64,000 nucleotides of DNA, taken from positions 64,001-128,000 of the forward strand of contig JAHPZH010000008.1 of NCBI GenBank assembly GCA_019058315.1, written 5' to 3'. This document shows positions 1 through 64,000 of this stretch, one piece after another (position 1 is the first letter of the stretch; the number at the start of each line of letters is the position of its first letter). A program made the translations under genes and the position numbers. The notes beneath the pieces are model-generated. The model saw nothing but the letters and a program-made list of their open reading frames with translations. It did not search any database and was not told the DNA's origin. This stretch comes from Candidatus Helarchaeota archaeon (GTDB lineage: Archaea > Asgardarchaeota > Lokiarchaeia > Helarchaeales > RDOG01).

Positions 1-279
1 CCCAAAACTCCTAAATTTCCCGACTTTCCTAGGGGGTTATATAATATTATAGGAAATCCATATGAAGCCCTAAATACTTTGAGAGAATGGGATATAGTAC
101 ATCCACCAGCATGGGTAGAATTAGTGAGGGAGCTTGAACAAGTAGTTTATAAATCAGAAACTCATTTAATAGAACCTATAATCGAAGAACCGTATGAACT
201 TGGGAAGAAAGGTAAAGGAAAAGGGGAAGCAACTGGTAAAACCAAGGATGGTCAGAAAAAAACTAGTAGTTATAAATAA
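1..279 (+). CDS. 3' part of a hypothetical protein running in from the window edge
   Basis: Frame 1 is open from base 1 (PKTPKFPDFPRGLYNIIGNPYEALNTLREWDIVHPPAW...) to TAA 277-279, so the TTG at 79 is probably internal. Confidence 0.75.
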   Translation, partial: PKTPKFPDFPRGLYNIIGNPYEALNTLREWDIVHPPAWVELVRELEQVVYKSETHLIEPIIEEPYELGKKGKGKGEATGKTKDGQKKTSSYK

Positions 280-286
280 AATTATT
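250..286 (+). repeat. 37-bp perfect direct repeat, left copy (attL/target-duplication-like)
   Basis: GGTCAGAAAAAAACTAGTAGTTATAAATAAAATTATT, identical to 3623-3659; covers the last codons and stop of the upstream gene. Confidence 0.95.
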
Positions 287-698
287 AAAAAAAACAGGTG
301 TTCTATAATTATTTGAAAGATAAATCCAATAGGATTTTTTTCAGATGATTGGTATGAGACTTTAAGAAAAATTTTGGACTTTTTGAAAATTAAAATAAGT
401 AATTTAAATGATTCGATAGATTAAAATGTCCAATATTTTTTAAATGTTCAAAATCCCCACTTATATTTTATCAGAATCGAGATATTACATGAAAAAAATA
501 ATTCAAAATAGTACAATATTTATATATTAGATGTATCTTCTTTAATTATATACAAGATTTCTGGGGCGATATTGCAATTTTTAAAGATACGACATATATT
601 ATCTAGGAAATTTTTCTAAAAAATAAAAAAGAATAACAGAATAATAAGTTAACCTACCCAAGATCGGAATACTTCACTTAAAGGATGGAATGTAATCA

Positions 699-1841
699 AT
701 GGAGAATGATTTTAGAAAATCTTTTGAGAATTTGACTTGGAAAAGAAGAATAGCTAGATTTTATTTAGGATATATTGTTTTTTACAACCTAGTCACAAGA
801 ATTTTATTTTTAATTTTAAGAATACGAATAAATAACTTTACCTATTGGGCAGACGAAGTTATTTTTCCTGCTTTTAATTCTCTTTTTTGCCTTGTGACAA
901 TATTTTTTATTGATGAATTTTATAAAAAGGTCGAATTATTAAAAATTTATACAAATATAAAAAAATATCTTTGTAATATATTTCCTGATAAATATGTTTT
1001 TATAACAATAACAATACTGGGGATTATTTTAAATATAGAGGGATATTGGACGAATAGATTTGCAAATTTAAAATATTTCGAATTATTTGGAGATTTCTCT
1101 GTTACATTATTTCACCTAGAAATTTGGCAAGACCTCCTATTACTACCTTTTGGATTTAGTACTTTTTGGGCAATTGTAACGGCTCCATATAAAATGAAAA
1201 AAAGACAACATAAATTTATAAAGGAAAAAGTTCTACATGAATTTCAAAAATTATCATTATTAAATATTCAAGTTTATCTGATTTTTACTTTGGTATATGT
1301 TATTTTCATGTTACTTGGCTTAACTTCAGAGGGTTTTTTGGTCTCAATTTCTTATCTTATCTCTTTTATTATTGGAATTGTTTTTTTTATATATTTAATA
1401 ATAAACTCGTTAAAAATCATTAGTTTCAAAAAACCTCTGAATGGAATAAATGAAAGTTTAATCAAAGAAATATATGATATGTGTAATTCTTTTAGAAATT
1501 GGGAAGATATTTTAAACCTTTTATGTTCATCTAGTGGTTTATTTGTTCAACATTTTAGAAATATTTTAGATGTTTTTTCAAATTCTGAAAATTTAAAACA
1601 ATATTTTAATAAAAATAAAAGCAAGAACTATAATAAAATTAAAATTTTATTATATATTTTTGCATTTCATCAATGGAAAAGCAAAAACTGTACAGCACAG
1701 AATATTAAAGATGATTTGAAGATCCCAAAGGCTACTATTTATAGAAATGTTAACAAATTAGAAGAAGAGAGAATAATTAAAAAAGAAAAAAAGGGTAACA
1801 AAAGAGAAGAACTGCTCCAACCGTTAAAAATTCCAACTTGA
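699..1841 (+). CDS. multi-pass membrane protein with C-terminal winged helix-turn-helix (putative membrane-anchored regulator)
   Basis: About 6 hydrophobic segments, then TAQNIKDDLKIPKATIYRNVNKLEEERIIKK, a typical wHTH signature. Confidence 0.7.
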   Translation: MENDFRKSFENLTWKRRIARFYLGYIVFYNLVTRILFLILRIRINNFTYWADEVIFPAFNSLFCLVTIFFIDEFYKKVELLKIYTNIKKYLCNIFPDKYVFITITILGIILNIEGYWTNRFANLKYFELFGDFSVTLFHLEIWQDLLLLPFGFSTFWAIVTAPYKMKKRQHKFIKEKVLHEFQKLSLLNIQVYLIFTLVYVIFMLLGLTSEGFLVSISYLISFIIGIVFFIYLIINSLKIISFKKPLNGINESLIKEIYDMCNSFRNWEDILNLLCSSSGLFVQHFRNILDVFSNSENLKQYFNKNKSKNYNKIKILLYIFAFHQWKSKNCTAQNIKDDLKIPKATIYRNVNKLEEERIIKKEKKGNKREELLQPLKIPT

Positions 1842-1860
1842 GTGTAATAATACATGAAAA

Positions 1861-1980
1861 TTAAGATTCTGTTATAGAATGAACCTCGAACCTAACATCT
1901 TGATTTAGCGCTCCTTTTTGATTTGGATTAATTTTAAGTTTTTGGAAAATCTCTCTTGCTCCTATTTCCATGGAAATCAT
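1861..1980 (-). CDS. possible small ORF or gene remnant (39 aa, MISMEIGAREIFQKLKINPNQKG...)
   Basis: Open frame co-oriented with the upstream operon, with GGAG just before the start; no recognisable domain. Confidence 0.25.
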   Translation of the reverse strand: MISMEIGAREIFQKLKINPNQKGALNQDVRFEVHSITES

Positions 1981-2060
1981 CTCTCCAAATTATGTTTTGA
2001 TGTAACTTATAAAATCTATGATTTTTTAATAAACACAAGGGCTAAAAATATTTTTTTAAT

Positions 2061-2333
2061 TTATCTTGCTATAGAGATTATTATCGTAAAAACGATAATT
2101 ATACAAATAATAATAAAACATATACCACCTGTTGTCAAAGAATTCTTCTTTTTTGAACTGGGGAAATACTCTGATGCTTGGATCCGTTCTGGTTCTTGAT
2201 TGGTAAGTTGTTGTTTTATATCTGGTAATGGTGAACTATCAGTAACTTTAGTAAATACAAATCCACAATGAATACAAATATTACTTTCATATGGAATTAT
2301 TCTATTGCATTTTGGACATTTTTTACCTTCCAT
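2061..2333 (-). CDS. zinc-ribbon protein with C-terminal transmembrane anchor
   Basis: CPKC-x10-CIHCG at the N-terminus; hydrophobic C-terminal helix. Confidence 0.75.
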   Translation of the reverse strand: MEGKKCPKCNRIIPYESNICIHCGFVFTKVTDSSPLPDIKQQLTNQEPERIQASEYFPSSKKKNSLTTGGICFIIICIIIVFTIIISIAR

Positions 2334-2382
2334 TTACATCGAACCTGTTTCAATTTTGAAATTAACAATATTTATGAAAAAA

Positions 2383-2997
2383 TTAAGTTACATAGCCAAT
2401 TTTTAAGACAATAGGGAGGTCCGTTTGAATAGAATTTTCCCGTAAATTTTGTATTAGATCTTTTATTTCTGTTTTTCCTTTTCTTAAATTTGTAATCGAC
2501 ACTGGAAGCATCGGTTCAAATTTAGATTTTTTAATAAAGTTGTTAATACGGTATTTACCTTCTAAAAGCCAATAATAGGTTCCTTTGGTTTTCTTTTCAT
2601 AATAATAGCCAGGATCTAGAAAATCCCCAGTTAATGGGATATAAAATACAACAGAGCCATCCATATATTTACTTTCTTGAGCGTATACTCCTGGCTTTTT
2701 TATATTTTTTTTGGGTTTTTTAAGATATTCTGTTATTTTACAAATGGGTATTTCTACATAAATTTCTCCGCGTCCTAGTTCTTTTTTGTGAACAGTTATA
2801 CCATATATTTTACGACTTCTTTCAGAATAATACTGTGATAAAAATACGATTCTATTTTTTGTTATTGATATGTCGCCAGGAGCATCAGGTGGAAAATAAC
2901 ATCTTGCTCCAATGTTTATCATCATTCCAACATTATTTATCTTCTTAATAATTTCTTCCTCATCCGTTTCCATCACTTTCATAGGAAATATATACAA
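2383..2997 (-). CDS. hypothetical protein, possible PH/GRAM-like fold
   Basis: GDISITKNRIVF...VEIPICKI resembles the G-x-L-x-(I/L)-T-x-x-R-(I/L)-x-F pattern of PH-like domains. True start may be a later Met. Confidence 0.55.
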   Translation of the reverse strand: MYIFPMKVMETDEEEIIKKINNVGMMINIGARCYFPPDAPGDISITKNRIVFLSQYYSERSRKIYGITVHKKELGRGEIYVEIPICKITEYLKKPKKNIKKPGVYAQESKYMDGSVVFYIPLTGDFLDPGYYYEKKTKGTYYWLLEGKYRINNFIKKSKFEPMLPVSITNLRKGKTEIKDLIQNLRENSIQTDLPIVLKIGYVT

Positions 2998-3033
2998 TTA
3001 TAAATTTTTTTACTCAAAATATTCTATATTTCA

Positions 3034-3438
3034 CTAATTACTGCTTAATATTTTTGCTATTGCACAAATGGCAATTACTACACCTAATAAAATAAATACC
3101 CAACTATAATCAGGAGAACTTGAACCATCCGAGTCACTATCTTCCGCTGCTGACAGAAGTACCATTTCGGAAGTAAATAACTTCGTTCCACTGAAAAAAA
3201 ATGTATTTACATAATTGTTTATTTGAAATTGATTAATGCATGTAGTTAAAGAGTTTCTGTATAAGGAATCTATATTAATAATTTTTTTCATCTCAATTCT
3301 GTTCTCATCAAGAAAATAATAATTATTTCTGTCATTGAAGGGGCGTACAAATGTTTTAATGTTTTGAATGGGTAGAATTAAGATGATGGAAACAAAAATA
3401 GTAGCAATAATGATTAAAAATAATTTTTTTCCTCTCAA
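3034..3438 (-). CDS. membrane protein with N-terminal signal/TM, Ser/Asp linker and C-terminal TM
   Basis: Basic then hydrophobic N-terminus; DSDSDGSSSPD linker; C-terminal hydrophobic helix; GGTGA SD before the TTG. Confidence 0.6.
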   Translation of the reverse strand: MRGKKLFLIIIATIFVSIILILPIQNIKTFVRPFNDRNNYYFLDENRIEMKKIINIDSLYRNSLTTCINQFQINNYVNTFFFSGTKLFTSEMVLLSAAEDSDSDGSSSPDYSWVFILLGVVIAICAIAKILSSN

Positions 3439-3516
3439 AATTTCACCATTCTTATTTATTACTATGTATTAAAACTGGATATGTGTAGATGTCATTTATT
3501 TTTAAAAATTACTTTT

Positions 3517-3538
3517 TTTAGTCTCAAGTGAGACTAAA
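3517..3538. promoter_or_regulatory. palindromic operator candidate TTTAGTCTCA-AG-TGAGACTAAA
   Basis: Perfect 10-bp inverted repeat with 2-bp spacer, about 80 bp upstream of the island's minus-strand operon. Confidence 0.6.
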
Positions 3539-3622
3539 TTGATGAGATTTTTTAATGAAATAGTCAAGATATATTGTTATCTTTGAAAAATAATGCATTT
3601 TAAAACTTGAAAACAATTTGAA

Positions 3623-3659
3623 GGTCAGAAAAAAACTAGTAGTTATAAATAAAATTATT
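3623..3659 (+). repeat. 37-bp perfect direct repeat, right copy (attR-like)
   Basis: Identical to 250-286; contains the stop codon (TTA 3655-3657) of the convergent gene 3655-4101. Confidence 0.95.
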
Positions 3660-4101
3660 TTAAAAGATATTTCTGACCAATATAAATAAATATTACTGCT
3701 CCAAGTATCATAAGAGTTGTACATATAATAAGAACTAATTCTTGAGTCGTAATACCCAAAACTGCATATAATGCAAATGCTGCTATAATTCCGATTGAAA
3801 GCATAAGGAAAAGAAAAAATGAATATATCATCAATCTAACATTCTCTTTGTTATTCATGTACCATCTTTTAATTCTATTTTCTTCATATGCAAGTTTTTC
3901 CTTTGCTTCCCTTTCCTTCAGCCTTTCTTTCATTTCTTTTTCTAATTCTTCCTCGATTACTATTCCTTCCTCTCTGGTAGACACTTTATTTTCTTCTTCA
4001 ACCTCATTATCTTTGATTTCGTCTATCTCTTCTTCTATTTCTTCCTCTTCTATCTCTTCTTCTGACTCTTCAATATTTTCAATTTTTTTCCGCTTACTCA
4101 T
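3655..4101 (-). CDS. membrane protein with very acidic N-terminal region and two C-terminal TM helices
   Basis: Glu-rich N-terminus followed by two hydrophobic helices; GGTG upstream. Confidence 0.8.
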   Translation of the reverse strand: MSKRKKIENIEESEEEIEEEEIEEEIDEIKDNEVEEENKVSTREEGIVIEEELEKEMKERLKEREAKEKLAYEENRIKRWYMNNKENVRLMIYSFFLFLMLSIGIIAAFALYAVLGITTQELVLIICTTLMILGAVIFIYIGQKYLLK

Positions 4102-4128
4102 TTCCTAATACACCATATCAACCAGCAG

Positions 4129-6426
4129 TTACATCCATGGTTTTTGAATAATTGAAAAATTTGAACCAATACTTACTCTAATTTTATCCTTTTTTTCTCC
4201 ATAGTAACCAAATTTCATTTGATACTGCAGATCTGGAATTTTTTTATTTTGTAGTATTAATAATATTGGTTTTACTATAAACTTACTATATGCTTTTACT
4301 TGAAAATTTTCTTGAAATTCTTGAAAACTCTCAGTTTCATTTAATAATATCTTTTTTGGTTCTATAGTTTCAACATCTAATTGTTTATTTTGTAAAAAAT
4401 TCTTAAAATTATTATTTAAAAATACAGGAAATGTATTCCTTAATTCAATACTTTGCTGAAAAATTTCACCAAATAATTTCAATAAGGCTTTTTGAATCTC
4501 ATCTGTTTCTAATTCTGTACTTATTTCTAAATTTTCTAGAAATATATTTGGTTCCAGCTGTTTTTGACCTTGAGATTTGATAAAATTAATCAGATTATTT
4601 ACTTGATCAAATAATAGTAATTGTTTATCAACATTCGCTTGTCTAAAGTCGTCAAACCAATTTAACAATACGTCATTCCAATTTAACTTCATTGCACTTA
4701 ATCTTCTATCAAGAAATTTAAGATATTCCTCTGAGAAAGAATCTGGTTCTTCAGAAAGCTTATCCTCATTTTCAAATAAAAATGTATTAAAAACATTATA
4801 ACGAAGCAAATATTCTGTTAAGAATAAAACTTCCCTAGGATAACTTCTTAAATTATTAAAAGTCTTGGAAAAAAGCTTTTTATTTTCTTCAGAATCCACA
4901 CGGGGTAAGATAAAATTCCCGCTGAATTCAATCAGATCCTCTAAAGTTAAATTTTGTTCTTCTACAAAATTTTCCATATAAATCATTAATTCTTTAGGAA
5001 GTTGCTCCTCAATCTTATCCTGATCAAATTGTACTTCTGCTTCTTCTAAGTACTTCTTATAGATCTCATTTATTGCGTAACTCTCGAATTTCTTTAGGTA
5101 TGTATCTGCGATTGCTTTAATTGTTTCTTCTTGATCTTTTAGAACATCATCTTTGAATTTCCTTATATATGATCTTAGAAGTTCGACTTCACAGTTTTTA
5201 GATAGAAAAATAGGAAGTCCCCTTATCAAATTTGAAATTGAATGATTAGCATATTCAATAAAGAAATTTAGTTCAGGTTTGAATTGCCAAGCAACAATCT
5301 CTTCTGTACCAAATTCTTCTCGTAGGGGACTAAAAAATTCTTCAAATATTTTTATTAGTAGAGATTTTTGTTGTCCTAGAGATTTTTCGAGAACCCAATT
5401 TTTAAATTTATTAACATGTTCATTAAAATCAGCTTTTATACCGCTTTTAAAATATTCTTCAGCAGAAGTTTGAAAACTTTGAAGAGCATCACGATATACT
5501 TCGGCCTCTTCGTTCAATACAGGAATTAAAAAATCAAATCTTTTTTTGGCTTCATATCTTCCTATCATATCAATAAAATAATCTAAAAAAAAGGATAAGA
5601 ATCTAGATTGAGTCATATTGCCTGATAATTCATTTAAAGGCAGAAAAGCCTCTCTTGAAAATGAAAATGTATTTTGAGTAATTCTTTTACCAGTAATTGG
5701 AGATAAAGCATGTTTTAGATATTGAACCGATGCTCTTTGTTCAGTTTTTTCTTTTAAACGGGACAATTTAATATTTTCTAATTTAATTGCGGGAGGTAGG
5801 GATACATAATTCGTATTTTGATTACCCGTAATTATATTGTCAGCATCGACATCAACTTGATCAAGATTTTGGCTCTTTTTATGTTCTGCTTCCTTATATT
5901 TTCTTTGCCATCTTTTTTCTATAAAAATTCCAAACATTTTTTCTGCAGATCTGGAACTAAATCTTTCAAGGATTTGCGTTCGAGCTTTGCCATCAATCTC
6001 TGGTCTGGTAATTTCTTCTTCTATTTGATAAATATTTTCACAAACTGAATTTAGCTCATCTTTAGCTTTATAGACGTCGATTAATCCAGTTTCATACTCA
6101 AATGCTAAGATAAAATCTGATCTTGTTTTTCGTGAACCTGTAATTAATAATATACCTTTTGGAAGTAGTTTATCTTCCTTTCCTACATATTCTAAAAGAA
6201 ATTCAGCCGAAAATAATGTTGACCCAGCATAATCTTCTAGAAAAGAATTAAAAGCGGACAAATATTTGGAAGCATTATTAATTAATTCTTTTACTTTCGC
6301 ACTATGTACTCTTCCTGGGCTTACAATACCACCATAAGGTGCACCATTTTCATCTATATAGCTAAAAATAGTAGCGTAGATTCTTGAAAGTTCATCTCCC
6401 GTAAAAACAAGATCTGTTATCTTCAA
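4129..6426 (-). CDS. large helical hypothetical protein (765 aa)
   Basis: Long ORF, GGAGG SD before the TTG; no recognisable motif. Confidence 0.85.
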   Translation of the reverse strand: MKITDLVFTGDELSRIYATIFSYIDENGAPYGGIVSPGRVHSAKVKELINNASKYLSAFNSFLEDYAGSTLFSAEFLLEYVGKEDKLLPKGILLITGSRKTRSDFILAFEYETGLIDVYKAKDELNSVCENIYQIEEEITRPEIDGKARTQILERFSSRSAEKMFGIFIEKRWQRKYKEAEHKKSQNLDQVDVDADNIITGNQNTNYVSLPPAIKLENIKLSRLKEKTEQRASVQYLKHALSPITGKRITQNTFSFSREAFLPLNELSGNMTQSRFLSFFLDYFIDMIGRYEAKKRFDFLIPVLNEEAEVYRDALQSFQTSAEEYFKSGIKADFNEHVNKFKNWVLEKSLGQQKSLLIKIFEEFFSPLREEFGTEEIVAWQFKPELNFFIEYANHSISNLIRGLPIFLSKNCEVELLRSYIRKFKDDVLKDQEETIKAIADTYLKKFESYAINEIYKKYLEEAEVQFDQDKIEEQLPKELMIYMENFVEEQNLTLEDLIEFSGNFILPRVDSEENKKLFSKTFNNLRSYPREVLFLTEYLLRYNVFNTFLFENEDKLSEEPDSFSEEYLKFLDRRLSAMKLNWNDVLLNWFDDFRQANVDKQLLLFDQVNNLINFIKSQGQKQLEPNIFLENLEISTELETDEIQKALLKLFGEIFQQSIELRNTFPVFLNNNFKNFLQNKQLDVETIEPKKILLNETESFQEFQENFQVKAYSKFIVKPILLILQNKKIPDLQYQMKFGYYGEKKDKIRVSIGSNFSIIQKPWM

Positions 6427-6600
6427 TGCCTCCGCTTTATCATTATTTGGATTTGGAATTATTTTAACAAAATTAATTTATATTAATGGTTTTATTATCA
6501 TTTTTATTGGACATATATCTAATCAATAATTGATATTTTTAATTAAAAATCAATTCAATTTCATTAATAATATTTGAAAATAATTATTAAAGTGATAATT

Positions 6601-7815
6601 ATGGCAGATAAGGGAACTATCTTTGAACAAATAAAGGAAAAGATCGATGAATTAATTATGGGACGCCGATACATTATTTCGGAAGTTGGGAAGCTCAAAG
6701 TATCAATGGATAAACTACAAGCAAGCCTTCCAGATGTTACAGATCTTGATAAATGGTTAGTAGAAGTTAAAGGTGCCGTTAGCAGTATGGGGCAGCTTTC
6801 AACGGTATTGAACCAGCTTGCAGATTCTGCGGGAGCCATCCAAAGTATGAATATGAGTATGGAATCTGTAAAGAACGCAATTAAGGGTATGGGCGATCTC
6901 CGCTTAGTAAGCGAGAATATAACAACATCTTCGGCAAAGATAGGCGGTCTTGGTGAATCTGTTAGAGAAGTTCGTGATTCAATCCGTGGTTTGGACTCGC
7001 TTAAAGAAGATTTTGCGGCAAATCTGGGCATTATGGGAGAGTTGAATATTTCTATGTCTGGACTTAAAGGTACAATGGATACTTTATCTACAAAATTCGA
7101 AGGTCTTGCAGGTCTAGCAGATTTAGGCAAAGTTGCAAAGGATTTAAAACCAGCTATTGATGAATTAAAAGGAACTATGAATGCTGTTGGAGAACTCAAA
7201 GAAACCCTGGCGGATATTAAAAGAAGCGCAACAACACTGGGGGATTTAAAATTACTAGCCACCGAACTTAAAGCAACTATGGCAGAATTTCGGGAGAGGT
7301 CGAAAACTATCGGTGTGGCTACACCAGCTGCGTCAGTAAGTTTACCTAAAGCAAAACCAATAGCAAAACCTATTAGTATAAAGCCAATATCCAGTTCCAC
7401 AACAACAAGCCCAAAACCTATTAGTGTAAAACCAATATCCCAAGAACCATTAAAAGCAGGAATAACTTATAAGAGGAAAAAAGAAGAACCAACAGTGGAA
7501 AAACCAACTTCGGAGGAAACTGCAAAAAAGAAAAAGGGTAAAACACCTCCAATTGTTTTAGAAGTATTTCAATTGATAGAACAACGAGCAAAGAGAGGCG
7601 AAACTGCAGATGCGCTTTCTAAAATTATAGAAAATGCTAGGGATACTATCTCAAAAAGTTGGAAATGGCACCCAATTTTATACGAAGTAGGGACTTTTGC
7701 AAGAAAATTAAAGAAATACCCACCAGGAAAACCACCAGATGCAGAAGTGATAGATCTTTTAATGAAAAAGATGGAAGAATGGAAAGAAAAAATGACTGAG
7801 GATGCAAAAAAGTAA
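6601..7815 (+). CDS. long amphipathic coiled-coil protein with P/K/S linker and C-terminal helical domain
   Basis: Heptad/hendecad L-x-x-L pattern over about 230 aa; duplicated KPIS(I/V)KPIS linker. ATG 6601 preferred over TTG 6574. Confidence 0.85.
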   Translation: MADKGTIFEQIKEKIDELIMGRRYIISEVGKLKVSMDKLQASLPDVTDLDKWLVEVKGAVSSMGQLSTVLNQLADSAGAIQSMNMSMESVKNAIKGMGDLRLVSENITTSSAKIGGLGESVREVRDSIRGLDSLKEDFAANLGIMGELNISMSGLKGTMDTLSTKFEGLAGLADLGKVAKDLKPAIDELKGTMNAVGELKETLADIKRSATTLGDLKLLATELKATMAEFRERSKTIGVATPAASVSLPKAKPIAKPISIKPISSSTTTSPKPISVKPISQEPLKAGITYKRKKEEPTVEKPTSEETAKKKKGKTPPIVLEVFQLIEQRAKRGETADALSKIIENARDTISKSWKWHPILYEVGTFARKLKKYPPGKPPDAEVIDLLMKKMEEWKEKMTEDAKK

Positions 7816-7927
7816 ATTCAATTTTTTAACCATAAAAACATAAGAATTTATCAACTACCTTTTTTTATTTTAAGCAATTTTATGATTATTTTAAAAATTT
7901 AAATCACAATAGAATATGAAGATTAAA

Positions 7928-8068
7928 TCAAATCTCATCCCATACAATGTCATATATGGCGTTTCGAATCGCTTCTGTACGAGAAACATATAATCCAGAT
8001 TCTACAAATTTTTCGATTTGATCTAGATATTCTTTAGGAATTTTAATTGATAATTTTACTAACATCAT
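7928..8068 (-). CDS. ribbon-helix-helix (CopG/Arc/MetJ) DNA-binding protein, 46 aa, not in ORF track
   Basis: MMLVKLSIKIPKEYLDQIEKFVESGLYVSRTEAIRNAIYDIVWDEI; classic archaeal RHH pattern; AGGAG SD at 8076-8080. Confidence 0.85.
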   Translation of the reverse strand: MMLVKLSIKIPKEYLDQIEKFVESGLYVSRTEAIRNAIYDIVWDEI

Positions 8069-8323
8069 TATTCATCTCCTTAAAAATATAATATTTCTAG
8101 CCCTTTTTGAATATTTTTTCACTATTTTAAAAAAAATCAACATTCCGATTTCAATTTTTAAATTTTTAATCCATTTTCAATTTAAAAATTTAAAAGAAAC
8201 TATCTTAAAAATTAAAATAATTAAAATACAAAAAAAATATTAAAAATGAATCGTAAAATATTATAATTCAAAATACTTGAAAAACTACTATTAAATTCAA
8301 AAAAATAATATGAGAAGGGAAAA

Positions 8324-8599
8324 TTGCCGGATATTTCTGATGTATTTAAAAATTTAAGAGAAAAACGGAAGGATAAGGATAAAATTTTCAAAAAAATTTT
8401 TAACTTAATTGATAAAGCCCAAATTAGCGAAGAAAAGGGAGAATTTTTTGATGCTGCAGATTTATATGAGAAAGCAGCCAAAGAAGCAGATAAAACAGAT
8501 GATGTAGAATTACAAGAGCAGCTTTTAATCAAGATAGAAGAGTGTATGGTCAAGGGGGAAGAGAAGCGGGAAAAATTAGATAAAATGTTTTCTATTTGA
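8324..8599 (+). CDS. small three-helix protein, MIT/TPR-like
   Basis: LIDKAQISEEKGEFFDAADLYEKAA resembles the MIT/TPR A-x3-E-x2-G-x3-A-x2-LY pattern. Confidence 0.65.
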   Translation: MPDISDVFKNLREKRKDKDKIFKKIFNLIDKAQISEEKGEFFDAADLYEKAAKEADKTDDVELQEQLLIKIEECMVKGEEKREKLDKMFSI

Positions 8600-8879
8600 A
8601 TGTCTTTTTATTAGTATTTTTTATTTATTTATGTCAAAAGTTAGTAATCTTATTTTTTTAAAAACCTTTGTGGATGAAAAAAAATTCAAATTTTTGTCGA
8701 TAACTATAAAATTCGGAGGATCATTGACTTTAATCACAAAATTTTCGTCGAATATCGGCGTTTAAAATTAGTTTTAACAATATTTTTATAAGTAAAATGA
8801 TCTTATAAAATATTAAAAAATAATTAAAAAAATTATTTTATAATCCAAATAAATTAAAAAAAATATGAGGGAAATAAAT

Positions 8880-9098
8880 ATGGCAAAGAAAAGATTCTTC
8901 GCTTGGAGCCCAACAAGAACTTTAATGTCCAGTGTAGGTGCGAAAATCGTTAACAAAAATGCTGTGGACTATTTGATTGGTCATCTCGAAGCCGAAGCTG
9001 TTGAAATCACAAAAAAAGCTATTACATTTGCAAAACATGCAAATCGTAAAAAAGTTACCGCAGCAGATGTAACACTAGCAATAAAAGAATTCTCCTAA
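8880..9098 (+). CDS. archaeal histone (histone fold, Loki-type)
   Basis: FAWSPTRTLMSSVGAKIVNKNAVDYL...AITFAKHANRKKVTAADV; GAGGG SD precedes ATG 8880. Confidence 0.93.
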   Translation: MAKKRFFAWSPTRTLMSSVGAKIVNKNAVDYLIGHLEAEAVEITKKAITFAKHANRKKVTAADVTLAIKEFS

Positions 9099-9111
9099 TT
9101 AAAATCTATCA

Positions 9112-9132
9112 TTTTTTTTATTTTTTTATTTT
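9112..9132 (+). terminator. oligo-T archaeal terminator of the histone gene
   Basis: Consecutive T8/T7 runs just after the stop codon. Confidence 0.55.
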
Positions 9133-9358
9133 AGATTCTGGCTGATTGAATAAAAATATTATTAATTCTTTTTTCACTTAACAAAAACTAACCTATAATT
9201 TCTCCATTTCCAGTGATCTTAATAAAATTCCAATTTAATTTAGATAAGAAGTATAAATTCAATCCCATTTCAACATCATTTTAAATTTTAAAAATTATAT
9301 ATAGATTTATATAATTCAAAATGAAAATGGTTGTGTAATTTATCGTTTGGTGACGTAA

Positions 9359-9706
9359 ATGTCTGAAAAAGACGAACCAAAGGTTGTTAAAGTTCTGCAG
9401 AAATCAGGAAAAGTTGATGACCAAATTGATTGGCAAGTTGCAAAGCATGTAATGAATTTAGGGGGTTATACAGCTTGTCAACCAAGTTTGGTAGAATTAG
9501 AGAATGGTAAACAAGCGATAAAATATTTAATTGATAAAACAGTAGTTGAAAAAGACGGATTATATGGATATGGAATTGTGGGAAGTTTATATGTAAGTTT
9601 GGACCCTTTAGGAATAATTTGGTTTACACCAAAAGAAATATTAGAAAAGAAAAGTGAAGAACTTATTAAAACAGCAAAGCCACAAAAACGCCCGAGGGTT
9701 TATTAG
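9359..9706 (+). CDS. hypothetical protein
   Basis: 115-aa ORF with GGTGA SD and normal codon pattern. Confidence 0.8.
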   Translation: MSEKDEPKVVKVLQKSGKVDDQIDWQVAKHVMNLGGYTACQPSLVELENGKQAIKYLIDKTVVEKDGLYGYGIVGSLYVSLDPLGIIWFTPKEILEKKSEELIKTAKPQKRPRVY

Positions 9707-9767
9707 GTATTTTTCTCATTATGTATGACTTCAATAAGTCAAAATAGTACTTTTTAAGGTATATAAT

Positions 9768-10427
9768 ATGGTTAATTGGAATCAAGTTAAATTATGGACA
9801 AAGCGAATTTTACTTATAATAAGTCTTATTTTAATTGCCATCGCTTTTTTTGGATATTATCCAAGAATATATGAGGTCTCATTTTATCCTGATTATACAA
9901 ATCTGATTGTATTTATTATTTTATTATTAATAGGTTTGACATATCTAGTTATAGCAGTTGCAAAATATCTAATTCAATTTTTTGAATTACGAAATATGAT
10001 ATCAAATGCAATAAGTAAAAGTATTACAATTAACGATAAAGAATTAGCTTCAGAAATACAAGAGCCATTGTGGCGTGTAACTCCATTATTTAAAAAAATT
10101 GCTTATAAATATGGAATTTTAGTCTATTTTTCAGGAGCTCCAACTTTTTTTCACTCTAATTTCATTGATCATTTTATAAAAATATATGAAAATGATGGAG
10201 ATTTAGGTAATATTTCAAGCGAATTCGCACAAAAACATTCTATGAATATTTCAAAAGATGATCTTGATATAATTTTGGATGAACTAATCTATTTGGGATA
10301 CAATAACATTATTGAACTTGCGGAAAAATGGAAAAAAGAAAACCCTAAAAGAACTGAAGAAGCAAAAAGACCTTCAAAAGCGATCATTAGAAGATTAGGC
10401 GATAGCCGAAAAAAGAAGAAAAAATGA
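9768..10427 (+). CDS. membrane protein (2 TM) with cytoplasmic domain and basic tail
   Basis: Two N-terminal hydrophobic helices; RKKKKK C-terminus. Confidence 0.8.
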   Translation: MVNWNQVKLWTKRILLIISLILIAIAFFGYYPRIYEVSFYPDYTNLIVFIILLLIGLTYLVIAVAKYLIQFFELRNMISNAISKSITINDKELASEIQEPLWRVTPLFKKIAYKYGILVYFSGAPTFFHSNFIDHFIKIYENDGDLGNISSEFAQKHSMNISKDDLDIILDELIYLGYNNIIELAEKWKKENPKRTEEAKRPSKAIIRRLGDSRKKKKK

Positions 10428-10442
10428 GATTTTAATTTGAAA

Positions 10443-10610
10443 TTATTTTTTTTCTAATTTAAGCAGTCTATCTTTATCTCTTTTTATTACTTTTCGAATA
10501 GCTACCCTAATAACTTCTGCTTTAGATGGATATTTCCCAGTATTCACCAATTCTTCAATAAGATTTAAGTATTTTAAAGGTAATGTGATTGAAGTCTGGA
10601 TTAGTTTCAC
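10443..10610 (-). CDS. ribbon-helix-helix DNA-binding protein, 55 aa, not in ORF track
   Basis: GTG start; MKLIQTSITLPLKYLNLIEELVNTGKYPSKAEVIRVAIRKVIKRDKDRLLKLEKK. Confidence 0.85.
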   Translation of the reverse strand: MKLIQTSITLPLKYLNLIEELVNTGKYPSKAEVIRVAIRKVIKRDKDRLLKLEKK

Positions 10611-10802
10611 ATTCGTCCCACACTAATATCGATTTATAATGTAAAACTAATATTAGTGCTTTATAGTTAATATATATTAAATTTGGCTCTATTTCCATTG
10701 TACCCAATAATTTTCAAGAAATATTTTTAAAAAACCATGAATACTATTAAAAGGCTTGATTAAAAAGTAAAAATAAGAATTTGGTGATATAAAAAAATTT
10801 TA

Positions 10803-11153
10803 TTATTTTTTAAGAAATTTATCACATATATCTGATAATGATTCCTCTCTTTGAACCCCAATAAAACGATCTACCTCATCTCCATTATCTGGAAATTTTA
10901 GCAGCTCTCCTTTATGATAAATTTGGAGTGTTGGAACCGCAACTATATTAATTTTTTCAGCATGATTTCTATTTTTATCAATATCAATTGAAACTATTTT
11001 AACTCCCTTGTCTTTATATTTATTCTGTATTTTTTCCAAAATCATATGCTGTATTCTACAGGGACCACACCAGACTGCTGAATAATCGACAATTACTATT
11101 TGATTTTTATTTAATACCTCTTTCAAGTCGGCTTCATTAATCTCATCAATCAT
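10803..11153 (-). CDS. trxA: thioredoxin
   Basis: WCGPC active site, cis-Pro motif AVPT. Confidence 0.93.
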   Translation of the reverse strand: MIDEINEADLKEVLNKNQIVIVDYSAVWCGPCRIQHMILEKIQNKYKDKGVKIVSIDIDKNRNHAEKINIVAVPTLQIYHKGELLKFPDNGDEVDRFIGVQREESLSDICDKFLKK

Positions 11154-11250
11154 TTTTAATTCTCCAGATTTTATCAGAATAGATATTCCTAAGAATGAAT
11201 ATTAATATTATTACAAATTATCCAAAAAAAAATAATTCTTTACCTAAGTC

Positions 11251-12216
11251 TTAAATTTTTAATCCATTTAATAGATTTACCATAATTGTTGCAGCAGTAA
11301 GATCAGCTGTTGTTCCCGGATTTAATTTTCCTGATTCTTTTTGCAAATTTTTATCGAGCTCAATAATTTCCTTTTTCCTTTTTCTAAGTCCTCCACCAAC
11401 TACGATTTTTTTTGCTAGAGCACTAATTTCTTTCGCTTTTTCAAGATTAGATTTGCGCTGTATTAGAGAATCTGGTATTTCTGAAAGTATATAGAGAAAA
11501 GTATCAACAACAGCTACATTAATATCATTGCATTCTTCAAAGATTTTTTTAAAATAAGGAACTCCAGTTTCAAATGTTATTTTAAAATTAGAAACCCATT
11601 CAGAGGCAATATTATCCCATGGTGCGCTAATTTTTAAAATATTGTATAAGTTGATATCTTCTTTTATAATTTTAGTCTGCGATGATTTATCCATAACATC
11701 AAAATCTTTAACTTGTCCTAGACCTCCCGGTTCACAAATTTCAATTGCTTTATATAAATTAATTGCATCTTCTGGTGTCGTGTTTATAACAACCTTAGAT
11801 AATACTTTTCTCAAAATATCATTATCTATTTCTCCTTGTTCTAATACAATTCCTGCTGCTGCAGATAATGGCATTAAAAGCAATAATAATCCTAAATTAA
11901 TATTTCCTCCTCCTTGCCATTTAATAGTCTCTTTAACTCCTTGTAAAATAAAGTGACCCAAATTTAATTCGCTTAATTGTAATTCACCTCTAGCAATTTT
12001 GCTACTTTTTGAAACCAACTCATTTAATGATTTCCCACAAACAATGGCTCCAATTAAAAAATGTTCAAATTGGGTTTTCGGAAAATTTTGGGTTCGATGA
12101 ACATTACCTGGCTTAGGGTAGCCAGAAACCTCCAAAACCATAGCAATTTGGCTACATCTTACAATATCTTCTCCATTTTCGATGATTAATTTTTCATTCA
12201 ATTTAAATAACTCCAA
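11251..12216 (-). CDS. citG: triphosphoribosyl-dephospho-CoA synthase family (CitG)
   Basis: LEVSGYPKPGNVHR, NINLG and NPGTTADL motifs. Confidence 0.88.
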   Translation of the reverse strand: MELFKLNEKLIIENGEDIVRCSQIAMVLEVSGYPKPGNVHRTQNFPKTQFEHFLIGAIVCGKSLNELVSKSSKIARGELQLSELNLGHFILQGVKETIKWQGGGNINLGLLLLLMPLSAAAGIVLEQGEIDNDILRKVLSKVVINTTPEDAINLYKAIEICEPGGLGQVKDFDVMDKSSQTKIIKEDINLYNILKISAPWDNIASEWVSNFKITFETGVPYFKKIFEECNDINVAVVDTFLYILSEIPDSLIQRKSNLEKAKEISALAKKIVVGGGLRKRKKEIIELDKNLQKESGKLNPGTTADLTAATIMVNLLNGLKI

Positions 12217-12362
12217 ATTATTCCAAAATAGATTCTTAATTTAAACGTAAATTAAATATAAGTGAGAATGATCTATTTTTATTCCTAAAGTTCTTAATCT
12301 AATTGGTTTAAATATCATTTTTTTTACCATTTCCAATGAAATATTTAAATAGATGAAAACAA

Positions 12363-14114
12363 ATGGAAGATAATTCGATCTATTTAGGTGAAGGCTATAG
12401 TTTAAGCATTTTATTAAAAGATGGAAGAATAGCGGGTTTTCGAGATAATATTTTCAAAAAAGAATTTGAAATTAATGATGAATTTGAATCGTTAAGAAAA
12501 ATTGAAATATCAGATACTGTCATTTTTGATGCTGTTTCGGATAAAAGAGACAGGATAAAGATTTTATCGCCATTTCCAATCTCATTAGGTTTGCCAGTAA
12601 AGGTATTAACTCAATCTCTTGGAGTTGGAACTAGAAAAATCGAGGTATTTCAAGGGCAAACTTTAGGTAGAATGGTAATGAGAGCAACTTTTAATTTAAA
12701 GAGATCAATGAAATGGAAAATTATAACAGATTACGAGCAACTTGGCTCTAAATCAGTTCAATTTCCGCAAAAAGTAACCGCTGAAATTTATTCTACCGCA
12801 TCAGCAGGATTTGAAACAAATTATTTTTATTTTGCACTACCTGAAGGATTTAGCCAAGTTATCTTATTCTTCTCTAGTGAGCTTGATTTTGAACGTATTG
12901 GAAAAAACATGTTAATTCTTGATTCAAATGATCCCTCTTATGACACAATTGCGGAAAGTGCCCCTAGTGGTGAAAAATTCTTCCCTTTATTAACTTTTAC
13001 GTTTATGACTGACTATAAAGATAAAAAAGAAGAGTTAACAAATCATCTTATTATTGGTTCAATATTAACAGCTCGGGGAAAATATGAGCTTGCATTGGAA
13101 TTCTTTGATAAGGCGTTAAATATTTCTAGGGAAACTCAAGATTCAAAAATTGAGGCAGAAATTCTAATTAAAATGGGATCTGCTTTTGAAGATTCAGGAC
13201 AATTAGAAGAAGCTCTACAATGTTATCAATCAGTTTCAAGCGTCTATCATGCAGCAGGAAATACTCTTGCATTAATTTCTAATTATTTAACAGTAGGAAG
13301 TGTTCTTGAACGTCTTGGAAGATATGAGGAAGCATTAGAGTATTACAACGAAGTTTATAATAGTGGTGCTCAGGACCCCAAAACAGTATTAAAAGGAATA
13401 AGCAGATGTCTTGTTGGTTTAAATCGTAGTGATGAAGCTGTTGATATAAGACAACAATTACTTGCTGATGCACGAACAGCTCGTGATAGGGAGAGCGAAG
13501 CAGCAGCCCTAATGGATTTAGGAGAAGTTCTATTGGCTGTAGGAAGAATGGGTGAATCAATGGGCATGTTCGAACAGGCAATTAGAATAAGGAAATCTAT
13601 AGGCGATGAACGAGGTATCGCAGAAAGTTTGGAATCGATGGGTGAAGCTTTATTTAAGAGAGGCAAACTAGCAAAGGCAAAAGATTATTATCAAAAAGCG
13701 ATAGAAGAATATGAAAATATAGGATTGTTATTAGAATCAGCTCGAATTAAAGAAAATAAATTAAGAAAAATAACTACAAAACCTTATAGTGGATGTGAAA
13801 TTTGTAATGCTGATTGCTCTTTAGATATTATGGGACTTTCTCATGCAGATATTAATGATCCTATATTCAGGGAACAATTCAAAAAGATTTTAAGAACCGC
13901 CCTCTCCCGAAAGGATTTAAATCCTGTAGCCGAATTGCTTCTTGAAAAAGCTCAAACTAACATCCTACTGCGACAAACAAATTTAACACCGAAACAATAT
14001 GCATATTGTTTATTTGTTCATGCAGGAGAAGAAATTCTCGGTAAATTAAAACCAGAATATAAACGGCAGATTGAAAAATTAGTATCAGATTCGATAATTC
14101 GTCTTCCTGCTTAA
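12363..14114 (+). CDS. TPR-repeat protein with beta-rich N-terminal domain and C-terminal Cys (Zn?) domain
   Basis: About 6 TPR_12-like repeats (GKYELALEFFDKALNI, GQLEEALQCY...); CEICNADC...YC in the tail. Confidence 0.85.
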   Translation: MEDNSIYLGEGYSLSILLKDGRIAGFRDNIFKKEFEINDEFESLRKIEISDTVIFDAVSDKRDRIKILSPFPISLGLPVKVLTQSLGVGTRKIEVFQGQTLGRMVMRATFNLKRSMKWKIITDYEQLGSKSVQFPQKVTAEIYSTASAGFETNYFYFALPEGFSQVILFFSSELDFERIGKNMLILDSNDPSYDTIAESAPSGEKFFPLLTFTFMTDYKDKKEELTNHLIIGSILTARGKYELALEFFDKALNISRETQDSKIEAEILIKMGSAFEDSGQLEEALQCYQSVSSVYHAAGNTLALISNYLTVGSVLERLGRYEEALEYYNEVYNSGAQDPKTVLKGISRCLVGLNRSDEAVDIRQQLLADARTARDRESEAAALMDLGEVLLAVGRMGESMGMFEQAIRIRKSIGDERGIAESLESMGEALFKRGKLAKAKDYYQKAIEEYENIGLLLESARIKENKLRKITTKPYSGCEICNADCSLDIMGLSHADINDPIFREQFKKILRTALSRKDLNPVAELLLEKAQTNILLRQTNLTPKQYAYCLFVHAGEEILGKLKPEYKRQIEKLVSDSIIRLPA

Positions 14115-14115
14115 T

Positions 14116-15162
14116 TTATGCTTCAATTTCTTGAAGTCTCATTTTTTTATCAATTATTCTATCCACAATCTTTTTTTGGTTCAAAAAAATAATCATGTTT
14201 GGAGAAAGATAAACATTTTTTTGTGATTTTATAGAAGAGAACTTATTTTTATACTTCAAATTCCAGTAAAAGAAGTCATCAATGCTTGGATGACTTGATA
14301 TAATAGATAAATTATATTTTCCAGCGCTGATTTTATAGACGATTGGAACATTATAGTCTTTTTTAAGATCTTCAATGATTTCATCTTGCATAGCTGAAAT
14401 CTCTAGAAATGTTAAAACCAGATAAAATGTGGGAGGAGCAAAAAAATTTAAAAAATTACATGAAGGATAATCAATCAATTCTAATTTTCTTAACTTCTTT
14501 ATTCTCAATTCAATCGTTTTTCGATGGACTGCTAATTTTTGGGATAGTAAATTCTTATTTATTTTGATATATTTATTTGTACTTAATAGATTTTTTAAAA
14601 TATTAAATCCAACGAAATCAATCTCATAATTATTTATATTAATTTTCTTATTTTTATTAAATTCTTCTTCTAAATATCCGAAAACTGCATTTGGTTCGTA
14701 TTTTTGAATCAAATCATTTGAAAAATGGTAACTTTCTGAGGCATGTCTATGCTCTCTTGAAGGAATCTTATTTTGTTTCACCAGATTTTCACGCCATATA
14801 TGGTATGATAAAACTGTTTTATGATATTCAAAAATTAATGTATTATAATCACCTTCAATTATCCTAAATGCAGCAAAGATATTTTCATCTGTTGATAACC
14901 AATTTTTCGTAGTTTCTGGTAAATCTGCAAAAACAATTACGAACAGGGGAAATTCTTTGGTAATTAGACCAAGAGGAAAATAAATAGGGGGAGTTATTAT
15001 TTTATTTTCAAATAAATCATCGATTCTTCTTTTTATAGTACTTCTATGTTTACCCAACTTTTGGGATAATAGACCATAATCAATACTTAAGCCAAAACCT
15101 GAACTAATTTCCTTTAAAATTTGCAAATTTAATTTATCTAACTCCATTGTTTTATATCCCAT
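14116..15162 (-). CDS. tandem-duplicated Lrp/AsnC-type transcriptional regulator
   Basis: Two HTH units (LSQKLGKHRSTIKRRI, LSQKLAVHRKTIELRI), each followed by a RAM-like domain (GDYN, GKYN). Confidence 0.8.
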   Translation of the reverse strand: MGYKTMELDKLNLQILKEISSGFGLSIDYGLLSQKLGKHRSTIKRRIDDLFENKIITPPIYFPLGLITKEFPLFVIVFADLPETTKNWLSTDENIFAAFRIIEGDYNTLIFEYHKTVLSYHIWRENLVKQNKIPSREHRHASESYHFSNDLIQKYEPNAVFGYLEEEFNKNKKININNYEIDFVGFNILKNLLSTNKYIKINKNLLSQKLAVHRKTIELRIKKLRKLELIDYPSCNFLNFFAPPTFYLVLTFLEISAMQDEIIEDLKKDYNVPIVYKISAGKYNLSIISSHPSIDDFFYWNLKYKNKFSSIKSQKNVYLSPNMIIFLNQKKIVDRIIDKKMRLQEIEA

Positions 15163-15348
15163 GATTTTATTTTCTTATTTCTAATTTCATTCAATACAAA
15201 ATTAATTTTTCAAATTTTATCAAAGAAAAACAAATTATTGATAATTAATTACCTAAAAAATATTAATCTTATTGATAAATAAGCAATTTATCACACATTT
15301 TTCATACTTAGTTCCAAGTGTTTTTAGCCTTAAATTTAATGAATTAAT

Positions 15349-16500
15349 CTAAATTTTGAATTCTTCTGTAAATCTAAAAAATGTATCTTTCAATAATCCT
15401 CCCAAAAATGAAATTAGATTTTGTTTTGTAGATTTAAATCCTACTGGAACATTTTTTTCATCGATAAAGCCAAAGAATAAGGTTGATGCATCAGATACAA
15501 TGCCAAAAAGGTCTGCAGGAGGATATTTTCTCAATTTAATATTATTATAATCTTTATAGCGATCCAGATTTAAGATTTGATCTCTATTGCCTATTTCAAT
15601 GCTAGTTGCAGCCTGAATCATTATTCTGGAAGGTAAAGAGGTCAAATCTAACTGCTCTAATTGTGTGAGTTTTGGAATAAATAAAATAATGTTTCTTTTT
15701 GTATTTTTTATTATATCTTTAATACATTCAATAGCTTGCCTTTCCCCGAAATATATAGTTTCTATCTTTTTCCCTTCATAAAAAGCAAGTTCCTTATTTT
15801 GAGAATTAATTTGAGACTTTAAATCTTCGATTTGTATTTGTAGTTGTTTAACACTTAATTCGGGAACTAAATCAGATTTTTCACTTAATTGTTTAATTTT
15901 TAAAGAAGCTTCATTTAATTTTTCTTTTAATCCGTATATTTCATCATCTTTATTTTTCAAAGTTTCTTCTAAATCCGTAAGTTTTTTTGCAAATTTAGGA
16001 TCTTTAGTTGTTAATGAACGTTCCCTCTCATATTCGCGAATTTTTTCTTCTAATTTGGTTAATTCTTGAGTTTTAGATTTTTCTTGGTCTAATTTTTGTT
16101 CAAGTTCATTATTCAATTTATTTATTCTATCTATTTCTCTGGATTTTTGTTCACTTTCATCCAAATACTTATTTTCTATTTCTTTACACCGATTATCAAC
16201 AATGGAATATTTCATTTCCCAGTCTTTTTCGACCTTTATGAGTTTATCCTGTAATTCCTTAACTTTTTCTAAGCTGGATGTTGAATATTGTTTGATAAAT
16301 TCATCCTTTTTTTCGAGTTCAGGTTTTATGCTTTTTAATTCTACATTTAATTCCATCTTTTCTCTTATTAGATTTTGAATATCTGTCGCATATTTTTTTT
16401 GAATTTCCAGAAGTTTAAGCTTTAACTCACTAATTAATTTGTCTTTTTCTTTTATTGTATTTCTTAATCGCCATACATCTGCTTCTTCATCTAGACTCAA
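15349..16500 (-). CDS. long coiled-coil protein with C-terminal PLD/TrmB-like alpha/beta domain
   Basis: About 240 aa of E/K heptads, then IKDIIKNTKRNIILFIP...FGIVSD; no HKD motif. Confidence 0.8.
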   Translation of the reverse strand: MSLDEEADVWRLRNTIKEKDKLISELKLKLLEIQKKYATDIQNLIREKMELNVELKSIKPELEKKDEFIKQYSTSSLEKVKELQDKLIKVEKDWEMKYSIVDNRCKEIENKYLDESEQKSREIDRINKLNNELEQKLDQEKSKTQELTKLEEKIREYERERSLTTKDPKFAKKLTDLEETLKNKDDEIYGLKEKLNEASLKIKQLSEKSDLVPELSVKQLQIQIEDLKSQINSQNKELAFYEGKKIETIYFGERQAIECIKDIIKNTKRNIILFIPKLTQLEQLDLTSLPSRIMIQAATSIEIGNRDQILNLDRYKDYNNIKLRKYPPADLFGIVSDASTLFFGFIDEKNVPVGFKSTKQNLISFLGGLLKDTFFRFTEEFKI

Positions 16501-16585
16501 CTTATATCCCCGTTTCTGTTTTGTTTCATGTAAATATAAAATATTACTAATAGTTTAATTTAAAGAAAGGTATTCAGTTTTTATA

Positions 16586-16654
16586 GGCGTTCAGACGGCT
16601 CTTTCCAAAATCATCATCTTCAACTGACTCACAGAACCTGTTCTTCATTACGCC
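16586..16654 (-). ncRNA. C/D-box 2'-O-methylation guide sRNA
   Basis: Minus strand GGCGT-A-[C: ATGAAGA]-ACAGGTTCTGTGAGTCAG-[D': TTGA]-AG-[C': ATGATGA]-TTTTGGAAAGAGCCGT-[D: CTGA]-ACGCC; 5-bp terminal stem; GC-rich island in AT-rich intergenic DNA. Confidence 0.88.
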
Positions 16655-16676
16655 ATGATTATATAATTTTGAAATC

Positions 16677-16691
16677 TAATAAATATTTTTA
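16677..16691 (-). promoter_or_regulatory. BRE/TATA-like promoter of the sRNA
   Basis: Minus strand AAAAATATTTATTA lies about 24-35 nt upstream of the sRNA 5' stem; the AT-rich background weakens the call. Confidence 0.45.
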
Positions 16692-16736
16692 GTTAATTTA
16701 ATAGGAATGGGAAATTTATGAAATACAATAAATTTA

Positions 16737-17009
16737 TTAATAATTGACAAAAAATTTATCAAATTCGTTTCTAAATTTTTCCCAATTTACTTCTACTTTA
16801 GTAACTCTTGCGTATGTAGGACCTTTATGTAAATATTTTATTAATTCTTTTAGTTTATCTTCCTCTCCCTCCGCAATAACTTCTACTCTTCCATCTCTAA
16901 GATTTTTAGCCCAACCTTTTAAACCTAATTTAGATGCAAATTTTTCCGTTTCCCATCTAAAGAAAACTCCTTGAACCCTCCCCGATACGAATGCATGTAT
17001 TCTTTTCAT
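16737..17009 (-). CDS. acyP: acylphosphatase
   Basis: VSGRVQGVFFR and GWAKNLRDGRVE motifs. Confidence 0.95.
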   Translation of the reverse strand: MKRIHAFVSGRVQGVFFRWETEKFASKLGLKGWAKNLRDGRVEVIAEGEEDKLKELIKYLHKGPTYARVTKVEVNWEKFRNEFDKFFVNY

Positions 17010-17383
17010 CTTTATCCCAGACTTTTTTTACATATTCTTTCTTAATTTTGAATTTTGATTTAAACTAGATAAAATTCTTTTTACTAATTTTAAAATATCA
17101 TAAAAAAATAATATGATAATTAACCAGAATAATTATTAATTACCAAAATCGAAAAAAATACTAAAATTTTTTCCTATATTATACCGCCATAAATATTGCT
17201 GAAAGTTCTTTTTGAATCTGTAATGATTCTTGATGTATTTAAAAATAGTTAAACTTATATATCAAAGGAGTTTTTAGAAATTAAATTTAGAATAAGCCAT
17301 AATTAAATTATTGATTAATAAATTTTTGATTTATTAGGATATTTAGTGATATTTTTCTTAATAATTGGATGTGGGTGTAATAT

Positions 17384-17710
17384 ATGAAATTTTGCCCAGA
17401 ATGCGAAAATCTTTTATATCCAATGAGTAAAAAAAATGGAAATTTTTTGGTATGTAAATTTTGTGGTTATGAGATGAAGCTAGACACTAAAGAAGATGTA
17501 TATGAAGATTATAGAATACCAGAAAAAATTAATCATCAAAGTGGAGTAGAAATCATAGAAGAGGACGAACCACGTCCAAAAGTAACAATTGAATGTCCTA
17601 AATGTGAGAATGATAAGGCATTACACTGGGAGAGGTACAATGATGATGGCGAAATCATTCTTTTATATAAATGTACAAAGTGCAAACATGTTTGGGCCGA
17701 AACTGACTAA
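17384..17710 (+). CDS. transcription factor S / RpoM-family double zinc-ribbon paralogue with non-canonical acidic hairpin
   Basis: MKFCPECENLL...CKFCGY and CPKC...YKCTKCKHVW; RYNDDGE replaces QTRxADE. Confidence 0.85.
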   Translation: MKFCPECENLLYPMSKKNGNFLVCKFCGYEMKLDTKEDVYEDYRIPEKINHQSGVEIIEEDEPRPKVTIECPKCENDKALHWERYNDDGEIILLYKCTKCKHVWAETD

Positions 17711-18759
17711 CTCAATTTTCTTAGTAACCAGTCCAGACTGAATTTGTAATCCATAATTGACCATAAATATGATAAAGCTAAAAAAACTACACAAATATAG
17801 GTAACTAAGATTAAATAAGAATAAATTGTTAAATTTTTTAATATTTCAAATAGATTATAGAAAATATATTTATTGATGAAATGATGTCCTACTAAGAAAG
17901 TCAAAGATATTTGTCCGTATAGCCAAAAAGGTTGAAAAAGATTAATTTTTTTAACATCCTCAATCCAAAATAACCCAGAAAGTAAAATCATTACCATGCC
18001 TGTAGTCACAAAAACATGCAATCCTTCTTCAAAGGAATCAACAATTGGAGAGTTAAAAATTCTAAAACCATATCCTATTAGAATTAATAAAACACCATAT
18101 TTTAATAAATTTATGCAAAATTTTTTCTCCATTTCTTCTTTATATCTAGCTTGGACTAGCTCATCCCCAATTATCATACCTAGAATCATATATGATATAT
18201 ATGGAAAGATTGCAAATGGCATATTCACTATCATTCCTCTAAAGAAGGTTCCAAAATCCCAAACAGGATTAAATAAAGTAAATAATTCTTCTTGAAATCC
18301 ACAAATTAATCGGAGAAATGGAACTAAAAGAATTATTATAACACAAACTAAAATTTTGAACATGTTAGGTTTTTCCATAAGTAAATAGCAAACTATTTGA
18401 GATACACCTACTAAAATAAGAACTTCGTATGTCCAAGCTTGGTAAATATTAAATATTACTAAATTGAGGAAAAATTGCATGAGAATTAGAAGAAAACCCC
18501 TTTTATATACATGATTTCTAAAATTTTCTTGCTCTTTTCTACTTTCAGCTGAAAGTGAAAAGCTAACACCGACTATTACCATAAAAATCGGACCACCTAT
18601 GTAAGATGGAATTAAAAAAAAAGTTTGAAATGTAAATAAGCTCTGGAAATTCATCCAACTTTGTCCGTAATGTACGAATATCATAAAAAAAATTGCAGTT
18701 CCCCTTAATGTATCAACAGAGTGAACTCTATTTGGTGTTATCTGTCTCAAGGGGTTCAC
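17707..18759 (-). CDS. DUF1624 / HGSNAT-like membrane acyltransferase
   Basis: RVHSVDTLRGTAIFFMIFVH, G-x-x-SLT-x-x-x-H and C-terminal SLDWLLR; multi-TM. Confidence 0.8.
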   Translation of the reverse strand: MNPLRQITPNRVHSVDTLRGTAIFFMIFVHYGQSWMNFQSLFTFQTFFLIPSYIGGPIFMVIVGVSFSLSAESRKEQENFRNHVYKRGFLLILMQFFLNLVIFNIYQAWTYEVLILVGVSQIVCYLLMEKPNMFKILVCVIIILLVPFLRLICGFQEELFTLFNPVWDFGTFFRGMIVNMPFAIFPYISYMILGMIIGDELVQARYKEEMEKKFCINLLKYGVLLILIGYGFRIFNSPIVDSFEEGLHVFVTTGMVMILLSGLFWIEDVKKINLFQPFWLYGQISLTFLVGHHFINKYIFYNLFEILKNLTIYSYLILVTYICVVFLALSYLWSIMDYKFSLDWLLRKLS

Positions 18760-18993
18760 AATCTTAAAAAGTCTTTTCTATAAAAATTTAATTAATTAAA
18801 TAATAAATTAAAATGGCTTTAATAAAAAATTCATTATATTTTTATAATCAAAAAGTTCATATTTTAGTAGATTTATAATTTTATTATCTGAATTTTTACT
18901 TTAAAATAATTATACTTTAAAATTCCTCCTTTTTGTTTGAATTTTTAATTTATAATTATTCTAACGTAAATCAAAATTTTAAAGGAAATTTGA

Positions 18994-19260
18994 ATGTCGG
19001 ATCAAGGAACAATCTCTTATAACTGGCGAACCGTTATTGTAATTCCTCATAAAAAAGTCTTTGAAAAGATAAAGGAAATGTGTATTCAATTACAAGAAGA
19101 AAAAAAGAATTTTACATATTTTACTCCAAACAAAACAAGAGGTAAAGGTCCTCAATATCAAATCTGGATATATTCAATTAACAAACAACAAGCCTATGAG
19201 CGAGGAGATTTCTTTCATCAGAAATTTGGGGTTCGCTACTATGTTAATCCTAGGAGATAG
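18994..19260 (+). CDS. small hypothetical protein
   Basis: 88-aa ORF with AAGGA upstream. Confidence 0.65.
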   Translation: MSDQGTISYNWRTVIVIPHKKVFEKIKEMCIQLQEEKKNFTYFTPNKTRGKGPQYQIWIYSINKQQAYERGDFFHQKFGVRYYVNPRR

Positions 19261-19391
19261 TTAGGATAATTATATGGTTTTTAAATTATTTAGTTATCCG
19301 ATCAAATACTGATTAATTTTTAATTAACTAGTCTTATTCTTATGTAAACATAGAATAGTTGTTATTTAATCTAAAATTTGGAGTATATTTT

Positions 19392-20744
19392 ATGTGTGAC
19401 ACAATAATAGTATTAGGGAATTCTACAGAAGATGGATCGACTATTTTTGCTAAGAATTCCGATAGAGAGGCTAATGAACCTCATGCAATATGTTATTTAC
19501 CAAGCTCTACTCATAATAATAGTGAACAAATTCAATGTCAATATATTTCAATTCCTCAAGTAAAAGAAACATTTGCAGTTATTCTTTCCAAGCCTGTTTG
19601 GTTAAAAATTGGTTGCGAGATGGGTGCAAATGAATTTGGTGTTGTCATGGGAAATGAAGCTGTTTTTACCAAAGAGAAATATGAAGAAGAGGGTTTACTA
19701 GGAATGGACCTTATGACAATTTCTTTACAAAGATCAAAAACAGCCAAAGAAGCTTTGGAGATAGTTACTGATTTACTTGAAAAATATGGACAGGGAGGAT
19801 CAGGACATCCATTTGATCCGAATTATATTTATCATAATTCTTTTATTATAGCTGATCTTAATGAAGCATGGATTTTAGAAACTGCAAATAAGTTTTGGGT
19901 TGCAAAGAAAGTCGATAATATCGGAACAATTTCAAACGGTTTAACAATTGAGGATAATTGGAACCGTGCTTCATCGGGTCTTATAGAAAATGCAATTAAA
20001 AAAGGTTGGTGTGAATCAAAATCGGATTTTAATTTTAGTAAATGCTATTCAGACCCAGAATTACGAATCATAACAAATTGTATAGAACGTCAATCCAGAA
20101 CTATTAATCTATTGTTTGATAAAAAAGGTCAAGTAAAAGTAACTGATATAATGGAAATTTTAAGAGATCATGGTTTAAAATTCAAAGAAAAACCATTTCA
20201 ACCTTCAAAAGGCACAATGTCGAGTGTTTGTATGCATTTGAATTCTAAAGCTATTTCACAGACTACAGCGAGTTATGTTGCTCATTTAGCAAAAGATATT
20301 CATGTCCATTGGTTGACAGGTACTTCCGCTCCATGTTTGAGCATATTTAAACCTTTCTTCTTCGAAAATCCTGAAGCATTAAAAAATATAAAGGTTCCAT
20401 CTTTAAAAAATGATAATAAATCTCTTTGGTGGAGACATGAAATACTTCATAGAGAGGCTATACTTGATTATCAAAAAAGAGCACCAATTATAGTTAAAAA
20501 TAGTCAAGAATTAGAACAAGAATTAATTAATGAAGTTAATGACGTATTGAACAAATCAGATTCAATTAATAAAGAGGAATTTAAAATTAAATTAAATGAA
20601 ATCAGTACTAAAGCATTGGATCAGAATTTTTCTTTAATTAAAAGTGTATATGAAACCATTTCAAAAATGGAGATCGAAAAATCGGCTCCAAAAAGTTATA
20701 TAAAATTCTGGAAAAAACTGAACGCCGAAGTTAATATAAATTAA
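19392..20744 (+). CDS. peptidase C69 / secernin-like Ntn-hydrolase
   Basis: MCDT N-terminal nucleophile Cys, FAKNSDR, EMGANEFGV, NEAV, GMDL. True start is ATG 19392. Confidence 0.9.
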   Translation: MCDTIIVLGNSTEDGSTIFAKNSDREANEPHAICYLPSSTHNNSEQIQCQYISIPQVKETFAVILSKPVWLKIGCEMGANEFGVVMGNEAVFTKEKYEEEGLLGMDLMTISLQRSKTAKEALEIVTDLLEKYGQGGSGHPFDPNYIYHNSFIIADLNEAWILETANKFWVAKKVDNIGTISNGLTIEDNWNRASSGLIENAIKKGWCESKSDFNFSKCYSDPELRIITNCIERQSRTINLLFDKKGQVKVTDIMEILRDHGLKFKEKPFQPSKGTMSSVCMHLNSKAISQTTASYVAHLAKDIHVHWLTGTSAPCLSIFKPFFFENPEALKNIKVPSLKNDNKSLWWRHEILHREAILDYQKRAPIIVKNSQELEQELINEVNDVLNKSDSINKEEFKIKLNEISTKALDQNFSLIKSVYETISKMEIEKSAPKSYIKFWKKLNAEVNIN

Positions 20745-20764
20745 TCTAAAATATTTACCAGAAA

Positions 20765-21970
20765 TTAACTACTTAACATTATATTCTTAATTCTTTTTAG
20801 TTCACTCAACATTGCTTCGCGTAGCATTAAATATGATTCCTCTTCTTCAGAATTGTACGATTTGCTTTCACCTTCTTTTTGGTTCAGCAAATCTTGCATC
20901 TTAACATATGTTGAAGCAGGAATACGTCCCTCAAATAATTGAGTCTTAAGAACTTTTAATCTTTGTTGTATCTCAAAATGAGTTAAATTAACATAAATCT
21001 CTTCTTCCTCTGGTTCGGGTATTTCTGGAATTATAGGTTCAAGTTTTACTGGATGAATAATTTCTGGACATTTTTGCACCTGTCTCATTTGGTTAAGAAC
21101 ATGTTCTGGGAGGTCTCCTTCTATTATAGCAAAAATTTTAGAGAGGATCAATAATTTATCTTGTTCGATAAATAAATTATTCCAACCATAAGAGTCTGAT
21201 ACAATGCACAATGCTTTTTTAGGAATAATAGGTTTATTTTGGCAATTTTCAAAATTTTCGCAATTTTCACACATTAAGGATTCATAGATTACAGATCCAT
21301 TGATAATATCGACAGTGAATAAACCATACTTATTCAAGATTTTGATATTATTATCTACAATTTTTAAGCCCATTTGATTTAAGACATCATAGAAATTTTC
21401 ATACCCTTGTTGTTTTAAATCATAGTATCTTTGGAATTGCTCTCTAATTTTAGTGGTAATTAAATCTGAGGATTCTTGAATCATATTAAGTGATATTTCT
21501 GCCAAGTAACCCAGAATTTCTTTTTGAAAATATAATCTATTTTCAAAATCAAAATAAAAAATATAATCTTCTTTACTAAATTCTTCAATAATTTCGTTAT
21601 TTGATGAATTATCCGAATTTAAACCTATAAGGAAAATAGGAATAGGTCCAATTGAATTATATATTTCATCAAGGATTTCGGTGAGAAAAGGAGAAATTGT
21701 TTTTGGATTATTATAATCAAAGAACACAACGACACTAGAGGTGCCACGATAGAAACTTGAGCGGAAAAATCTCAATCTCTCTTCCATAGATATATCCCAA
21801 AAGCTGAAATCTACTTTATAACCATTTAAATTAACGTGTGTTAAGAGTATATCTAACCCAATGGTGTTTTTATATGATTTATTAAATCCGCGTTTTAGGA
21901 TGTCCCCTGTAAAATCCAGTTTTAATGCTGGATGATAAAACAGTAGTGATTTAAGCTTATATGAGACTAT
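20765..21970 (-). CDS. degenerate Rab-like small-GTPase domain fused to a Cys-rich domain and a SHOCT-like tail
   Basis: Frame stays open 61 codons above the tracked Met, to an ATA preceded by GGGGGT. It encodes YKLKSLLF...FNKSYKNTIGLD...FSFWDISMEERLRFFRSSFYRGTSSVVVFFD...PIFLIG. Confidence 0.8.
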   Translation of the reverse strand: MVSYKLKSLLFYHPALKLDFTGDILKRGFNKSYKNTIGLDILLTHVNLNGYKVDFSFWDISMEERLRFFRSSFYRGTSSVVVFFDYNNPKTISPFLTEILDEIYNSIGPIPIFLIGLNSDNSSNNEIIEEFSKEDYIFYFDFENRLYFQKEILGYLAEISLNMIQESSDLITTKIREQFQRYYDLKQQGYENFYDVLNQMGLKIVDNNIKILNKYGLFTVDIINGSVIYESLMCENCENFENCQNKPIIPKKALCIVSDSYGWNNLFIEQDKLLILSKIFAIIEGDLPEHVLNQMRQVQKCPEIIHPVKLEPIIPEIPEPEEEEIYVNLTHFEIQQRLKVLKTQLFEGRIPASTYVKMQDLLNQKEGESKSYNSEEEESYLMLREAMLSELKRIKNIMLSS

Positions 21971-22027
21971 TGAACCCCCCTTTAATATTTAAAAAGACAG
22001 TTTTTTGACTTAGGGCTAAAACTAAAT

Positions 22028-22222
22028 TCAGCCCCCTTTAATTTTTGGGAGAACTAAGATTTTATCTTCAGGCACTAATACTTGATTAATTTCGGCTTTT
22101 TTACCATTTACTAGTACAGCGAAAAAATTATCCTTAAGGTTTAATTCTTTTAGTAAATCACTTACGGTCTTTTTTTTCTTAACTTGAATAGTTTTGTATA
22201 TTAAATTGGTGGATTTTGACAT
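22028..22222 (-). CDS. ThiS/MoaD/SAMP-family ubiquitin-like protein
   Basis: TVSDLLKEL...AVLVNG...DKILVLPKIKGG with C-terminal GG. Confidence 0.9.
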   Translation of the reverse strand: MSKSTNLIYKTIQVKKKKTVSDLLKELNLKDNFFAVLVNGKKAEINQVLVPEDKILVLPKIKGG

Positions 22223-22380
22223 TTTTCAACCACATTTACTTCTTTTCCAATTAAAAAAGGTGAAGATAACTATTTAATATTTACTACTTTTCGAATATTA
22301 TATGATTATAAGTCTTTTTCATATAGAATTTACATTAAAAATTCTCTAAATACTAATTTCATACAATTATATAAATTTTT

Positions 22381-22406
22381 TAATTTCATCTCATTGAGAT
22401 AAATTA
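22381..22406. promoter_or_regulatory. palindromic operator candidate TAATTT-C-ATCTCA-T-TGAGAT-AAATTA
   Basis: Inverted repeat in the divergent intergenic region, about 50 bp before the HTH gene. Confidence 0.55.
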
Positions 22407-22453
22407 ATATCCAATTAATTACACTTTAAGCATAAAAGATTTTATAAAATTTT

Positions 22454-23410
22454 GTGTTCAAGATGGCAACTTCTGATATAGAATTAAAAAACAGATTAAA
22501 ACTTATTCATAACAAAACCCTTTGTGATTTGTTAAGATTATTCAATTCAGAACCACAGAGGGAATATTCTATTGAAGAATTAAAAGAAAGATCAAATCTC
22601 AATAGTTCTACTTTATTTAATTCACTCAAAAAATTGAGAAAAATAGGTTATATTGAACAACTTGTCAGAGGTCATTATAAAATCAATTATATTGTTGGTC
22701 CTTCTCTTATAAAAATGTTAGACGAACTTGAAAAGAATAAACTACCAAATATACCATTAAATCATCGTAATGGCAATTTTCTTTCCTTATTAAGACGTTT
22801 TAAAAATCCTGATATTGTCTTTTCTAAATTATTAACAACATATAGAACAATAAAAATCTCAGATTTAATTGATGCAGGAGTATCAAGAGCGACAGCATTT
22901 CGTATTTTAAAAGAATTAACACATCTTGGTCTTTTAATAAAAGATGAGAAAGAAAAAAACTGGAAATTCTCACCAAGTCTAGATTTCTTAAGAAAGATCA
23001 TTGTTCAAGAAATAACTCAAATCCCTGGGAAAATATTAAATATTTTTCATAATCTTAAAAAGAATTTACCCGAATTTACTGAATACCAAGGTTCTATTAT
23101 CTGTTCCATTGAAGGGTTCCCTATTTTTGTTCATTCAATTGAAAAGAAAATTAGTGACTTCTCAGCTTGGATCTCAGCTCAGATGAATGTCGCAACCCAA
23201 CAATGTGCAGTTGTTGATTATGATCTTGAATTTTTTATTAATTTTACAGAAAGAGGTTTGATATTTGCTTATCCTTTAAAGAAAATTACTTTAGCAATAG
23301 TTCTTCATACTGAAAATAAATTCAAGGATTTTCAAAAATTAATTAAAATTTTAAATAATACCGCAAGAAAAATAGATATAGAAGCTGAAAAATTAAAAAT
23401 TGAATTATAA
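22454..23410 (+). CDS. double winged-HTH regulator fused to a C-terminal roadblock/LC7 domain
   Basis: SSTLFNSLKKLRKIGYI and GVSRATAFRILKELTHLGLL HTHs; GSIICSIEGFPI...SAWISA...ERGLIFAYPL roadblock pattern. Start may be ATG 22463. Confidence 0.8.
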   Translation: MFKMATSDIELKNRLKLIHNKTLCDLLRLFNSEPQREYSIEELKERSNLNSSTLFNSLKKLRKIGYIEQLVRGHYKINYIVGPSLIKMLDELEKNKLPNIPLNHRNGNFLSLLRRFKNPDIVFSKLLTTYRTIKISDLIDAGVSRATAFRILKELTHLGLLIKDEKEKNWKFSPSLDFLRKIIVQEITQIPGKILNIFHNLKKNLPEFTEYQGSIICSIEGFPIFVHSIEKKISDFSAWISAQMNVATQQCAVVDYDLEFFINFTERGLIFAYPLKKITLAIVLHTENKFKDFQKLIKILNNTARKIDIEAEKLKIEL

Positions 23411-23446
23411 AATAAATAATTTCTTATTAAACTAAAATATTTAAAA

Positions 23447-24961
23447 TTATTTGAGTTTCTTTTTCTTTTCTAAGTGTTCACTATATTCAACAATCTTTAC
23501 AAGCAACCTTGCAGCATCATAAGATGAATTTAATATCAAAACACCACTTTCATATGTCTTCTTTACGATTTCGGGCTCCGAAGGCAAGTCAGCATGATAT
23601 AAACTAGTTGGACAAACGATAGTTTTATTTGAATGTTTTGCTATACGCTTTAAAGAACCAACCATTGTATCTTCAAATGCTTCGAGAACATCAGGTCTAA
23701 AAAGATTCTTAGGTAATTGTTTTAGAATTGATTGAATATCAGATTGTTTTAACTGAGAAGAAATACCTAAAGGAAGACTTGCTATGATAATATCGATTTC
23801 TGGAGCTTCCGACAAGATTTTAAGAACTTGTGTAAAGGCACCTAAATTTCTAGTGGCTACCAAATCAACAGGATTACTTTTCGGCCAATATGGAGGAAGC
23901 AATTTATCCAATTTTTCAATAGTTTCATCAGATAATTTTGCAATTTCTAATCCAGCTTCTGCACAAAAATCAGCTGTTAATACACCAGCCCCTCCACCTC
24001 CAGAATAAATGGCAGTTCGTCTGCTCTTCGGCATTTTATTTTTCATAAGAACTGAAAATGCACGGCCTAAATCTACTAAATCTGTTGAGTTATCTGCTTG
24101 TATTATACCATATTGTTTGAAAAGAGAATCATAAATTTTTCTTGAGCCAGCTATGGACCCTGTATGTGAACTAGCTGCTTTTGATCCAGCTAATGTTTTC
24201 CCACCTTTCAGAACTATTATAGGTTTATTTATTTCGGCTGCGATTTTCTTAAATTTCTTCCCATTTCTAAGACCTTCCATAAAACAGAGAATAATATCTG
24301 TGTCATTATCATAGAGTCCAAAATATTCTACAAAATCCTCTAATTTTAGATCAGCTTCATTTCCGTTTGAAACTAATTTTGAGAATCCCAAGCCGTGTAT
24401 ACTAGCACTTCGCATTGTAACCACACCCCATGTCCCTGATTGTGATGTGATACTTACCTTTAAATTATCATTAGCTTGCTTAGTGGGTAACACTGCCCAT
24501 CCCATTAAAGCCAAAAGCCGTGTTTGCGTAGATGCAACACCCATACAATTTGGACCAACCAATCTTGTATTGCCTTTTTTGGCAATTTTGAGCAATTCAT
24601 TTTGTAAATCTATTCCTTTTTTATTAAAAGGACCTATCTCTTTAAATCCTGCAGTGATAATAACGACAAATTTGACATTTTCTTCAACACATTCCTCAAG
24701 TACTTCAGGGACTTTTATATTCGGAACTGTAATTAAAGATAAATCAATAGATTCCGGAACTTTTTTAATAGATTTATATGATTGGTGATCTAGTATAATA
24801 TCACCCTTAGGATTTACTGGAAAAATCTTACCAATATAACCACCTAAAAGCATATTTGTTAGAACTTGCCCACCCACTTTAGTTTGGTTTTTACTTGCCC
24901 CAATGATTGCAACACTTTTTGGGTTAAATAATGAATGTAATTCTTCTGGATTATAATCCAT
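23447..24961 (-). CDS. acdA: acyl-CoA synthetase (ADP-forming) alpha subunit
   Basis: FNPKSVAIIGAS, GPNCMG, SQSG, GNEADL, phospho-His motif ASSHTGSIAG, NPVDL. Confidence 0.9.
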   Translation of the reverse strand: MDYNPEELHSLFNPKSVAIIGASKNQTKVGGQVLTNMLLGGYIGKIFPVNPKGDIILDHQSYKSIKKVPESIDLSLITVPNIKVPEVLEECVEENVKFVVIITAGFKEIGPFNKKGIDLQNELLKIAKKGNTRLVGPNCMGVASTQTRLLALMGWAVLPTKQANDNLKVSITSQSGTWGVVTMRSASIHGLGFSKLVSNGNEADLKLEDFVEYFGLYDNDTDIILCFMEGLRNGKKFKKIAAEINKPIIVLKGGKTLAGSKAASSHTGSIAGSRKIYDSLFKQYGIIQADNSTDLVDLGRAFSVLMKNKMPKSRRTAIYSGGGGAGVLTADFCAEAGLEIAKLSDETIEKLDKLLPPYWPKSNPVDLVATRNLGAFTQVLKILSEAPEIDIIIASLPLGISSQLKQSDIQSILKQLPKNLFRPDVLEAFEDTMVGSLKRIAKHSNKTIVCPTSLYHADLPSEPEIVKKTYESGVLILNSSYDAARLLVKIVEYSEHLEKKKKLK

Positions 24962-25026
24962 TTTTTTTCAATCCAAAATATTTAGCTTTGATTAACTTAT
25001 TTTTATTCTAATAGCGGTTATTTACA

Positions 25027-25039
25027 ATGACCTTGTCAT
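25027..25039. promoter_or_regulatory. short inverted repeat ATGAC-CTT-GTCAT between divergent acdA and MFS genes
   Basis: 5-3-5 palindrome about 65 bp upstream of acdA. Confidence 0.3.
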
Positions 25040-25198
25040 ATATTCAATTATCGTTATGATCGCTCAAATTTTCTTAAAGTTTTCGTTAACGGAGAGTAAA
25101 AGTTTGTCTTTCTAATATTAGACAAATTAATTTAAATACTTCAATTTATACAAAATTTTAACTTCTAATTAGTTTAAATCTTAAAAAAGGAGAATAAA

Positions 25199-26491
25199 TT
25201 GACTTCAAAAGAAACGACTACAAGTTATCGATGGATAATTATAGCAGTTCTTTGGATATGGAATTTTTTTGGAACTGGTGCTTGGTTATTTATAATTTCT
25301 ATTATTGGTTTAATAAAGTTTGGACCGTTTGATGTTGGCGGTTTAGGAACTGGGGAAGGAGCATTAATAGTTATACTACCTTTTGCTAGTATTATACCTT
25401 TATCATTCATTGCAGGACCAATTATTGATAAAGTCGGAGTAAAAAAAATTGGTATAATTGGAATTCTAATTTTCACTGTTTTTTCAGTATTAAGAGGATT
25501 AAGTGACAGTTTTTCGGCTCTTGCAATATTTACAATCTGTATGGGTGCAGGGTTGGGATTGACATATCCTCTCCCCTCAAAATTAATTGGTTATTGGTTT
25601 GAAGAAAAAGAAATTGGAACTGCAAGTGGACTAAATGTTATGGCATCGGGTCTTGGAATTTTTTTCTTTGAAGCAATAACTTTACCAATACTATTACCAT
25701 TAGTTAGGCATTGGAGAAATACATTCCTTTTCTATGGAATTTTAACCTCAATAGTATTTATATCGTGGATTATATTAATTAAAGATTTTCCTGAGGGACA
25801 ATTAAAAGTAGAAGAAGAACGAGCCCCAATTCGAGAAGCACTATCAGTTAGCCTTAAAAATAAAAAAGTATGGTATCTTATAATAATCAATATTGCTGTT
25901 GTACTGTGTTATTTTGTAGGAAAAAATGCTTATAGGCTACTTTTCCCCTTAAGAACGGGAGAAAATTCATTTCTTCATAATATAATTCGAATTTATTATT
26001 GGTATATCGACTTTGGAGAACCACATATTGCTGTATTTATAATTGCTTTTATATCATTAGGTGCTATGTGCTCTAATTTAATCATTCCTATGATCTCAGA
26101 TAGAGTGGGAAAAAGAAAAATTTTTCTAATCTCAGCTCTTATTTTGATGAGTATTACAGTAGTAACTACAGGAATCCTAGAGGGCTTATTTTTATGGATT
26201 TCGGCATTCTTAATAGGGTTCTCTGTTGGAATACTTGCTTCCCTTATTCCAACTTGTATAATTGAAAATGTTGACGCAAAATATATTGGGACTAGTATGG
26301 GGTTAACTAATAGTATTGCTAACTCATTTGTACTTGTCTTAACTCTTATGCTTCCGTTATTAATTTCAGATAGATACAATCCAATTTCTTATTTACCTTT
26401 ACTTATAGCCTTTGGAATAATTTCTATAATTAGTGTATTTTTCGCCCAAAAATTACCAGAAACGGGTGGAAAAATAAAAAGGGTTCACTAA
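25199..26491 (+). CDS. MFS transporter
   Basis: About 12 TM; GPIIDKVGVK and ISDRVGKRK loop motifs. Confidence 0.9.
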   Translation: MTSKETTTSYRWIIIAVLWIWNFFGTGAWLFIISIIGLIKFGPFDVGGLGTGEGALIVILPFASIIPLSFIAGPIIDKVGVKKIGIIGILIFTVFSVLRGLSDSFSALAIFTICMGAGLGLTYPLPSKLIGYWFEEKEIGTASGLNVMASGLGIFFFEAITLPILLPLVRHWRNTFLFYGILTSIVFISWIILIKDFPEGQLKVEEERAPIREALSVSLKNKKVWYLIIINIAVVLCYFVGKNAYRLLFPLRTGENSFLHNIIRIYYWYIDFGEPHIAVFIIAFISLGAMCSNLIIPMISDRVGKRKIFLISALILMSITVVTTGILEGLFLWISAFLIGFSVGILASLIPTCIIENVDAKYIGTSMGLTNSIANSFVLVLTLMLPLLISDRYNPISYLPLLIAFGIISIISVFFAQKLPETGGKIKRVH

Positions 26492-27088
26492 TATTCCAAA
26501 ATAGTCTTTAAGCCTAAATCCCTAAATTAAATTAATTTATTATTATTGAAAAAAATTTAAATTAATAAATATCTTGTAATTTTTGTCATATTAAAGAAAA
26601 CTCTTTTTAATTTCTTCAATTTTTCTTAGTTCAACTTTTATATATGGGTTTTTTTAGTTCTTCCTTTATAAAGAAATATATTAAATTTTTAAATTTTAAA
26701 GCGAAAAATGCAATTCAGAGTGTATAGGGGAAATGTGGGGATAGACCATAACTGAAAATAAAGAGTTAAAATTTATATTCTCTTGTTTTTCTTAATTTTA
26801 TTCAAAAAAAGCAATTTTTCTTTATTATTACAAATTTAATATTCTAATTTTTTAATGCTCTTTGAGAGTTAGTAAGATAAATTTAAGGATATTTAATTTT
26901 AATATTTTCAATTAATCGGTAAAAATTGCTCCTCTTTTTAATTTAAACAAAAAAATATAGATTTTATATGTAAGATAATTTTTGATTTTTACTATAGCAT
27001 ACTCTGGAATCTAGGGATTGAAACACATTAATCCAGTGGAGGCTAAAAATAGAGAAGGATTTTAAAAAATAGACTGTTGTGAGAAGTT

Positions 27089-30000
27089 ATGAAGAATAAT
27101 AAATACAAAAAATTAATTTTAATTAGTTCTCTAATTATTCTTATATTTATTCCAATTATTAATTCTTATATTTATAACTCTCTGGGATGGGAAAATATCA
27201 AAAATTATCAGAGTGGGAAGAAGGATCTAGATATATTTCATAATCATGGAATTGAAGGAAATTCTGAATTATGGAATTATACAACAGCAGATAGCGTTAT
27301 TTTTAACGAGCCAAATTTAACCAGGGTAGGTTACCCTCTAATCATAAGAATGATAGATAATCCGTATGTATACAATGCATTACAAGGATTGAATGAAAGT
27401 TTCATTAGAATTTTATATTATAATGTCTCGAACCAATGGGTTGAAGTACCATTCCAAATAGATGAGAAGGGATGGCCTCTTATATGGGCAGATGGAGATT
27501 ATAACATCGGAACATATGATCCTGTTCTTAGAATTAAGCATACTTATGTTTCTAAAAATGGAACGTATAATTATGAACCAAGCAATGGGAATGATACACA
27601 AGTGCCATATGCCATTGATTATGATGATGAAATTTGTTTTTATGTTGAAAATGGACAATGGGTTTCAAATCAAACATGGTGGAATCATGAAAATTTTCCT
27701 TATAGATTAGCCGTTAATATCACGGATCCCGTTGATGGAGGGCAATCTTTCATGTATATTTATTATAATAATCATACACCTCAAGTAAGCCCAGAATATG
27801 AAAGTTATGTGAATTGGGATTCTGAAACCTTAACTATCACTACTCAAATTTATCAAAAACGGTTCAAAAATGATGATCCTGATATTATGAACCTATTAAG
27901 AATATTGGCTCCGGGTTCTGATGGAAAGAATATCATAGAGGAAATGGATAATTCCTTTGCGGGGATTCATGTAAGAGTTGTAGGTCCTTTAGGTATAAAT
28001 TTTTATGGTGATATGGATTGGATGACCCATGGTTCTTGGAATGAAACTTATTATGATGATAGTGCTTGTGGAATTGACAACCCTAATGAAGAAACAGAAC
28101 AGTTAGCCCAACCCGATCCTGGTAACATACCGAGTTGGAATGAATGGGATACCCAAGGAGATCATTTAGCAGTTGTAAATGGTCCTATTCGTGTAATTTT
28201 ATTAAAACAAAGATATACACATGGGATGGTTAGTCTTGGTGGGTTGGCGGGAAACCAACATATTTATACTTATGATCTACTTTCACACATTTTTTATAAC
28301 AATATGGAACAAGATGATAAGGGTTCAATGAAAATAATTGTCCCTACAGCACCAGTAGGTACGGCTTATATAGACAATACTTGTTTAATAATTGAAACTA
28401 TAGGATTTAATGTTTCTCTGAGAGAGGATTTTGCTAACGTTTTAGGTGGTAATCCAGGCGGATATCCAGGTTATAATGAGACAGAAGACTGGAATCCGGA
28501 TTATCCTAATAACGTTACTGATAGTCAAAAATATTTGTATTTTAATGGAAATGATATAGATGATGATTTGAAAAATGGAGGAGATCCGACAACTGATCCT
28601 CCCACTCCTCCACCTATTGATAATGAGGGATTATCGGACTGGACTATAACATGCTCAGAAACACATGGGGGAATGTGGATGTATATACCAAGAAAAGAGT
28701 TTTTAACCGCTATTGAACCATATAGAGCTGGTGGTGCACGAGAATATATGTATTATCAAGATGATGTTTCTAGTTCTGAAATTGGTTATGGTGTTTTTAA
28801 TCTTAATGCTCAGCAAGGAGATATAATAGCGACAGATCCTTATTATATACGATATGTTTACGGCATATTTGATAATGTTTCAAATGTTGAACGGGCAAAG
28901 CTCGAATATAGAAGATATAAAACAGATTTAAGTAATCCAGATGTCAGTCCTATTTGTTATCAAGAACAGACTTGCATTCAAAATCATACTGGAACTATAG
29001 AACTAGATGCTGAAACTTATTATGGAACTGCAGCAGTTGCTGAAATAACTTTGATAGACCAAGATCTGGATACCACAGATAATGTGAATACTGCATATGT
29101 AAATGTCACAAGTTCCAGAGATCAGTGGGGAATTAGAGTGTTTTTGACTGAGACAGGACCAAATACAGGGATTTTTAAAGGAATTGTCATGTTCAGTACG
29201 ACTGGAAGCGATGATCCTAGTGATATAATCTGGGTTAAAGACGGAGATACAATCATTGTCCGTTATGATGATGAACATACTATGACTGGAGATCCGGCTA
29301 GTTTGACAGATACTGCCATTTGGATTGGAACTTATACAGGGACAATTGAGCTTAATAAGGCTGAATATATTGATGATGAAATTCCAATCGTTACTATTAT
29401 TGATCCTGATTTAAATCAGAATCCAAATATTAAAGAAACTGTGAGTATTTCTGTAATTAGTGATAGTGATCCTATAGGTATTTCAGTAATTTTGACAGAA
29501 ACTGAAAAGAATAACGGAGGATTTGAAGGATATTTCAGCTTTAATAGATTTCTTAGTAATGATACTTTAGATCAGATTTATATTTTTGATGAAGACAATG
29601 TAATTGTAACTTATTATGATCAACACTCTTTAACTGGGGCTCAACTTAATATCACAGATACAGCTACTTGGCATGCAACTCATAGTGGGACTATAGAGTT
29701 AGATAAAGAGATTTATTACGGGACGGGAGCGGTTGCCATGGTTACAATTAACGATACCGATTTAAATACGAATATTAATCTTAAAGAAACAGTTTCCTTA
29801 AGAGTTTGGAGCGACACTGTTTTAAGTTACTTAGAACCCGGAATATTCGTGAATTGCTTAGAAACTGGAATAACTACAGGAATATTTATTGGTTATTTCA
29901 CTTTCAGCACTGTTGAAAGCGATGATATTTTAGATAAAATTTGGGTTGATGACGGTGATACAATTTACGTTGGAATGGATAATTATTTATGTGTATATCC

Positions 30001-32935
30001 CCCACCTTGTTCGGATACAGCAATTTGGAGGAATAGCAATATTACTCCAGGGATGCCAATTCTTGAGCTTATACTTAATCCTGACAATCTTTTAGTTGAC
30101 AAACAATCCTCATTGGAGCAAAGTATGGATCTTACTTTAATAGTCTCATGGCCGTATGACAGTACTTGGGAAGGCACATTAATGAGCTCACAGATTTTTG
30201 ATTTTATTATTGAACTAAATGGTAATAAAATCTGGCAATGGAGTGATGATTATTTATTCCTTCAATGGATCACAACAATCACAATCCCACCTTATGGTTC
30301 AAGAGTCTATACCGTGACTTGGGATTTTTTGCCTGATGAAATCGAGTATGAAGGGATTTATACGGCTCGAGCATTTTTTATTGCTTCTGGACAGGAAATA
30401 TCTAAAGATTTTGAGATAAAATTCACACCAAATATTCCACCACCTACATATCCGCAATTAGAAAATTTAACAGAAAGTGCAGATCCATTAGAATTAGGAC
30501 AAACGGAAACAATTCAAATTGATGCTTTCGATATAGATGGTATTTCAATGGTATGTATTGGATTGGATTCAGGAAATTATACAATGAATAATATTGGAGG
30601 TAATAAATATGAATTTAGCTGGGTTCCTACGGATATTGGAGTAAAACCATATTCAATTTATGCAGTGGATACTCAAGGCTATTGGAGCTGCTTATATGAT
30701 TCTATTACTGTTCAAGACACAACATTTACTGGCACTATAGAATTAGATCAAGGGGAATATTATGGAACAGCTGCAACACCTATAATAACATTGACTGATT
30801 CGGAGCTTGATACGACTTCTAGTGCTGATTTAGTTAATGTACACGTGACATCTAATAGCGATTCAAGTGGGATTATGGTAATTTGCACAGAAACAGGGAT
30901 AAATACCGGAATATTTACTGGAACTTTTTCATTCAGCACAATCTCTAGTAATGATCTTTCAGATATAATTTTAGCATATAACAATGATATTATAACAGTA
31001 AGTTATTGTAATGCTTCTGATAATGCAACTTGGATTCAAACCCATACTGCTGAAATGCCAAAACCACCCATGGAAGATCATTTTTACGGTCTAACTCAAT
31101 ATAATGTAATAATTATTGATGATGAAGATATGGATTTTACTCCAGGACCTTATAATGATCAAATAAAAGGTTTAATAATTAGTAGTAGTGATCTTACTGG
31201 TTTTACAGCTGATTTTATTGAAATGGGTACGCCAGGTGTATTTGGTTTCGTATTTGGATTCACATTTGGATCCACAAATGATAGATTTCTCCATGTTGAA
31301 GATGGAGATACAATTGAAATTATATATTTCGATCAGCATAACGATCAAGGCTATAGCGATTATTTAAGAGAATCGGCCATTTGGCATAGAACATATAATG
31401 GCTCACTTTCAATTAATACAACCCTAATAATTGGTTATAACTCAGTTTTAGAAATAACAGTTAGTGATAAAGATTTAGATATAGACAATCTTAATCCTGA
31501 TTATTATCCCGCACCATTTAGCCCTGTTGAAGTTCAAACAAAGGATAATTTTACTAATTATATTAGAATCGCTCTAACTGAGACAGGACTATCTACTGGA
31601 ATATTTAAGGGATTTTTATATCTAGGTGCTGGACCTACAAATATTTTAAATCAAACATTAAACGTTTTAGATAATGAAAATATAGTGATTAGATATTCCG
31701 AAGCACACAATATTTATGGTGATCCTGAATTACATGAAGAATTAGTTCGATTTTTAGTATGTCACAATGCAATTATTAACACTGATAGAGATATTTATTA
31801 TGGGGATTTTATTAACGTTATTGTAACCGTTAGAGATGAAGACTTAAATTTAGACTCTAATTTGCAAGAGTGCATTACAATAAATGCATCAAACGGTCCT
31901 AATAATATGATTAATGTTGAACTCCATGAACAAGGTATTGATAGTGATTTTTTTATTGGTATTTTTACATTAGTTACTAATTCTACTAGCGATGTAGACG
32001 ATTTATTGCATGTTAATGATGGAGATGTTATAATAATTTCGTGTTTGGATGAAATGGATAGATTTGGTGATACTGTAATAAGATCTATTAATATAACTTG
32101 GTATTTTACACTTGATGATCTAAGGCCATTGATAATCTTAAATACTCCTCAAAATCAAACCATAATAAAAAAGCCAGCATATCTTAATTTAACAGTAATA
32201 GATGATCATCTAATTTCTTCCTCGGTAAATTGGAGGGCAAATGTAAACCAAACCTACTGGACAAATTCATTTATTGGTTCATATGATATTGATTTATCCA
32301 GTTTTGTAACTGACCAGACAGTACAATTTTGGGTTAGAGCCAGAGATACTTTTGATAATCAGAATGAAATAACAATAATTTTGACTTTTGATGATACTCC
32401 TCCAACAAAGCCATCTTCACCGGAATTCCTCATTCAAACAGGCAATCTTACTCTCTCATGGAATTCTTCTTTGGATAATAATTCAATTTATTACCAAGTT
32501 TGGCGAAATGGACATTACTTAGGAAATACCACTTCTATTTTTTATACGGATTCTGAATGTTTAGCACCAGGAACTTACATATACGAAATAATTCCATTTG
32601 ATGAAGCAAATAATGAAGGTGAATCTCTAATTATTGAAATAATAATTCCAAAACCAAGAAATCCAAAGTCATCTAGACTATTTCCTATACAAAACGGTAA
32701 TAATTTCTTCATTTTTTTAATAGTCATTGGTCTAGTATCTGCCATAGTCAGCAGTATAAGTATTATTAAAAAAAGAAATAAAAAAACTACCTCAAAGGGT
32801 AATCAAGATTCTAGAAATAGAAGAATACAACATTCTGAAAAATCAGATATTGAAGAATTATTGAAAATAGAAAAAAAAGAGAAAAAAGAATTAAAAAAAT
32901 TCTCGAAATTATTTAAAAATACCTTTAAACTTTAA
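27089..32935 (+). CDS. giant cell-surface protein: signal peptide, unique N-domain, 7 Ig-like ETGxNTGIF repeats, BsuPI-like insert, FN3-like domain, C-terminal TM anchor
   Basis: Repeats of GTIELD..YYG...D.DL...TETG.NTGIF.G...DGD.I.V.Y; many NxS/T sequons; LTLSWN...YQVWRNG...YIYEI; TM plus basic tail. Confidence 0.88.
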   Translation: MKNNKYKKLILISSLIILIFIPIINSYIYNSLGWENIKNYQSGKKDLDIFHNHGIEGNSELWNYTTADSVIFNEPNLTRVGYPLIIRMIDNPYVYNALQGLNESFIRILYYNVSNQWVEVPFQIDEKGWPLIWADGDYNIGTYDPVLRIKHTYVSKNGTYNYEPSNGNDTQVPYAIDYDDEICFYVENGQWVSNQTWWNHENFPYRLAVNITDPVDGGQSFMYIYYNNHTPQVSPEYESYVNWDSETLTITTQIYQKRFKNDDPDIMNLLRILAPGSDGKNIIEEMDNSFAGIHVRVVGPLGINFYGDMDWMTHGSWNETYYDDSACGIDNPNEETEQLAQPDPGNIPSWNEWDTQGDHLAVVNGPIRVILLKQRYTHGMVSLGGLAGNQHIYTYDLLSHIFYNNMEQDDKGSMKIIVPTAPVGTAYIDNTCLIIETIGFNVSLREDFANVLGGNPGGYPGYNETEDWNPDYPNNVTDSQKYLYFNGNDIDDDLKNGGDPTTDPPTPPPIDNEGLSDWTITCSETHGGMWMYIPRKEFLTAIEPYRAGGAREYMYYQDDVSSSEIGYGVFNLNAQQGDIIATDPYYIRYVYGIFDNVSNVERAKLEYRRYKTDLSNPDVSPICYQEQTCIQNHTGTIELDAETYYGTAAVAEITLIDQDLDTTDNVNTAYVNVTSSRDQWGIRVFLTETGPNTGIFKGIVMFSTTGSDDPSDIIWVKDGDTIIVRYDDEHTMTGDPASLTDTAIWIGTYTGTIELNKAEYIDDEIPIVTIIDPDLNQNPNIKETVSISVISDSDPIGISVILTETEKNNGGFEGYFSFNRFLSNDTLDQIYIFDEDNVIVTYYDQHSLTGAQLNITDTATWHATHSGTIELDKEIYYGTGAVAMVTINDTDLNTNINLKETVSLRVWSDTVLSYLEPGIFVNCLETGITTGIFIGYFTFSTVESDDILDKIWVDDGDTIYVGMDNYLCVYPPPCSDTAIWRNSNITPGMPILELILNPDNLLVDKQSSLEQSMDLTLIVSWPYDSTWEGTLMSSQIFDFIIELNGNKIWQWSDDYLFLQWITTITIPPYGSRVYTVTWDFLPDEIEYEGIYTARAFFIASGQEISKDFEIKFTPNIPPPTYPQLENLTESADPLELGQTETIQIDAFDIDGISMVCIGLDSGNYTMNNIGGNKYEFSWVPTDIGVKPYSIYAVDTQGYWSCLYDSITVQDTTFTGTIELDQGEYYGTAATPIITLTDSELDTTSSADLVNVHVTSNSDSSGIMVICTETGINTGIFTGTFSFSTISSNDLSDIILAYNNDIITVSYCNASDNATWIQTHTAEMPKPPMEDHFYGLTQYNVIIIDDEDMDFTPGPYNDQIKGLIISSSDLTGFTADFIEMGTPGVFGFVFGFTFGSTNDRFLHVEDGDTIEIIYFDQHNDQGYSDYLRESAIWHRTYNGSLSINTTLIIGYNSVLEITVSDKDLDIDNLNPDYYPAPFSPVEVQTKDNFTNYIRIALTETGLSTGIFKGFLYLGAGPTNILNQTLNVLDNENIVIRYSEAHNIYGDPELHEELVRFLVCHNAIINTDRDIYYGDFINVIVTVRDEDLNLDSNLQECITINASNGPNNMINVELHEQGIDSDFFIGIFTLVTNSTSDVDDLLHVNDGDVIIISCLDEMDRFGDTVIRSINITWYFTLDDLRPLIILNTPQNQTIIKKPAYLNLTVIDDHLISSSVNWRANVNQTYWTNSFIGSYDIDLSSFVTDQTVQFWVRARDTFDNQNEITIILTFDDTPPTKPSSPEFLIQTGNLTLSWNSSLDNNSIYYQVWRNGHYLGNTTSIFYTDSECLAPGTYIYEIIPFDEANNEGESLIIEIIIPKPRNPKSSRLFPIQNGNNFFIFLIVIGLVSAIVSSISIIKKRNKKTTSKGNQDSRNRRIQHSEKSDIEELLKIEKKEKKELKKFSKLFKNTFKL

Positions 32936-33164
32936 TTTTTTTCCTAATTTAAAATTTCAGTAGTACCATCTAATTTATTATAAATTTTTTTTTAATATTA
33001 AATAAGAGAGGGAGTCCATTCTTTTATTAAAAAGAAATTTAGGTTACCAAAAATAAATATTCAAGATATTTGGACAATATTTTTAATACTAATTTGAATA
33101 TTTTAATCCATAGGTTAGAATTTTTCACTATATTCATTTATAATCGAACTAGAGAGGAAATGTA

Positions 33165-34256
33165 ATGGTTGATGAGCTAGAAATTTATCGTGAATTACAA
33201 GAATATCTTGATAAACTTCCAGTCGGATTTCCTAGAACAGTATCTGGTGTTGAAATTCGAATCCTTAAATATATATTTAATCCATTGGAAGCAAGAATAG
33301 CTTTAAAGCTAACCGCTATTCCAAACACACTGGAAAATATTTTTAAAAAGGTCAAGCATCTTAAGGAAGTGACTAGTATTAAAAAATTAGAATTAATACT
33401 AAATAAAATGGTAGAAAAACGTATTATTTTTCATGTAATTAGGGATAAAATTAGCTATTATGCCATTATGATGTATGTGATTGGTTTCTTTGAGGCACAA
33501 GTAAATCAACTTACACCTGATTTCATGAAGGATGTGAAGCTATATCAAGAAGAGGCGTTTGGAGAAGAATACCACAGAGTAAAGTTTCCACAAATGCGAA
33601 CTATTCCAATTGAATCAAGTATTACACCTGAACTAACCGTTGGTGATCAAGATAATATTATAAAACTCGTGGAAATGAGCAATGGACCATTCGCCGCAAT
33701 GAACTGTATATGTAAACAAGGGATGGCTCTTTTAGGAAAAGAATGTAAACAGGTTAAGGATATTGAAACATGTTTGTTATTTGGTATTCCTGCACAAATT
33801 TGGAGTGAAGATAAAATTGCTAGACGTATCTCAAAAAAGGAAATGATAAATAAAATCAAAACTGCAGGCGAATCAGGATTAGTTCTTCAACCCATTAATT
33901 TCCAAGGAGTTCATGCGATTTGTTGTTGTTGTGGGTGTTGTTGTCTTATTCTAACTTCAGCGAAAAAATTTCAACGACCTGCAGAATTATTTGCATCGAA
34001 CTATCATGCTGTAAAAAACGAAGAATTATGCATAGACTGTCAAACTTGTTTAAAAAGATGTCAAATGGATGCGATACACATCATAGATGAAAAACCCATT
34101 ATAAATTTGGATCGTTGTATTGGTTGTGGTCTTTGTGTTTCAACTTGTCCTCAAAACGCCATCCATCTACAAAAAAAAGAGATTATAATTCACCCTCCAA
34201 AAGATGCTTCTGAGCTCTATCAACAAATATTAAAGAGAAAAAAAGATTCGAATTAA
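33165..34256 (+). CDS. 4Fe-4S ferredoxin-domain protein
   Basis: CIDCQTCLKRC and CIGCGLCVSTCP; CICK and CCCCGCCC clusters. Confidence 0.88.
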   Translation: MVDELEIYRELQEYLDKLPVGFPRTVSGVEIRILKYIFNPLEARIALKLTAIPNTLENIFKKVKHLKEVTSIKKLELILNKMVEKRIIFHVIRDKISYYAIMMYVIGFFEAQVNQLTPDFMKDVKLYQEEAFGEEYHRVKFPQMRTIPIESSITPELTVGDQDNIIKLVEMSNGPFAAMNCICKQGMALLGKECKQVKDIETCLLFGIPAQIWSEDKIARRISKKEMINKIKTAGESGLVLQPINFQGVHAICCCCGCCCLILTSAKKFQRPAELFASNYHAVKNEELCIDCQTCLKRCQMDAIHIIDEKPIINLDRCIGCGLCVSTCPQNAIHLQKKEIIIHPPKDASELYQQILKRKKDSN

Positions 34257-34304
34257 ATTAACATCATAATTCATTGGACTATGAATTTGTAATGAATATT
34301 AGAT

Positions 34305-34691
34305 TTAATATGATAATCTTCTACCATAATCATAGAAAATTAATACCGCAAGAGCATCCATGAATACTCCACCTAAGGCAGCTAAAACAGGCATTGCTAC
34401 AAACCAAGAAGGCATAACGCCAAACACATATAATAAATGGGTGATTGCTCCACCTCCAAACATAACCATGGCTATCCATTTCAATATTTGTTGAATTTTT
34501 TCCTTCGGCACTATATAAGCTATAGATAATACTCCTAACAAAATGGCCATTGGTGCTACGAGCCAAAAAACTTCTTCTCGAATAGGTAAAAATGAAATAA
34601 TTAATGGTGCAAAGATATGGAACCCACCGAAAATAAGGATGAAACACATTTCAACAGTTTTCAAAGTATGTTGTAATTTGTTTGAATCCAT
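34305..34691 (-). CDS. small 4-TM membrane protein
   Basis: Four hydrophobic helices, two with intramembrane His. Confidence 0.7.
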   Translation of the reverse strand: MDSNKLQHTLKTVEMCFILIFGGFHIFAPLIISFLPIREEVFWLVAPMAILLGVLSIAYIVPKEKIQQILKWIAMVMFGGGAITHLLYVFGVMPSWFVAMPVLAALGGVFMDALAVLIFYDYGRRLSY

Positions 34692-34803
34692 ATTTTCATG
34701 TTATGAAATTTAAAATATTTAAATTTTATATTATTCTATCAATTTTTTGGAAAATGAAAATCATTATAAAAATGGAATTAAAAGTTTTAGGAGCATTTAA
34801 TAA

Positions 34804-35565
34804 ATGGAAATAAAAATAGAATCAAATTCAGCTATTATTATCAAAGATCTCATAAAAAAGTTTGATGATGTTACTGCTGTGAATGGATTGAATCTAAATA
34901 TAGAAAAAGGTGAGCTTTTCAGCTTATTAGGACCTAATGGAGCAGGCAAGACTACAATAATAAACATTCTAAGTGGGATTATAGAACCAACTAGGGGAAC
35001 TGCTATTATTAGGGGATATGATATAAAGAGAAATTTAAAACGGATTAAAGAGTTAATCGGTGTGTGTCCACAAAAATCTGCAGTTTTTAAATTTCTAAAT
35101 GGTAGAGAAAATATTGAACTTTTCGGAAATCTGCATACAATTCCAAAAGAGGAATTAAAGAAGCGAATTGATAAATTTTTAAATATACTAGATTTATCAG
35201 AAGCAAGTAACAGAAAAACGGGGGGTTATAGTGGTGGAATGCTTCGTAAATTAAATTTAATAATAGCTTTAATTAATGATCCAGAAATTGCATTCCTTGA
35301 TGAACCAACAGTGGGAATGGATCCTCGAGCTCGTCGTGCAACTTGGGAATTCATAGGATCTCTAAAAAATCAAAATAGAACGATTATTCTAACAACTCAT
35401 TATATTGAAGAAGCGGAAGCCCTTAGCGATAGAGTAGGAGTCATAGATTATGGAGAATTGATAGAACTAGGAAGCCCCAAAGAATTAATGACTAAGTATA
35501 AAGTTAAAAATTTAGAAGAAGTTTTCATGAAAATAACTGGTAGAAGAATATTGGAGGGTATGTAA
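34804..35565 (+). CDS. ABC-2 (DrrA-like) exporter ATP-binding subunit
   Basis: GPNGAGKT, YSGGM, FLDEPT and TTH motifs. Confidence 0.95.
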   Translation: MEIKIESNSAIIIKDLIKKFDDVTAVNGLNLNIEKGELFSLLGPNGAGKTTIINILSGIIEPTRGTAIIRGYDIKRNLKRIKELIGVCPQKSAVFKFLNGRENIELFGNLHTIPKEELKKRIDKFLNILDLSEASNRKTGGYSGGMLRKLNLIIALINDPEIAFLDEPTVGMDPRARRATWEFIGSLKNQNRTIILTTHYIEEAEALSDRVGVIDYGELIELGSPKELMTKYKVKNLEEVFMKITGRRILEGM

Positions 35566-35566
35566 A

Positions 35567-36457
35567 ATGAATTTACAGAGAATTAGAGTTCTTATAATAA
35601 TGCAGCTTAAAAAATTGATAAGAGAACCTGCGATTTTATTTATGATTCTAATATTTCCTGCGGTCCTTACATTAACATTTGGAATAAGTTTCCCAAGTAT
35701 AATTAACACGTTATCATTTGGTTTTAGTTTTCCTGATGCAGTCCCCACGTTAACTTTAGGAATAACTTTTGCTACTTCTATTCGTGAAATTCCCACATTA
35801 ACTTTAGGAATAAGTATTCCAACTGAAGTAATCACATTAACATTTGGAACGGAAGCTGCAGCGGATTTTAATGCAATGGTTCCTGGATTATTCGTTTTTG
35901 CTAGTATTTTTATGATAATGACAGTGGCTATGTCTTTTTCTACAGACCGGCAAGAAGGACTATTAAAAAGATTAAATACAACCCCAATGACATCTGGTGA
36001 ATTCATGGGAAGTCATGTCATATCAAAAATGTTAACGGCTATTTTACAGACGATAATAATTTTTATATTAGCTCTTCTTGTAGGTTTTAGACCGGATACA
36101 GAAATTAGTGGAATATTATTGGCATTTGGTATAATGGCATTATTTTCACTTAGTTCTGTTGGATTAGGACTTATTACAGCAACAATTTCAAAAACTCCTG
36201 AAACTGCTGTTGGAATTTCATTTGTATTCATTATTCCTCAGATGTTTTTTGGAACAATTATACCATTAAGCGAATCTACTGGACTAATAGCACAAATACT
36301 CCCAAGTTTTTATGCAACTGATGCTTTAAAATCAATTTTCGGAGGTGCCTTGTTGACAAATGTAAATATTTTGCTAGATCTTACTTTTATTGCAATAGTA
36401 AGCGTTGTGATAATAATCGTTGGTATACAATTATTTGAAAAATACGGAAAAGCCTAA
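35567..36457 (+). CDS. ABC-2 exporter permease
   Basis: DRQEGLLKRLNTTP motif; multi-TM; directly follows the ATPase. Confidence 0.9.
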   Translation: MNLQRIRVLIIMQLKKLIREPAILFMILIFPAVLTLTFGISFPSIINTLSFGFSFPDAVPTLTLGITFATSIREIPTLTLGISIPTEVITLTFGTEAAADFNAMVPGLFVFASIFMIMTVAMSFSTDRQEGLLKRLNTTPMTSGEFMGSHVISKMLTAILQTIIIFILALLVGFRPDTEISGILLAFGIMALFSLSSVGLGLITATISKTPETAVGISFVFIIPQMFFGTIIPLSESTGLIAQILPSFYATDALKSIFGGALLTNVNILLDLTFIAIVSVVIIIVGIQLFEKYGKA

Positions 36458-36479
36458 TTGAGATTTTCTTTTAATCTAA

Positions 36480-38501
36480 TTATACAAGGGTATTATTTAT
36501 TTCATCGCCCAATTTATTTATTATTTTTAAAGATTCCCTTCTTAGTTCATAACTTCTTTTTACTTTTTTAACGATTTTATCCTGTATTTCTTTTTTAGGG
36601 ATTAATATTAAAATTCTCTTTAAATCTGTATCAGAAACTGCAGGAATTGCTGCGCCTGTTCGATGTTGGTACATTTGCATCAAGAACTCCTTTGATCTAA
36701 TATAATATAATAAATAAAAAGGATCTAAATTTTGCTCCTCCTTTTTTATTCTTAAAACTCTCAGACCATTAGTACAAATGCAACCATCATACTCTCTGGA
36801 TATATATGCTGATGCGTGTTTCATAGTACCCGTTGAAACACCGGCAATCGCCGTAATAACGTCCCCTTCCTTAACTTCATAGCTTGCTCTACTGGGAGCT
36901 TCATATACATTCATTTCATTATATGAAATTAATTCACTCAAAATAGGGTTTATATCGCTTATTTCTATATATTTTATCTTAGCTGCTGGATTTTTTAAAA
37001 CCTCTGCTTTTTTTGATGTAATATTCACAACTTTTTCTAATGGTACTGCCCCTGCCCTTAATAATTTATCTCTCAACTCTTTATACATAGGTTGATAGAA
37101 TTTAGGATCAAATCTTTCTAGAATTTCATTAAAATTTCTTGAAAATATATTATTTGAATTAATAATTTTTTTATTTTCTCTAAAATCGTTATAAGCTTTT
37201 GTTATTTTGGTAATATCTTCATTAATTAGTGGCATTCCTTTCTTATCTTTAAAAATTTCTCCTCTTTTATTTCTTTTATAGACTACTTTTCCAACTTTTG
37301 TTCCTTCATATCCAATATTTTCAACAATTCCAAAAAAAATTTGATAATTTTTTTGTATTTCTTCTTTAATTTGGTATGGAGATAATTTTTGTAAAAATAA
37401 GATAGAAGCACTTATACCTGTACCAAAAGGAATGAATGTTTCTTGGGGTAATTTAATAATAGCTAATATTTTTGCTTTATTTTTAATGAAATTTCTGATA
37501 TATTCTTGACTCGGATTCTCAAGGATCCCATCCGGCAGAACAATTGCCATTCGCCCTCCATTTTTTAAAAATTTTAGACATTTCTCGATAAAAAGTACTT
37601 CAGGTGCTTTTCCACTAATAATTTCACCTTTTTTCCATTTTCCTTCTTTTTGACGCCATTTATAAGCTAATTCAAAACCTTCTAGTATTTTTTTGTCTGT
37701 AATTTTACCCCTAGAACCAAATGGGGGATTTGTCATTAAAACATCAAAGGACTCCAACTTACTTTGGGATAATAAACTATTAGCAGTAAAAATGTGGTTA
37801 TGATTTGCATCATTTAATATCATTTGCATCTTAGCAACTTTAATTAAATCTGGATTAATATCCATACCCCATATCTGAAATCCTGCTGGTTGCTGGATAT
37901 CTTTATTTATTAATTTCATAGATTCAATCAAAAACCCCCCCGAGCCACAAGCAGGATCAATTATTTTCTCATTTTCTTTTGGATCAATAATTTTCAATAT
38001 CAAATTTATAACAGGATAAGGTGTAAAAAATTCTCCTCTTGCACCACGTAGATTGGCGTAGATAAAGGTTTGAAATGCAGTTCCTTTAACATCTACTGGA
38101 GTTTTAATTAAACTATAGTTTTGGAGTTGATCAACCACAAATCCGAGAGTTAATGGTTTTAAATTGATAATTTCATTTGGATCTTGAAAAATATCTGAAA
38201 ATTGAGATTTAATTTTTTCAAATAATTCAGATATTCTTGCAATAAATTGAGATTTCTTTCTTACTCTTAATTCTTCAAATTCTTTATCCTTAATATAGAA
38301 GTTAGTATAGTTTTGATTGCTTTTTTCATCAGCCATTTTAATAAAAATTAATTTTAAGATTTCATTAAATATCTTTTCTTTTAAAAGCCCTTCATTAGCA
38401 TAAATATAATTATGACATTTTTCAAAAACAGATTTTAACTCATTTACTGTTGCGGGCTTTAGATCTCTCTTCAAATAACTATTATTTTTAATTTCTGTCA
38501 T
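36480..38501 (-). CDS. N6-adenine DNA methyltransferase (HsdM-like) fused to a single HsdS-type TRD
   Basis: GEFFTP, DPACGSGGF, NPPFG, IVLPDGIL; C-terminal APSRA...GDV...TGAAIPAV...IP..EIQ. Confidence 0.88.
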   Translation of the reverse strand: MTEIKNNSYLKRDLKPATVNELKSVFEKCHNYIYANEGLLKEKIFNEILKLIFIKMADEKSNQNYTNFYIKDKEFEELRVRKKSQFIARISELFEKIKSQFSDIFQDPNEIINLKPLTLGFVVDQLQNYSLIKTPVDVKGTAFQTFIYANLRGARGEFFTPYPVINLILKIIDPKENEKIIDPACGSGGFLIESMKLINKDIQQPAGFQIWGMDINPDLIKVAKMQMILNDANHNHIFTANSLLSQSKLESFDVLMTNPPFGSRGKITDKKILEGFELAYKWRQKEGKWKKGEIISGKAPEVLFIEKCLKFLKNGGRMAIVLPDGILENPSQEYIRNFIKNKAKILAIIKLPQETFIPFGTGISASILFLQKLSPYQIKEEIQKNYQIFFGIVENIGYEGTKVGKVVYKRNKRGEIFKDKKGMPLINEDITKITKAYNDFRENKKIINSNNIFSRNFNEILERFDPKFYQPMYKELRDKLLRAGAVPLEKVVNITSKKAEVLKNPAAKIKYIEISDINPILSELISYNEMNVYEAPSRASYEVKEGDVITAIAGVSTGTMKHASAYISREYDGCICTNGLRVLRIKKEEQNLDPFYLLYYIRSKEFLMQMYQHRTGAAIPAVSDTDLKRILILIPKKEIQDKIVKKVKRSYELRRESLKIINKLGDEINNTLV

Positions 38502-38529
38502 TTTCCCCTCTTTAATATGATTTTATTAA

Positions 38530-39600
38530 TTAATATTTTTTAACTCCTTCATCAATATCTACAATATAAGCTTTGCTATTACAACGATGATTAATTACAT
38601 TTGCAATTTTCTTTTGATTATCGGGACAAAATATTACTACACACCCACCATTGCCGCTACCAACAATTTTCCCAGCCAAAGCTCCAGCATTTTTTGTTTC
38701 ATGGATTATTTTTTCAATTTTCGGAGTTGAATTTTCAAGTCCATCACGCATAGCTTTATGATGAATATCAATTAATTCAGCAATTCTTGCAATATCTGGA
38801 TTATTTTTAGAAAGTTCTTCTCTAGCCATTGTTACAACATCACGAACTTGAAGTAAAGCCCATAATCTTTTTGATGGATTTCCGGGTAAATGATTTAGAA
38901 ATTTCTCAACTTTTGATATAGGCGTTTTTTTTAAATCAAAATCAGGAATATGATCTTTCATAAGTCTTATTCCCTCATCAAATTCTGCTCTTCTTAAATT
39001 GTGTGTCTGTAATGTTTTTTTCTTTTCACATGTGTCTCCAATTACAAAGCAATTTTTAATGGATTCTAAATCAATTTTTTCTATATTAGGAGGGGTCACA
39101 CATTCCATAAACATACCATAACCTAGAGCGGATGCAAAATGATCCATATTTCCTCCTTTTTCATTAAATTCCACTACTTCAGCTTGATATGCGAGATCTG
39201 CAATTTTCTCTGGGTTAAATTTTAGATTAAATAATTCACTCAGAAATTTTATCCATGCAACTACCAATACAGAAGAGCTACTTAATCCTGCACCAATAGG
39301 AAGCTTACTCCAGATTTTACAACTTAGACCTTTTGATATTTCAAAGCCTTTTCTCTTAAGAATATTAAAACCTGATCTCAAATAATCTCGTTTCTTTCTA
39401 TAATTTGGAAATTCATGACATAAAAAATCATCCTTTTGCTTAATATCTAGTAAATCTATTGAAATTTTATCTATATTTGAATAATTTCCTTCAATATAAG
39501 TCCGAAGATTAATAGCTGCAGTAATCACAGACAGACCCATATAGTCTTGATCCTCTCCAAATAAACAAATTCTCCCTGGTGCAGAAACTTTGATTGTCAT
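38530..39600 (-). CDS. GHMP-family sugar kinase (galactokinase-like)
   Basis: APGRICLFGEDQDY, PIGAGLSSS, GNMD and GSGNGG motifs. Confidence 0.88.
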   Translation of the reverse strand: MTIKVSAPGRICLFGEDQDYMGLSVITAAINLRTYIEGNYSNIDKISIDLLDIKQKDDFLCHEFPNYRKKRDYLRSGFNILKRKGFEISKGLSCKIWSKLPIGAGLSSSSVLVVAWIKFLSELFNLKFNPEKIADLAYQAEVVEFNEKGGNMDHFASALGYGMFMECVTPPNIEKIDLESIKNCFVIGDTCEKKKTLQTHNLRRAEFDEGIRLMKDHIPDFDLKKTPISKVEKFLNHLPGNPSKRLWALLQVRDVVTMAREELSKNNPDIARIAELIDIHHKAMRDGLENSTPKIEKIIHETKNAGALAGKIVGSGNGGCVVIFCPDNQKKIANVINHRCNSKAYIVDIDEGVKKY

Positions 39601-39705
39601 TTCTGATTTTCCTTTATCGATGAGAAATTCATATCTATATTTTTAACTTTTCAATAATTATCATTAATGAATTCAAATTTTTATTTCTTATTATCAAACT
39701 ACTTA

Positions 39706-42700
39706 TTATTGAATTAATTTACAAATTTCTGCATATTCATAATTTTTAGGCATTAACCCAAGGATTTTAAGTATTTTTCCTATAAATTGATTCCTATCTT
39801 TGGCCCTTTGCCAAAAAGGGCGTGGATCCAATCCAGGAAATAGTGGAACTAATTGACTCTTATGTGCTTGAATTGAATCAATTTTTATTCTCATTCCTTT
39901 TTCATCAAAGGGAATAATTTTATTCGCTTCATGAATAGCGTATTCTTCCCATGCAGATTTATAATACCAAAGGTCAGCTTTGGTCGCTTTGGATTTTTTA
40001 AGTGCTATTTTAAAAATTTCAGTAGCCTTCCCATGAGTTCCATGGGGATCAGCGACCTCACCGGGAACAAGAACTATATCTGGTATTTCATTATCAAGGA
40101 TCTTGATTAATGGATTTATATCTGCCTCGGTAATAGTTGATTTTATTATGGTTCCAGTTTCATAAAAAGGTGAGTTTAGAAAAATTAAATTTTCAGAGGA
40201 GATTCCTAGAATTTCTTCTGCAGCGATAGCTTCGGCCTTTCTAACTAAAGTTTTAAGCTGTAATAATTCTTTATAATCAATAGTTTTTTGTAAAATCTTA
40301 TTTTTTATAATATTCGGTAATTTTTTTTGCTCAATATATTCAATAACGTCAGAATTTCGAACTGCAATATTTCCACTGACTACATAAATTATCTTTACGA
40401 TATTTCCATTTTCATTCAAAGCTCTAATGGTATTTCCAATACAAATTGCATCATCATCGGGATGAGGGGAAATAACTAGAATTTTCTTATTGCTAGGCAA
40501 TTTTTCTTTATAGAGTATTTTTTGTTCAGTTCTCTCTATAACTTCTTTTATTAAATCAGATTTATCACCATAAAATTTGATTAGGTTCGAAAGAAAATTA
40601 TTTTTAAAATCTTCAATATCTAGTTGTGATAAGGGTTTATTTAATTTGACAGATAGCCAAATGAGAGCATTATCGATGTGATTTTCGCCTAATTTAGCCT
40701 TTTGACGTTCCATAGACCAGTTTACATTAAAAAATAGCCAAGGAGACATATTACGGCTCAAACGAGAAGCAGCTCCATGTTCTAGAATAAAAACTGTATT
40801 TGGATGAGTTTGGAGTATAGAAGCAGGAACATAAGGATTTACCCTTCCTTCAACTGCTTCTTTAATAATAGGAGCTTTATGTTCTCCTGAGGCAATTAAT
40901 ATAATCTTTTTAGCGTCTAAAATTGTTCCAATTCCCATAGTAAGTGCGTAATGAGGTACTTCTTCAATATATTTGAAAAATTTTGCATTATCAATTCGAG
41001 ATTTTTCTGTTAATTTAATTTTTCGAGATCTGGAATTAAAATCTGAGCCTGCTTCATTAAATCCAATATGCCCACCTATTAAATTCCTATCAGCATCAAA
41101 AAATCCCCCACCAATTCCTAATATTTGAATATCAATACCCCCAGCTTTTTGGATAAGCCTTTCAAATCTGTCACAAAAATTTTCTATATCCTCTTCCTTA
41201 AGCTCTCCATCTGGTATGTGTATATTTTCAGGTTTTATATTTATGTGATCAAAGAGCCAATATTTCATAAATTTATGGTAGCTTTGAGGATGTGTGTTTT
41301 TCATAGGATAGTATTCATCCAAATTGAACGTAATTACTTGAGAAAAATCCAAATTTTCGTCTTTATGCATTCGAACTAGTTCTTTATACATACTAATCGG
41401 AGTACTACCAGTAGCTAGCCCTAAGACAGTATTTGGTTTTTTTCTAATCTGTTCTGCAACAATACTGGCTGCAACTTTTCCCATGACTTCGTCATTATCT
41501 TTAATAATAACCGCAACTTTTTCAGATACTTCTTCAATCCCTTCCATTCCAAGAATTGCGGCTCCTACTGCACCAGTATATCCCCTAATATCTTCACGAA
41601 TACCCCGAAAACAAGATTCATAAACTTCCACTGGAGAATGAATTGGAATATTTTTAGTTTTTAAATTCTTGCGTATTTCATCATAAAAAAAACTCCCGAC
41701 TTTTGCAACTTTACCCCCTATCATAATTTGAGAAATTCCAGCTAAATCACTGATTATTTTAATACCTTTAGCTAAACTTTCGGCAGCTCTATTAAAAATA
41801 TCTATTGCGAATTTATCCCCTTGATTGGCGGCATTAGCAACGATTCTAGTAGTTATTTTTGCAACATCATTATTTACAAGGTCAGTAATAATTGTTTTAT
41901 GTTTTAATATTTCTTCACGGGTTATTTCTGCGATTGCTGTCCCAGATGCATAAGCTTGTATACATCCTTTATTACCACAACCACAAAGTCTCGCATTTTC
42001 AGAATCATCAATTATAATATGCCCTAATTCTCCAGCAAAATAATTTTCTCCATGTAATATCTTATCATCAATTATAATACCTCCTCCCACACCAGTTCCT
42101 AGGGCAAGGGCAACAGAATTGCCTTCAATTTTTGATATTTCTTTTTCTCCTAAAGCCATTACATTTGCATCATTCTCAACGAAGGTGGGAATTCCAATTG
42201 CATTTTCTATTTCAGCTCGTAAATTTACATCTTTCCAATCTTCCATAATAATCATTTTTCTTACAAAAATAGGTCCAATTCCGCCAGGAATACCAACTCC
42301 AATGCTAATGACATTTCTTTCTTTTACTAGTTCTAGTAATTTTTTTATCAAGCTGATTACTTGTTGAATAACAACACGATAACCTTCTTGTTTCTTCGTA
42401 TCTGCTTCTAATCGCTCAATAATATTTCCATTTCCATCAATACAAACAGCTTTTATTGAATGACCACCAATATCTATCCCAATTCCTACTTGATCTCCAA
42501 ACGTCCCTAGATGCTTAATTTTAGATCTCAAAAAATTTTGCTCTTCTCCAGAAAATGGTAATTTTGGTAGTATTTGGATCCCACCACCTAATTTTTCAAA
42601 GGTAAATTTCATCTGTAGGATTAAATTTAGAGAATGAATTAGATAGGATTGTAATTCTTTATCTTCACAAACGAGTTCGATAACCTTTGGACCAAATGTA

Positions 42701-42840
42701 ACTACTATATTAAAAATCTTAATAGCAAATTTCATTAGATTTTTATCTATTTCTTTCTTTGAATCTTCATTAAACTCTGTAAATGCAAATTTACCGATCC
42801 CAAAAGTTTTACCACTAATTAATCGAATTTTTATGTCCAA
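39706..42840 (-). CDS. nagB: ROK sugar kinase + glucosamine-6-phosphate deaminase + PIG-L-family deacetylase fusion
   Basis: GIDIGG, ENDAN, GTGVGGG, ELGH...CGCGNKGC (ROK); GLATGSTP, FNLDEY, GHIGFNE, TMGIGTI (NagB); SPHPDDD and DPHGTH (PIG-L). Confidence 0.9.
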   Translation of the reverse strand: MDIKIRLISGKTFGIGKFAFTEFNEDSKKEIDKNLMKFAIKIFNIVVTFGPKVIELVCEDKELQSYLIHSLNLILQMKFTFEKLGGGIQILPKLPFSGEEQNFLRSKIKHLGTFGDQVGIGIDIGGHSIKAVCIDGNGNIIERLEADTKKQEGYRVVIQQVISLIKKLLELVKERNVISIGVGIPGGIGPIFVRKMIIMEDWKDVNLRAEIENAIGIPTFVENDANVMALGEKEISKIEGNSVALALGTGVGGGIIIDDKILHGENYFAGELGHIIIDDSENARLCGCGNKGCIQAYASGTAIAEITREEILKHKTIITDLVNNDVAKITTRIVANAANQGDKFAIDIFNRAAESLAKGIKIISDLAGISQIMIGGKVAKVGSFFYDEIRKNLKTKNIPIHSPVEVYESCFRGIREDIRGYTGAVGAAILGMEGIEEVSEKVAVIIKDNDEVMGKVAASIVAEQIRKKPNTVLGLATGSTPISMYKELVRMHKDENLDFSQVITFNLDEYYPMKNTHPQSYHKFMKYWLFDHINIKPENIHIPDGELKEEDIENFCDRFERLIQKAGGIDIQILGIGGGFFDADRNLIGGHIGFNEAGSDFNSRSRKIKLTEKSRIDNAKFFKYIEEVPHYALTMGIGTILDAKKIILIASGEHKAPIIKEAVEGRVNPYVPASILQTHPNTVFILEHGAASRLSRNMSPWLFFNVNWSMERQKAKLGENHIDNALIWLSVKLNKPLSQLDIEDFKNNFLSNLIKFYGDKSDLIKEVIERTEQKILYKEKLPSNKKILVISPHPDDDAICIGNTIRALNENGNIVKIIYVVSGNIAVRNSDVIEYIEQKKLPNIIKNKILQKTIDYKELLQLKTLVRKAEAIAAEEILGISSENLIFLNSPFYETGTIIKSTITEADINPLIKILDNEIPDIVLVPGEVADPHGTHGKATEIFKIALKKSKATKADLWYYKSAWEEYAIHEANKIIPFDEKGMRIKIDSIQAHKSQLVPLFPGLDPRPFWQRAKDRNQFIGKILKILGLMPKNYEYAEICKLIQ

Positions 42841-43046
42841 TTTAATATCTCCAAACCAAAAGTGTTATTATGAAATGTTTTTTATCCTCTTTTTCGCATT
42901 TCTTTTAAATTTTCTTCATTAACACTACTCATTTTAATCCAAAAAAAATTAAATTAATTTGAATAAATTATTTACTTTCATTAATAAATATGACTTTTTG
43001 GTCTTTGGATATTTTAAATAGTATTTTTAACTGGAGATATTAAAAT

Positions 43047-44183
43047 TTGATAACTTTAAAAGACGAACAAATCCCAAAATTAATGAATGCTGTTGTTCTA
43101 GAAAAACCATTTGTATTAGTTCATAAAAAAATACCGATCTGGCCCTTAGAAGAATTTAAAGATCCCGATTTACTCTTAATTAAAGTAAAGGCTTGTGGTG
43201 TCTGTGGTTCAGATTTTAGATACTATCAAGGAGAGAATCCATGGGCACAGCATACTATAGGACAAAAAATAGAAAATCCACCAAATATTGTACTAGGACA
43301 TGAATTTTCAGGAATTGTTATAGGAGTTTTAAACGATTCCAATAAGAAATGGTTGGGAAAAAGAGTAATTCCAATTTGTTCAAAAACTTGCGGAAAATGT
43401 GCAATGTGTACTACTGGTAGAGAGAATTTATGTGAAAATACTATTCATATGGGTCATGGACAAGGTTGGGATGAGCTCGAATATTATCCAGGAGCGTATG
43501 CAGACTATGTTATAGCATGGGGAAAGGGATGTTTTGAAATTCCAGAATCAGTTACCTTTGAGGAAGCCACCACAATGGATGTTCTTGCAGTTTGTTTACA
43601 TATGATTAATCAAGGGAACGTTGAAAAAGGCGAACCGGTTTTAATATTAGGTTGCGGTCCTGCTGGTAACGGAATTGCCCAAATCATTAAAATTATTGAT
43701 CCCAAAATAGAAATATTTATTGTTGAAAATTCAAAGAGAGCAGTTGAAGTTGCTAAACAATATAAATTTAATTATATTATTAATTCAAACACGAAGAACG
43801 AAGAAGAAATTATCCAATTTATATTAAATAAAACAAATGGTCATGGAGTTAATTCAATTTTTGATAGTATAGGAACCGAATCTAGTTTTAATTTGGGACT
43901 ATCCCTGTTAACCAAGGGCGGAACTTACGTAAACATGGCAGTTCATGATCAAAATATTACCATGAATCAAATGAAGCTTGCTAGTGAACGAAAAATTACA
44001 ACTTCAAGTAATTTTTTAATAGAGGAATATAAACAAACTTTGAAATGGCTTGGTGAGAAAAGAATTAATGTTAAAACTTGGTTGACCGAAATAAAACTTT
44101 CTGAAATCCCTAAAATCTTTCGTAAAATAGTTGATGAAAATAATAGAGGGGAATATTTTAAGATTATAATTAAAAAAGATTAA
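43047..44183 (+). CDS. Zn-dependent sugar/alcohol dehydrogenase (MDR)
   Basis: CGVCGSD, LGHEFSG, CGKCAMC..C, GCGPAG. Confidence 0.9.
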   Translation: MITLKDEQIPKLMNAVVLEKPFVLVHKKIPIWPLEEFKDPDLLLIKVKACGVCGSDFRYYQGENPWAQHTIGQKIENPPNIVLGHEFSGIVIGVLNDSNKKWLGKRVIPICSKTCGKCAMCTTGRENLCENTIHMGHGQGWDELEYYPGAYADYVIAWGKGCFEIPESVTFEEATTMDVLAVCLHMINQGNVEKGEPVLILGCGPAGNGIAQIIKIIDPKIEIFIVENSKRAVEVAKQYKFNYIINSNTKNEEEIIQFILNKTNGHGVNSIFDSIGTESSFNLGLSLLTKGGTYVNMAVHDQNITMNQMKLASERKITTSSNFLIEEYKQTLKWLGEKRINVKTWLTEIKLSEIPKIFRKIVDENNRGEYFKIIIKKD

Positions 44184-44200
44184 GAAATTAACAATTTAAC

Positions 44201-45241
44201 TTATTCCATTTCGACAAGTATTTTCACTTCATTATTAGTTGGATCCGATAGAGTTTTGAAAGCTTTAGGGACCTCATCTAGTTTAATTCTTTTTGTAATT
44301 AAAGGTTTTATATTGATCTTTTTTTTCTCTAATAGATTAATACAAGTTCGAAAAGTTTCTTGATTATAAGCGAAAATACCTCTCATTGTTATATTTTTTA
44401 ATAAGAATTGCGTAAACCCTACCATTTCAAAAGGTTCTGCATGTATTCCTATAACAGTGATAAAACCCCCTTTTCTTATTAATTTCAAAGAATCAATATA
44501 AGTTTTTGGTACTCCAGCACAGTCAAAAATATGATCTGGACCGATTTTATTAGTTAATCCGCTTATTTTTGTCCAATCCTTTGGTATAAATACTTCTGAT
44601 GCTCCTACTTCAAGAGCTTTTTTCTGGTTAAATTCCAATGGTTCAATAACAAAGACATCACTAGCTCCAATAGCATTTAAAACTTGGATAGTTACTAGCC
44701 CAATTGTTCCCGCACCAAAGACAACTGCATTTTCTCCAACTTTAATTCCAGATTCTTGGACTGCATAAACTCCAATAGCTAATGGTTCTACAAGAGCTCC
44801 TTCTTCATAGGATACATTTGGAGGTAATAGATGTAACCTCTCAGCTTTGACTTTGATAAACTCTGCCATTGCTCCACTTGAAGTCATTCCAATCCCATCA
44901 CCCTTTTTACACAGATTCTCTTGATTTCTCATACACCAAAAACATTTAAAACAAGGTAGATTTGGGTTTGCAGTGACTCTATCTCCAATTTTCCACTTCT
45001 TAACATCTTCTCCTAATTCAATTATTTCACCAGAGAATTCATGACCTAAAATCAAACCAGTTGGAATAAGAATTCCTGTATGATAGGATTCAACGTCACT
45101 TCCACAAATACCACAGTTTTTAACTTTAATTAAAACCTCATCTTTCTTTATTTTTGGCTTTTTTATATCATCCTTTATTATAATTTCTCCTTTTTTTTGA
45201 AAAACTGCTCCTTTCAATTTAAATAAGCTTCCTTTTAACAA
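44201..45241 (-). CDS. Zn-dependent dehydrogenase (MDR, butanediol/sorbitol DH-like)
   Basis: CGICGSD, LGHEFSG, CFKCFWC..C, EPLA, GAGTIG. Confidence 0.9.
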   Translation of the reverse strand: MLKGSLFKLKGAVFQKKGEIIIKDDIKKPKIKKDEVLIKVKNCGICGSDVESYHTGILIPTGLILGHEFSGEIIELGEDVKKWKIGDRVTANPNLPCFKCFWCMRNQENLCKKGDGIGMTSSGAMAEFIKVKAERLHLLPPNVSYEEGALVEPLAIGVYAVQESGIKVGENAVVFGAGTIGLVTIQVLNAIGASDVFVIEPLEFNQKKALEVGASEVFIPKDWTKISGLTNKIGPDHIFDCAGVPKTYIDSLKLIRKGGFITVIGIHAEPFEMVGFTQFLLKNITMRGIFAYNQETFRTCINLLEKKKINIKPLITKRIKLDEVPKAFKTLSDPTNNEVKILVEME

Positions 45242-45337
45242 TAACTAATTACATAATAATTTTGAATTAAATATCAATTTCCATAAATAAAAAAATAAGA
45301 TTTTTTTAAATAATCCATTTTTTAATGAACTTTAGAT

Positions 45338-46549
45338 TTATTCAAAGACGAAGGCTGTTTTAATAGAATTATTTATACTTTTATTTGAAGCAACTTCTAA
45401 CGCATTTTTATACTCATCTATTGAGAATTTATGTGTTAAGATATTTTTTACGTTAGCTTGTCCCGATGTTATTAAATCTAACGCGACTTGAAAAGTTCGC
45501 TGTTTTTTTCCGTTTACAATAATATTGCTATAGCCCATAGATGGGATAAGATTAATTTCTTTGAAACACATAGGTGACCAATCAATTTTTATATAGGCTG
45601 GAGTTCCAGTTAAGATCAAAGTTCCTTTTGGTCTTAGTAATCTTAAACTGTTGGATAGAGAGGATTCATTCCCCACAGAATCGATAACAATATCAGCACC
45701 TCCATCTACTGGATAAACATCTTCCATTACAGGTGATAAAACTCTACATCCTAACTTTTTCCCAATTTTTTTAATATGACGGTCTTTTTTTACTAAAAAT
45801 ACCTCATCTACACCTAATTCTTTCGCCAATTCAGCTTGAAAAGGATATTTTGCTACGGCAATTAAATTACATTTACTGAATGCTTTTAAAGCCATTATAG
45901 TAGTTAAACCAATTGTTCCACACCCAACAACAACACAATTTTCATTATTTTTCGGTAGCTTTTTAAAAACACCTTGAATAGAAGTTGCGAATGGCTCAGT
46001 AATAACTGCTTCTTCAAAAGTGACGGATTCAGGTATTTTAATAACTTGAGATTTATGTGCTATTATATATTCACCCCAACCTCCTCTTATATCTTCACAA
46101 ATACCTTGCCATGCTCCTGGTGATATAATACCTTGATCAAAGTTAGAACATAAATTATAGTTTCCTTCTTTACATGAATTACAAGGCTCAATCTCTCTTA
46201 TACTACATGGAAGTACTGGTTCTATTACAACTCGATCTCCAATAGATAAATCTTTTATATTATCTCCAACCTCCGAAATAGTCCCCACATTTTCATGACC
46301 AGGAGTTGCGGGGAATGAAGAATAAAAAGATGTACATGTTGAAAAATTTAATGATAAAAACTTTAGATTGCTTCCACAAATTCCTCCCAATTTCACCTTA
46401 ATTTTCATCCAGTTTTCATTAATTAGTTTTAATTCTGAAACTTCTTCTAGATCTAGTAAATCATAAATTTTAGGTTTAAAATTAGCATCCAAGGATTTTT
46501 TTTGCAAATATTGCATTAATTTTTCCATTTTAATTTCCAAAACTTTCAA
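45338..46549 (-). CDS. Zn-dependent dehydrogenase (MDR)
   Basis: GICGSN, PGHENVG, C..PCNSC...C, GCGTIG. Confidence 0.88.
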   Translation of the reverse strand: MKVLEIKMEKLMQYLQKKSLDANFKPKIYDLLDLEEVSELKLINENWMKIKVKLGGICGSNLKFLSLNFSTCTSFYSSFPATPGHENVGTISEVGDNIKDLSIGDRVVIEPVLPCSIREIEPCNSCKEGNYNLCSNFDQGIISPGAWQGICEDIRGGWGEYIIAHKSQVIKIPESVTFEEAVITEPFATSIQGVFKKLPKNNENCVVVGCGTIGLTTIMALKAFSKCNLIAVAKYPFQAELAKELGVDEVFLVKKDRHIKKIGKKLGCRVLSPVMEDVYPVDGGADIVIDSVGNESSLSNSLRLLRPKGTLILTGTPAYIKIDWSPMCFKEINLIPSMGYSNIIVNGKKQRTFQVALDLITSGQANVKNILTHKFSIDEYKNALEVASNKSINNSIKTAFVFE

Positions 46550-46676
46550 ATTATCACTTCCCTTCTTTATATCATTAAAATTTTAATGGATCTTGGAAAT
46601 ATATATATTTTAGGTTCTTTATTCCTTTTTTATAGAATTTCCTATTATAAGATTAATAAAGAAATAAGGTAGGTTT

Positions 46677-48404
46677 ATGTCAAAAGAAAAAAAAGAAACC
46701 ATGAATGGTGGAGATTTATTTATAAAATCACTTCTTACTGAGAATGTTCGTTATATATTTGGAATCCCTGGAGGACAGCTACTTTCAATATATGATGCAG
46801 TCTATCGTTTTGGTAGAGAAGAAGGTTTAGATTCGATTATGTTTCGGCATGAAGTAGGAGCAGCGCATGCTAGCGATGCTTGGGCTCGCATTACGGGAAC
46901 TCCGGGTGTATGTTTTGGTACAGTTGGTCCAGGGGCTATGAATTTAGTTACTGGAGTTGGAACTGCTTGGTCGGACAATATTCCATTGGTTGTTTTAGTA
47001 CCTCAAGTAAGTAAACCAGTTGAAGATAAATTCACGCTTCAAGGAGGATTGGACCAAATTACTATGTTTAAACCAGTAACGAAATATCAAAAACGTATAG
47101 ATGAAACTGAAAATATTCCTGATGCTGTTCAAAAGGCTTTCAGAGAAGCAATTTCTGGAAGACCTGGTCCAGTGTTATTAGAAATTCCTGCCAATGTTCT
47201 ATTTAAAAAAACAGATAAAAAATTTTCATTCCCTTCTCCTGAAGAGTATCGATTTACAGGTAGAGTAGCAGGTGATCCAAATTTAATTGAAAAAGCATGT
47301 GAGCTGCTTTTAAATGCTGAAAAACCTCTAATGATAGCCGGGGAAGGTGTTATTCAATCTGAGGCATGGCCAGAATTTCAGGAACTTTCTGAATATCTAG
47401 GTATTGCTGCTGGAGCCACAATCCAAGGGATGGGTGCGGTTTCTACTAAGTCTGAGACGGGACTAGGCGCATCACTCGGGACGATTATGCAAGCCTTAAC
47501 ACAAGTAGATGTTTGCTTAGCACTAGGTTGTAAGTTTTCTTTTCTTCTCGCATTTGGTGCTGAACCTATATGGAATAAAAATATTAAAGTGATTCATGTT
47601 GACATTGATCCGGGAATGATTGGAAGAAATAGACCTGTCGAAGTTGGTATTGTGGGTGATAGCAAGCTTGTTCTTCAGCAAATGTTGAAATATATTAAAG
47701 AAAAAGTAAAAAAAATCGAAACTGTAAATGATTGGGTAAAATCATTAAAAGCTTCTATAGATTCTCAAATCAAGAGTGCTATAAAAAAAGCTTCCAAGGA
47801 TAAAACACCTATGCGTCCCCTAAGAATGATTAAGGAAATATTCGAATTTATTGATGAAGATGCAATTATTATAATGGATGGAGGAGACATACTCGTAGAA
47901 GCTAGTACGTTTCTTGAAGCGTTTAACTCACGACCCCCTCGTTCAACTCTCATGGCATCAGGGATGGGAACTTTAGGGGTTTCAATTCCCTATGCAATTG
48001 GAGCCAGACTTGCTGTAAGACATTTAGGACAACCAAACAGACAAGTAATAACCATCTCTGGAGATGGATCATTTATGATTAATGTACAAGATTTAGAAAC
48101 CGCTAAACGATATAATCTTCCATTTATTAGTGTAATTGGCAATAATTCTGCTTGGGGAATGATCAAATCAGGTCAGAAATTGATGATGAGAAAACGTTTT
48201 ATTGATGTAGATTTTGGAGACACAAATTTTGCAGAAATAGCTAAAGGTTTTGGATGTTATGGAGAACGAATAACTGACCCAAATGAGATAAAGCCAGCTT
48301 TGCAAAGAGCTCTAGATTCGAAATTACCAGCAGTCTTAGATGTAATAATAGATTTTGAAACTCCCGAGGGAACAGTTCTCATGGCTTCAATGGGAATTCT
48401 TTAA
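46677..48404 (+). CDS. ThDP-dependent enzyme, acetolactate synthase / 2-hydroxyacyl-CoA lyase-like (copy 1)
   Basis: FGIPGG, RHE, GPGAMN, GDGSF...NNSAWG. Confidence 0.9.
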   Translation: MSKEKKETMNGGDLFIKSLLTENVRYIFGIPGGQLLSIYDAVYRFGREEGLDSIMFRHEVGAAHASDAWARITGTPGVCFGTVGPGAMNLVTGVGTAWSDNIPLVVLVPQVSKPVEDKFTLQGGLDQITMFKPVTKYQKRIDETENIPDAVQKAFREAISGRPGPVLLEIPANVLFKKTDKKFSFPSPEEYRFTGRVAGDPNLIEKACELLLNAEKPLMIAGEGVIQSEAWPEFQELSEYLGIAAGATIQGMGAVSTKSETGLGASLGTIMQALTQVDVCLALGCKFSFLLAFGAEPIWNKNIKVIHVDIDPGMIGRNRPVEVGIVGDSKLVLQQMLKYIKEKVKKIETVNDWVKSLKASIDSQIKSAIKKASKDKTPMRPLRMIKEIFEFIDEDAIIIMDGGDILVEASTFLEAFNSRPPRSTLMASGMGTLGVSIPYAIGARLAVRHLGQPNRQVITISGDGSFMINVQDLETAKRYNLPFISVIGNNSAWGMIKSGQKLMMRKRFIDVDFGDTNFAEIAKGFGCYGERITDPNEIKPALQRALDSKLPAVLDVIIDFETPEGTVLMASMGIL

Positions 48405-48548
48405 TATTTTTTAATTTTTTTTCTCGATTTCTTTTAAAAATTGCTTTTTTTGGTTAAAATACACTATTTTAGTATATTATCGATAAACAAGAATTATAAA
48501 TCAAATCTAAAATACATTATAACAATAATAAATAACCAAGGTGAATTT

Positions 48549-50279
48549 ATGTCTGAAGAAAAAAAGGAAACTATGAATGGTGGAGACTTATTAATAAAAT
48601 CCTTACTTGCTGAAAATGTTAGGTACATGTTTGGTGTTCCAGGGGGTCAACTCTTAACAACTTATGATGCGGTATATCGTTTTGGAAGAGAGGAAGGAAT
48701 CGATACATTAATGTTTCAGCACGAAGCAGGAGCAGCGCATGCATGTGATGCTTGGGCCAGAGTAACAGGTACTCCATCAGTATGTTTTGGGACAGTTGGT
48801 CCTGGTGCCTTAAATTTAATTGCCGGTGTTGGTTCTGCGTGGTCAGATAATATACCGATGGTTGTATTAGTTCCCCAGTGTGGTAAAGCGATTAAGGATA
48901 AATTTACGCTTCAAGGTGGATTAGATCAAATTACATTATATAAACCTGTCACAAAATATCAAAAACATGTTGAAGATGCTGAAGATATCCCAGATGCTGT
49001 TAAAAAAGCTTTTAGAGAAACAATTACCGGAAGACCAAGACCAGTATTACTAGAAATTCAAGAAGATGCTTTATTTGGAAAGACAGATAAAAAAATCACA
49101 TTTCCAAATCCAGAATTATATAGATTTATGGGGAGAGTTGCAGGAGATCCAAATTTGATAGAACGAGCTTGTGAATTATTACTTAAAGCTGAAAAACCAT
49201 TGATGATAGCTGGAGGTGGAGTTATACGATCAGAAGCATGGCATGAATTTCAGGAACTTTCGGAATATTTAGGTATTGCTGCAGGAACTACAATTCAAGG
49301 AATTGGATCGATTCCAATTACAAGCGAGACAGCACTTGGTTCAGCAGTAACTTCAATGATGCAAGCTATAACTCAAACAGATGTAGTATTAGCACTTGGA
49401 ATGAAATTTTCTTGGGCTATGGGATTTGGTGCGGAACCATTTTGGAATAAAAAAACCAAAGTAATTCATGTTGATATAGACCCAACTATTATTGGAAGAA
49501 ATCGTCCTGTAGAAATTGGAATTGTCGGAGATTGCAAACTTGTACTTCAACAAATGTTAAAAATAATTAAACAAAAAGCAAAAAAGGTAGAAACTACGAG
49601 TGATTGGGTTAAATCATTGAGAGCAGCTAGAGAATCTAATGTAAAAACCTTATTAAAAAAAGCTTCAAAGGAAAAAACTCCTATGCGTCCTCAAAGAATG
49701 CTAAAAGAAGTTTTTGAATTTATTGATGAAGATGCAATTCTTGCACTTGATGGGGGAGATTTACATGTGTTTACGATGGATTATATTGATCTGTTTAAAC
49801 CTAGACCTCCTCGTGCAACGATAACTGCAGCAGTAGGGATGGGTCAATTAGGTACAGGAATTCCTTATGCAATCGGAGCGAAACTAGCTGCCAACCACTT
49901 AGGACAACCAGATAGGCAAGTAGTAAATATAACGGGCGACGGAGCATTTATGATTAATGTGCAAGAACTAGCAACTGCGAAACGGTATAATTTACCAATT
50001 ATCTGCGTAGTAGGTAATAATTCAGCATGGGGTATGATAAAGTCTGGACAGAAGTTGCTTATGAAAAAACGCTTCATAGACGTGGACTTTGAAGATGTAA
50101 ATTATGCAGAAATTGCTAAAGGATTTGCATGTTATGGGGAACGTGTAACTGATCCAAAACAAATAAAGCCAGCTTTACAGCGTGCTATTGATTCAAAATT
50201 ACCGGCTGTGTTAGATATAGTAATTGCATTTGAAACACCTGAAGCTTTAACGCTAATGGCTCAGATGGGTGTTCTCTAA
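48549..50279 (+). CDS. ThDP-dependent enzyme, paralogue (copy 2)
   Basis: Same motifs (QHE, GDGAF...NNSAWG). Start is ATG 48549 after GGTGA, matching the MSKEKKETMNGG start of copy 1. Confidence 0.9.
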   Translation: MSEEKKETMNGGDLLIKSLLAENVRYMFGVPGGQLLTTYDAVYRFGREEGIDTLMFQHEAGAAHACDAWARVTGTPSVCFGTVGPGALNLIAGVGSAWSDNIPMVVLVPQCGKAIKDKFTLQGGLDQITLYKPVTKYQKHVEDAEDIPDAVKKAFRETITGRPRPVLLEIQEDALFGKTDKKITFPNPELYRFMGRVAGDPNLIERACELLLKAEKPLMIAGGGVIRSEAWHEFQELSEYLGIAAGTTIQGIGSIPITSETALGSAVTSMMQAITQTDVVLALGMKFSWAMGFGAEPFWNKKTKVIHVDIDPTIIGRNRPVEIGIVGDCKLVLQQMLKIIKQKAKKVETTSDWVKSLRAARESNVKTLLKKASKEKTPMRPQRMLKEVFEFIDEDAILALDGGDLHVFTMDYIDLFKPRPPRATITAAVGMGQLGTGIPYAIGAKLAANHLGQPDRQVVNITGDGAFMINVQELATAKRYNLPIICVVGNNSAWGMIKSGQKLLMKKRFIDVDFEDVNYAEIAKGFACYGERVTDPKQIKPALQRAIDSKLPAVLDIVIAFETPEALTLMAQMGVL

Positions 50280-50309
50280 TATTTTTTAAATTTTTTTTAA
50301 CAAGGTAAC

Positions 50310-51482
50310 TTGATAAATTTGAATTCAGAGCCAATTAAAAAGCCCGAATTTCGATTAACTAGACTTTTTTCATTGGATGTAATTAGAGGAATTGCAGCAT
50401 TTTTCATGGTTAATGGACATTTTATTTATGATACGATGAGCAAAGATCCAAAACTACAATTCACTAAATCATTTTTTTTTATGGCTGAAAACTTCATTTA
50501 TACCGTAGGATGGACTATGTTTTTTCTTATAATCGGAATTGGATTAGCTATTTCCACACAGCGATACAAATTAAAGAAAGTATCATTCGAAGTACGGTTA
50601 TATCATGTTTTAAAGAGAACAATTATTTTAGTTATAATTCAATATGTATATAATTTAGTTAATTTCGGCTTCTTATCTTCAGATTATTATAAATTATATT
50701 TTGGTCCTTATTCCAATACCGATTTTACCTATTTTTTTAATCCAATTTCATCCTTTTCTCACTCAAATTTAATTGCACAAATTGCACTTTGGTCTTTTGT
50801 TGTTTTCATCTTAATGGAACTTCCTACTGTTGCTAGAGTTATTATTGCAGTTGTTGTTGCATATTTTGGGTATTATGTGTTCGCGGTTCAAGGAAATATG
50901 TTTTTCTATATATTAACTGGTGAAATTTTTGGAACTTATTTAGTAAATGAATTGGGAAAGGGAAATACTGAAAGAGTATATAAATTAATTCTATTTTTTG
51001 GGATCATTTTGTTTTGTATCGGACTACCTTTACATATTGTTACTGTAAATAATAGGATTTTTGTGGATAATATTTTTTATATTTCACAACTTATTCAAAG
51101 TCAATCTGGAAAGACAAGATTGTATTCTGGAGTTACGAATTATGCAGATTATCTAGCAAGCCCTGGTTTTATTTTGTATTCTTTAGGTGCAGTATTTATG
51201 TTATTTGCATCACTATTTTGGATTTTAGATGTTAAAAAAAAGAAATCTAAAATCTTTAGACCTTTTATTTTATGGGGAAATTTAACTTTGACCTTATATG
51301 TAACTCATTTTATTTTATTATATCAATTTGTTTATAATTTAGAACTCTATCTTTACTTTTCTTTAGTCACGTTTATGACATGGAATCTTTTGTTATGCAT
51401 TTTCATTTATATTGGTGCAGTATTTTGGTCAAGATATAAATTTAAATATAGTCTTGAGTGGATTATCCGTAAATATAGTTAA
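50310..51482 (+). CDS. DUF1624 / HGSNAT-like membrane acyltransferase (copy A)
   Basis: RLFSLDVIRGIAAFFMVNGH; GNLTLTLYVTH; SLEWIIR. Confidence 0.8.
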   Translation: MINLNSEPIKKPEFRLTRLFSLDVIRGIAAFFMVNGHFIYDTMSKDPKLQFTKSFFFMAENFIYTVGWTMFFLIIGIGLAISTQRYKLKKVSFEVRLYHVLKRTIILVIIQYVYNLVNFGFLSSDYYKLYFGPYSNTDFTYFFNPISSFSHSNLIAQIALWSFVVFILMELPTVARVIIAVVVAYFGYYVFAVQGNMFFYILTGEIFGTYLVNELGKGNTERVYKLILFFGIILFCIGLPLHIVTVNNRIFVDNIFYISQLIQSQSGKTRLYSGVTNYADYLASPGFILYSLGAVFMLFASLFWILDVKKKKSKIFRPFILWGNLTLTLYVTHFILLYQFVYNLELYLYFSLVTFMTWNLLLCIFIYIGAVFWSRYKFKYSLEWIIRKYS

Positions 51483-51564
51483 ATGTGTCAATAGTTAACG
51501 ATTTATAAGGATAAAAAAAATATCAAATATTATTTTTAATATTTAAAATCAATTAAAAGTTCAT

Positions 51565-52719
51565 TTGATTAAATTGACAGAACCACCGAAGAAAAAACCA
51601 AAGATGAGATTGCAAAGAGTTGTAGCATTAGATATTGTTAGAGGAATCGCTGCATTTATGATGGTTCAAGGTCATTTCATTTATGCTACAGTTGAAAGTC
51701 ATGTTCCAAATATATTATTTCCTAAAATTCATCCAAACTTTTGGTTAACGAGGCTTTACTTTTTCATCTCTGAGAATTTCTTATATGCTTTGGGATGGTC
51801 AATGTTCTTTCTCGTCATCGGAATTGGCTTGGCCATTTCAATAGAGATTCAAAAACTAAGAAAAACCCCATTTAAAGATCGTTTGAAACATATTTTAAAA
51901 AGAACTGGATTTTTTATATTGGTTCAATATATTTTTAATATAGTTAGTTATGGATTTTTGCCTCCTGCCAGCTATGAAACTTATATTTTAACTCTTGGGA
52001 ATGTTCCTCCTTCTGATATTTTTTTCTATTTAAATCCAATAACCTCATTTTCGTATTCAAGCCTCATTGCGGAAATCGGACTTTGGTCTTTAGTTATTTT
52101 TTTCTTAATGGAACTCTCATTACGTGTTAGAATTGTTATTGCGATCATTTTTGGATTTGTAGGGTATTATATCATTTTCTTAAGGGGTAATATGCTTGTA
52201 TATATTTTAGCGGGTGGAATTTTTGGTTCTTATTTGATAAAAGAATCATTGAAAGGCAATAAAGATAAAATATTTAAGATTTTTCTTTTAACTGGAATAG
52301 TTTTTACAGGAATTGGAACCCCGTTACATATATTCGCCGATATTGCTGAGAGACTTGCAAATCCACTTCCTACTAATTACGCGGATTACTTAGGTAGTCC
52401 TGGATTTATTTTGTATTCATTAGGGGTAATTTGGATTTTATTTGCACTTTTATATCGGGGTGTGGACTATAATAGGCATAATTATAAGGCGTTTAAACCT
52501 TTTATTTTACTAGGAAATTTAACTCTGACAATATATGTGGCACATTACATACTATTGAATCAATTTCTTTATAACTTTGGGTTTAATGCTTATTTTAACA
52601 TAATTTCAGGTTGGACTTGGAATTTTGCTTTAATTATTTTTATTTATATAGCCTCAGTTTATTGGTCAAGGTATAGGTTTAAATATAGTTTAGAATGGGT
52701 TGTTCAAAAAATCAGATAA
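51565..52719 (+). CDS. DUF1624 / HGSNAT-like membrane acyltransferase (copy B)
   Basis: RVVALDIVRGIAAFMMVQGH; GNLTLTIYVAH; SLEWVVQ. Confidence 0.8.
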   Translation: MIKLTEPPKKKPKMRLQRVVALDIVRGIAAFMMVQGHFIYATVESHVPNILFPKIHPNFWLTRLYFFISENFLYALGWSMFFLVIGIGLAISIEIQKLRKTPFKDRLKHILKRTGFFILVQYIFNIVSYGFLPPASYETYILTLGNVPPSDIFFYLNPITSFSYSSLIAEIGLWSLVIFFLMELSLRVRIVIAIIFGFVGYYIIFLRGNMLVYILAGGIFGSYLIKESLKGNKDKIFKIFLLTGIVFTGIGTPLHIFADIAERLANPLPTNYADYLGSPGFILYSLGVIWILFALLYRGVDYNRHNYKAFKPFILLGNLTLTIYVAHYILLNQFLYNFGFNAYFNIISGWTWNFALIIFIYIASVYWSRYRFKYSLEWVVQKIR

Positions 52720-52769
52720 TTAAGCTTGAGCTTTCTAAACCCCCAAATTTTATTTTTAGAAGGTCAAAA

Positions 52770-52967
52770 TTAAATTATTAATTTTTGATGACTTTCCTTT
52801 ACAGTCTTTTTAGTGCTCGAAATTGATTTATTTTTTAAATTAGGGAATTCAGAGCTCTTTCGCAATTCATTTATATTATTTAACATGTTAAAATCGAGTA
52901 ATTCATCTTTACAAAGTAAATAAAAGCTACAATCTTTGCAATTTTTGTTTTTTTTACAGTGATTCAT
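52770..52967 (-). CDS. small Cys-motif hypothetical protein
   Basis: C-x5-CKDC-x5-C at the N-terminus. Confidence 0.45.
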   Translation of the reverse strand: MNHCKKNKNCKDCSFYLLCKDELLDFNMLNNINELRKSSEFPNLKNKSISSTKKTVKESHQKLII

Positions 52968-53097
52968 AATTTTTGACTCGTTTTTGTCGAAAATACAATT
53001 ACTAATATTTCAAATAAAAAGCTACATGAATATATAAAAACTAAACATAGGGGTAATTTCGATTAGAAAATCTCCTATTCTTAATTGTTGCACTTTG

Positions 53098-54153
53098 CTA
53101 AATGAAAGAACTTAATAAAAATAGTACTTGTAAAATCCCGAGAATCCATGAGATTGTGAGCCCTATGATAAAACTAATATAGTTTTTGCTGGGAAATCTT
53201 TCATCATTTATTTGTATAAATATAGTTAATGGTAAAACTATGGGCAGCATGTGTCTGAATTCTATAGCGGAGATTAGAATCGATAGAGATAATACGGTAA
53301 ATAACCAAATAAAATAGAGTAGATTTTTTGTCAGATATTTTTCCCCCTCTTCATCCCTTTCATCATCTCGGATTCCTTTGATTAACATCCAATTACCTAT
53401 ACCAAATGTAAGTAATGTGAAAACGATTAAATTTGCAGGATTAATTGCAATAGAAATAGATTGAAATGTTAAAAATATGATACCTACTGGAACAGAAGTA
53501 AGAATTACGACAAAAATATATTCAGTCATCTCTTTTTTTTCAACTTCTCGGTTCCTTATTAGTTTAATTAGAAGATAAAGAACTATAAATACTGGAATTG
53601 CTTTACTTGAGTCTTTATACAGATTTCCTAGAATCACTGCAATTACTAATAGCGGATAATAGAGGATATGTTCTTTTCTTTTCTCAAAACAATAAACCGA
53701 AGCTAACATAAAGAATTGGGAGATAATTTCCCAATCACAAATCCAAATTGCTGAAGCCCAAGTTATTCCATTGAGAATGAAAAAGAATGCTTTTGATTTG
53801 TTATAAGTTAATTTATAGAGAACCACTCCACTTAAACCTACGAAAATTGCTTTAAATAGATGAAATCCCCATGGATTAAACCCAAAAATCCTTAGTAAAT
53901 AATGATATGTCCATAACGCCATTGGACGATGAGGTAATAAACGTAGAAAACTAAGTATTCCAAATACAAAGTTATTAATAACCTCATTGCCAAGGAAAAA
54001 CGTTGTGGCTGTTAAAGGAATCCAAAAGGTGAAATCATCTCGTTTGAACGGAAAAAAGAAGGAAGTTCCAAAATTAAAAAGGAACCCAATTAAAAAGAAC
54101 TTAAAACTCCAAGAACTATTCAACCAGTTAAAAAAATCTTTGAGTTTTTCCAT
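53098..54153 (-). CDS. polytopic membrane protein, GT-C glycosyltransferase-like
   Basis: RDD after TM1, HRP...FGFNPWGFH, YKDS and FRHMLP patterns typical of PMT/ArnT-like proteins. Confidence 0.6.
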   Translation of the reverse strand: MEKLKDFFNWLNSSWSFKFFLIGFLFNFGTSFFFPFKRDDFTFWIPLTATTFFLGNEVINNFVFGILSFLRLLPHRPMALWTYHYLLRIFGFNPWGFHLFKAIFVGLSGVVLYKLTYNKSKAFFFILNGITWASAIWICDWEIISQFFMLASVYCFEKRKEHILYYPLLVIAVILGNLYKDSSKAIPVFIVLYLLIKLIRNREVEKKEMTEYIFVVILTSVPVGIIFLTFQSISIAINPANLIVFTLLTFGIGNWMLIKGIRDDERDEEGEKYLTKNLLYFIWLFTVLSLSILISAIEFRHMLPIVLPLTIFIQINDERFPSKNYISFIIGLTISWILGILQVLFLLSSFI

Positions 54154-54226
54154 TTAATATTGTCCTATTTAAGTTTTAAAACAAGTATGAGTTAATTAGG
54201 AGTTAATACTTTTTAATTTAACCATT

Positions 54227-55468
54227 TTAAGATTTTTTAAAAAATGATTCTAAAGTCTTTCCTTTGGTATTTGCTTCAAGAATGGGGTTAATTAGCTCTA
54301 TTATTTTATCACCAACACTTTTTATCGACTTTAATTCGTTTCTATTCGCAATATTTTGAATAGATTCCTTTAGATTTCCGATATTTAAACCAGCCCATAA
54401 TAGATGATTATAATATTTACCTTGAATTTGTCGATCATAAGACATATCGCATAAAAATTGGCTTATTTTATAATTTAATTTCCTATAATCCTTTGGAATA
54501 TATCGCTCCTTAATTCTGTACTTTATATCATATTTTTTACACAATTCTACAACTATTTCATTAATCTTCAACATATAATCCATTTTTGGGATATATTCGC
54601 ACTTAAATTTCGATTTTAATTTTTCTTTTTTCTCTTCGATATTTTCTCCATCCTGTAATTCTTTCATAAGATTAGCCGTTTCTGAGCAAAAATTGGCATT
54701 ATATAGATTATTATATTTAGGAATTAATTCTGGATATTTCTCTTCTAATTTAGACATAAAAAAAATAGCTTGGAAATCTCTCATGGTCATTCCACTAAAT
54801 AAAATGTATTCAGAACCACTCTCTTTAGTCCTTCTGATTATTTCTTCAAGAGTTTCTTTATCATCAGTAAGATAAGGCACTATTGGCATTATAAAAATAC
54901 CCGTATGAATTTCGGGATATTTTTCATTAATTAATTCTAGACATTTCATTCTATTCTCAGCACTTGGAGCTCCTGGTTCTAAAAATTTATTAATTTCTTT
55001 ATTTAATGTTGTTACAGTAAAAGAAACTGCAGCCCATGATGCTTTTGCGATTTTTAATATGAGATCTAGATCATTCTGAATCATATCAGATTTAGTTAAA
55101 ATGGACAGAGGATATTTATGCTTTAATAAAACTTGTAAAATCTGGCGTGTTTGTCCATATTCCATCTCTGCTGGTTGATATGCATCTCCAGCACTGCCAA
55201 TAATTGTAACATCTGGGAGTAATTTTCTTGCTTTTTTAAGTCTTTGGTCCAAGGCTTCCCCTATTGGCTTCCCATTTATTGTTTTAATATAAACTGTCTG
55301 ACCAAAATCTTGATGAAGATAATATCTAAAAGATCTTGTATCGCAGTAAATACACGCATGTTCGCATCCATTATAACAATTTATTATATATTTACACCAA
55401 AACCATGAATCTACATATTTCATAACTTTTAAAACTGTCTTAAAATCTTTAAATTCATATTTTACCAT
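54227..55468 (-). CDS. radical SAM protein (SPL-like/Rv2578c family) with C-terminal HhH
   Basis: YNGCEHACIYC, DAYQPAE, ILTKS, LEPGAPS, MPIVPYLTD; LKSIKSVGDKI. Confidence 0.88.
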   Translation of the reverse strand: MVKYEFKDFKTVLKVMKYVDSWFWCKYIINCYNGCEHACIYCDTRSFRYYLHQDFGQTVYIKTINGKPIGEALDQRLKKARKLLPDVTIIGSAGDAYQPAEMEYGQTRQILQVLLKHKYPLSILTKSDMIQNDLDLILKIAKASWAAVSFTVTTLNKEINKFLEPGAPSAENRMKCLELINEKYPEIHTGIFIMPIVPYLTDDKETLEEIIRRTKESGSEYILFSGMTMRDFQAIFFMSKLEEKYPELIPKYNNLYNANFCSETANLMKELQDGENIEEKKEKLKSKFKCEYIPKMDYMLKINEIVVELCKKYDIKYRIKERYIPKDYRKLNYKISQFLCDMSYDRQIQGKYYNHLLWAGLNIGNLKESIQNIANRNELKSIKSVGDKIIELINPILEANTKGKTLESFFKKS

Positions 55469-55578
55469 TTGTCATCAAATTAAAAGAGTTTTTAAGGAAA
55501 CTTTAAAATTTGTTGATAAGTTTAAAAATTTCTTATTATTTATAAATAAGAAATCTTCCTAAAAAGTGACGTGATATA

Positions 55579-56640
55579 GTGGATTTATCTGAAATTCTTG
55601 AGGAATTGAAAAAACAAAAAGACTCTGGAAGAAAAATTGTTGGAATTATGGCACATCAGATGATTCCAGAAGAAATTATACATGCAAGTGGAGCCATACC
55701 ATTAAAATTAAGTTTTTCAGGACCTGAAGAAATAAGTATGAGAGGGACAGAATATCTAACAGCAGCCACATGCCCCCTTGCACGTTCGACTGTGGGGTTC
55801 TTTGAGGATGGAAATGAATTTTACTCATTAATTGATGTTTTTCTTGGTGGAAATTATTGTAATGGTGATGTTTGCGCTTCTGAATATATTTCGAAATATT
55901 TTAAAATACCTTTAATTCATTTCCCAATTCCTTGGATGGATAATTCTCCTTCGGTCCATTATTATCAAACACTCATCTCAAATTTAAAAAAATCTCTTGA
56001 AAATATCTTTAAAATACAAATCACAGATGAGCAAATTTCAAATTCAATTTCCTCATATAATCAAATTCGGAAATTTTTTCAAGAAATTAAACCAAAAATT
56101 GGAATGGGTTCGCAATTTCAAGAAATATTAAATGAATTATATTTATTGGGTCCTGATATATTCCTCAGAAATATTAAAACACAGCAAGATTTTGTTAAAA
56201 AAGAGGAACAGAATACAGCTATAGCATTTACAGGTTCCTTTGTCGGTATAAATGACCATATTTTAGAAACTATCGAAAATTGTGGATTTCAAATAAGTTA
56301 TAATAATTCAGAATCAATTTTCTATTTTGATGAATTGATTCCTTCAGGAGAACCAATGGCAGCTTTAGCTCAATATTATTTACAAAATCATTATTCCTTT
56401 CGAATGCTTGAAACCCAACATCAAATAAACCGACTCGTTGAAAAAGTTAAATCATTAGAATTGAAAGGAACTATTTTACACGTTCTTAAATTCTGTGATC
56501 CTTACGTGTCAACAAGAAATTACATTAAAGATTCATTAAGTGAACAAGGTTATGCCATACTAGAAATTGAACGAGATTATGACCAAAGTATTGAACAAAT
56601 TAAGACACGTTTAGAAGCTTTTAGGGAAATGATAGAATGA
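55579..56640 (+). CDS. 2-hydroxyacyl-CoA dehydratase / benzoyl-CoA reductase subunit (HgdB/FldC-like)
   Basis: PEEIIHASG, CPLARS, KFCDP, QIKTRLEAF. Confidence 0.85.
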   Translation: MDLSEILEELKKQKDSGRKIVGIMAHQMIPEEIIHASGAIPLKLSFSGPEEISMRGTEYLTAATCPLARSTVGFFEDGNEFYSLIDVFLGGNYCNGDVCASEYISKYFKIPLIHFPIPWMDNSPSVHYYQTLISNLKKSLENIFKIQITDEQISNSISSYNQIRKFFQEIKPKIGMGSQFQEILNELYLLGPDIFLRNIKTQQDFVKKEEQNTAIAFTGSFVGINDHILETIENCGFQISYNNSESIFYFDELIPSGEPMAALAQYYLQNHYSFRMLETQHQINRLVEKVKSLELKGTILHVLKFCDPYVSTRNYIKDSLSEQGYAILEIERDYDQSIEQIKTRLEAFREMIE

Positions 56641-57950
56641 GTAAGCTTGTAAAGGATTATTTAAATGAAAATACTCTAACTTTAATGTTAGACTATTATT
56701 CAGGTCAAAAACAAGTGCGTTTAGCAAAATCGCGGGGGAAAAAAACATGTTCAATCATGCTCCCCTTTGTTATAGAACTAATTGAGGCCTCGGGCTGTGT
56801 CCCTATTTCTTGTTATCGACTAGGTCGCTTTCTTGCAGATCGTGAACTCCGCCTAATGAGACTTTCAAAAAATATTTTTGGGACTAGCTCCCTTGTACGA
56901 TCATTAAGTTTCATTAACAGGGCAATTGGTCCGGATTGGCTTAAAAATCTAGCTGATAAAGGAATTCTTGGGGGTTTATGGAAGGTTTATCATGAATCAG
57001 TTAATGTGGCTAAAGAACAACAATTTCCTTTGGATGCTTGTTTTGGAACGAGGGTTTATTATGGAGCTTTAACACAATTCCAAAAGGACATTGATTTTGA
57101 AATTGGCTATGGAACTAGGTGTGGTTGGTTAACTAAATTCTATCAAGCTTGCAGTAAAATAAAACCTCTTGTATTTATTGATATTCCAATGAAATTTGAT
57201 GAAAATGCCTTTGATTATCAAAAAAATGAAATATTACGAGTCATTGGTGAAATTGAAAAGATTACTAAAAAATCTTTTTCAGAAGATGCTCTTCAAGAAG
57301 AAATTCGTCTCCATAATTCTATAGCAAAGAGTTACTCAGAAATTCTAAAAGTTTGGGCTCAAGATATAACGGCTATGGGACCGCTTGGCTTTACTTATGT
57401 TCTTTCCATGTTGCATTTTGGATATACTGATAGGTTAACCAAAGGATCAAAATATTTTGATAGACTTTTAAGAAATCTTCTTCAAGAATTCAAGAAAAAC
57501 CTTAAAACAGATCTTACAGATACTCCCAAATTGATATTAGCTCCTATGTTTGGAGGTTTTGATCCCGAAACCTTGAAAATTGTAAGTGAATTAGGTGGAA
57601 GGTTATTATTCGCAGATTGGACAGTTCTTAAAATATTAGATCCCATTAAAGAGAGTGGTGATCCAATTGAAAATTATACGGATTATCTATTAAACATTTC
57701 ACGGAATTGGTATGATAACTCTACGGTTATTAATAATTGGATAGAGGTTATTGAAGATTTAAAACTTGATGGGGTCATTTTTAATAGTGTCTATGGGTGT
57801 AAGAGTTTAACTCCCTCGTTCAGACTATTTAAAGACCGTTTAATTGAGTTAGATGTTCCAATCATCGATATATCCTTTCATAACATGGAAGAAAATATTG
57901 GACAAAATAGAACAAGGATTGGAGCATTTATTGAAATGATTAAAGGTTAA
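56637..57950 (+). CDS. 2-hydroxyacyl-CoA dehydratase family subunit
   Basis: ELIEASG, DAC, RCGW, DGVIF...GCKS, GQNRTRIGAF; ATGA overlap with the previous gene. Confidence 0.82.
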   Translation: MSKLVKDYLNENTLTLMLDYYSGQKQVRLAKSRGKKTCSIMLPFVIELIEASGCVPISCYRLGRFLADRELRLMRLSKNIFGTSSLVRSLSFINRAIGPDWLKNLADKGILGGLWKVYHESVNVAKEQQFPLDACFGTRVYYGALTQFQKDIDFEIGYGTRCGWLTKFYQACSKIKPLVFIDIPMKFDENAFDYQKNEILRVIGEIEKITKKSFSEDALQEEIRLHNSIAKSYSEILKVWAQDITAMGPLGFTYVLSMLHFGYTDRLTKGSKYFDRLLRNLLQEFKKNLKTDLTDTPKLILAPMFGGFDPETLKIVSELGGRLLFADWTVLKILDPIKESGDPIENYTDYLLNISRNWYDNSTVINNWIEVIEDLKLDGVIFNSVYGCKSLTPSFRLFKDRLIELDVPIIDISFHNMEENIGQNRTRIGAFIEMIKG

Positions 57951-57991
57951 TTAATTTATCAATACGTTGTTAGAGAATTACTTAATAAAAA

Positions 57992-58711
57992 TCAAAGGGG
58001 TAATATCTCATATTTTAAATCAACAATATTCTCTTCTGGAAGAAATTGAAGTACATTAACTTCTATATTGAATAATTTATCAAAAATATTAGGGTAACTT
58101 TTTAAAAAATCAAGAGTTTCTTGTTCAATAATGCCTGAAAATATTTCAAAATGTAATTTATTTTCCATATAATTAGAATCTCGAATACGAATTATTATAA
58201 ACGGGGGATCTTGGTTTATTATTGGCGGATCGATACTACAAGGGTCTTTTGAAAGATATATTATTTTAATTAAATCAATTATAAAACCTGCAAATTGATT
58301 TAAATCTGAAATAATATTAAAAGGTTTTTTTATTCCATTAACGGGTATTACATCTTTTACAATAGGTTTTTCCTTAGCGATTGCTTTGCCAATTTCTTTC
58401 CCATCTTTTATTTCAGGGTGGAAGATATTCAAGTATTTCATAAAGGATTTTTGATACTCTATAACTCCGTGGTGTGCTCGTGACATATATGACTGATCAT
58501 ATTTTTTCAAATCACTAATATACCATATTTTATATTGACCGACTCGTCGATCGGAAACTAAACCCTCCTTTTCTAATTTTTTTAAATATTTTGTGACTGT
58601 TATCCGACTAAAATTTGTTTCTTCAGAAATCTTCTTAATACTAATCCCAAATTTTGACTTTTCCAGAAGATTTAAAATATCTTTTCTTATTTTTCCTTGT
58701 TGTTTTACCAT
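57992..58711 (-). CDS. winged-HTH regulator with V4R-like C-terminal domain
   Basis: GISIKKISEETNFSRITVTKYLKKLEKEG; KEIGK and HFEIFSGIIE. Start ATG 58711 or upstream. Confidence 0.78.
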   Translation of the reverse strand: MVKQQGKIRKDILNLLEKSKFGISIKKISEETNFSRITVTKYLKKLEKEGLVSDRRVGQYKIWYISDLKKYDQSYMSRAHHGVIEYQKSFMKYLNIFHPEIKDGKEIGKAIAKEKPIVKDVIPVNGIKKPFNIISDLNQFAGFIIDLIKIIYLSKDPCSIDPPIINQDPPFIIIRIRDSNYMENKLHFEIFSGIIEQETLDFLKSYPNIFDKLFNIEVNVLQFLPEENIVDLKYEILPL

Positions 58712-59031
58712 TTTATTATTTCTTTCTCCATGGCTTTTATTCAATTTTGATGAAATTAATTAAATTTAAATTTAGTCCTTTTATAAGGAAGATTTTTTAT
58801 TAAAATTTTAAATATATATATCTGTAACATAAGTTATTTTCCTTATTTCTGTTATTTAATCCATTAAATAAATATCTTTTGATATAAAAACTTCAATTCT
58901 TCATCTAATCGAATAACTTTATTATTTTATTCAAATTTCATGTTTATTTTGTAAAACCTACCAAAATATTTTTAATAAAATTTTGGTCTTTGGTTATCAT
59001 ATGAGTATATTTTCAATATACACATATATAT

Positions 59032-59637
59032 ATGAAAATAATGGACTTGATTAAAATGAATCAATTAGGACTAAAAAACATCTTTAGTGATTTACCACCC
59101 GAAAGATTAGCTTGGCTTGCCCCCCTGGTGTATTTGGCACATATAATTGAGGAAGCCGCATTTGGCTTTTATAACTTCATGAATAAATATCGTGGAGGAT
59201 CTGGAACTCTCGGACAATTTTTGATCATGAATGGAATCCTCATGATCGCATATATCATTATAATTACTATGTTTACTGTGTACACAAACCGTTTAACTGC
59301 ATTTATTAGTTTGGCAGCTTTGTTGGCGGCGCAATTTTTTAACGCGTTTTTTCATTTAATTTTTACAATTATATATGGAGAATATTGTCCAGGTTTAATA
59401 ACTGGTTTTGCTTTATATATCCCATTTAATATTTTTATTGTTTGGAAAGCATATCAGGAAGATTATATAACAAAAACTACTGGAGCTATTCTCTTTGTTT
59501 TAGGGGCTATACTTATGGCATTATTTGAGTTTGAATCCCTTATAGTACTTTTAGGCTTTGCAATTACTGTAGCAATATCACTTCCGGTGTACTATATTAG
59601 AAGTCACAAGTCCGAAAATTTGGAAAAGGAAACTTAA
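59032..59637 (+). CDS. HXXEE-domain membrane protein
   Basis: HIIEE, NAFFH and YCPGLITG motifs. Start may be a later Met. Confidence 0.85.
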   Translation: MKIMDLIKMNQLGLKNIFSDLPPERLAWLAPLVYLAHIIEEAAFGFYNFMNKYRGGSGTLGQFLIMNGILMIAYIIIITMFTVYTNRLTAFISLAALLAAQFFNAFFHLIFTIIYGEYCPGLITGFALYIPFNIFIVWKAYQEDYITKTTGAILFVLGAILMALFEFESLIVLLGFAITVAISLPVYYIRSHKSENLEKET

Positions 59638-59665
59638 AAAAAAAATTAATAGAAGGGAGATAATT

Positions 59666-61450
59666 TTGAAAAGAAAAATAAATGATATAATTTATCCATG
59701 GAAAACTCCTCCAGGAGTCGTGCTTGAAAAAAATCATTATGCGACTATGCGGGATGGTATAAAAATTGCGATGGATGTATACAAGCCCGCAGAGGGAAAT
59801 GGTCCATGGCCAGTTATTCTGTCGATAGCACCATATAAAAAGGAATTATTAATGGAAGTAGGCAATCTTAGTTTCTATGTTCCTAAAGGATATGTAATAG
59901 TCAATGCTCAAGCAAGAGGCAGTGGTTTATCACAAGGAAAGTACAACTTTGGTGATGAATTGGAACAACAAGATGGATATGATATTGTGGAATGGATCGC
60001 CAAACAACCATGGTGTGATGGAAATGTAGGTATGTTAGGGTGTTCCTATCTTGCTATGAGTCAATATTATGTAGCAGGACAGAAGCCACCTCATCTTAAA
60101 TGCATTGTCCCCATTAATGGCATGACTGATATATACAGAAATGCTATTTACCAAGGAGGACTCTTTAATTCTTCTTTTATGCACATGTGGGGAATAATGA
60201 CGCTTAAAAGTTGTGCATGGCCGAGTAATGTTCCCGGAAAGGAACAACCAGATGATGGACTTGCTGCTTGGTATTTTTATCCAGAAGATGGACCATATTA
60301 CTGGGAAAGAAGTGCAGATAGGCGTGCTGATGAGCTTGATATACCCATATTCGGCATAATTGCAGCCCATACTTACATCCATACAACTTCACAACTTATT
60401 ACGTATTCAAAAATCAAGAGTCCAAAGAAGCTAATGATATTACCAGAGGCTCCAGTGATGTATATGTTATTTGTCGATTTAAACGTGGGAATTAACCAAG
60501 AAATACTCAGATGGTTTGATTACTGGCTTAAAGGTATAGACACAAAAATTATGGACGATCCTCCAGTAGCGATCTACGATAATGGTACGAAAAAGTGGCG
60601 TTATGAAAATGAATATCCGCTTTTAAGGACAAAATGGACAAAATTTTTTCTACACCGAAATCCTGCTGGACCTGCAAGTAAGGCCCCATGGGGATTACTT
60701 AACCAAGATGCACCAACAGAAAATGAAAAACCCGATAAATTGAAGAGTTCTGCCTTAGGTGCCGCGAGTATGTTAGGGTCTGGGCTAAGTAGAGTGCCAC
60801 GAGGTAGTGGTTTATATAGAGAAGAAGCGCTACCCTCCTTTAAACCAGCAATTTTAGCATATTTAAGTCAACCTTTAATTGAGAATTTGACGGCATTGGG
60901 ACCGCTAAGCATTAATCTTTATGGATCTGCTGATACAGAGGACACATATACGTGGGCATGGTTTGTAAAAATAGGAGAAGTAGCACCCAATGATAAAGTT
61001 AGGGTCTGGACATTAGGTAATCTCAAAGCATCGTTTAGGGAGGTTGGCGAGGAAAAGTCAAAGCCAGGACAGCCTTGGCATTCTTTCCAAAACCCAGCTA
61101 TTCTAGAGCCAAACACAATCTATGATTTTCAAATCGAGATTCAACCCTTATTTCTTACTTTTAAAAAAGGACATAAGATTTATGTGGAGATTTCATGTGA
61201 GGACCCTGGCTATGAAATTGATAGTACCTGCGATCCAGTAGGATTAGCGGGATCAGTACCTAAAAAAATATCTGTTTACCATGATCCGGAACACCCATCC
61301 CATCTGCTACTGCCGGTTATTCCTGATGCTCCAGAAATCAAGCCAGTGGGACCACCTTTATCAGATATATATTGGGGTGGACCATCGATTAGCGATAATT
61401 ATATATCCAAATTTATAGGTGGAGCAAGTCGAAGTAAGCGTTCTAAATAA
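59666..61450 (+). CDS. CocE/NonD family hydrolase
   Basis: MRDGIKIAMDVYKP, ARGSGLSQG, DGYDIVEWIAKQPWCDGNVGMLGCSY, RWFDYWLKG. Confidence 0.92.
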   Translation: MKRKINDIIYPWKTPPGVVLEKNHYATMRDGIKIAMDVYKPAEGNGPWPVILSIAPYKKELLMEVGNLSFYVPKGYVIVNAQARGSGLSQGKYNFGDELEQQDGYDIVEWIAKQPWCDGNVGMLGCSYLAMSQYYVAGQKPPHLKCIVPINGMTDIYRNAIYQGGLFNSSFMHMWGIMTLKSCAWPSNVPGKEQPDDGLAAWYFYPEDGPYYWERSADRRADELDIPIFGIIAAHTYIHTTSQLITYSKIKSPKKLMILPEAPVMYMLFVDLNVGINQEILRWFDYWLKGIDTKIMDDPPVAIYDNGTKKWRYENEYPLLRTKWTKFFLHRNPAGPASKAPWGLLNQDAPTENEKPDKLKSSALGAASMLGSGLSRVPRGSGLYREEALPSFKPAILAYLSQPLIENLTALGPLSINLYGSADTEDTYTWAWFVKIGEVAPNDKVRVWTLGNLKASFREVGEEKSKPGQPWHSFQNPAILEPNTIYDFQIEIQPLFLTFKKGHKIYVEISCEDPGYEIDSTCDPVGLAGSVPKKISVYHDPEHPSHLLLPVIPDAPEIKPVGPPLSDIYWGGPSISDNYISKFIGGASRSKRSK

Positions 61451-61463
61451 TTTCATGAGTTCT

Positions 61464-61492
61464 GTGAGATTTTCTCACTACTTATTTTTTTT
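61464..61492 (+). terminator. hairpin plus T-tract after cocE
   Basis: GTGAGA-TTT-TCTCAC followed by a T8 run. Confidence 0.45.
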
Positions 61493-61587
61493 ATAGCTCA
61501 AAACATGATGAATAATTAAAATTAATATACCAAATATTATAGACATTTAAATATGTTCTAAACCTAGTAATTACGGCCACCCAGACT

Positions 61588-62598
61588 TTAGACTCTTTGT
61601 CGGAGTAATATATCCATTTGTTTATTAATATCTTGGCTAAAAAACCATAAATAACATTCTCTCCAAGCGTCAACCACTGATTTTTTTGGAGAATAACCTA
61701 AAATTTTCTTTGCTTTTTCGCATGAATAAGCTCCTCCGTATAAAATAAAATCCATAAGTTCTGATGGTGTAATAGTTTTAAAAAGCATGTTTGAAATTCT
61801 TTTAAATAGCTTTAAAGCAGATTCAACAAAACCTCTAGGAGGAATTATAATTCTTGACTTTGAATTTACTGATTTAACCAATCTTTCAAAGAATTGTTTT
61901 GCTCTTGGATAATCAGAAGCAGTAATATTGAATGCTTCTCCCACAGCACTTGGAATCTTTTCTGCCAGTAAAAAAGCATCTGCTAAATCACTTGAAGACA
62001 CATAACATACAGGGATATCTGCAAATGGAACAGGAATTGGCAAACCATATCTTATAAATAAAAAAATTCCAAGTGTTGATTTTTCATGATAAAAACCAGG
62101 GCCAAGAACCATCGGAATTCGTAAAAAAGTGGCTTTAAGCCCATATTTTTTCTGATAGTTAAGTAATAATTTTTCACATTCCATCTTATTACGACTATAA
62201 TGCCCTGTATACACTTTTTTATCGTCTTCTTTCAATGGTTTCATGATTTTTTGTGGCCCATAGACTTCTATAGTTGAAGCGAATAAAATACGTTTTACAT
62301 TATTTTTAACACAAGCTTTTGCGATATTGACAGTTCCGCCCACATTAATTTCCCAAAATCCTTTCTCATCCAATCTTGCTTGGGGCATTTTACCTGCTAA
62401 ATGAAATACAGTATCTACACTTTTACAAGCTTCCATAACTTTTTTGGGATCCTTGATATCTCCACGAACAAATTCAATATTAGAATTTTTAATGGGTGGG
62501 GGTGCAAGATCATAAACTCGAACATTTTCTCCATTTTTAAGAAGTTTTTGGACTAATGCCCTACCAATAACTCCAGATCCACCGGTTACAAGTTTCAT
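61588..62598 (-). CDS. NAD-dependent epimerase/dehydratase (3-beta-HSD-like extended SDR)
   Basis: TGGSGVIG, HLAG, NVGGT, YSRNK. Confidence 0.9.
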   Translation of the reverse strand: MKLVTGGSGVIGRALVQKLLKNGENVRVYDLAPPPIKNSNIEFVRGDIKDPKKVMEACKSVDTVFHLAGKMPQARLDEKGFWEINVGGTVNIAKACVKNNVKRILFASTIEVYGPQKIMKPLKEDDKKVYTGHYSRNKMECEKLLLNYQKKYGLKATFLRIPMVLGPGFYHEKSTLGIFLFIRYGLPIPVPFADIPVCYVSSSDLADAFLLAEKIPSAVGEAFNITASDYPRAKQFFERLVKSVNSKSRIIIPPRGFVESALKLFKRISNMLFKTITPSELMDFILYGGAYSCEKAKKILGYSPKKSVVDAWRECYLWFFSQDINKQMDILLRQRV

Positions 62599-62681
62599 TT
62601 GCAGTTATTCTCCTTTTTATTTAATTTTTTTTATAATTCAATGATTGTTAAATTGTTATTATATATATAATATTAATAATT

Positions 62682-63479
62682 TTGAAAAAAGAAAAACTAA
62701 GAGTGGAAAAAATGCTTTCAGAGAAGGTTCTATTAATAACTGGTGTTAGTGGTGGTATTGGATATGCAATTATGGAAGATTTAGTCATAAAAATCAAAAA
62801 TTTAATAACTTCTAGTAGAAAAAAATTGACTGATTTTTTAAAATTAGACCCAGTTCCAAGAAATTTAGAGCACATCCCTTTAGATCTAACAATAGAAAAA
62901 AATGTCCAAGATTTATTTCAACAAATTAAGAAAAAATATGGTCGATTAGATATTATGATAAATTGTGTAGGGGGAAGTTTGTATAGTCATCCAATTGAGG
63001 ATTTCCCAGTTGATGAATATGATAAGGTTATGGAAGTCAATTTGAAATCTGCATTTTTATTAACTAAATTTGGAATAAGAATGATGAAGAATAACGAAGA
63101 AGGCGGGAATATTGTTCATTTTGTGTCAAGTTCTGCAAAAAATATTTCTAAAAATAAAGCACCTTATGGCGTTGCTAAAGCAGGTTTAGCCCATCTTATC
63201 CATTATGCGGCATTTGAAGCAGCTAAATATGATATTAAGATTAATGGTATTTCGCCCACCTATGTTTTTACTCCACGGCATGAAAGAGAAATTAATGAAA
63301 AAATCCAAAAAACAGGTGTTAAAAGGGATGAGATAATAAAAAGTAAACTCTCAAGACAATTGTTAAAAAAAGAATTGTATCCAAATGATTTGCTGGATGT
63401 CGTGAAACTATTAATAACCACAGAAAGTATAACAGGACAAATATATAATTGTGCAATGGGAGAAATCTTATCCTATTGA
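62682..63479 (+). CDS. short-chain dehydrogenase/reductase
   Basis: TGVSGGIG, VNL, YGVAK, INGISP. Start may be ATG 62712. Confidence 0.9.
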   Translation: MKKEKLRVEKMLSEKVLLITGVSGGIGYAIMEDLVIKIKNLITSSRKKLTDFLKLDPVPRNLEHIPLDLTIEKNVQDLFQQIKKKYGRLDIMINCVGGSLYSHPIEDFPVDEYDKVMEVNLKSAFLLTKFGIRMMKNNEEGGNIVHFVSSSAKNISKNKAPYGVAKAGLAHLIHYAAFEAAKYDIKINGISPTYVFTPRHEREINEKIQKTGVKRDEIIKSKLSRQLLKKELYPNDLLDVVKLLITTESITGQIYNCAMGEILSY

Positions 63480-63502
63480 AGTCTACTTGGTATTTAATTT
63501 TT

Positions 63503-63982
63503 TTAATTATTTATTCTGCTTTTAATTTTATTAATTGCATTTAATATCTCATTTTCTCCAAACATAGAATATTCCGCTATATCTTTTTCGATCTCTAATA
63601 GTTCTTTTAACTCTTCAAGCTGTTCTTTTCCACCAATTTCACCAATTGCTTTAGCAGCGTAAACTTTAATATTCTTATTTTCTGCTATTCTTAAATTCTT
63701 CATGACCTCGTTAATCATATCTGTTCTTTTCATTTTCTCGATAGAATTTAAAACTGCTTTCTTTTTTTCAAAATCTTCTGAATACCATTTTGGTGTATTT
63801 AATATTTTTATAAATTCGGCACGTAATTTAGGCCATTCATCTATTTTTTCAGGATGTTTCTCAAGATATTGGGAAACATACCATTTTTGACCTAAGTGTC
63901 CATCTATAAGACAAATTGTAATAATTTCTTCATCAATCATATCTTTTTCTTCTAAATCCCTCAAAAGTGTACTATCAATCAA
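63503..63982 (-). CDS. HEAT-repeat-containing protein
   Basis: IKVYAAKAIGEIGGKEQLEELKELL PBS-HEAT motif; the start lies near the window edge. Confidence 0.65.
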   Translation of the reverse strand: MIDSTLLRDLEEKDMIDEEIITICLIDGHLGQKWYVSQYLEKHPEKIDEWPKLRAEFIKILNTPKWYSEDFEKKKAVLNSIEKMKRTDMINEVMKNLRIAENKNIKVYAAKAIGEIGGKEQLEELKELLEIEKDIAEYSMFGENEILNAINKIKSRINN

Positions 63983-64000
63983 TTTATGTTTTAAAATATA

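Follow-up and report, generated by a model that had tools for sequence, protein, structure and literature searches.

Results

Organization of the locus

The window analysed here is a stretch of 64,000 nucleotides from the genome of a Helarchaeota archaeon. Close to its start, two conserved genes converge with abutting 3′ ends, one coding for a 312-aa protein and the other for a 148-aa protein with two transmembrane (TM) segments, and at these ends lies a lineage-specific non-autonomous accessory cassette of 3.3 kb (positions 287–3622) that contains four genes and is bordered on each side by a copy of a 37-bp direct repeat. The features of the locus are:

1–279, + strand: conserved 312-aa gene, 3′ part, left flank; the gene begins 659 nt upstream of the window
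250–286, no strand: left repeat copy, attL-like; 30 nt of gene end including the TAA, a 2-nt spacer, and 5 nt matching the convergent gene's stop and 2 further nt
287–698, no strand: left non-coding arm, 412 bp, AT-rich; no tRNA or Rfam match
699–1841, + strand: cargo gene p380; helical membrane domain with at least four TM segments and a C-terminal MarR/TrmB-like winged helix
2061–2333, − strand: cargo gene p90; N-terminal zinc ribbon (UPF0547) and C-terminal TM helix
2383–2997, − strand: cargo gene p204 (called as 199 aa); ORFan, no family match
3034–3438, − strand: cargo gene p134; ORFan with a TM helix at either terminus and an acidic linker of Ser/Asp
3439–3622, no strand: right non-coding arm, 184 bp, with a perfect palindrome within
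3623–3659, no strand: right repeat copy, attR-like; a second, pseudo 3′ end of the 312-aa gene that abuts the 148-aa gene's stop
3655–4101, − strand: conserved gene for the 148-aa two-TM protein, right flank; weak VIT1/DUF2207_C matches
4129–6426, − strand: conserved 765-aa gene (p765), the synteny anchor used for ordering relatives

The p380 family is rare and patchily distributed (seven representatives among 1.84 billion), and its homologue in another Lokiarchaeial genus lies between a padR-like gene and purL, where it is variably present. A word-indexed search with p380 returned nothing and the Atlas low scores only, and when its structural model (pLDDT 79) was compared with the PDB using Foldseek, the winged helix was the sole part matched. 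A 51-aa candidate “cluster mate” of p380 (L035) turned out to be unrelated DNA. p204 had no Atlas match and retrieved only itself among 5.8 billion clusters; its single-sequence AF2 model (pLDDT 30) was unusable. The palindrome of the right arm, TTTAGTCTCA-AG-TGAGACTAAA, occupies positions 3517–3538 in a perfect 10+2+10 arrangement.

The cassette codes for no recognizable mobility function. Pfam, PHROGs and PADLOC gave no recombinase or transposase family in the interior ORFs, which bears out the earlier note on this DNA; PADLOC matched wHTH only, and PF00589, PF16795 and PF00239 had no match in the cassette. Likewise, no Cas1 was found in or adjoining it, no terminal inverted repeats at its ends, and no replication or capsid genes among its cargo. 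Searches with p204, p380 and the repeat core retrieved no related element. Integron cassettes have attC hairpins and are single promoterless ORFs of one orientation with IntI close by; four genes on both strands, long non-coding arms and a contig without integrase set the present cassette apart from them.

A repeat made of the ends of two genes

The repeat, GGTCAGAAAAAAACTAGTAGTTATAAATAAAATTATT, occurs at 250–286 and 3623–3659 with 0 mismatches between the copies (37/37). A scan of the window allowing up to 3 mismatches detected just these two, with 0 expected from 100 shuffles, and the 37-mer count in the whole genome (5.79 Mb) is also two, both at the cassette borders; the perfect repeat announced in the earlier note is thus real. 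If flanks are included, the repeat grows to 46 nt at 93%. Isolated perfect direct repeats of at least 30 nt spaced by 0.5–80 kb total seven in this genome. Viral, metagenome and genome contig collections gave no match to the 37-mer core, and positions 1–4300 contain no Rfam families or tRNA genes.

The 37-mer consists of the 30-nt native 3′ end of the 312-aa gene (KKTSSYK-stop), 2 nt, and finally 5 nt to which the convergent 148-aa gene contributes its stop and 2 more nt. Since its first 30 and last 5 nt are the native ends of the two genes, the repeat equals the junction of an empty site. The left copy provides the last 9 codons and the TAA (277–279) of the + strand gene and the right copy the stop (3655–3657) of the − strand gene, and once one copy is removed in silico together with the interior, 2 bp separate the two stops; all this can be read directly from the sequence, as the earlier note had done. 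The repeat is, accordingly, a duplicated junction that would act as attL/attR, and both flanking genes keep intact ends, which agrees with the att-like character proposed for it before. The first 30 nt, that is, the native end of the 312-aa gene, are kept across all relatives.

The earlier note had also likened part of the repeat to a Xer dif arm. Nothing would favour integration by the host Xer system at a dif-like site (IMEX-type) apart from a small dyad in the repeat, AACTA-G-TAGTT, and its AT-rich tail. The 37-mer lacks dif-like 11-6-11 inverted arms (the best arms reach 6/9), relatives in which this site was also used do not keep the dyad intact (AACCAGTAGTT, AACAAGTAGTT), the target is a gene's coding end, and elsewhere in the genome the repeats are several unrelated sequences. 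We consequently dismiss the dif-arm idea and regard a Xer origin as hardly credible.

Sequencing depth

Depth was examined in the Logan k=31 contigs of the source run, SRR14802573. The cassette (19.7x) is covered like the left (18.4x) and right (19.0x) flanks, indicating one copy per genome. This bears on the possibility that the insertion is an assembly artefact, in which the assembler would have joined a free circular plasmid or virus of 3.4 kb sharing the 37 bp to the chromosome. The Logan contigs are interrupted at the 37-mer, so that integrated, empty and circular forms look alike there, and the depth of the 37-mer unitig is 52.9x, not the ~38x expected; both observations are compatible with an artefact. 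Against it stand the matching depths of cassette and chromosome, the lack of replication or capsid genes in the cargo, the real inserts with duplicated ends that relatives have at the same spot (see below), and the expectation that ordinary reads and the larger k values of usual assemblers span 37 bp. We consider an artefact very improbable. An empty-site joint is not listed in any of four runs, whose k=31 contigs break at the 37-mer. In run X3 the cassette cover is patchy, which is not evidence of absence, and a run of another study contains pieces of the cassette at ~97–99.6% identity. Two contigs of ~6x follow the cassette for 8 and 45 nt and then diverge.

The same spot in related genomes

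Relatives present the conserved gene order 298/301-312-[X]-148-765, in which X varies. Their 312-aa orthologues in syntenic loci are 94, 89, 87 and 48% identical, with the C-terminus KKTSSYK-stop conserved; a query of JGI metagenomes for related loci with the 312-aa protein found no relative. The homologues carry the names Helarchaeota/Promethearchaeota, in line with a Helarchaeales-type Asgard host. In three JGI contigs of one lineage (L027, L028 and L029) X is nothing and the two stops lie 10 bp apart, that is, the site is empty. X is a single 143-aa gene in two closer relatives, one of which also has a decayed second copy of the 312-aa gene end, and a 96-aa MoaD-like gene in a sister genus. 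Both the empty site and the alternative cargo that the earlier note had hoped for in related genomes do, therefore, exist, and the empty sites confirm that the cassette was truly inserted between the two conserved, converging genes. Altogether, five states of the spot occur among the lineages compared, between the same conserved flanks. Ordering the lineages by p765 identity groups this genome with L023 (89%), its closest relative, followed by L025 (85%) and L027 (70%), which implies, given their different X, that cargo has turned over at this spot. The junction of the 312-aa and 148-aa genes is a reused insertion hotspot.

Traces of earlier use were found in L025 and L026, where the 312-aa gene end recurs as a decayed second copy, in both cases equally far from the stop codon of the 148-aa homologue (Smith-Waterman score 33 versus a shuffle maximum of 29; 0 of 500 shuffles reach it), implying an older event of the same kind. 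L023 has no recognizable second copy of the gene end. A further candidate decayed gene end in L023 and L025 (GTCAGGTGAAAAACTAG...) was dropped as it was not above shuffles.

This history could be explained in another way, namely that this lineage and its two closest relatives inherited an already duplicated junction from their ancestor and that cargo between the copies or the flanking genes has since been exchanged by ordinary homologous recombination with DNA of related strains, much as in the minimal mobile elements of Neisseria, the two identical copies being co-imported or homogenized by gene conversion. The decayed copy of L025 at the same offset, the five lineages with differing cargo between the same conserved flanks, and parsimony on the p765 ordering, according to which this genome too had an ancestor with the 143-aa gene, would all fit such swapping. 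On the other hand, L023, although the closest relative, has no recognizable second copy, the 37/37 identity compared with ~30% decay in L025 requires a recent extra event anyway, and the origin of the first duplication is left unexplained. We find cassette swapping conceivable though unlikely.

Other inserts and recombinases of the genome

A second locus of the genome (C5, ilvE/aminotransferase) has a 2.5-kb insert with a junction duplication of 62 nt at 89%. It is empty in two relatives, where its two flanking genes abut, and its duplications on either side of the old junction run in opposite directions. The repeat-flanked inserts of this genome have different repeat sequences, with lengths of 37, 39 and 62 nt, and no common inner ends, so that no single site-specific enzyme is indicated. 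Repeats are also not universal, as shown by a neighbouring genome-specific insertion of three genes, lying between NUDIX and gatB, which has no significant one. A tRNA-Asn pair on C3 was considered as a twin case and rejected, since paralogous giant genes duplicated in tandem may account for it. For the flank of the C7 locus, no informative orthologue was found among the relatives searched.

The earlier note had suggested searching the genome for more copies of the 37-mer and for tyrosine recombinases; the former are absent, and the latter (PF00589) amount to two solitary genes on other contigs, unlinked to the site. Cas1 domains were matched five times, within giant ORFs that code for giant helicase-Cas1 fusion proteins.

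These data can be read as a target-site duplication, in which a linear cassette would have entered at a staggered break with nicks 37 nt apart, the gaps being closed afterwards by a process akin to transposition, Cas1 action or end joining, and the repeat never having been the element's own. In agreement with this, the repeat is exactly the lineage-specific junction of the host, the repeats of the other loci differ in sequence and length, as copies derived from their targets should, the ilvE-locus duplications extend oppositely on either side of the former junction, and the genome has the five Cas1-domain matches in giant ORFs. Indeed, the identity of the repeat to a poorly conserved, lineage-specific sequence is more simply explained by a target-derived duplication than by a pre-existing attP. 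By contrast, terminal inverted repeats and shared element ends are missing, neither the cassette nor its surroundings have a transposase or Cas1, and the variable length of the duplications speaks against a Cas1-type ruler. Their size, 37 bp here and 39–62 nt at the other loci, also exceeds the fixed 2–15 bp of insertion sequences, DNA transposons and casposons; we know of no characterized transposase or casposase that fits variable-length duplications of 37–62 nt, 14–15 bp being typical. Overall, we judge this origin, too, to be unlikely though conceivable.

Discussion

Of the explanations considered, we favour, at about an even chance, an att-flanked non-autonomous cassette inserted in Campbell style with the recombination function provided in trans or by the host. 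A DNA circle with its own copy of the 37 bp would enter the cell and recombine in a Campbell-type manner with the chromosomal junction, both this intermediate and the enzyme being inferred. The recombination function would act in trans, either through a recombinase whose gene lies elsewhere or has since disappeared, or as host homologous recombination on the short identity, and recombination between the two 37-bp copies would remove the cassette cleanly. In favour of this Campbell-style insertion count the exact and unique repeat, far beyond chance, a cargo free of mobility genes, the relatives with an empty site or other cargo, the decayed gene-end copies of L025 and L026, the single-copy depth, the second locus of the same design, and the small integrated elements documented in other Asgard archaea (see below); against it counts that the contig collections searched contained no attP-bearing circle, free element or autonomous relative. 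The differing repeats of the other inserts, the neighbouring insertion that has no significant repeat and the unlinked tyrosine recombinases weigh against it as well. Of what characterizes an autonomous integrative element, the locus has the att repeats and the empty site in relatives and lacks the internal integrase.

Several known systems resemble the cassette in part. CIMEs of streptococci have att-type direct repeats at a gene 3′ end and accessory cargo, encode neither integration nor transfer functions themselves, and rely on functions in trans for excision and re-integration. Similarly to them and to decayed integrative elements, the cassette has attL/attR-type repeats at a gene 3′ end and accessory cargo only, and recombination and transfer genes are absent from it. 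However, CIMEs derive visibly from ICEs with a site-recognizing integrase, whereas the cassette is known without a cognate integrase, parent or circle; its host is an Asgard archaeon, and its repeat covers both gene ends of a convergent pair. The prophage e14 and phage 21, inserted 3′-terminally in icd of E. coli, keep the gene intact by a duplicated gene end, and e14 has an integrase and a diverged replacement end. The cassette shares with them its position at the 3′ end of a protein-coding gene that stays intact and a pseudo-end as second repeat, but its two copies are identical, unlike those of e14, and it has no integrase.

The minimal mobile elements (MMEs) of Neisseria move by transformation and flanking homology, for which flanking direct repeats are not needed. 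As in those elements, the same conserved gene pair holds different cassettes or none across lineages and mobility genes are absent, although here the junction is duplicated. Casposons, which carry Cas1, PolB and terminal inverted repeats, produce duplications of 14–15 bp and target gene or tRNA 3′ ends. The cassette is comparable to them in its position at gene 3′ ends and its duplicated target, and Cas1-domain genes occur in this genome, yet it lacks Cas1, PolB, terminal inverted repeats and a duplication of 14–15 bp.

Among Asgard archaea, the Yucahu-i and mini-Yucahu-i of Atabeyarchaeia are integrated elements of 1.3–40 kb with a short repeated att motif (PMC11529989), an 11-bp AT-rich motif; their circles and excision are documented in reads and they have mostly tyrosine integrases, although none is among the genes listed for a 2.6-kb mini-Yucahu-i (PMC11529989). 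The cassette is likewise small, integrated in an Asgard chromosome and bounded by a repeat. Nevertheless, this repeat is 37 bp of coding-gene ends without sequence similarity to theirs, and the cassette is known from contigs whereas circles are documented for the Atabeyarchaeia elements.

A broader and more speculative scenario would invoke a trans-acting machine not recognized as an integrase, such as the five giant helicase-Cas1 fusions. It would drive a general, undescribed route of gene gain in Helarchaeales and other Lokiarchaeial genomes, placing cargo where convergent 3′ ends abut or overlap, as well as at the ends of tRNAs or rRNAs, with duplication of 37–62 nt of the junction, and contributing to the unusually large genome of 5.8 Mb. 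We consider this a long shot.

Taken alone, the cassette is nothing out of the ordinary among non-autonomous insertions: the lack of a recombinase and the relatives that are empty or carry other cargo point to an event that is real and fairly ordinary. Its interest lies in being a clean comparative example of gene gain in an Asgard archaeon without an element-borne recombinase, where a single spot displays the unoccupied state, other cargo, the scar of an old event and a fresh insertion. If the pattern were general, it would bear on how the large genomes of this group acquire orphan and membrane genes, and perhaps on genome size itself, which is 5.8 Mb here versus 3.5–4.7 Mb in the relatives compared.

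The 37-bp repeat

Our comparative analyses show that the 3.3-kb cassette is a real insertion, that it is non-autonomous and occupies a reused spot, and that the duplicated junction at its ends leaves both convergent genes whole. The perfect repeat reported in the earlier note, GGTCAGAAAAAAACTAGTAGTTATAAATAAAATTATT, stands at 250-286 and 3623-3659 with 0 mismatches, and the genome (5.79 Mb, 12 contigs; the window is C9:64001-128000) contains these two copies only; with up to three mismatches no further match occurs in the window, where none is expected by chance. Similarity extends into the flanks to 46 nt (93%), and isolated perfect direct repeats of at least 30 nt spaced 0.5-80 kb apart number only seven in the genome. 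As that note had described, the + strand gene takes its last nine codons and TAA from the left copy, the right copy includes the stop of the convergent gene, and removing one copy plus the interior brings the stops 2 bp apart. The + strand gene is 312 aa in full and starts 659 nt before the window; the convergent gene is 148 aa long, with its stop at 3655-3657. In alignments with orthologous loci, the 312-aa gene natively ends in repeat nt 1-30 (…GGTCAGAAAAAAACTAGTAGTTATAAATAA), and its peptide end KKTSSYK-stop is kept in all relatives; TTATT, which closes the repeat, is the 148-aa gene's own stop plus two bases. These alignments thus identify the 37-mer as the point where the two convergent genes ancestrally met, which now exists in two copies.

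We hold, with about even confidence, that the cassette entered as circular DNA bearing the 37 bp. Such a circle would have met the same 37 bp at the chromosomal junction and integrated in the Campbell manner, through a recombination function that came from the host itself or acted in trans. CIMEs (cis-mobilisable elements) and decayed integrative elements have the design that this reading gives the cassette, and other Asgard archaea have small integrated elements whose att motifs (recombination-site repeats) are short (PMC11529989). Integration by Xer at a dif site, a speculative resemblance raised earlier, is scarcely credible: the defining site structure is lacking, as dif-like 11-6-11 arms are missing from the 37-mer, and the dyad AACTA-G-TAGTT is unconserved, reading AACCAGTAGTT and AACAAGTAGTT in the relatives' loci L025 and L027, respectively.

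G-Q-K codons lie near the C-terminal end of both convergent genes (7 and 5 codons before the stop), so that GGTCAGAAA at the repeat start (250-258, 3623-3631) has an inverted partner, TTTCTGACC, 10 nt past the repeat (3670-3678). As this pair is kept in the related locus L023 and absent as such in L025 and L027, it is probably incidental.

Cargo and non-coding arms

The cassette carries four genes:

699-1841, + strand, p380: helical membrane domain (four or more TM segments), then a MarR/TrmB-like winged helix (wHTH) at the C-terminus
2061-2333, - strand, p90: UPF0547 zinc ribbon and C-terminal TM helix
2383-2997, - strand, p204: ORFan
3034-3438, - strand, p134: TM helix at each end

The view that no integrase lies inside was borne out, since none of the four matches recombinase or transposase families. 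Apart from the wHTH, they also lack matches to families for replication, capsids or defence, and none has a paralogue elsewhere in the genome. The sole match of p204 among 5.8 billion clusters is itself, and p380 has only seven relatives (31-40% identity) among 1.84 billion representatives searched exhaustively with HMMER. Among 40 related genomes, a single one has a p380 homologue, there between a padR-like gene and purL, which in a congener stand ~1 kb apart without it. The non-coding arms (287-698, 3439-3622) hold no tRNA or Rfam family, and no terminal inverted repeats occur at the cassette ends. Upstream of p134, the right arm contains a perfect 22-bp palindrome (3517-3538, TTTAGTCTCA-AG-TGAGACTAAA), a possible operator for the cassette's own wHTH protein.

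Occupants of the spot in relatives

Homologues bear names that mark the organism as an Asgard archaeon of the Helarchaeota/Promethearchaeota type. The conserved gene order is gatCAB – 298/301 aa – 312 aa → ← 148 aa ← 765 aa. Comparison with relatives, as the earlier note had proposed, yielded both an empty site and alternative cargo:

L027, L028, L029 (three JGI contigs): nothing between the genes, a true empty site with stops 10 bp apart
L023, L024 and L025, L026: one 143-aa gene
G001 (sister genus), L004 1893-2183, - strand: 96-aa MoaD/ThiS/ubiquitin-like, beta-grasp-like protein with the end VAGG
G000 (this genome): 3.3-kb four-gene cassette

Three nucleotides separate the 96-aa gene from the 312-aa homologue upstream, and the best match of the 96-aa product in G000 comes from a different contig (C11:88732-89010, 37% identity). 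Ranked by identity of the 765-aa protein, the lineages take the order ((G000, L023) 89%, L025 85%), L027 70%, G001 34%; set against the spot contents, this order indicates that cargo has turned over here, and the ancestor of G000 probably had the 143-aa gene.

L025 and L026 have a second, decayed end of the 312-aa gene at an unchanged distance from the 148-aa homologue's stop (AGAAAAAAACAAGTAGCCATAAAT vs AGAAAAAAACCAGTAGTTATAAAT; local score 33 vs a maximum of 29 in 500 shuffles). It retains the ACA codon of the empty-site lineage and points to an older insertion of the same design at the same spot. No significant second gene-end copy was found in L023. The repeat of G000, being perfect, must owe its state to homogenisation or to a later event. 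Swapping of cassettes by flanking homology on an old duplication is a reading that we consider unlikely.

In a third relative (L036, GCA_048887025.1, contig JBHLKF010001219.1), the contig with the 312-aa gene runs just 3-4 nt beyond the point where the repeat's left boundary falls; coincidence or an assembly break caused by a repeat may account for this.

State of the cassette in sequencing runs

In Logan contigs of the source run, X1, near-equal depths of the left flank (18.4x), cassette (19.7x) and right flank (19.0x) imply one cassette per genome; these contigs derive from a k=31 graph and, as they must, break at the 37-mer, such that an integrated cassette and an empty site plus circle look alike. 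A run of another study contains flank pieces at ~98% identity and cassette pieces at 97-99.6%; the cassette is thus not private to one sample. That the arrangement is a mis-assembly seems very improbable. In X1, the 37-mer unitig reaches 52.9x vs the ~38x expected for two copies at 19x (L019, the locus in G000, 3250-3331 and 6623-6659), and two contigs at ~6x match 8 and 45 nt into the cassette, then diverge. Together, the excess and these contigs could represent a third repeat context or variant cargo.

Similar loci and candidate enzymes

Two loci of the same design emerged from an imperfect-repeat scan of this genome:

C5:209279-211834 (L038 about 3279-5834): converging genes for a 394-aa class I/II aminotransferase and a 348-aa ilvE product
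C7:20895-30411 (L037 2895-12411): TPR gene (+) and 173-aa gene (-) with overlapping stops, which a 39-nt, 92% repeat covers

At C5, an insert of 2.5 kb, including a 562-aa ORFan and ~460 bp of extra DNA, separates two genes that abut in L039 (GCA_013375355.1, gap 13 bp) and L040 (GCA_048887025.1, gap 4 bp); the junction duplication measures 62 nt (89%), and the mid-stranded copy retains the ancestral spacer and an aminotransferase pseudo-end. The C7 repeat encloses 9.4 kb encoding two HEAT-repeat proteins (2,543 and 557 aa) and no integrase. Neither repeat shares sequence or inner ends with the 37-mer. A duplication derived from the target itself, at a staggered break, would accord with repeats of lineage-specific sequence and varying length, but it has neither element ends nor a known enzyme to speak for it, and we regard it as doubtful. 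A control insert 5 kb upstream of the cassette locus, between NUDIX and gatB (C9:56195-58905, window -7805 to -5095), comprises three co-oriented, G000-specific genes (376, 245 and 158 aa); in L023, the closest relative, the two neighbours abut. No significant repeat flanks this insert, so that repeats at inserts are frequent, not universal.

The search for tyrosine recombinases suggested in the earlier note returned two genes, both solitary and on other contigs; neither an SSV-type integrase nor a serine recombinase occurs in the genome. Five Cas1-domain matches occur in giant ORFs of 1,474-2,772 aa (C6:307676, C7:35450, C11:726840, C1:396293, C11:840577), none of the five close to the cassette locus. 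The C7 protein (L045:992-9292, - strand; 2,766 aa) has an N-terminal DEAD/Helicase_C module and Cas1 at residues 991-1281, and its last ~1,500 residues match no family. The 173-aa gene at C7:20895-30411 lies directly downstream of this helicase-Cas1 fusion gene and has a 59%-identical paralogue ~3 kb from the match at C11:726840.

Two further arrangements were observed. At C3:622670-627554 (L020 3670-8554), a perfect 47-nt copy of the tRNA-Asn 3' part and the intact tRNA, 4.8 kb away, enclose one 1,575-aa gene. As the 3' end of the adjoining giant gene is similar, this may be a tandem duplication; alternatively, it may be a giant-gene element of aloposon-like type at a tRNA. At C11:12537-19698, a 134-aa gene has its 5' start duplicated (46 nt, 93%), and the two copies enclose a 7-kb, five-gene block, one gene having a P-loop ATPase motif (GANGVGKST). 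The arrangement resembles an island inserted where a gene begins.

Follow-up and report, generated by a model that had tools for sequence, protein, structure and literature searches.

The described systems closest to the locus reported here are the box C/D sRNAs of archaea, exemplified by the sR families of Sulfolobus and Pyrococcus, which are the methylation guides of the L7Ae-Nop5-fibrillarin system (reviewed in PMC7994747 and PMC4644070), and, among eukaryotes, SNORD49A/B, which have been assigned to human 28S Cm4456 (Cm4426 in the old numbering; PMC9941101). The literature that we searched contained no catalogue of Asgard C/D sRNAs. The DNA under analysis, a stretch of 64,000 nucleotides referred to below as the window, comes from an Asgard archaeon, as indicated by a full-length eukaryote-type actin (PF00022, 448 bits) for which no archaeal control genome gave a match, together with a G+C content of 30% and a 23S rRNA of 3159 nt. 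At positions 16586-16654 it carries a previously unannotated locus that is likely to be a genuine box C/D sRNA of an archaea-wide family directed at helix 90 of the 23S rRNA, and that would guide methylation of host C2720 (E. coli C2510, human C4456). The locus adds a member to a known class, without involving a new mechanism. The data on which this reading is based are the anatomy of the locus, the enrichment of its architecture in the genome, the presence of the protein machinery, conservation in related strains, the existence of orthologues, and one covariation in a relative; transcription, RNP assembly and methylation are what we infer from them.

The predicted sRNA, 69 nt long, is delimited by its sequence and by motif statistics and is read on the minus strand, from 16654 to 16586 (G000:C9:80586-80654). 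The four boxes and the GGCGU/ACGCC stem listed by the first-pass annotation are all present, but it is the minus strand that has to be read. Starting from the 5' end, the RNA comprises the first strand of the terminal stem (GGCGU, 16650-16654), a single A, box C (AUGAAGA, 16642-16648), an 18-nt spacer (16624-16641), box D' (UUGA, 16620-16623) and the dinucleotide AG; its 3' part is made up of box C' (AUGAUGA, 16611-16617), a 16-nt spacer with GGAAAGAGCCGU at its end, box D (CUGA, 16591-16594) and the second strand of the stem (ACGCC, 16586-16590). The spacer preceding box D is antisense to CGGCUCUUUCCA. All five base pairs of the terminal stem are Watson-Crick and four of them are G-C, in a genome with only 30% G+C. 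Box C departs from RUGAUGA once, with A for U at position 5, an A for which U2 of box D is a possible partner; the UGA/GA core is preserved, and the AUGAAGA/CUGA pair can form the tandem G-A/A-G kink-turn, closed by the terminal stem. Box D is invariant across the family alignment, and the fold z-score of the locus is -1.9.

Several box registers are possible at this locus, in which the internal UUGA and AUGAUGA are both present. The run GAUGAUGAUUUU (16608-16617) can also be read with AUGAUUU (16608-16614) as box C', which leaves a D spacer of 13 nt, the very length found in the G005 and G041 orthologues described below, and a GUGA at 16629-16632, inside the D' spacer and 9 nt past box C, offers an alternative D' box. 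Depending on the register, the D spacer is therefore 16 nt (AUGAUGA) or 13 nt (AUGAUUU) and the D' spacer 18 nt (UUGA) or 9 nt (GUGA), about 10-12 nt being usual. The spacers of 18 and 16 nt that had been described as unusually long guides do have those lengths in one register, but, given the 9- and 13-nt alternatives, the long guides are probably an artefact of the choice of boxes.

The locus is intergenic. It is flanked on one side by an acylphosphatase gene (16737-17009, minus strand; Pfam PF00708) and on the other by an ORF for a 383-aa coiled-coil protein (15349-16500, minus strand), whose first start codon lies 86 nt downstream of the element on the same strand, and for which no relatives were found in the genome collection. 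A TATA-like element upstream had been proposed by the first-pass annotation, and an A/T-rich TATA/BRE-like block, AAAAATATTTATTA, is indeed found on the minus strand at 16677-16690, 23-36 nt upstream of the predicted 5' end, but as a putative promoter it is weak, carrying no statistical weight at 30% G+C, and related strains differ from it at 16690 and by an insertion after 16685. At about 700 nt from the sRNA, on the opposite strand, the window also encodes a 108-aa protein with RPB9-type and TFIIS-type zinc ribbons (17384-17710, plus strand; TFS/RpoM-like).

In most respects the RNA resembles the archaeal box C/D sRNAs: it has the C/D'/C'/D order, a terminal stem with a kink-turn, a size in the range of 50-70 nt and a stand-alone intergenic gene; its antisense element stops one nucleotide before box D, and the N+5 rule applies; and the site that it targets belongs to the domain V methylation hotspot of helices 90-93. 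It differs from them in its box C (AUGAAGA), in spacers that are not the canonical 12/12 nt, in a guide-target duplex broken by a 1-nt bulge or mismatch, and in a D' half that lacks a target. Its host differs as well from those in which such sRNAs have been described, being a mesophile-type Asgard archaeon with an A/T-rich genome.

Whether such an arrangement of short motifs exceeds chance was assessed by a scan of the 5.8-Mb genome for C and C' boxes with at most one mismatch each to RUGAUGA, NUGA and CUGA boxes, spacers of 9-20 nt and a terminal stem, with eight third-order Markov simulated genomes as the chance control. With a stem of at least 5 bp, five real loci were found versus a mean of 0.5 in the simulations; with a G+C-rich stem, two versus none in the eight simulations; and, when the G+C-rich stem was combined with a limit of one mismatch over all boxes, only the locus in the window versus, again, none in eight. 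Two further loci retrieved by the architecture are convincing as guides. The box C/D sRNA at C5:56821-56871 (minus strand) has AUGAAGA as both C and C' and a GGAC/GUCC stem, and its 12-nt D guide forms 10 contiguous pairs with 23S 2150-2159 (CCAAAUGCCUUG, domain IV), with N+5 at A2153, which we take to be the site of yeast snR13 Am2281. In the box C/D sRNA at C5:532373-532422 (minus strand) the D guide is complementary to the anticodon arm of an intron-containing tRNA-Met(CAU), and N+5 falls exactly on the wobble C34; this is a guide of the sR-tMet type, as in Haloferax. The genome thus has a small family of C/D sRNAs in which AUGAAGA is a box C variant in use. A genome-wide count of rRNA-antisense 9-11-mers adjoining YUGA gave no enrichment over reversed or complemented controls, such a count being too crude for a small family. 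An Rfam search of the whole window rendered no match at gathering thresholds, and around the locus only weak generic C/D-box matches.

The proteins with which such an RNA would act, L7Ae, Nop5 and fibrillarin, are all encoded in the genome. L7Ae was identified with 107 bits, and the fibrillarin gene (310 bits) adjoins that of Nop5 (Nop domain, 217 bits) in a Nop5-fibrillarin operon. The proposal of a stand-alone box C/D sRNA is thus borne out by the intergenic position, the enriched architecture, the encoded machinery and the conservation of the locus in related strains.

The D guide, UGGAAAGAGCCGU (16595-16607, minus strand), pairs with GUCGGCUCUUCC in the 5' strand of helix 90 of the host 23S rRNA (gene at C5:105496-108654, minus strand; 3159 nt), which reads GAUGUCGGCUCUUCCUACCC at 2712-2731, and N+5 is C2720. 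Counting from box D, positions 2-9 of the guide are joined to CGGCUCUU by eight Watson-Crick pairs, the A at position 10 stands opposite a C, and positions 11-13 pair again (G-C, G-U, U-A), so that the duplex, at about 23S 2716-2728, consists of 8 contiguous pairs, a mismatch or a 1-nt bulge made by an extra A, and 2-3 further pairs. At least 9-10 nt of complementarity to the host 23S had been called for by the first-pass annotation, and the 8 contiguous pairs fall just short of it (10-11 are reached with a mismatch or bulge). The extra A stands out against the family consensus GGAAGAGCCG, and the other family members found all lack it. Among the 23S rRNA, the 16S rRNA, 40 tRNAs and the full 16S rRNAs of relatives, the best match of the D guide is the peptidyl-transferase segment of 23S, GAUGUCGGCUCUUCC, and the strongest duplex across the rRNAs is that at the helix-90 site with the extra A bulged out (8 + 2 pairs, -16.3 kcal/mol). 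In this comparison the tRNAs were those found with RF00005, and the 16S rRNA was represented by its two assembled parts, with the complete 16S of relatives standing in for the unassembled middle. Since the motif starts at 2503 in the annotated 2905-nt E. coli 23S gene, the C opposite guide position 5 is at standard position 2510. The earlier assignment of the D guide to the peptidyl-transferase region, with N+5 at the equivalent of C2510, therefore holds, both as the best match among rRNAs and tRNAs and after this check of the E. coli numbering.

The pairing with the host 23S is not significant by itself. In shuffled guides, an 8-mer at positions 2-9 appeared in 7-11% of the trials and any 8-mer spanning position 5 in 26-34%, and the duplex energy was matched or bettered by 7 of 40 shuffles, so that host pairing alone has a P of about 0.1-0.25. 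The assignment of the target is made because of the orthologues and of one guide/target covariation, not because of the host pairing alone. Elsewhere in the genome, C10:62133 matches the D guide in antisense over 12 nt without a mismatch; it was rejected, chance alone being expected to give about 0.7 matches of this kind, and the site being antisense to an ORF. As to the RNAs searched, the 16S gene is split over two contig ends (C12:1-900 and C5:1-392), with about 260 nt of its middle unassembled, and is unlinked to the 23S gene, located 105 kb inside C5. Around 25 tRNA genes are clustered on one strand at C3:627500-631800, many of them 95-150 nt long and presumably intron-containing, and several of the tRNAs of this cluster found by RF00005 are missed or mislabelled by ARAGORN.

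The pattern GGAAGAGCCG-NN-UGA was sought, together with a control pattern, in 400 genomes of the Asgard phylum, in which it showed no overall excess over the control. Its matches cluster in five of the seven genomes of one Asgard family, in five of the six of another, in G005 (same order as the host), and in G052 and G158 (same class), and in all 13 of the 13 clustered matches the core lies directly 3' of a C or C' box and before a D or D' box, inside a clear C/D sRNA. Among the matches listed, the module was also found in many MAGs of Nitrososphaeraceae, Nitrososphaera and Nitrosocosmicus, in other Thermoproteota, and in one Bathyarchaeota MAG (L128). The matches listed by collection-wide scans for TGATGA-N(3-12)-AGAGCCGNCTGA were mostly chance occurrences in bacteria, and only archaeal ones with the full 10-nt core were retained. 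Applied strictly to 161 genomes of the class, this pattern returned only the locus in the window; it missed the relatives because their C' boxes are degenerate (AUGAUAA in G005, AUGAUUC in G041). A sequence model of the C'-to-D module, run over 151 genomes of the class, recovered the additional orthologue in G041. The RNA from the window shares with these helix-90 guide sRNAs (G005, G041, G052, G158, the two Asgard families, Nitrososphaeria and Bathyarchaeota L128) a core, GGAAGAGCCG, that abuts a D or D' box, but these two Asgard families and Nitrososphaeria carry the guide to helix 90 in the D' position and not, as in the window, in the D position. The bathyarchaeal sRNA has UUGA as its D' box and carries the guide in the D position after a degenerate C' box, UUGAUGA occurring in D-position members besides AUGAUNN.

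The likeness is closest to the sRNAs of G005 (L045:1446-1519) and G041 (L325:1495-1565, minus strand), with which the RNA in the window shares D' = UUGA, C' = AUGAUNN, a D spacer of 13 nt and CUGA, that is, the arrangement C'(AUGAUNN)-13 nt with GGAAGAGCCG-CUGA, preceded by a UUGA D' box, that is typical of G005/G041-type sRNAs. With AUGAUUU as box C', its C'-to-D module is 24 nt long, the same as in G005, from which it differs by a 1-nt shift and by the extra A in the core, and it scores 21.3 bits (E = 0.002) against the model R1, which was built including the window sequence. The RNA ends of the orthologues differ from one another and yet stay complementary (CAAG/CUUG in G005, GAC/GUC in G041), and both orthologues stand in gene contexts unrelated to that of the window. 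In contrast to them, the RNA of the window has the extra A in its guide and a D' guide unrelated to their helix-69 guide.

The orthologue in G041 provides the covariation. Its guide reads GGAAGAACCG, and the 23S rRNA of the same genome (L352; G041:C62:6290-6304) reads GAUGUCGGUUCUUCC, with U replacing C at the helix-90 equivalent of E. coli C2510; that this stretch is 23S was verified by alignment (226 of 261 positions identical). The A at position 5 of the G041 guide pairs with the U of the target, giving 10 contiguous pairs, while a canonical guide would be mismatched at N+5. This compensatory change in guide and target shows that the family really reads the helix-90 site.

The distribution of the family in the class is patchy, no homologue having been detected in the closest genome, G001 (94% complete), or in 127 genomes of the largest family. 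A BLAST search of the locus against 40 relatives yielded only matches to the A/T-rich flank or to GAUGAUGA; occurrences of GAGCCGNCTGA in G001-G004 and G006 were coding or chance matches only, including one in G003 (L313) that was rejected as lying antisense inside a 294-aa ORF; and a weak second match of the model in the host genome (C9:171095) lacks a D box. In the Nitrososphaeria loci (L103, L145, L215, L258 and others) the helix-90 guide is in the D' position with a spacer of 15-18 nt, the D guide, GAUUAUGAGUC, looks complementary to the CAU-anticodon loop (tRNA-Met C34), and the terminal stem GGAUGC/GCAUCC is conserved.

Among related strains, the locus is present at about 95% identity in contigs of two sediment metagenomes from another study (runs X2 and X3); of the public runs recorded as RNA, none was found to contain this DNA. 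Among the best-supported 40 of 127 differences, 2 are substitutions in the 69 nt of the sRNA and 18 are in the 167 nt of flanking intergenic DNA (plus indels), a difference in density with a one-sided Fisher P of 0.035 that would rise to 0.17 if the up to 2 further differences of the X2 contig that could fall in the sRNA did so. Both substitutions are in the D' half: that at window 16621 (RNA position 34) turns the D' box UUGA into UUAA, and that at window 16628 (RNA position 27) is a G>A change in the D' spacer. Among the same best-supported 40 of 127 differences there is no change in boxes C, C' and D, the D guide or either strand of the stem. No indel at the AAA appears among the strain differences listed, and the extra A is therefore not an assembly error. 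A more divergent contig of 103 nt aligns only over 16582-16655, with unalignable ends, so that the conserved block fits the predicted boundaries of the RNA.

The D' half behaves differently. The first-pass annotation had been unable to place its target, and this is still so: with both D' registers, comparison with 23S, 16S, 40 tRNAs and the complete 16S of relatives, duplex energies and genome-wide antisense matches gave nothing better than shuffled guides, the D' duplex energy being reached by 28 of 40 shuffles. In G005 the D' guide forms 10 Watson-Crick pairs and one G-U with the helix-69 stem (host LSU 2119-2130), and G041 has a related guide, the common element GUUACUCC being complementary to the helix-69 stem GGAGUAAC. 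The D' spacer of the window RNA has no GUUACUCC-like complementarity to helix 69, and a search of the host genome for a separate helix-69 guide found none. Since no target is found and both strain substitutions fall there, one of them destroying UUGA, the D' half appears to be degenerating or retargeted, under relaxed constraint, and the D half appears to be the conserved and functional part. Below threshold, Rfam matches the G005 orthologue best with plant snoR38 and C. elegans ceN61, by way of its D' guide AGUUACUCCUGU, which fits the helix-69 stem (host LSU 2119-2130) better than an snR38-type site.

Among eukaryotic RNAs, the one compared here is SNORD49. The statement in the first-pass annotation that its guide ends in GCCGU is confirmed by the consensus of RF00277, which reads AUAGGAAGUGCCGU before a D' box CAGA, with the guide ending in GCCGU, and the site assigned to SNORD49A/B is Cm4456 (PMC9941101). 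The antisense core of SNORD49, GGAAGUGCCGU, located before its D' box, is nearly the same as the D guide of the window, and the predicted target nucleotide is the same in both, human 28S Cm4456 corresponding to E. coli C2510. This correspondence rests on our own offset arithmetic from the A-loop (Gm4499 = G2553); an explicit E. coli equivalent of Cm4456 was not found stated in the literature searched. The guide cores of the locus and of RF00277 agree, and the window RNA is predicted to direct methylation of the LSU cytidine in GAUGUCGGC*UCUUCC. The two RNAs differ in that SNORD49 has its guide in the D' position, with D' = CAGA, and the window RNA in the D position. SNORD49 is, moreover, intron-encoded and longer. 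The comparison with the Rfam family that the first-pass annotation had suggested came out negative: RF00277 gave no match at the locus even at E <= 10 (gathering threshold, 37 bits) and, genome-wide, only an 11-bit match elsewhere. For the sRNA of an Asgard relative, L052, SNORD49 is the best match of all Rfam families, although below threshold (20.1 bits, E = 0.006), with both guide regions partly aligned.

The locus had been put forward as a possible Asgard counterpart of a eukaryotic snoRNA target. The predicted target nucleotide is indeed the same, but it is not specific to Asgard archaea: the site is targeted also in Nitrososphaeria and Bathyarchaeia, and so no Asgard-specific link to eukaryotes follows. 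Moreover, any guide to an invariant rRNA segment has to share this core, so that the likeness to SNORD49 does not demonstrate common descent. That the helix-90 guides of Asgard archaea, Nitrososphaeria and Bathyarchaeia and the eukaryotic SNORD49 all go back to one ancestral, vertically inherited C/D RNA is, in our estimation, quite doubtful. Were it true, the helix-90 guide would join a very small number of snoRNAs whose guide and target can be followed back to eukaryotes' archaeal ancestor.

If the locus works as the family does, a transcript of about 69 nt would fold back on itself, bringing box C (AUGAAGA) together with box D (CUGA) in a kink-turn that has GGCGU/ACGCC as its closing stem, and would bind L7Ae and then Nop5 and fibrillarin. 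The 12-13 nt directly upstream of box D would base-pair with the helix-90 5' strand of the 23S rRNA, probably during ribosome assembly, and fibrillarin would 2'-O-methylate the nucleotide opposite guide position 5, C2720 of the host. In this lineage the guide would do so with one extra A, through 8 bp, a bulge or mismatch, and 2-3 bp, and the D' half, a helix-69 guide in relatives, appears to have lost its target.

The extra A, found in no other family member, is also what suggests that the guide could be decaying. The RNA might be a real, expressed C/D sRNA in which this nucleotide abolishes methylation at helix 90, leaving an orphan or decaying guide, a transient chaperone of rRNA folding, or a guide to some other target. 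The modest pairing with 23S, 8 contiguous pairs that are not significant alone, would fit such a state, as would a D' half already devoid of the helix-69 guide of G005 and G041 and with its D' box mutated in a sister strain; C/D guides are, besides, known to turn over fast (PMC7994747). We regard it as rather unlikely, because the D guide, box D, C' and the stem show no listed change next to flanking intergenic DNA that is about 11% different, which indicates that selection continues on the D half, and because 8 G+C-rich pairs at positions 2-9 plus 2-3 more are within the usual functional range of archaeal guides. A mismatch is present in the vertebrate SNORD49-28S duplex as well (bioRxiv 10.1101/2020.09.21.303073), which is a precedent for an imperfect duplex at the helix-90 site. 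A less far-reaching possibility than common descent with SNORD49, and likewise doubtful, is that the conserved bulged duplex of this lineage tunes methylation at the peptidyl-transferase centre, or uncouples it from the binding of the RNA as a chaperone there.

Another reading is that short motifs fell together by chance in A/T-rich intergenic sequence and that no functional RNA is made; in its favour are the shortness of the boxes, the lack of an Rfam match at gathering score and a fold z-score of only -1.9. It would have to account, however, for a locus whose equal in quality none of the eight simulated genomes produced, for a G+C-rich stem within a genome of 30% G+C, for a block conserved relative to its flanks in other strains, and for orthologues that repeat the guide and the box arrangement with one compensatory change, and we consider it very improbable. 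Slighter still is the probability that the element is not a methylation guide but a regulatory L7Ae-binding kink-turn, in the leader of ORF 15349-16500 or in the trailer of the acylphosphatase gene. L7Ae reportedly binds mRNA leaders in archaea, and the 86 nt to the first start codon of the ORF, on the same strand, would be compatible with such a leader; but such a regulatory element would have no need of a second, C'/D' pair or of ten conserved nucleotides antisense to 23S, the orthologues of G005 and G041 are in unrelated gene contexts, and the downstream ORF itself is without relatives in the genome collection.

The repertoire of rRNA modification in Asgard archaea bears on the origin of the eukaryotic snoRNA system, and the locus in the window, with its orthologues, offers a concrete example, in which a helix-90 guide common to several archaeal phyla coincides with the site of human SNORD49. 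That genes of this kind go undetected by standard models in the A/T-rich genomes of Asgard archaea is explained by the variant box C AUGAAGA and the degenerate C' boxes, and the same sequences can be used as seeds for finding such sRNAs.
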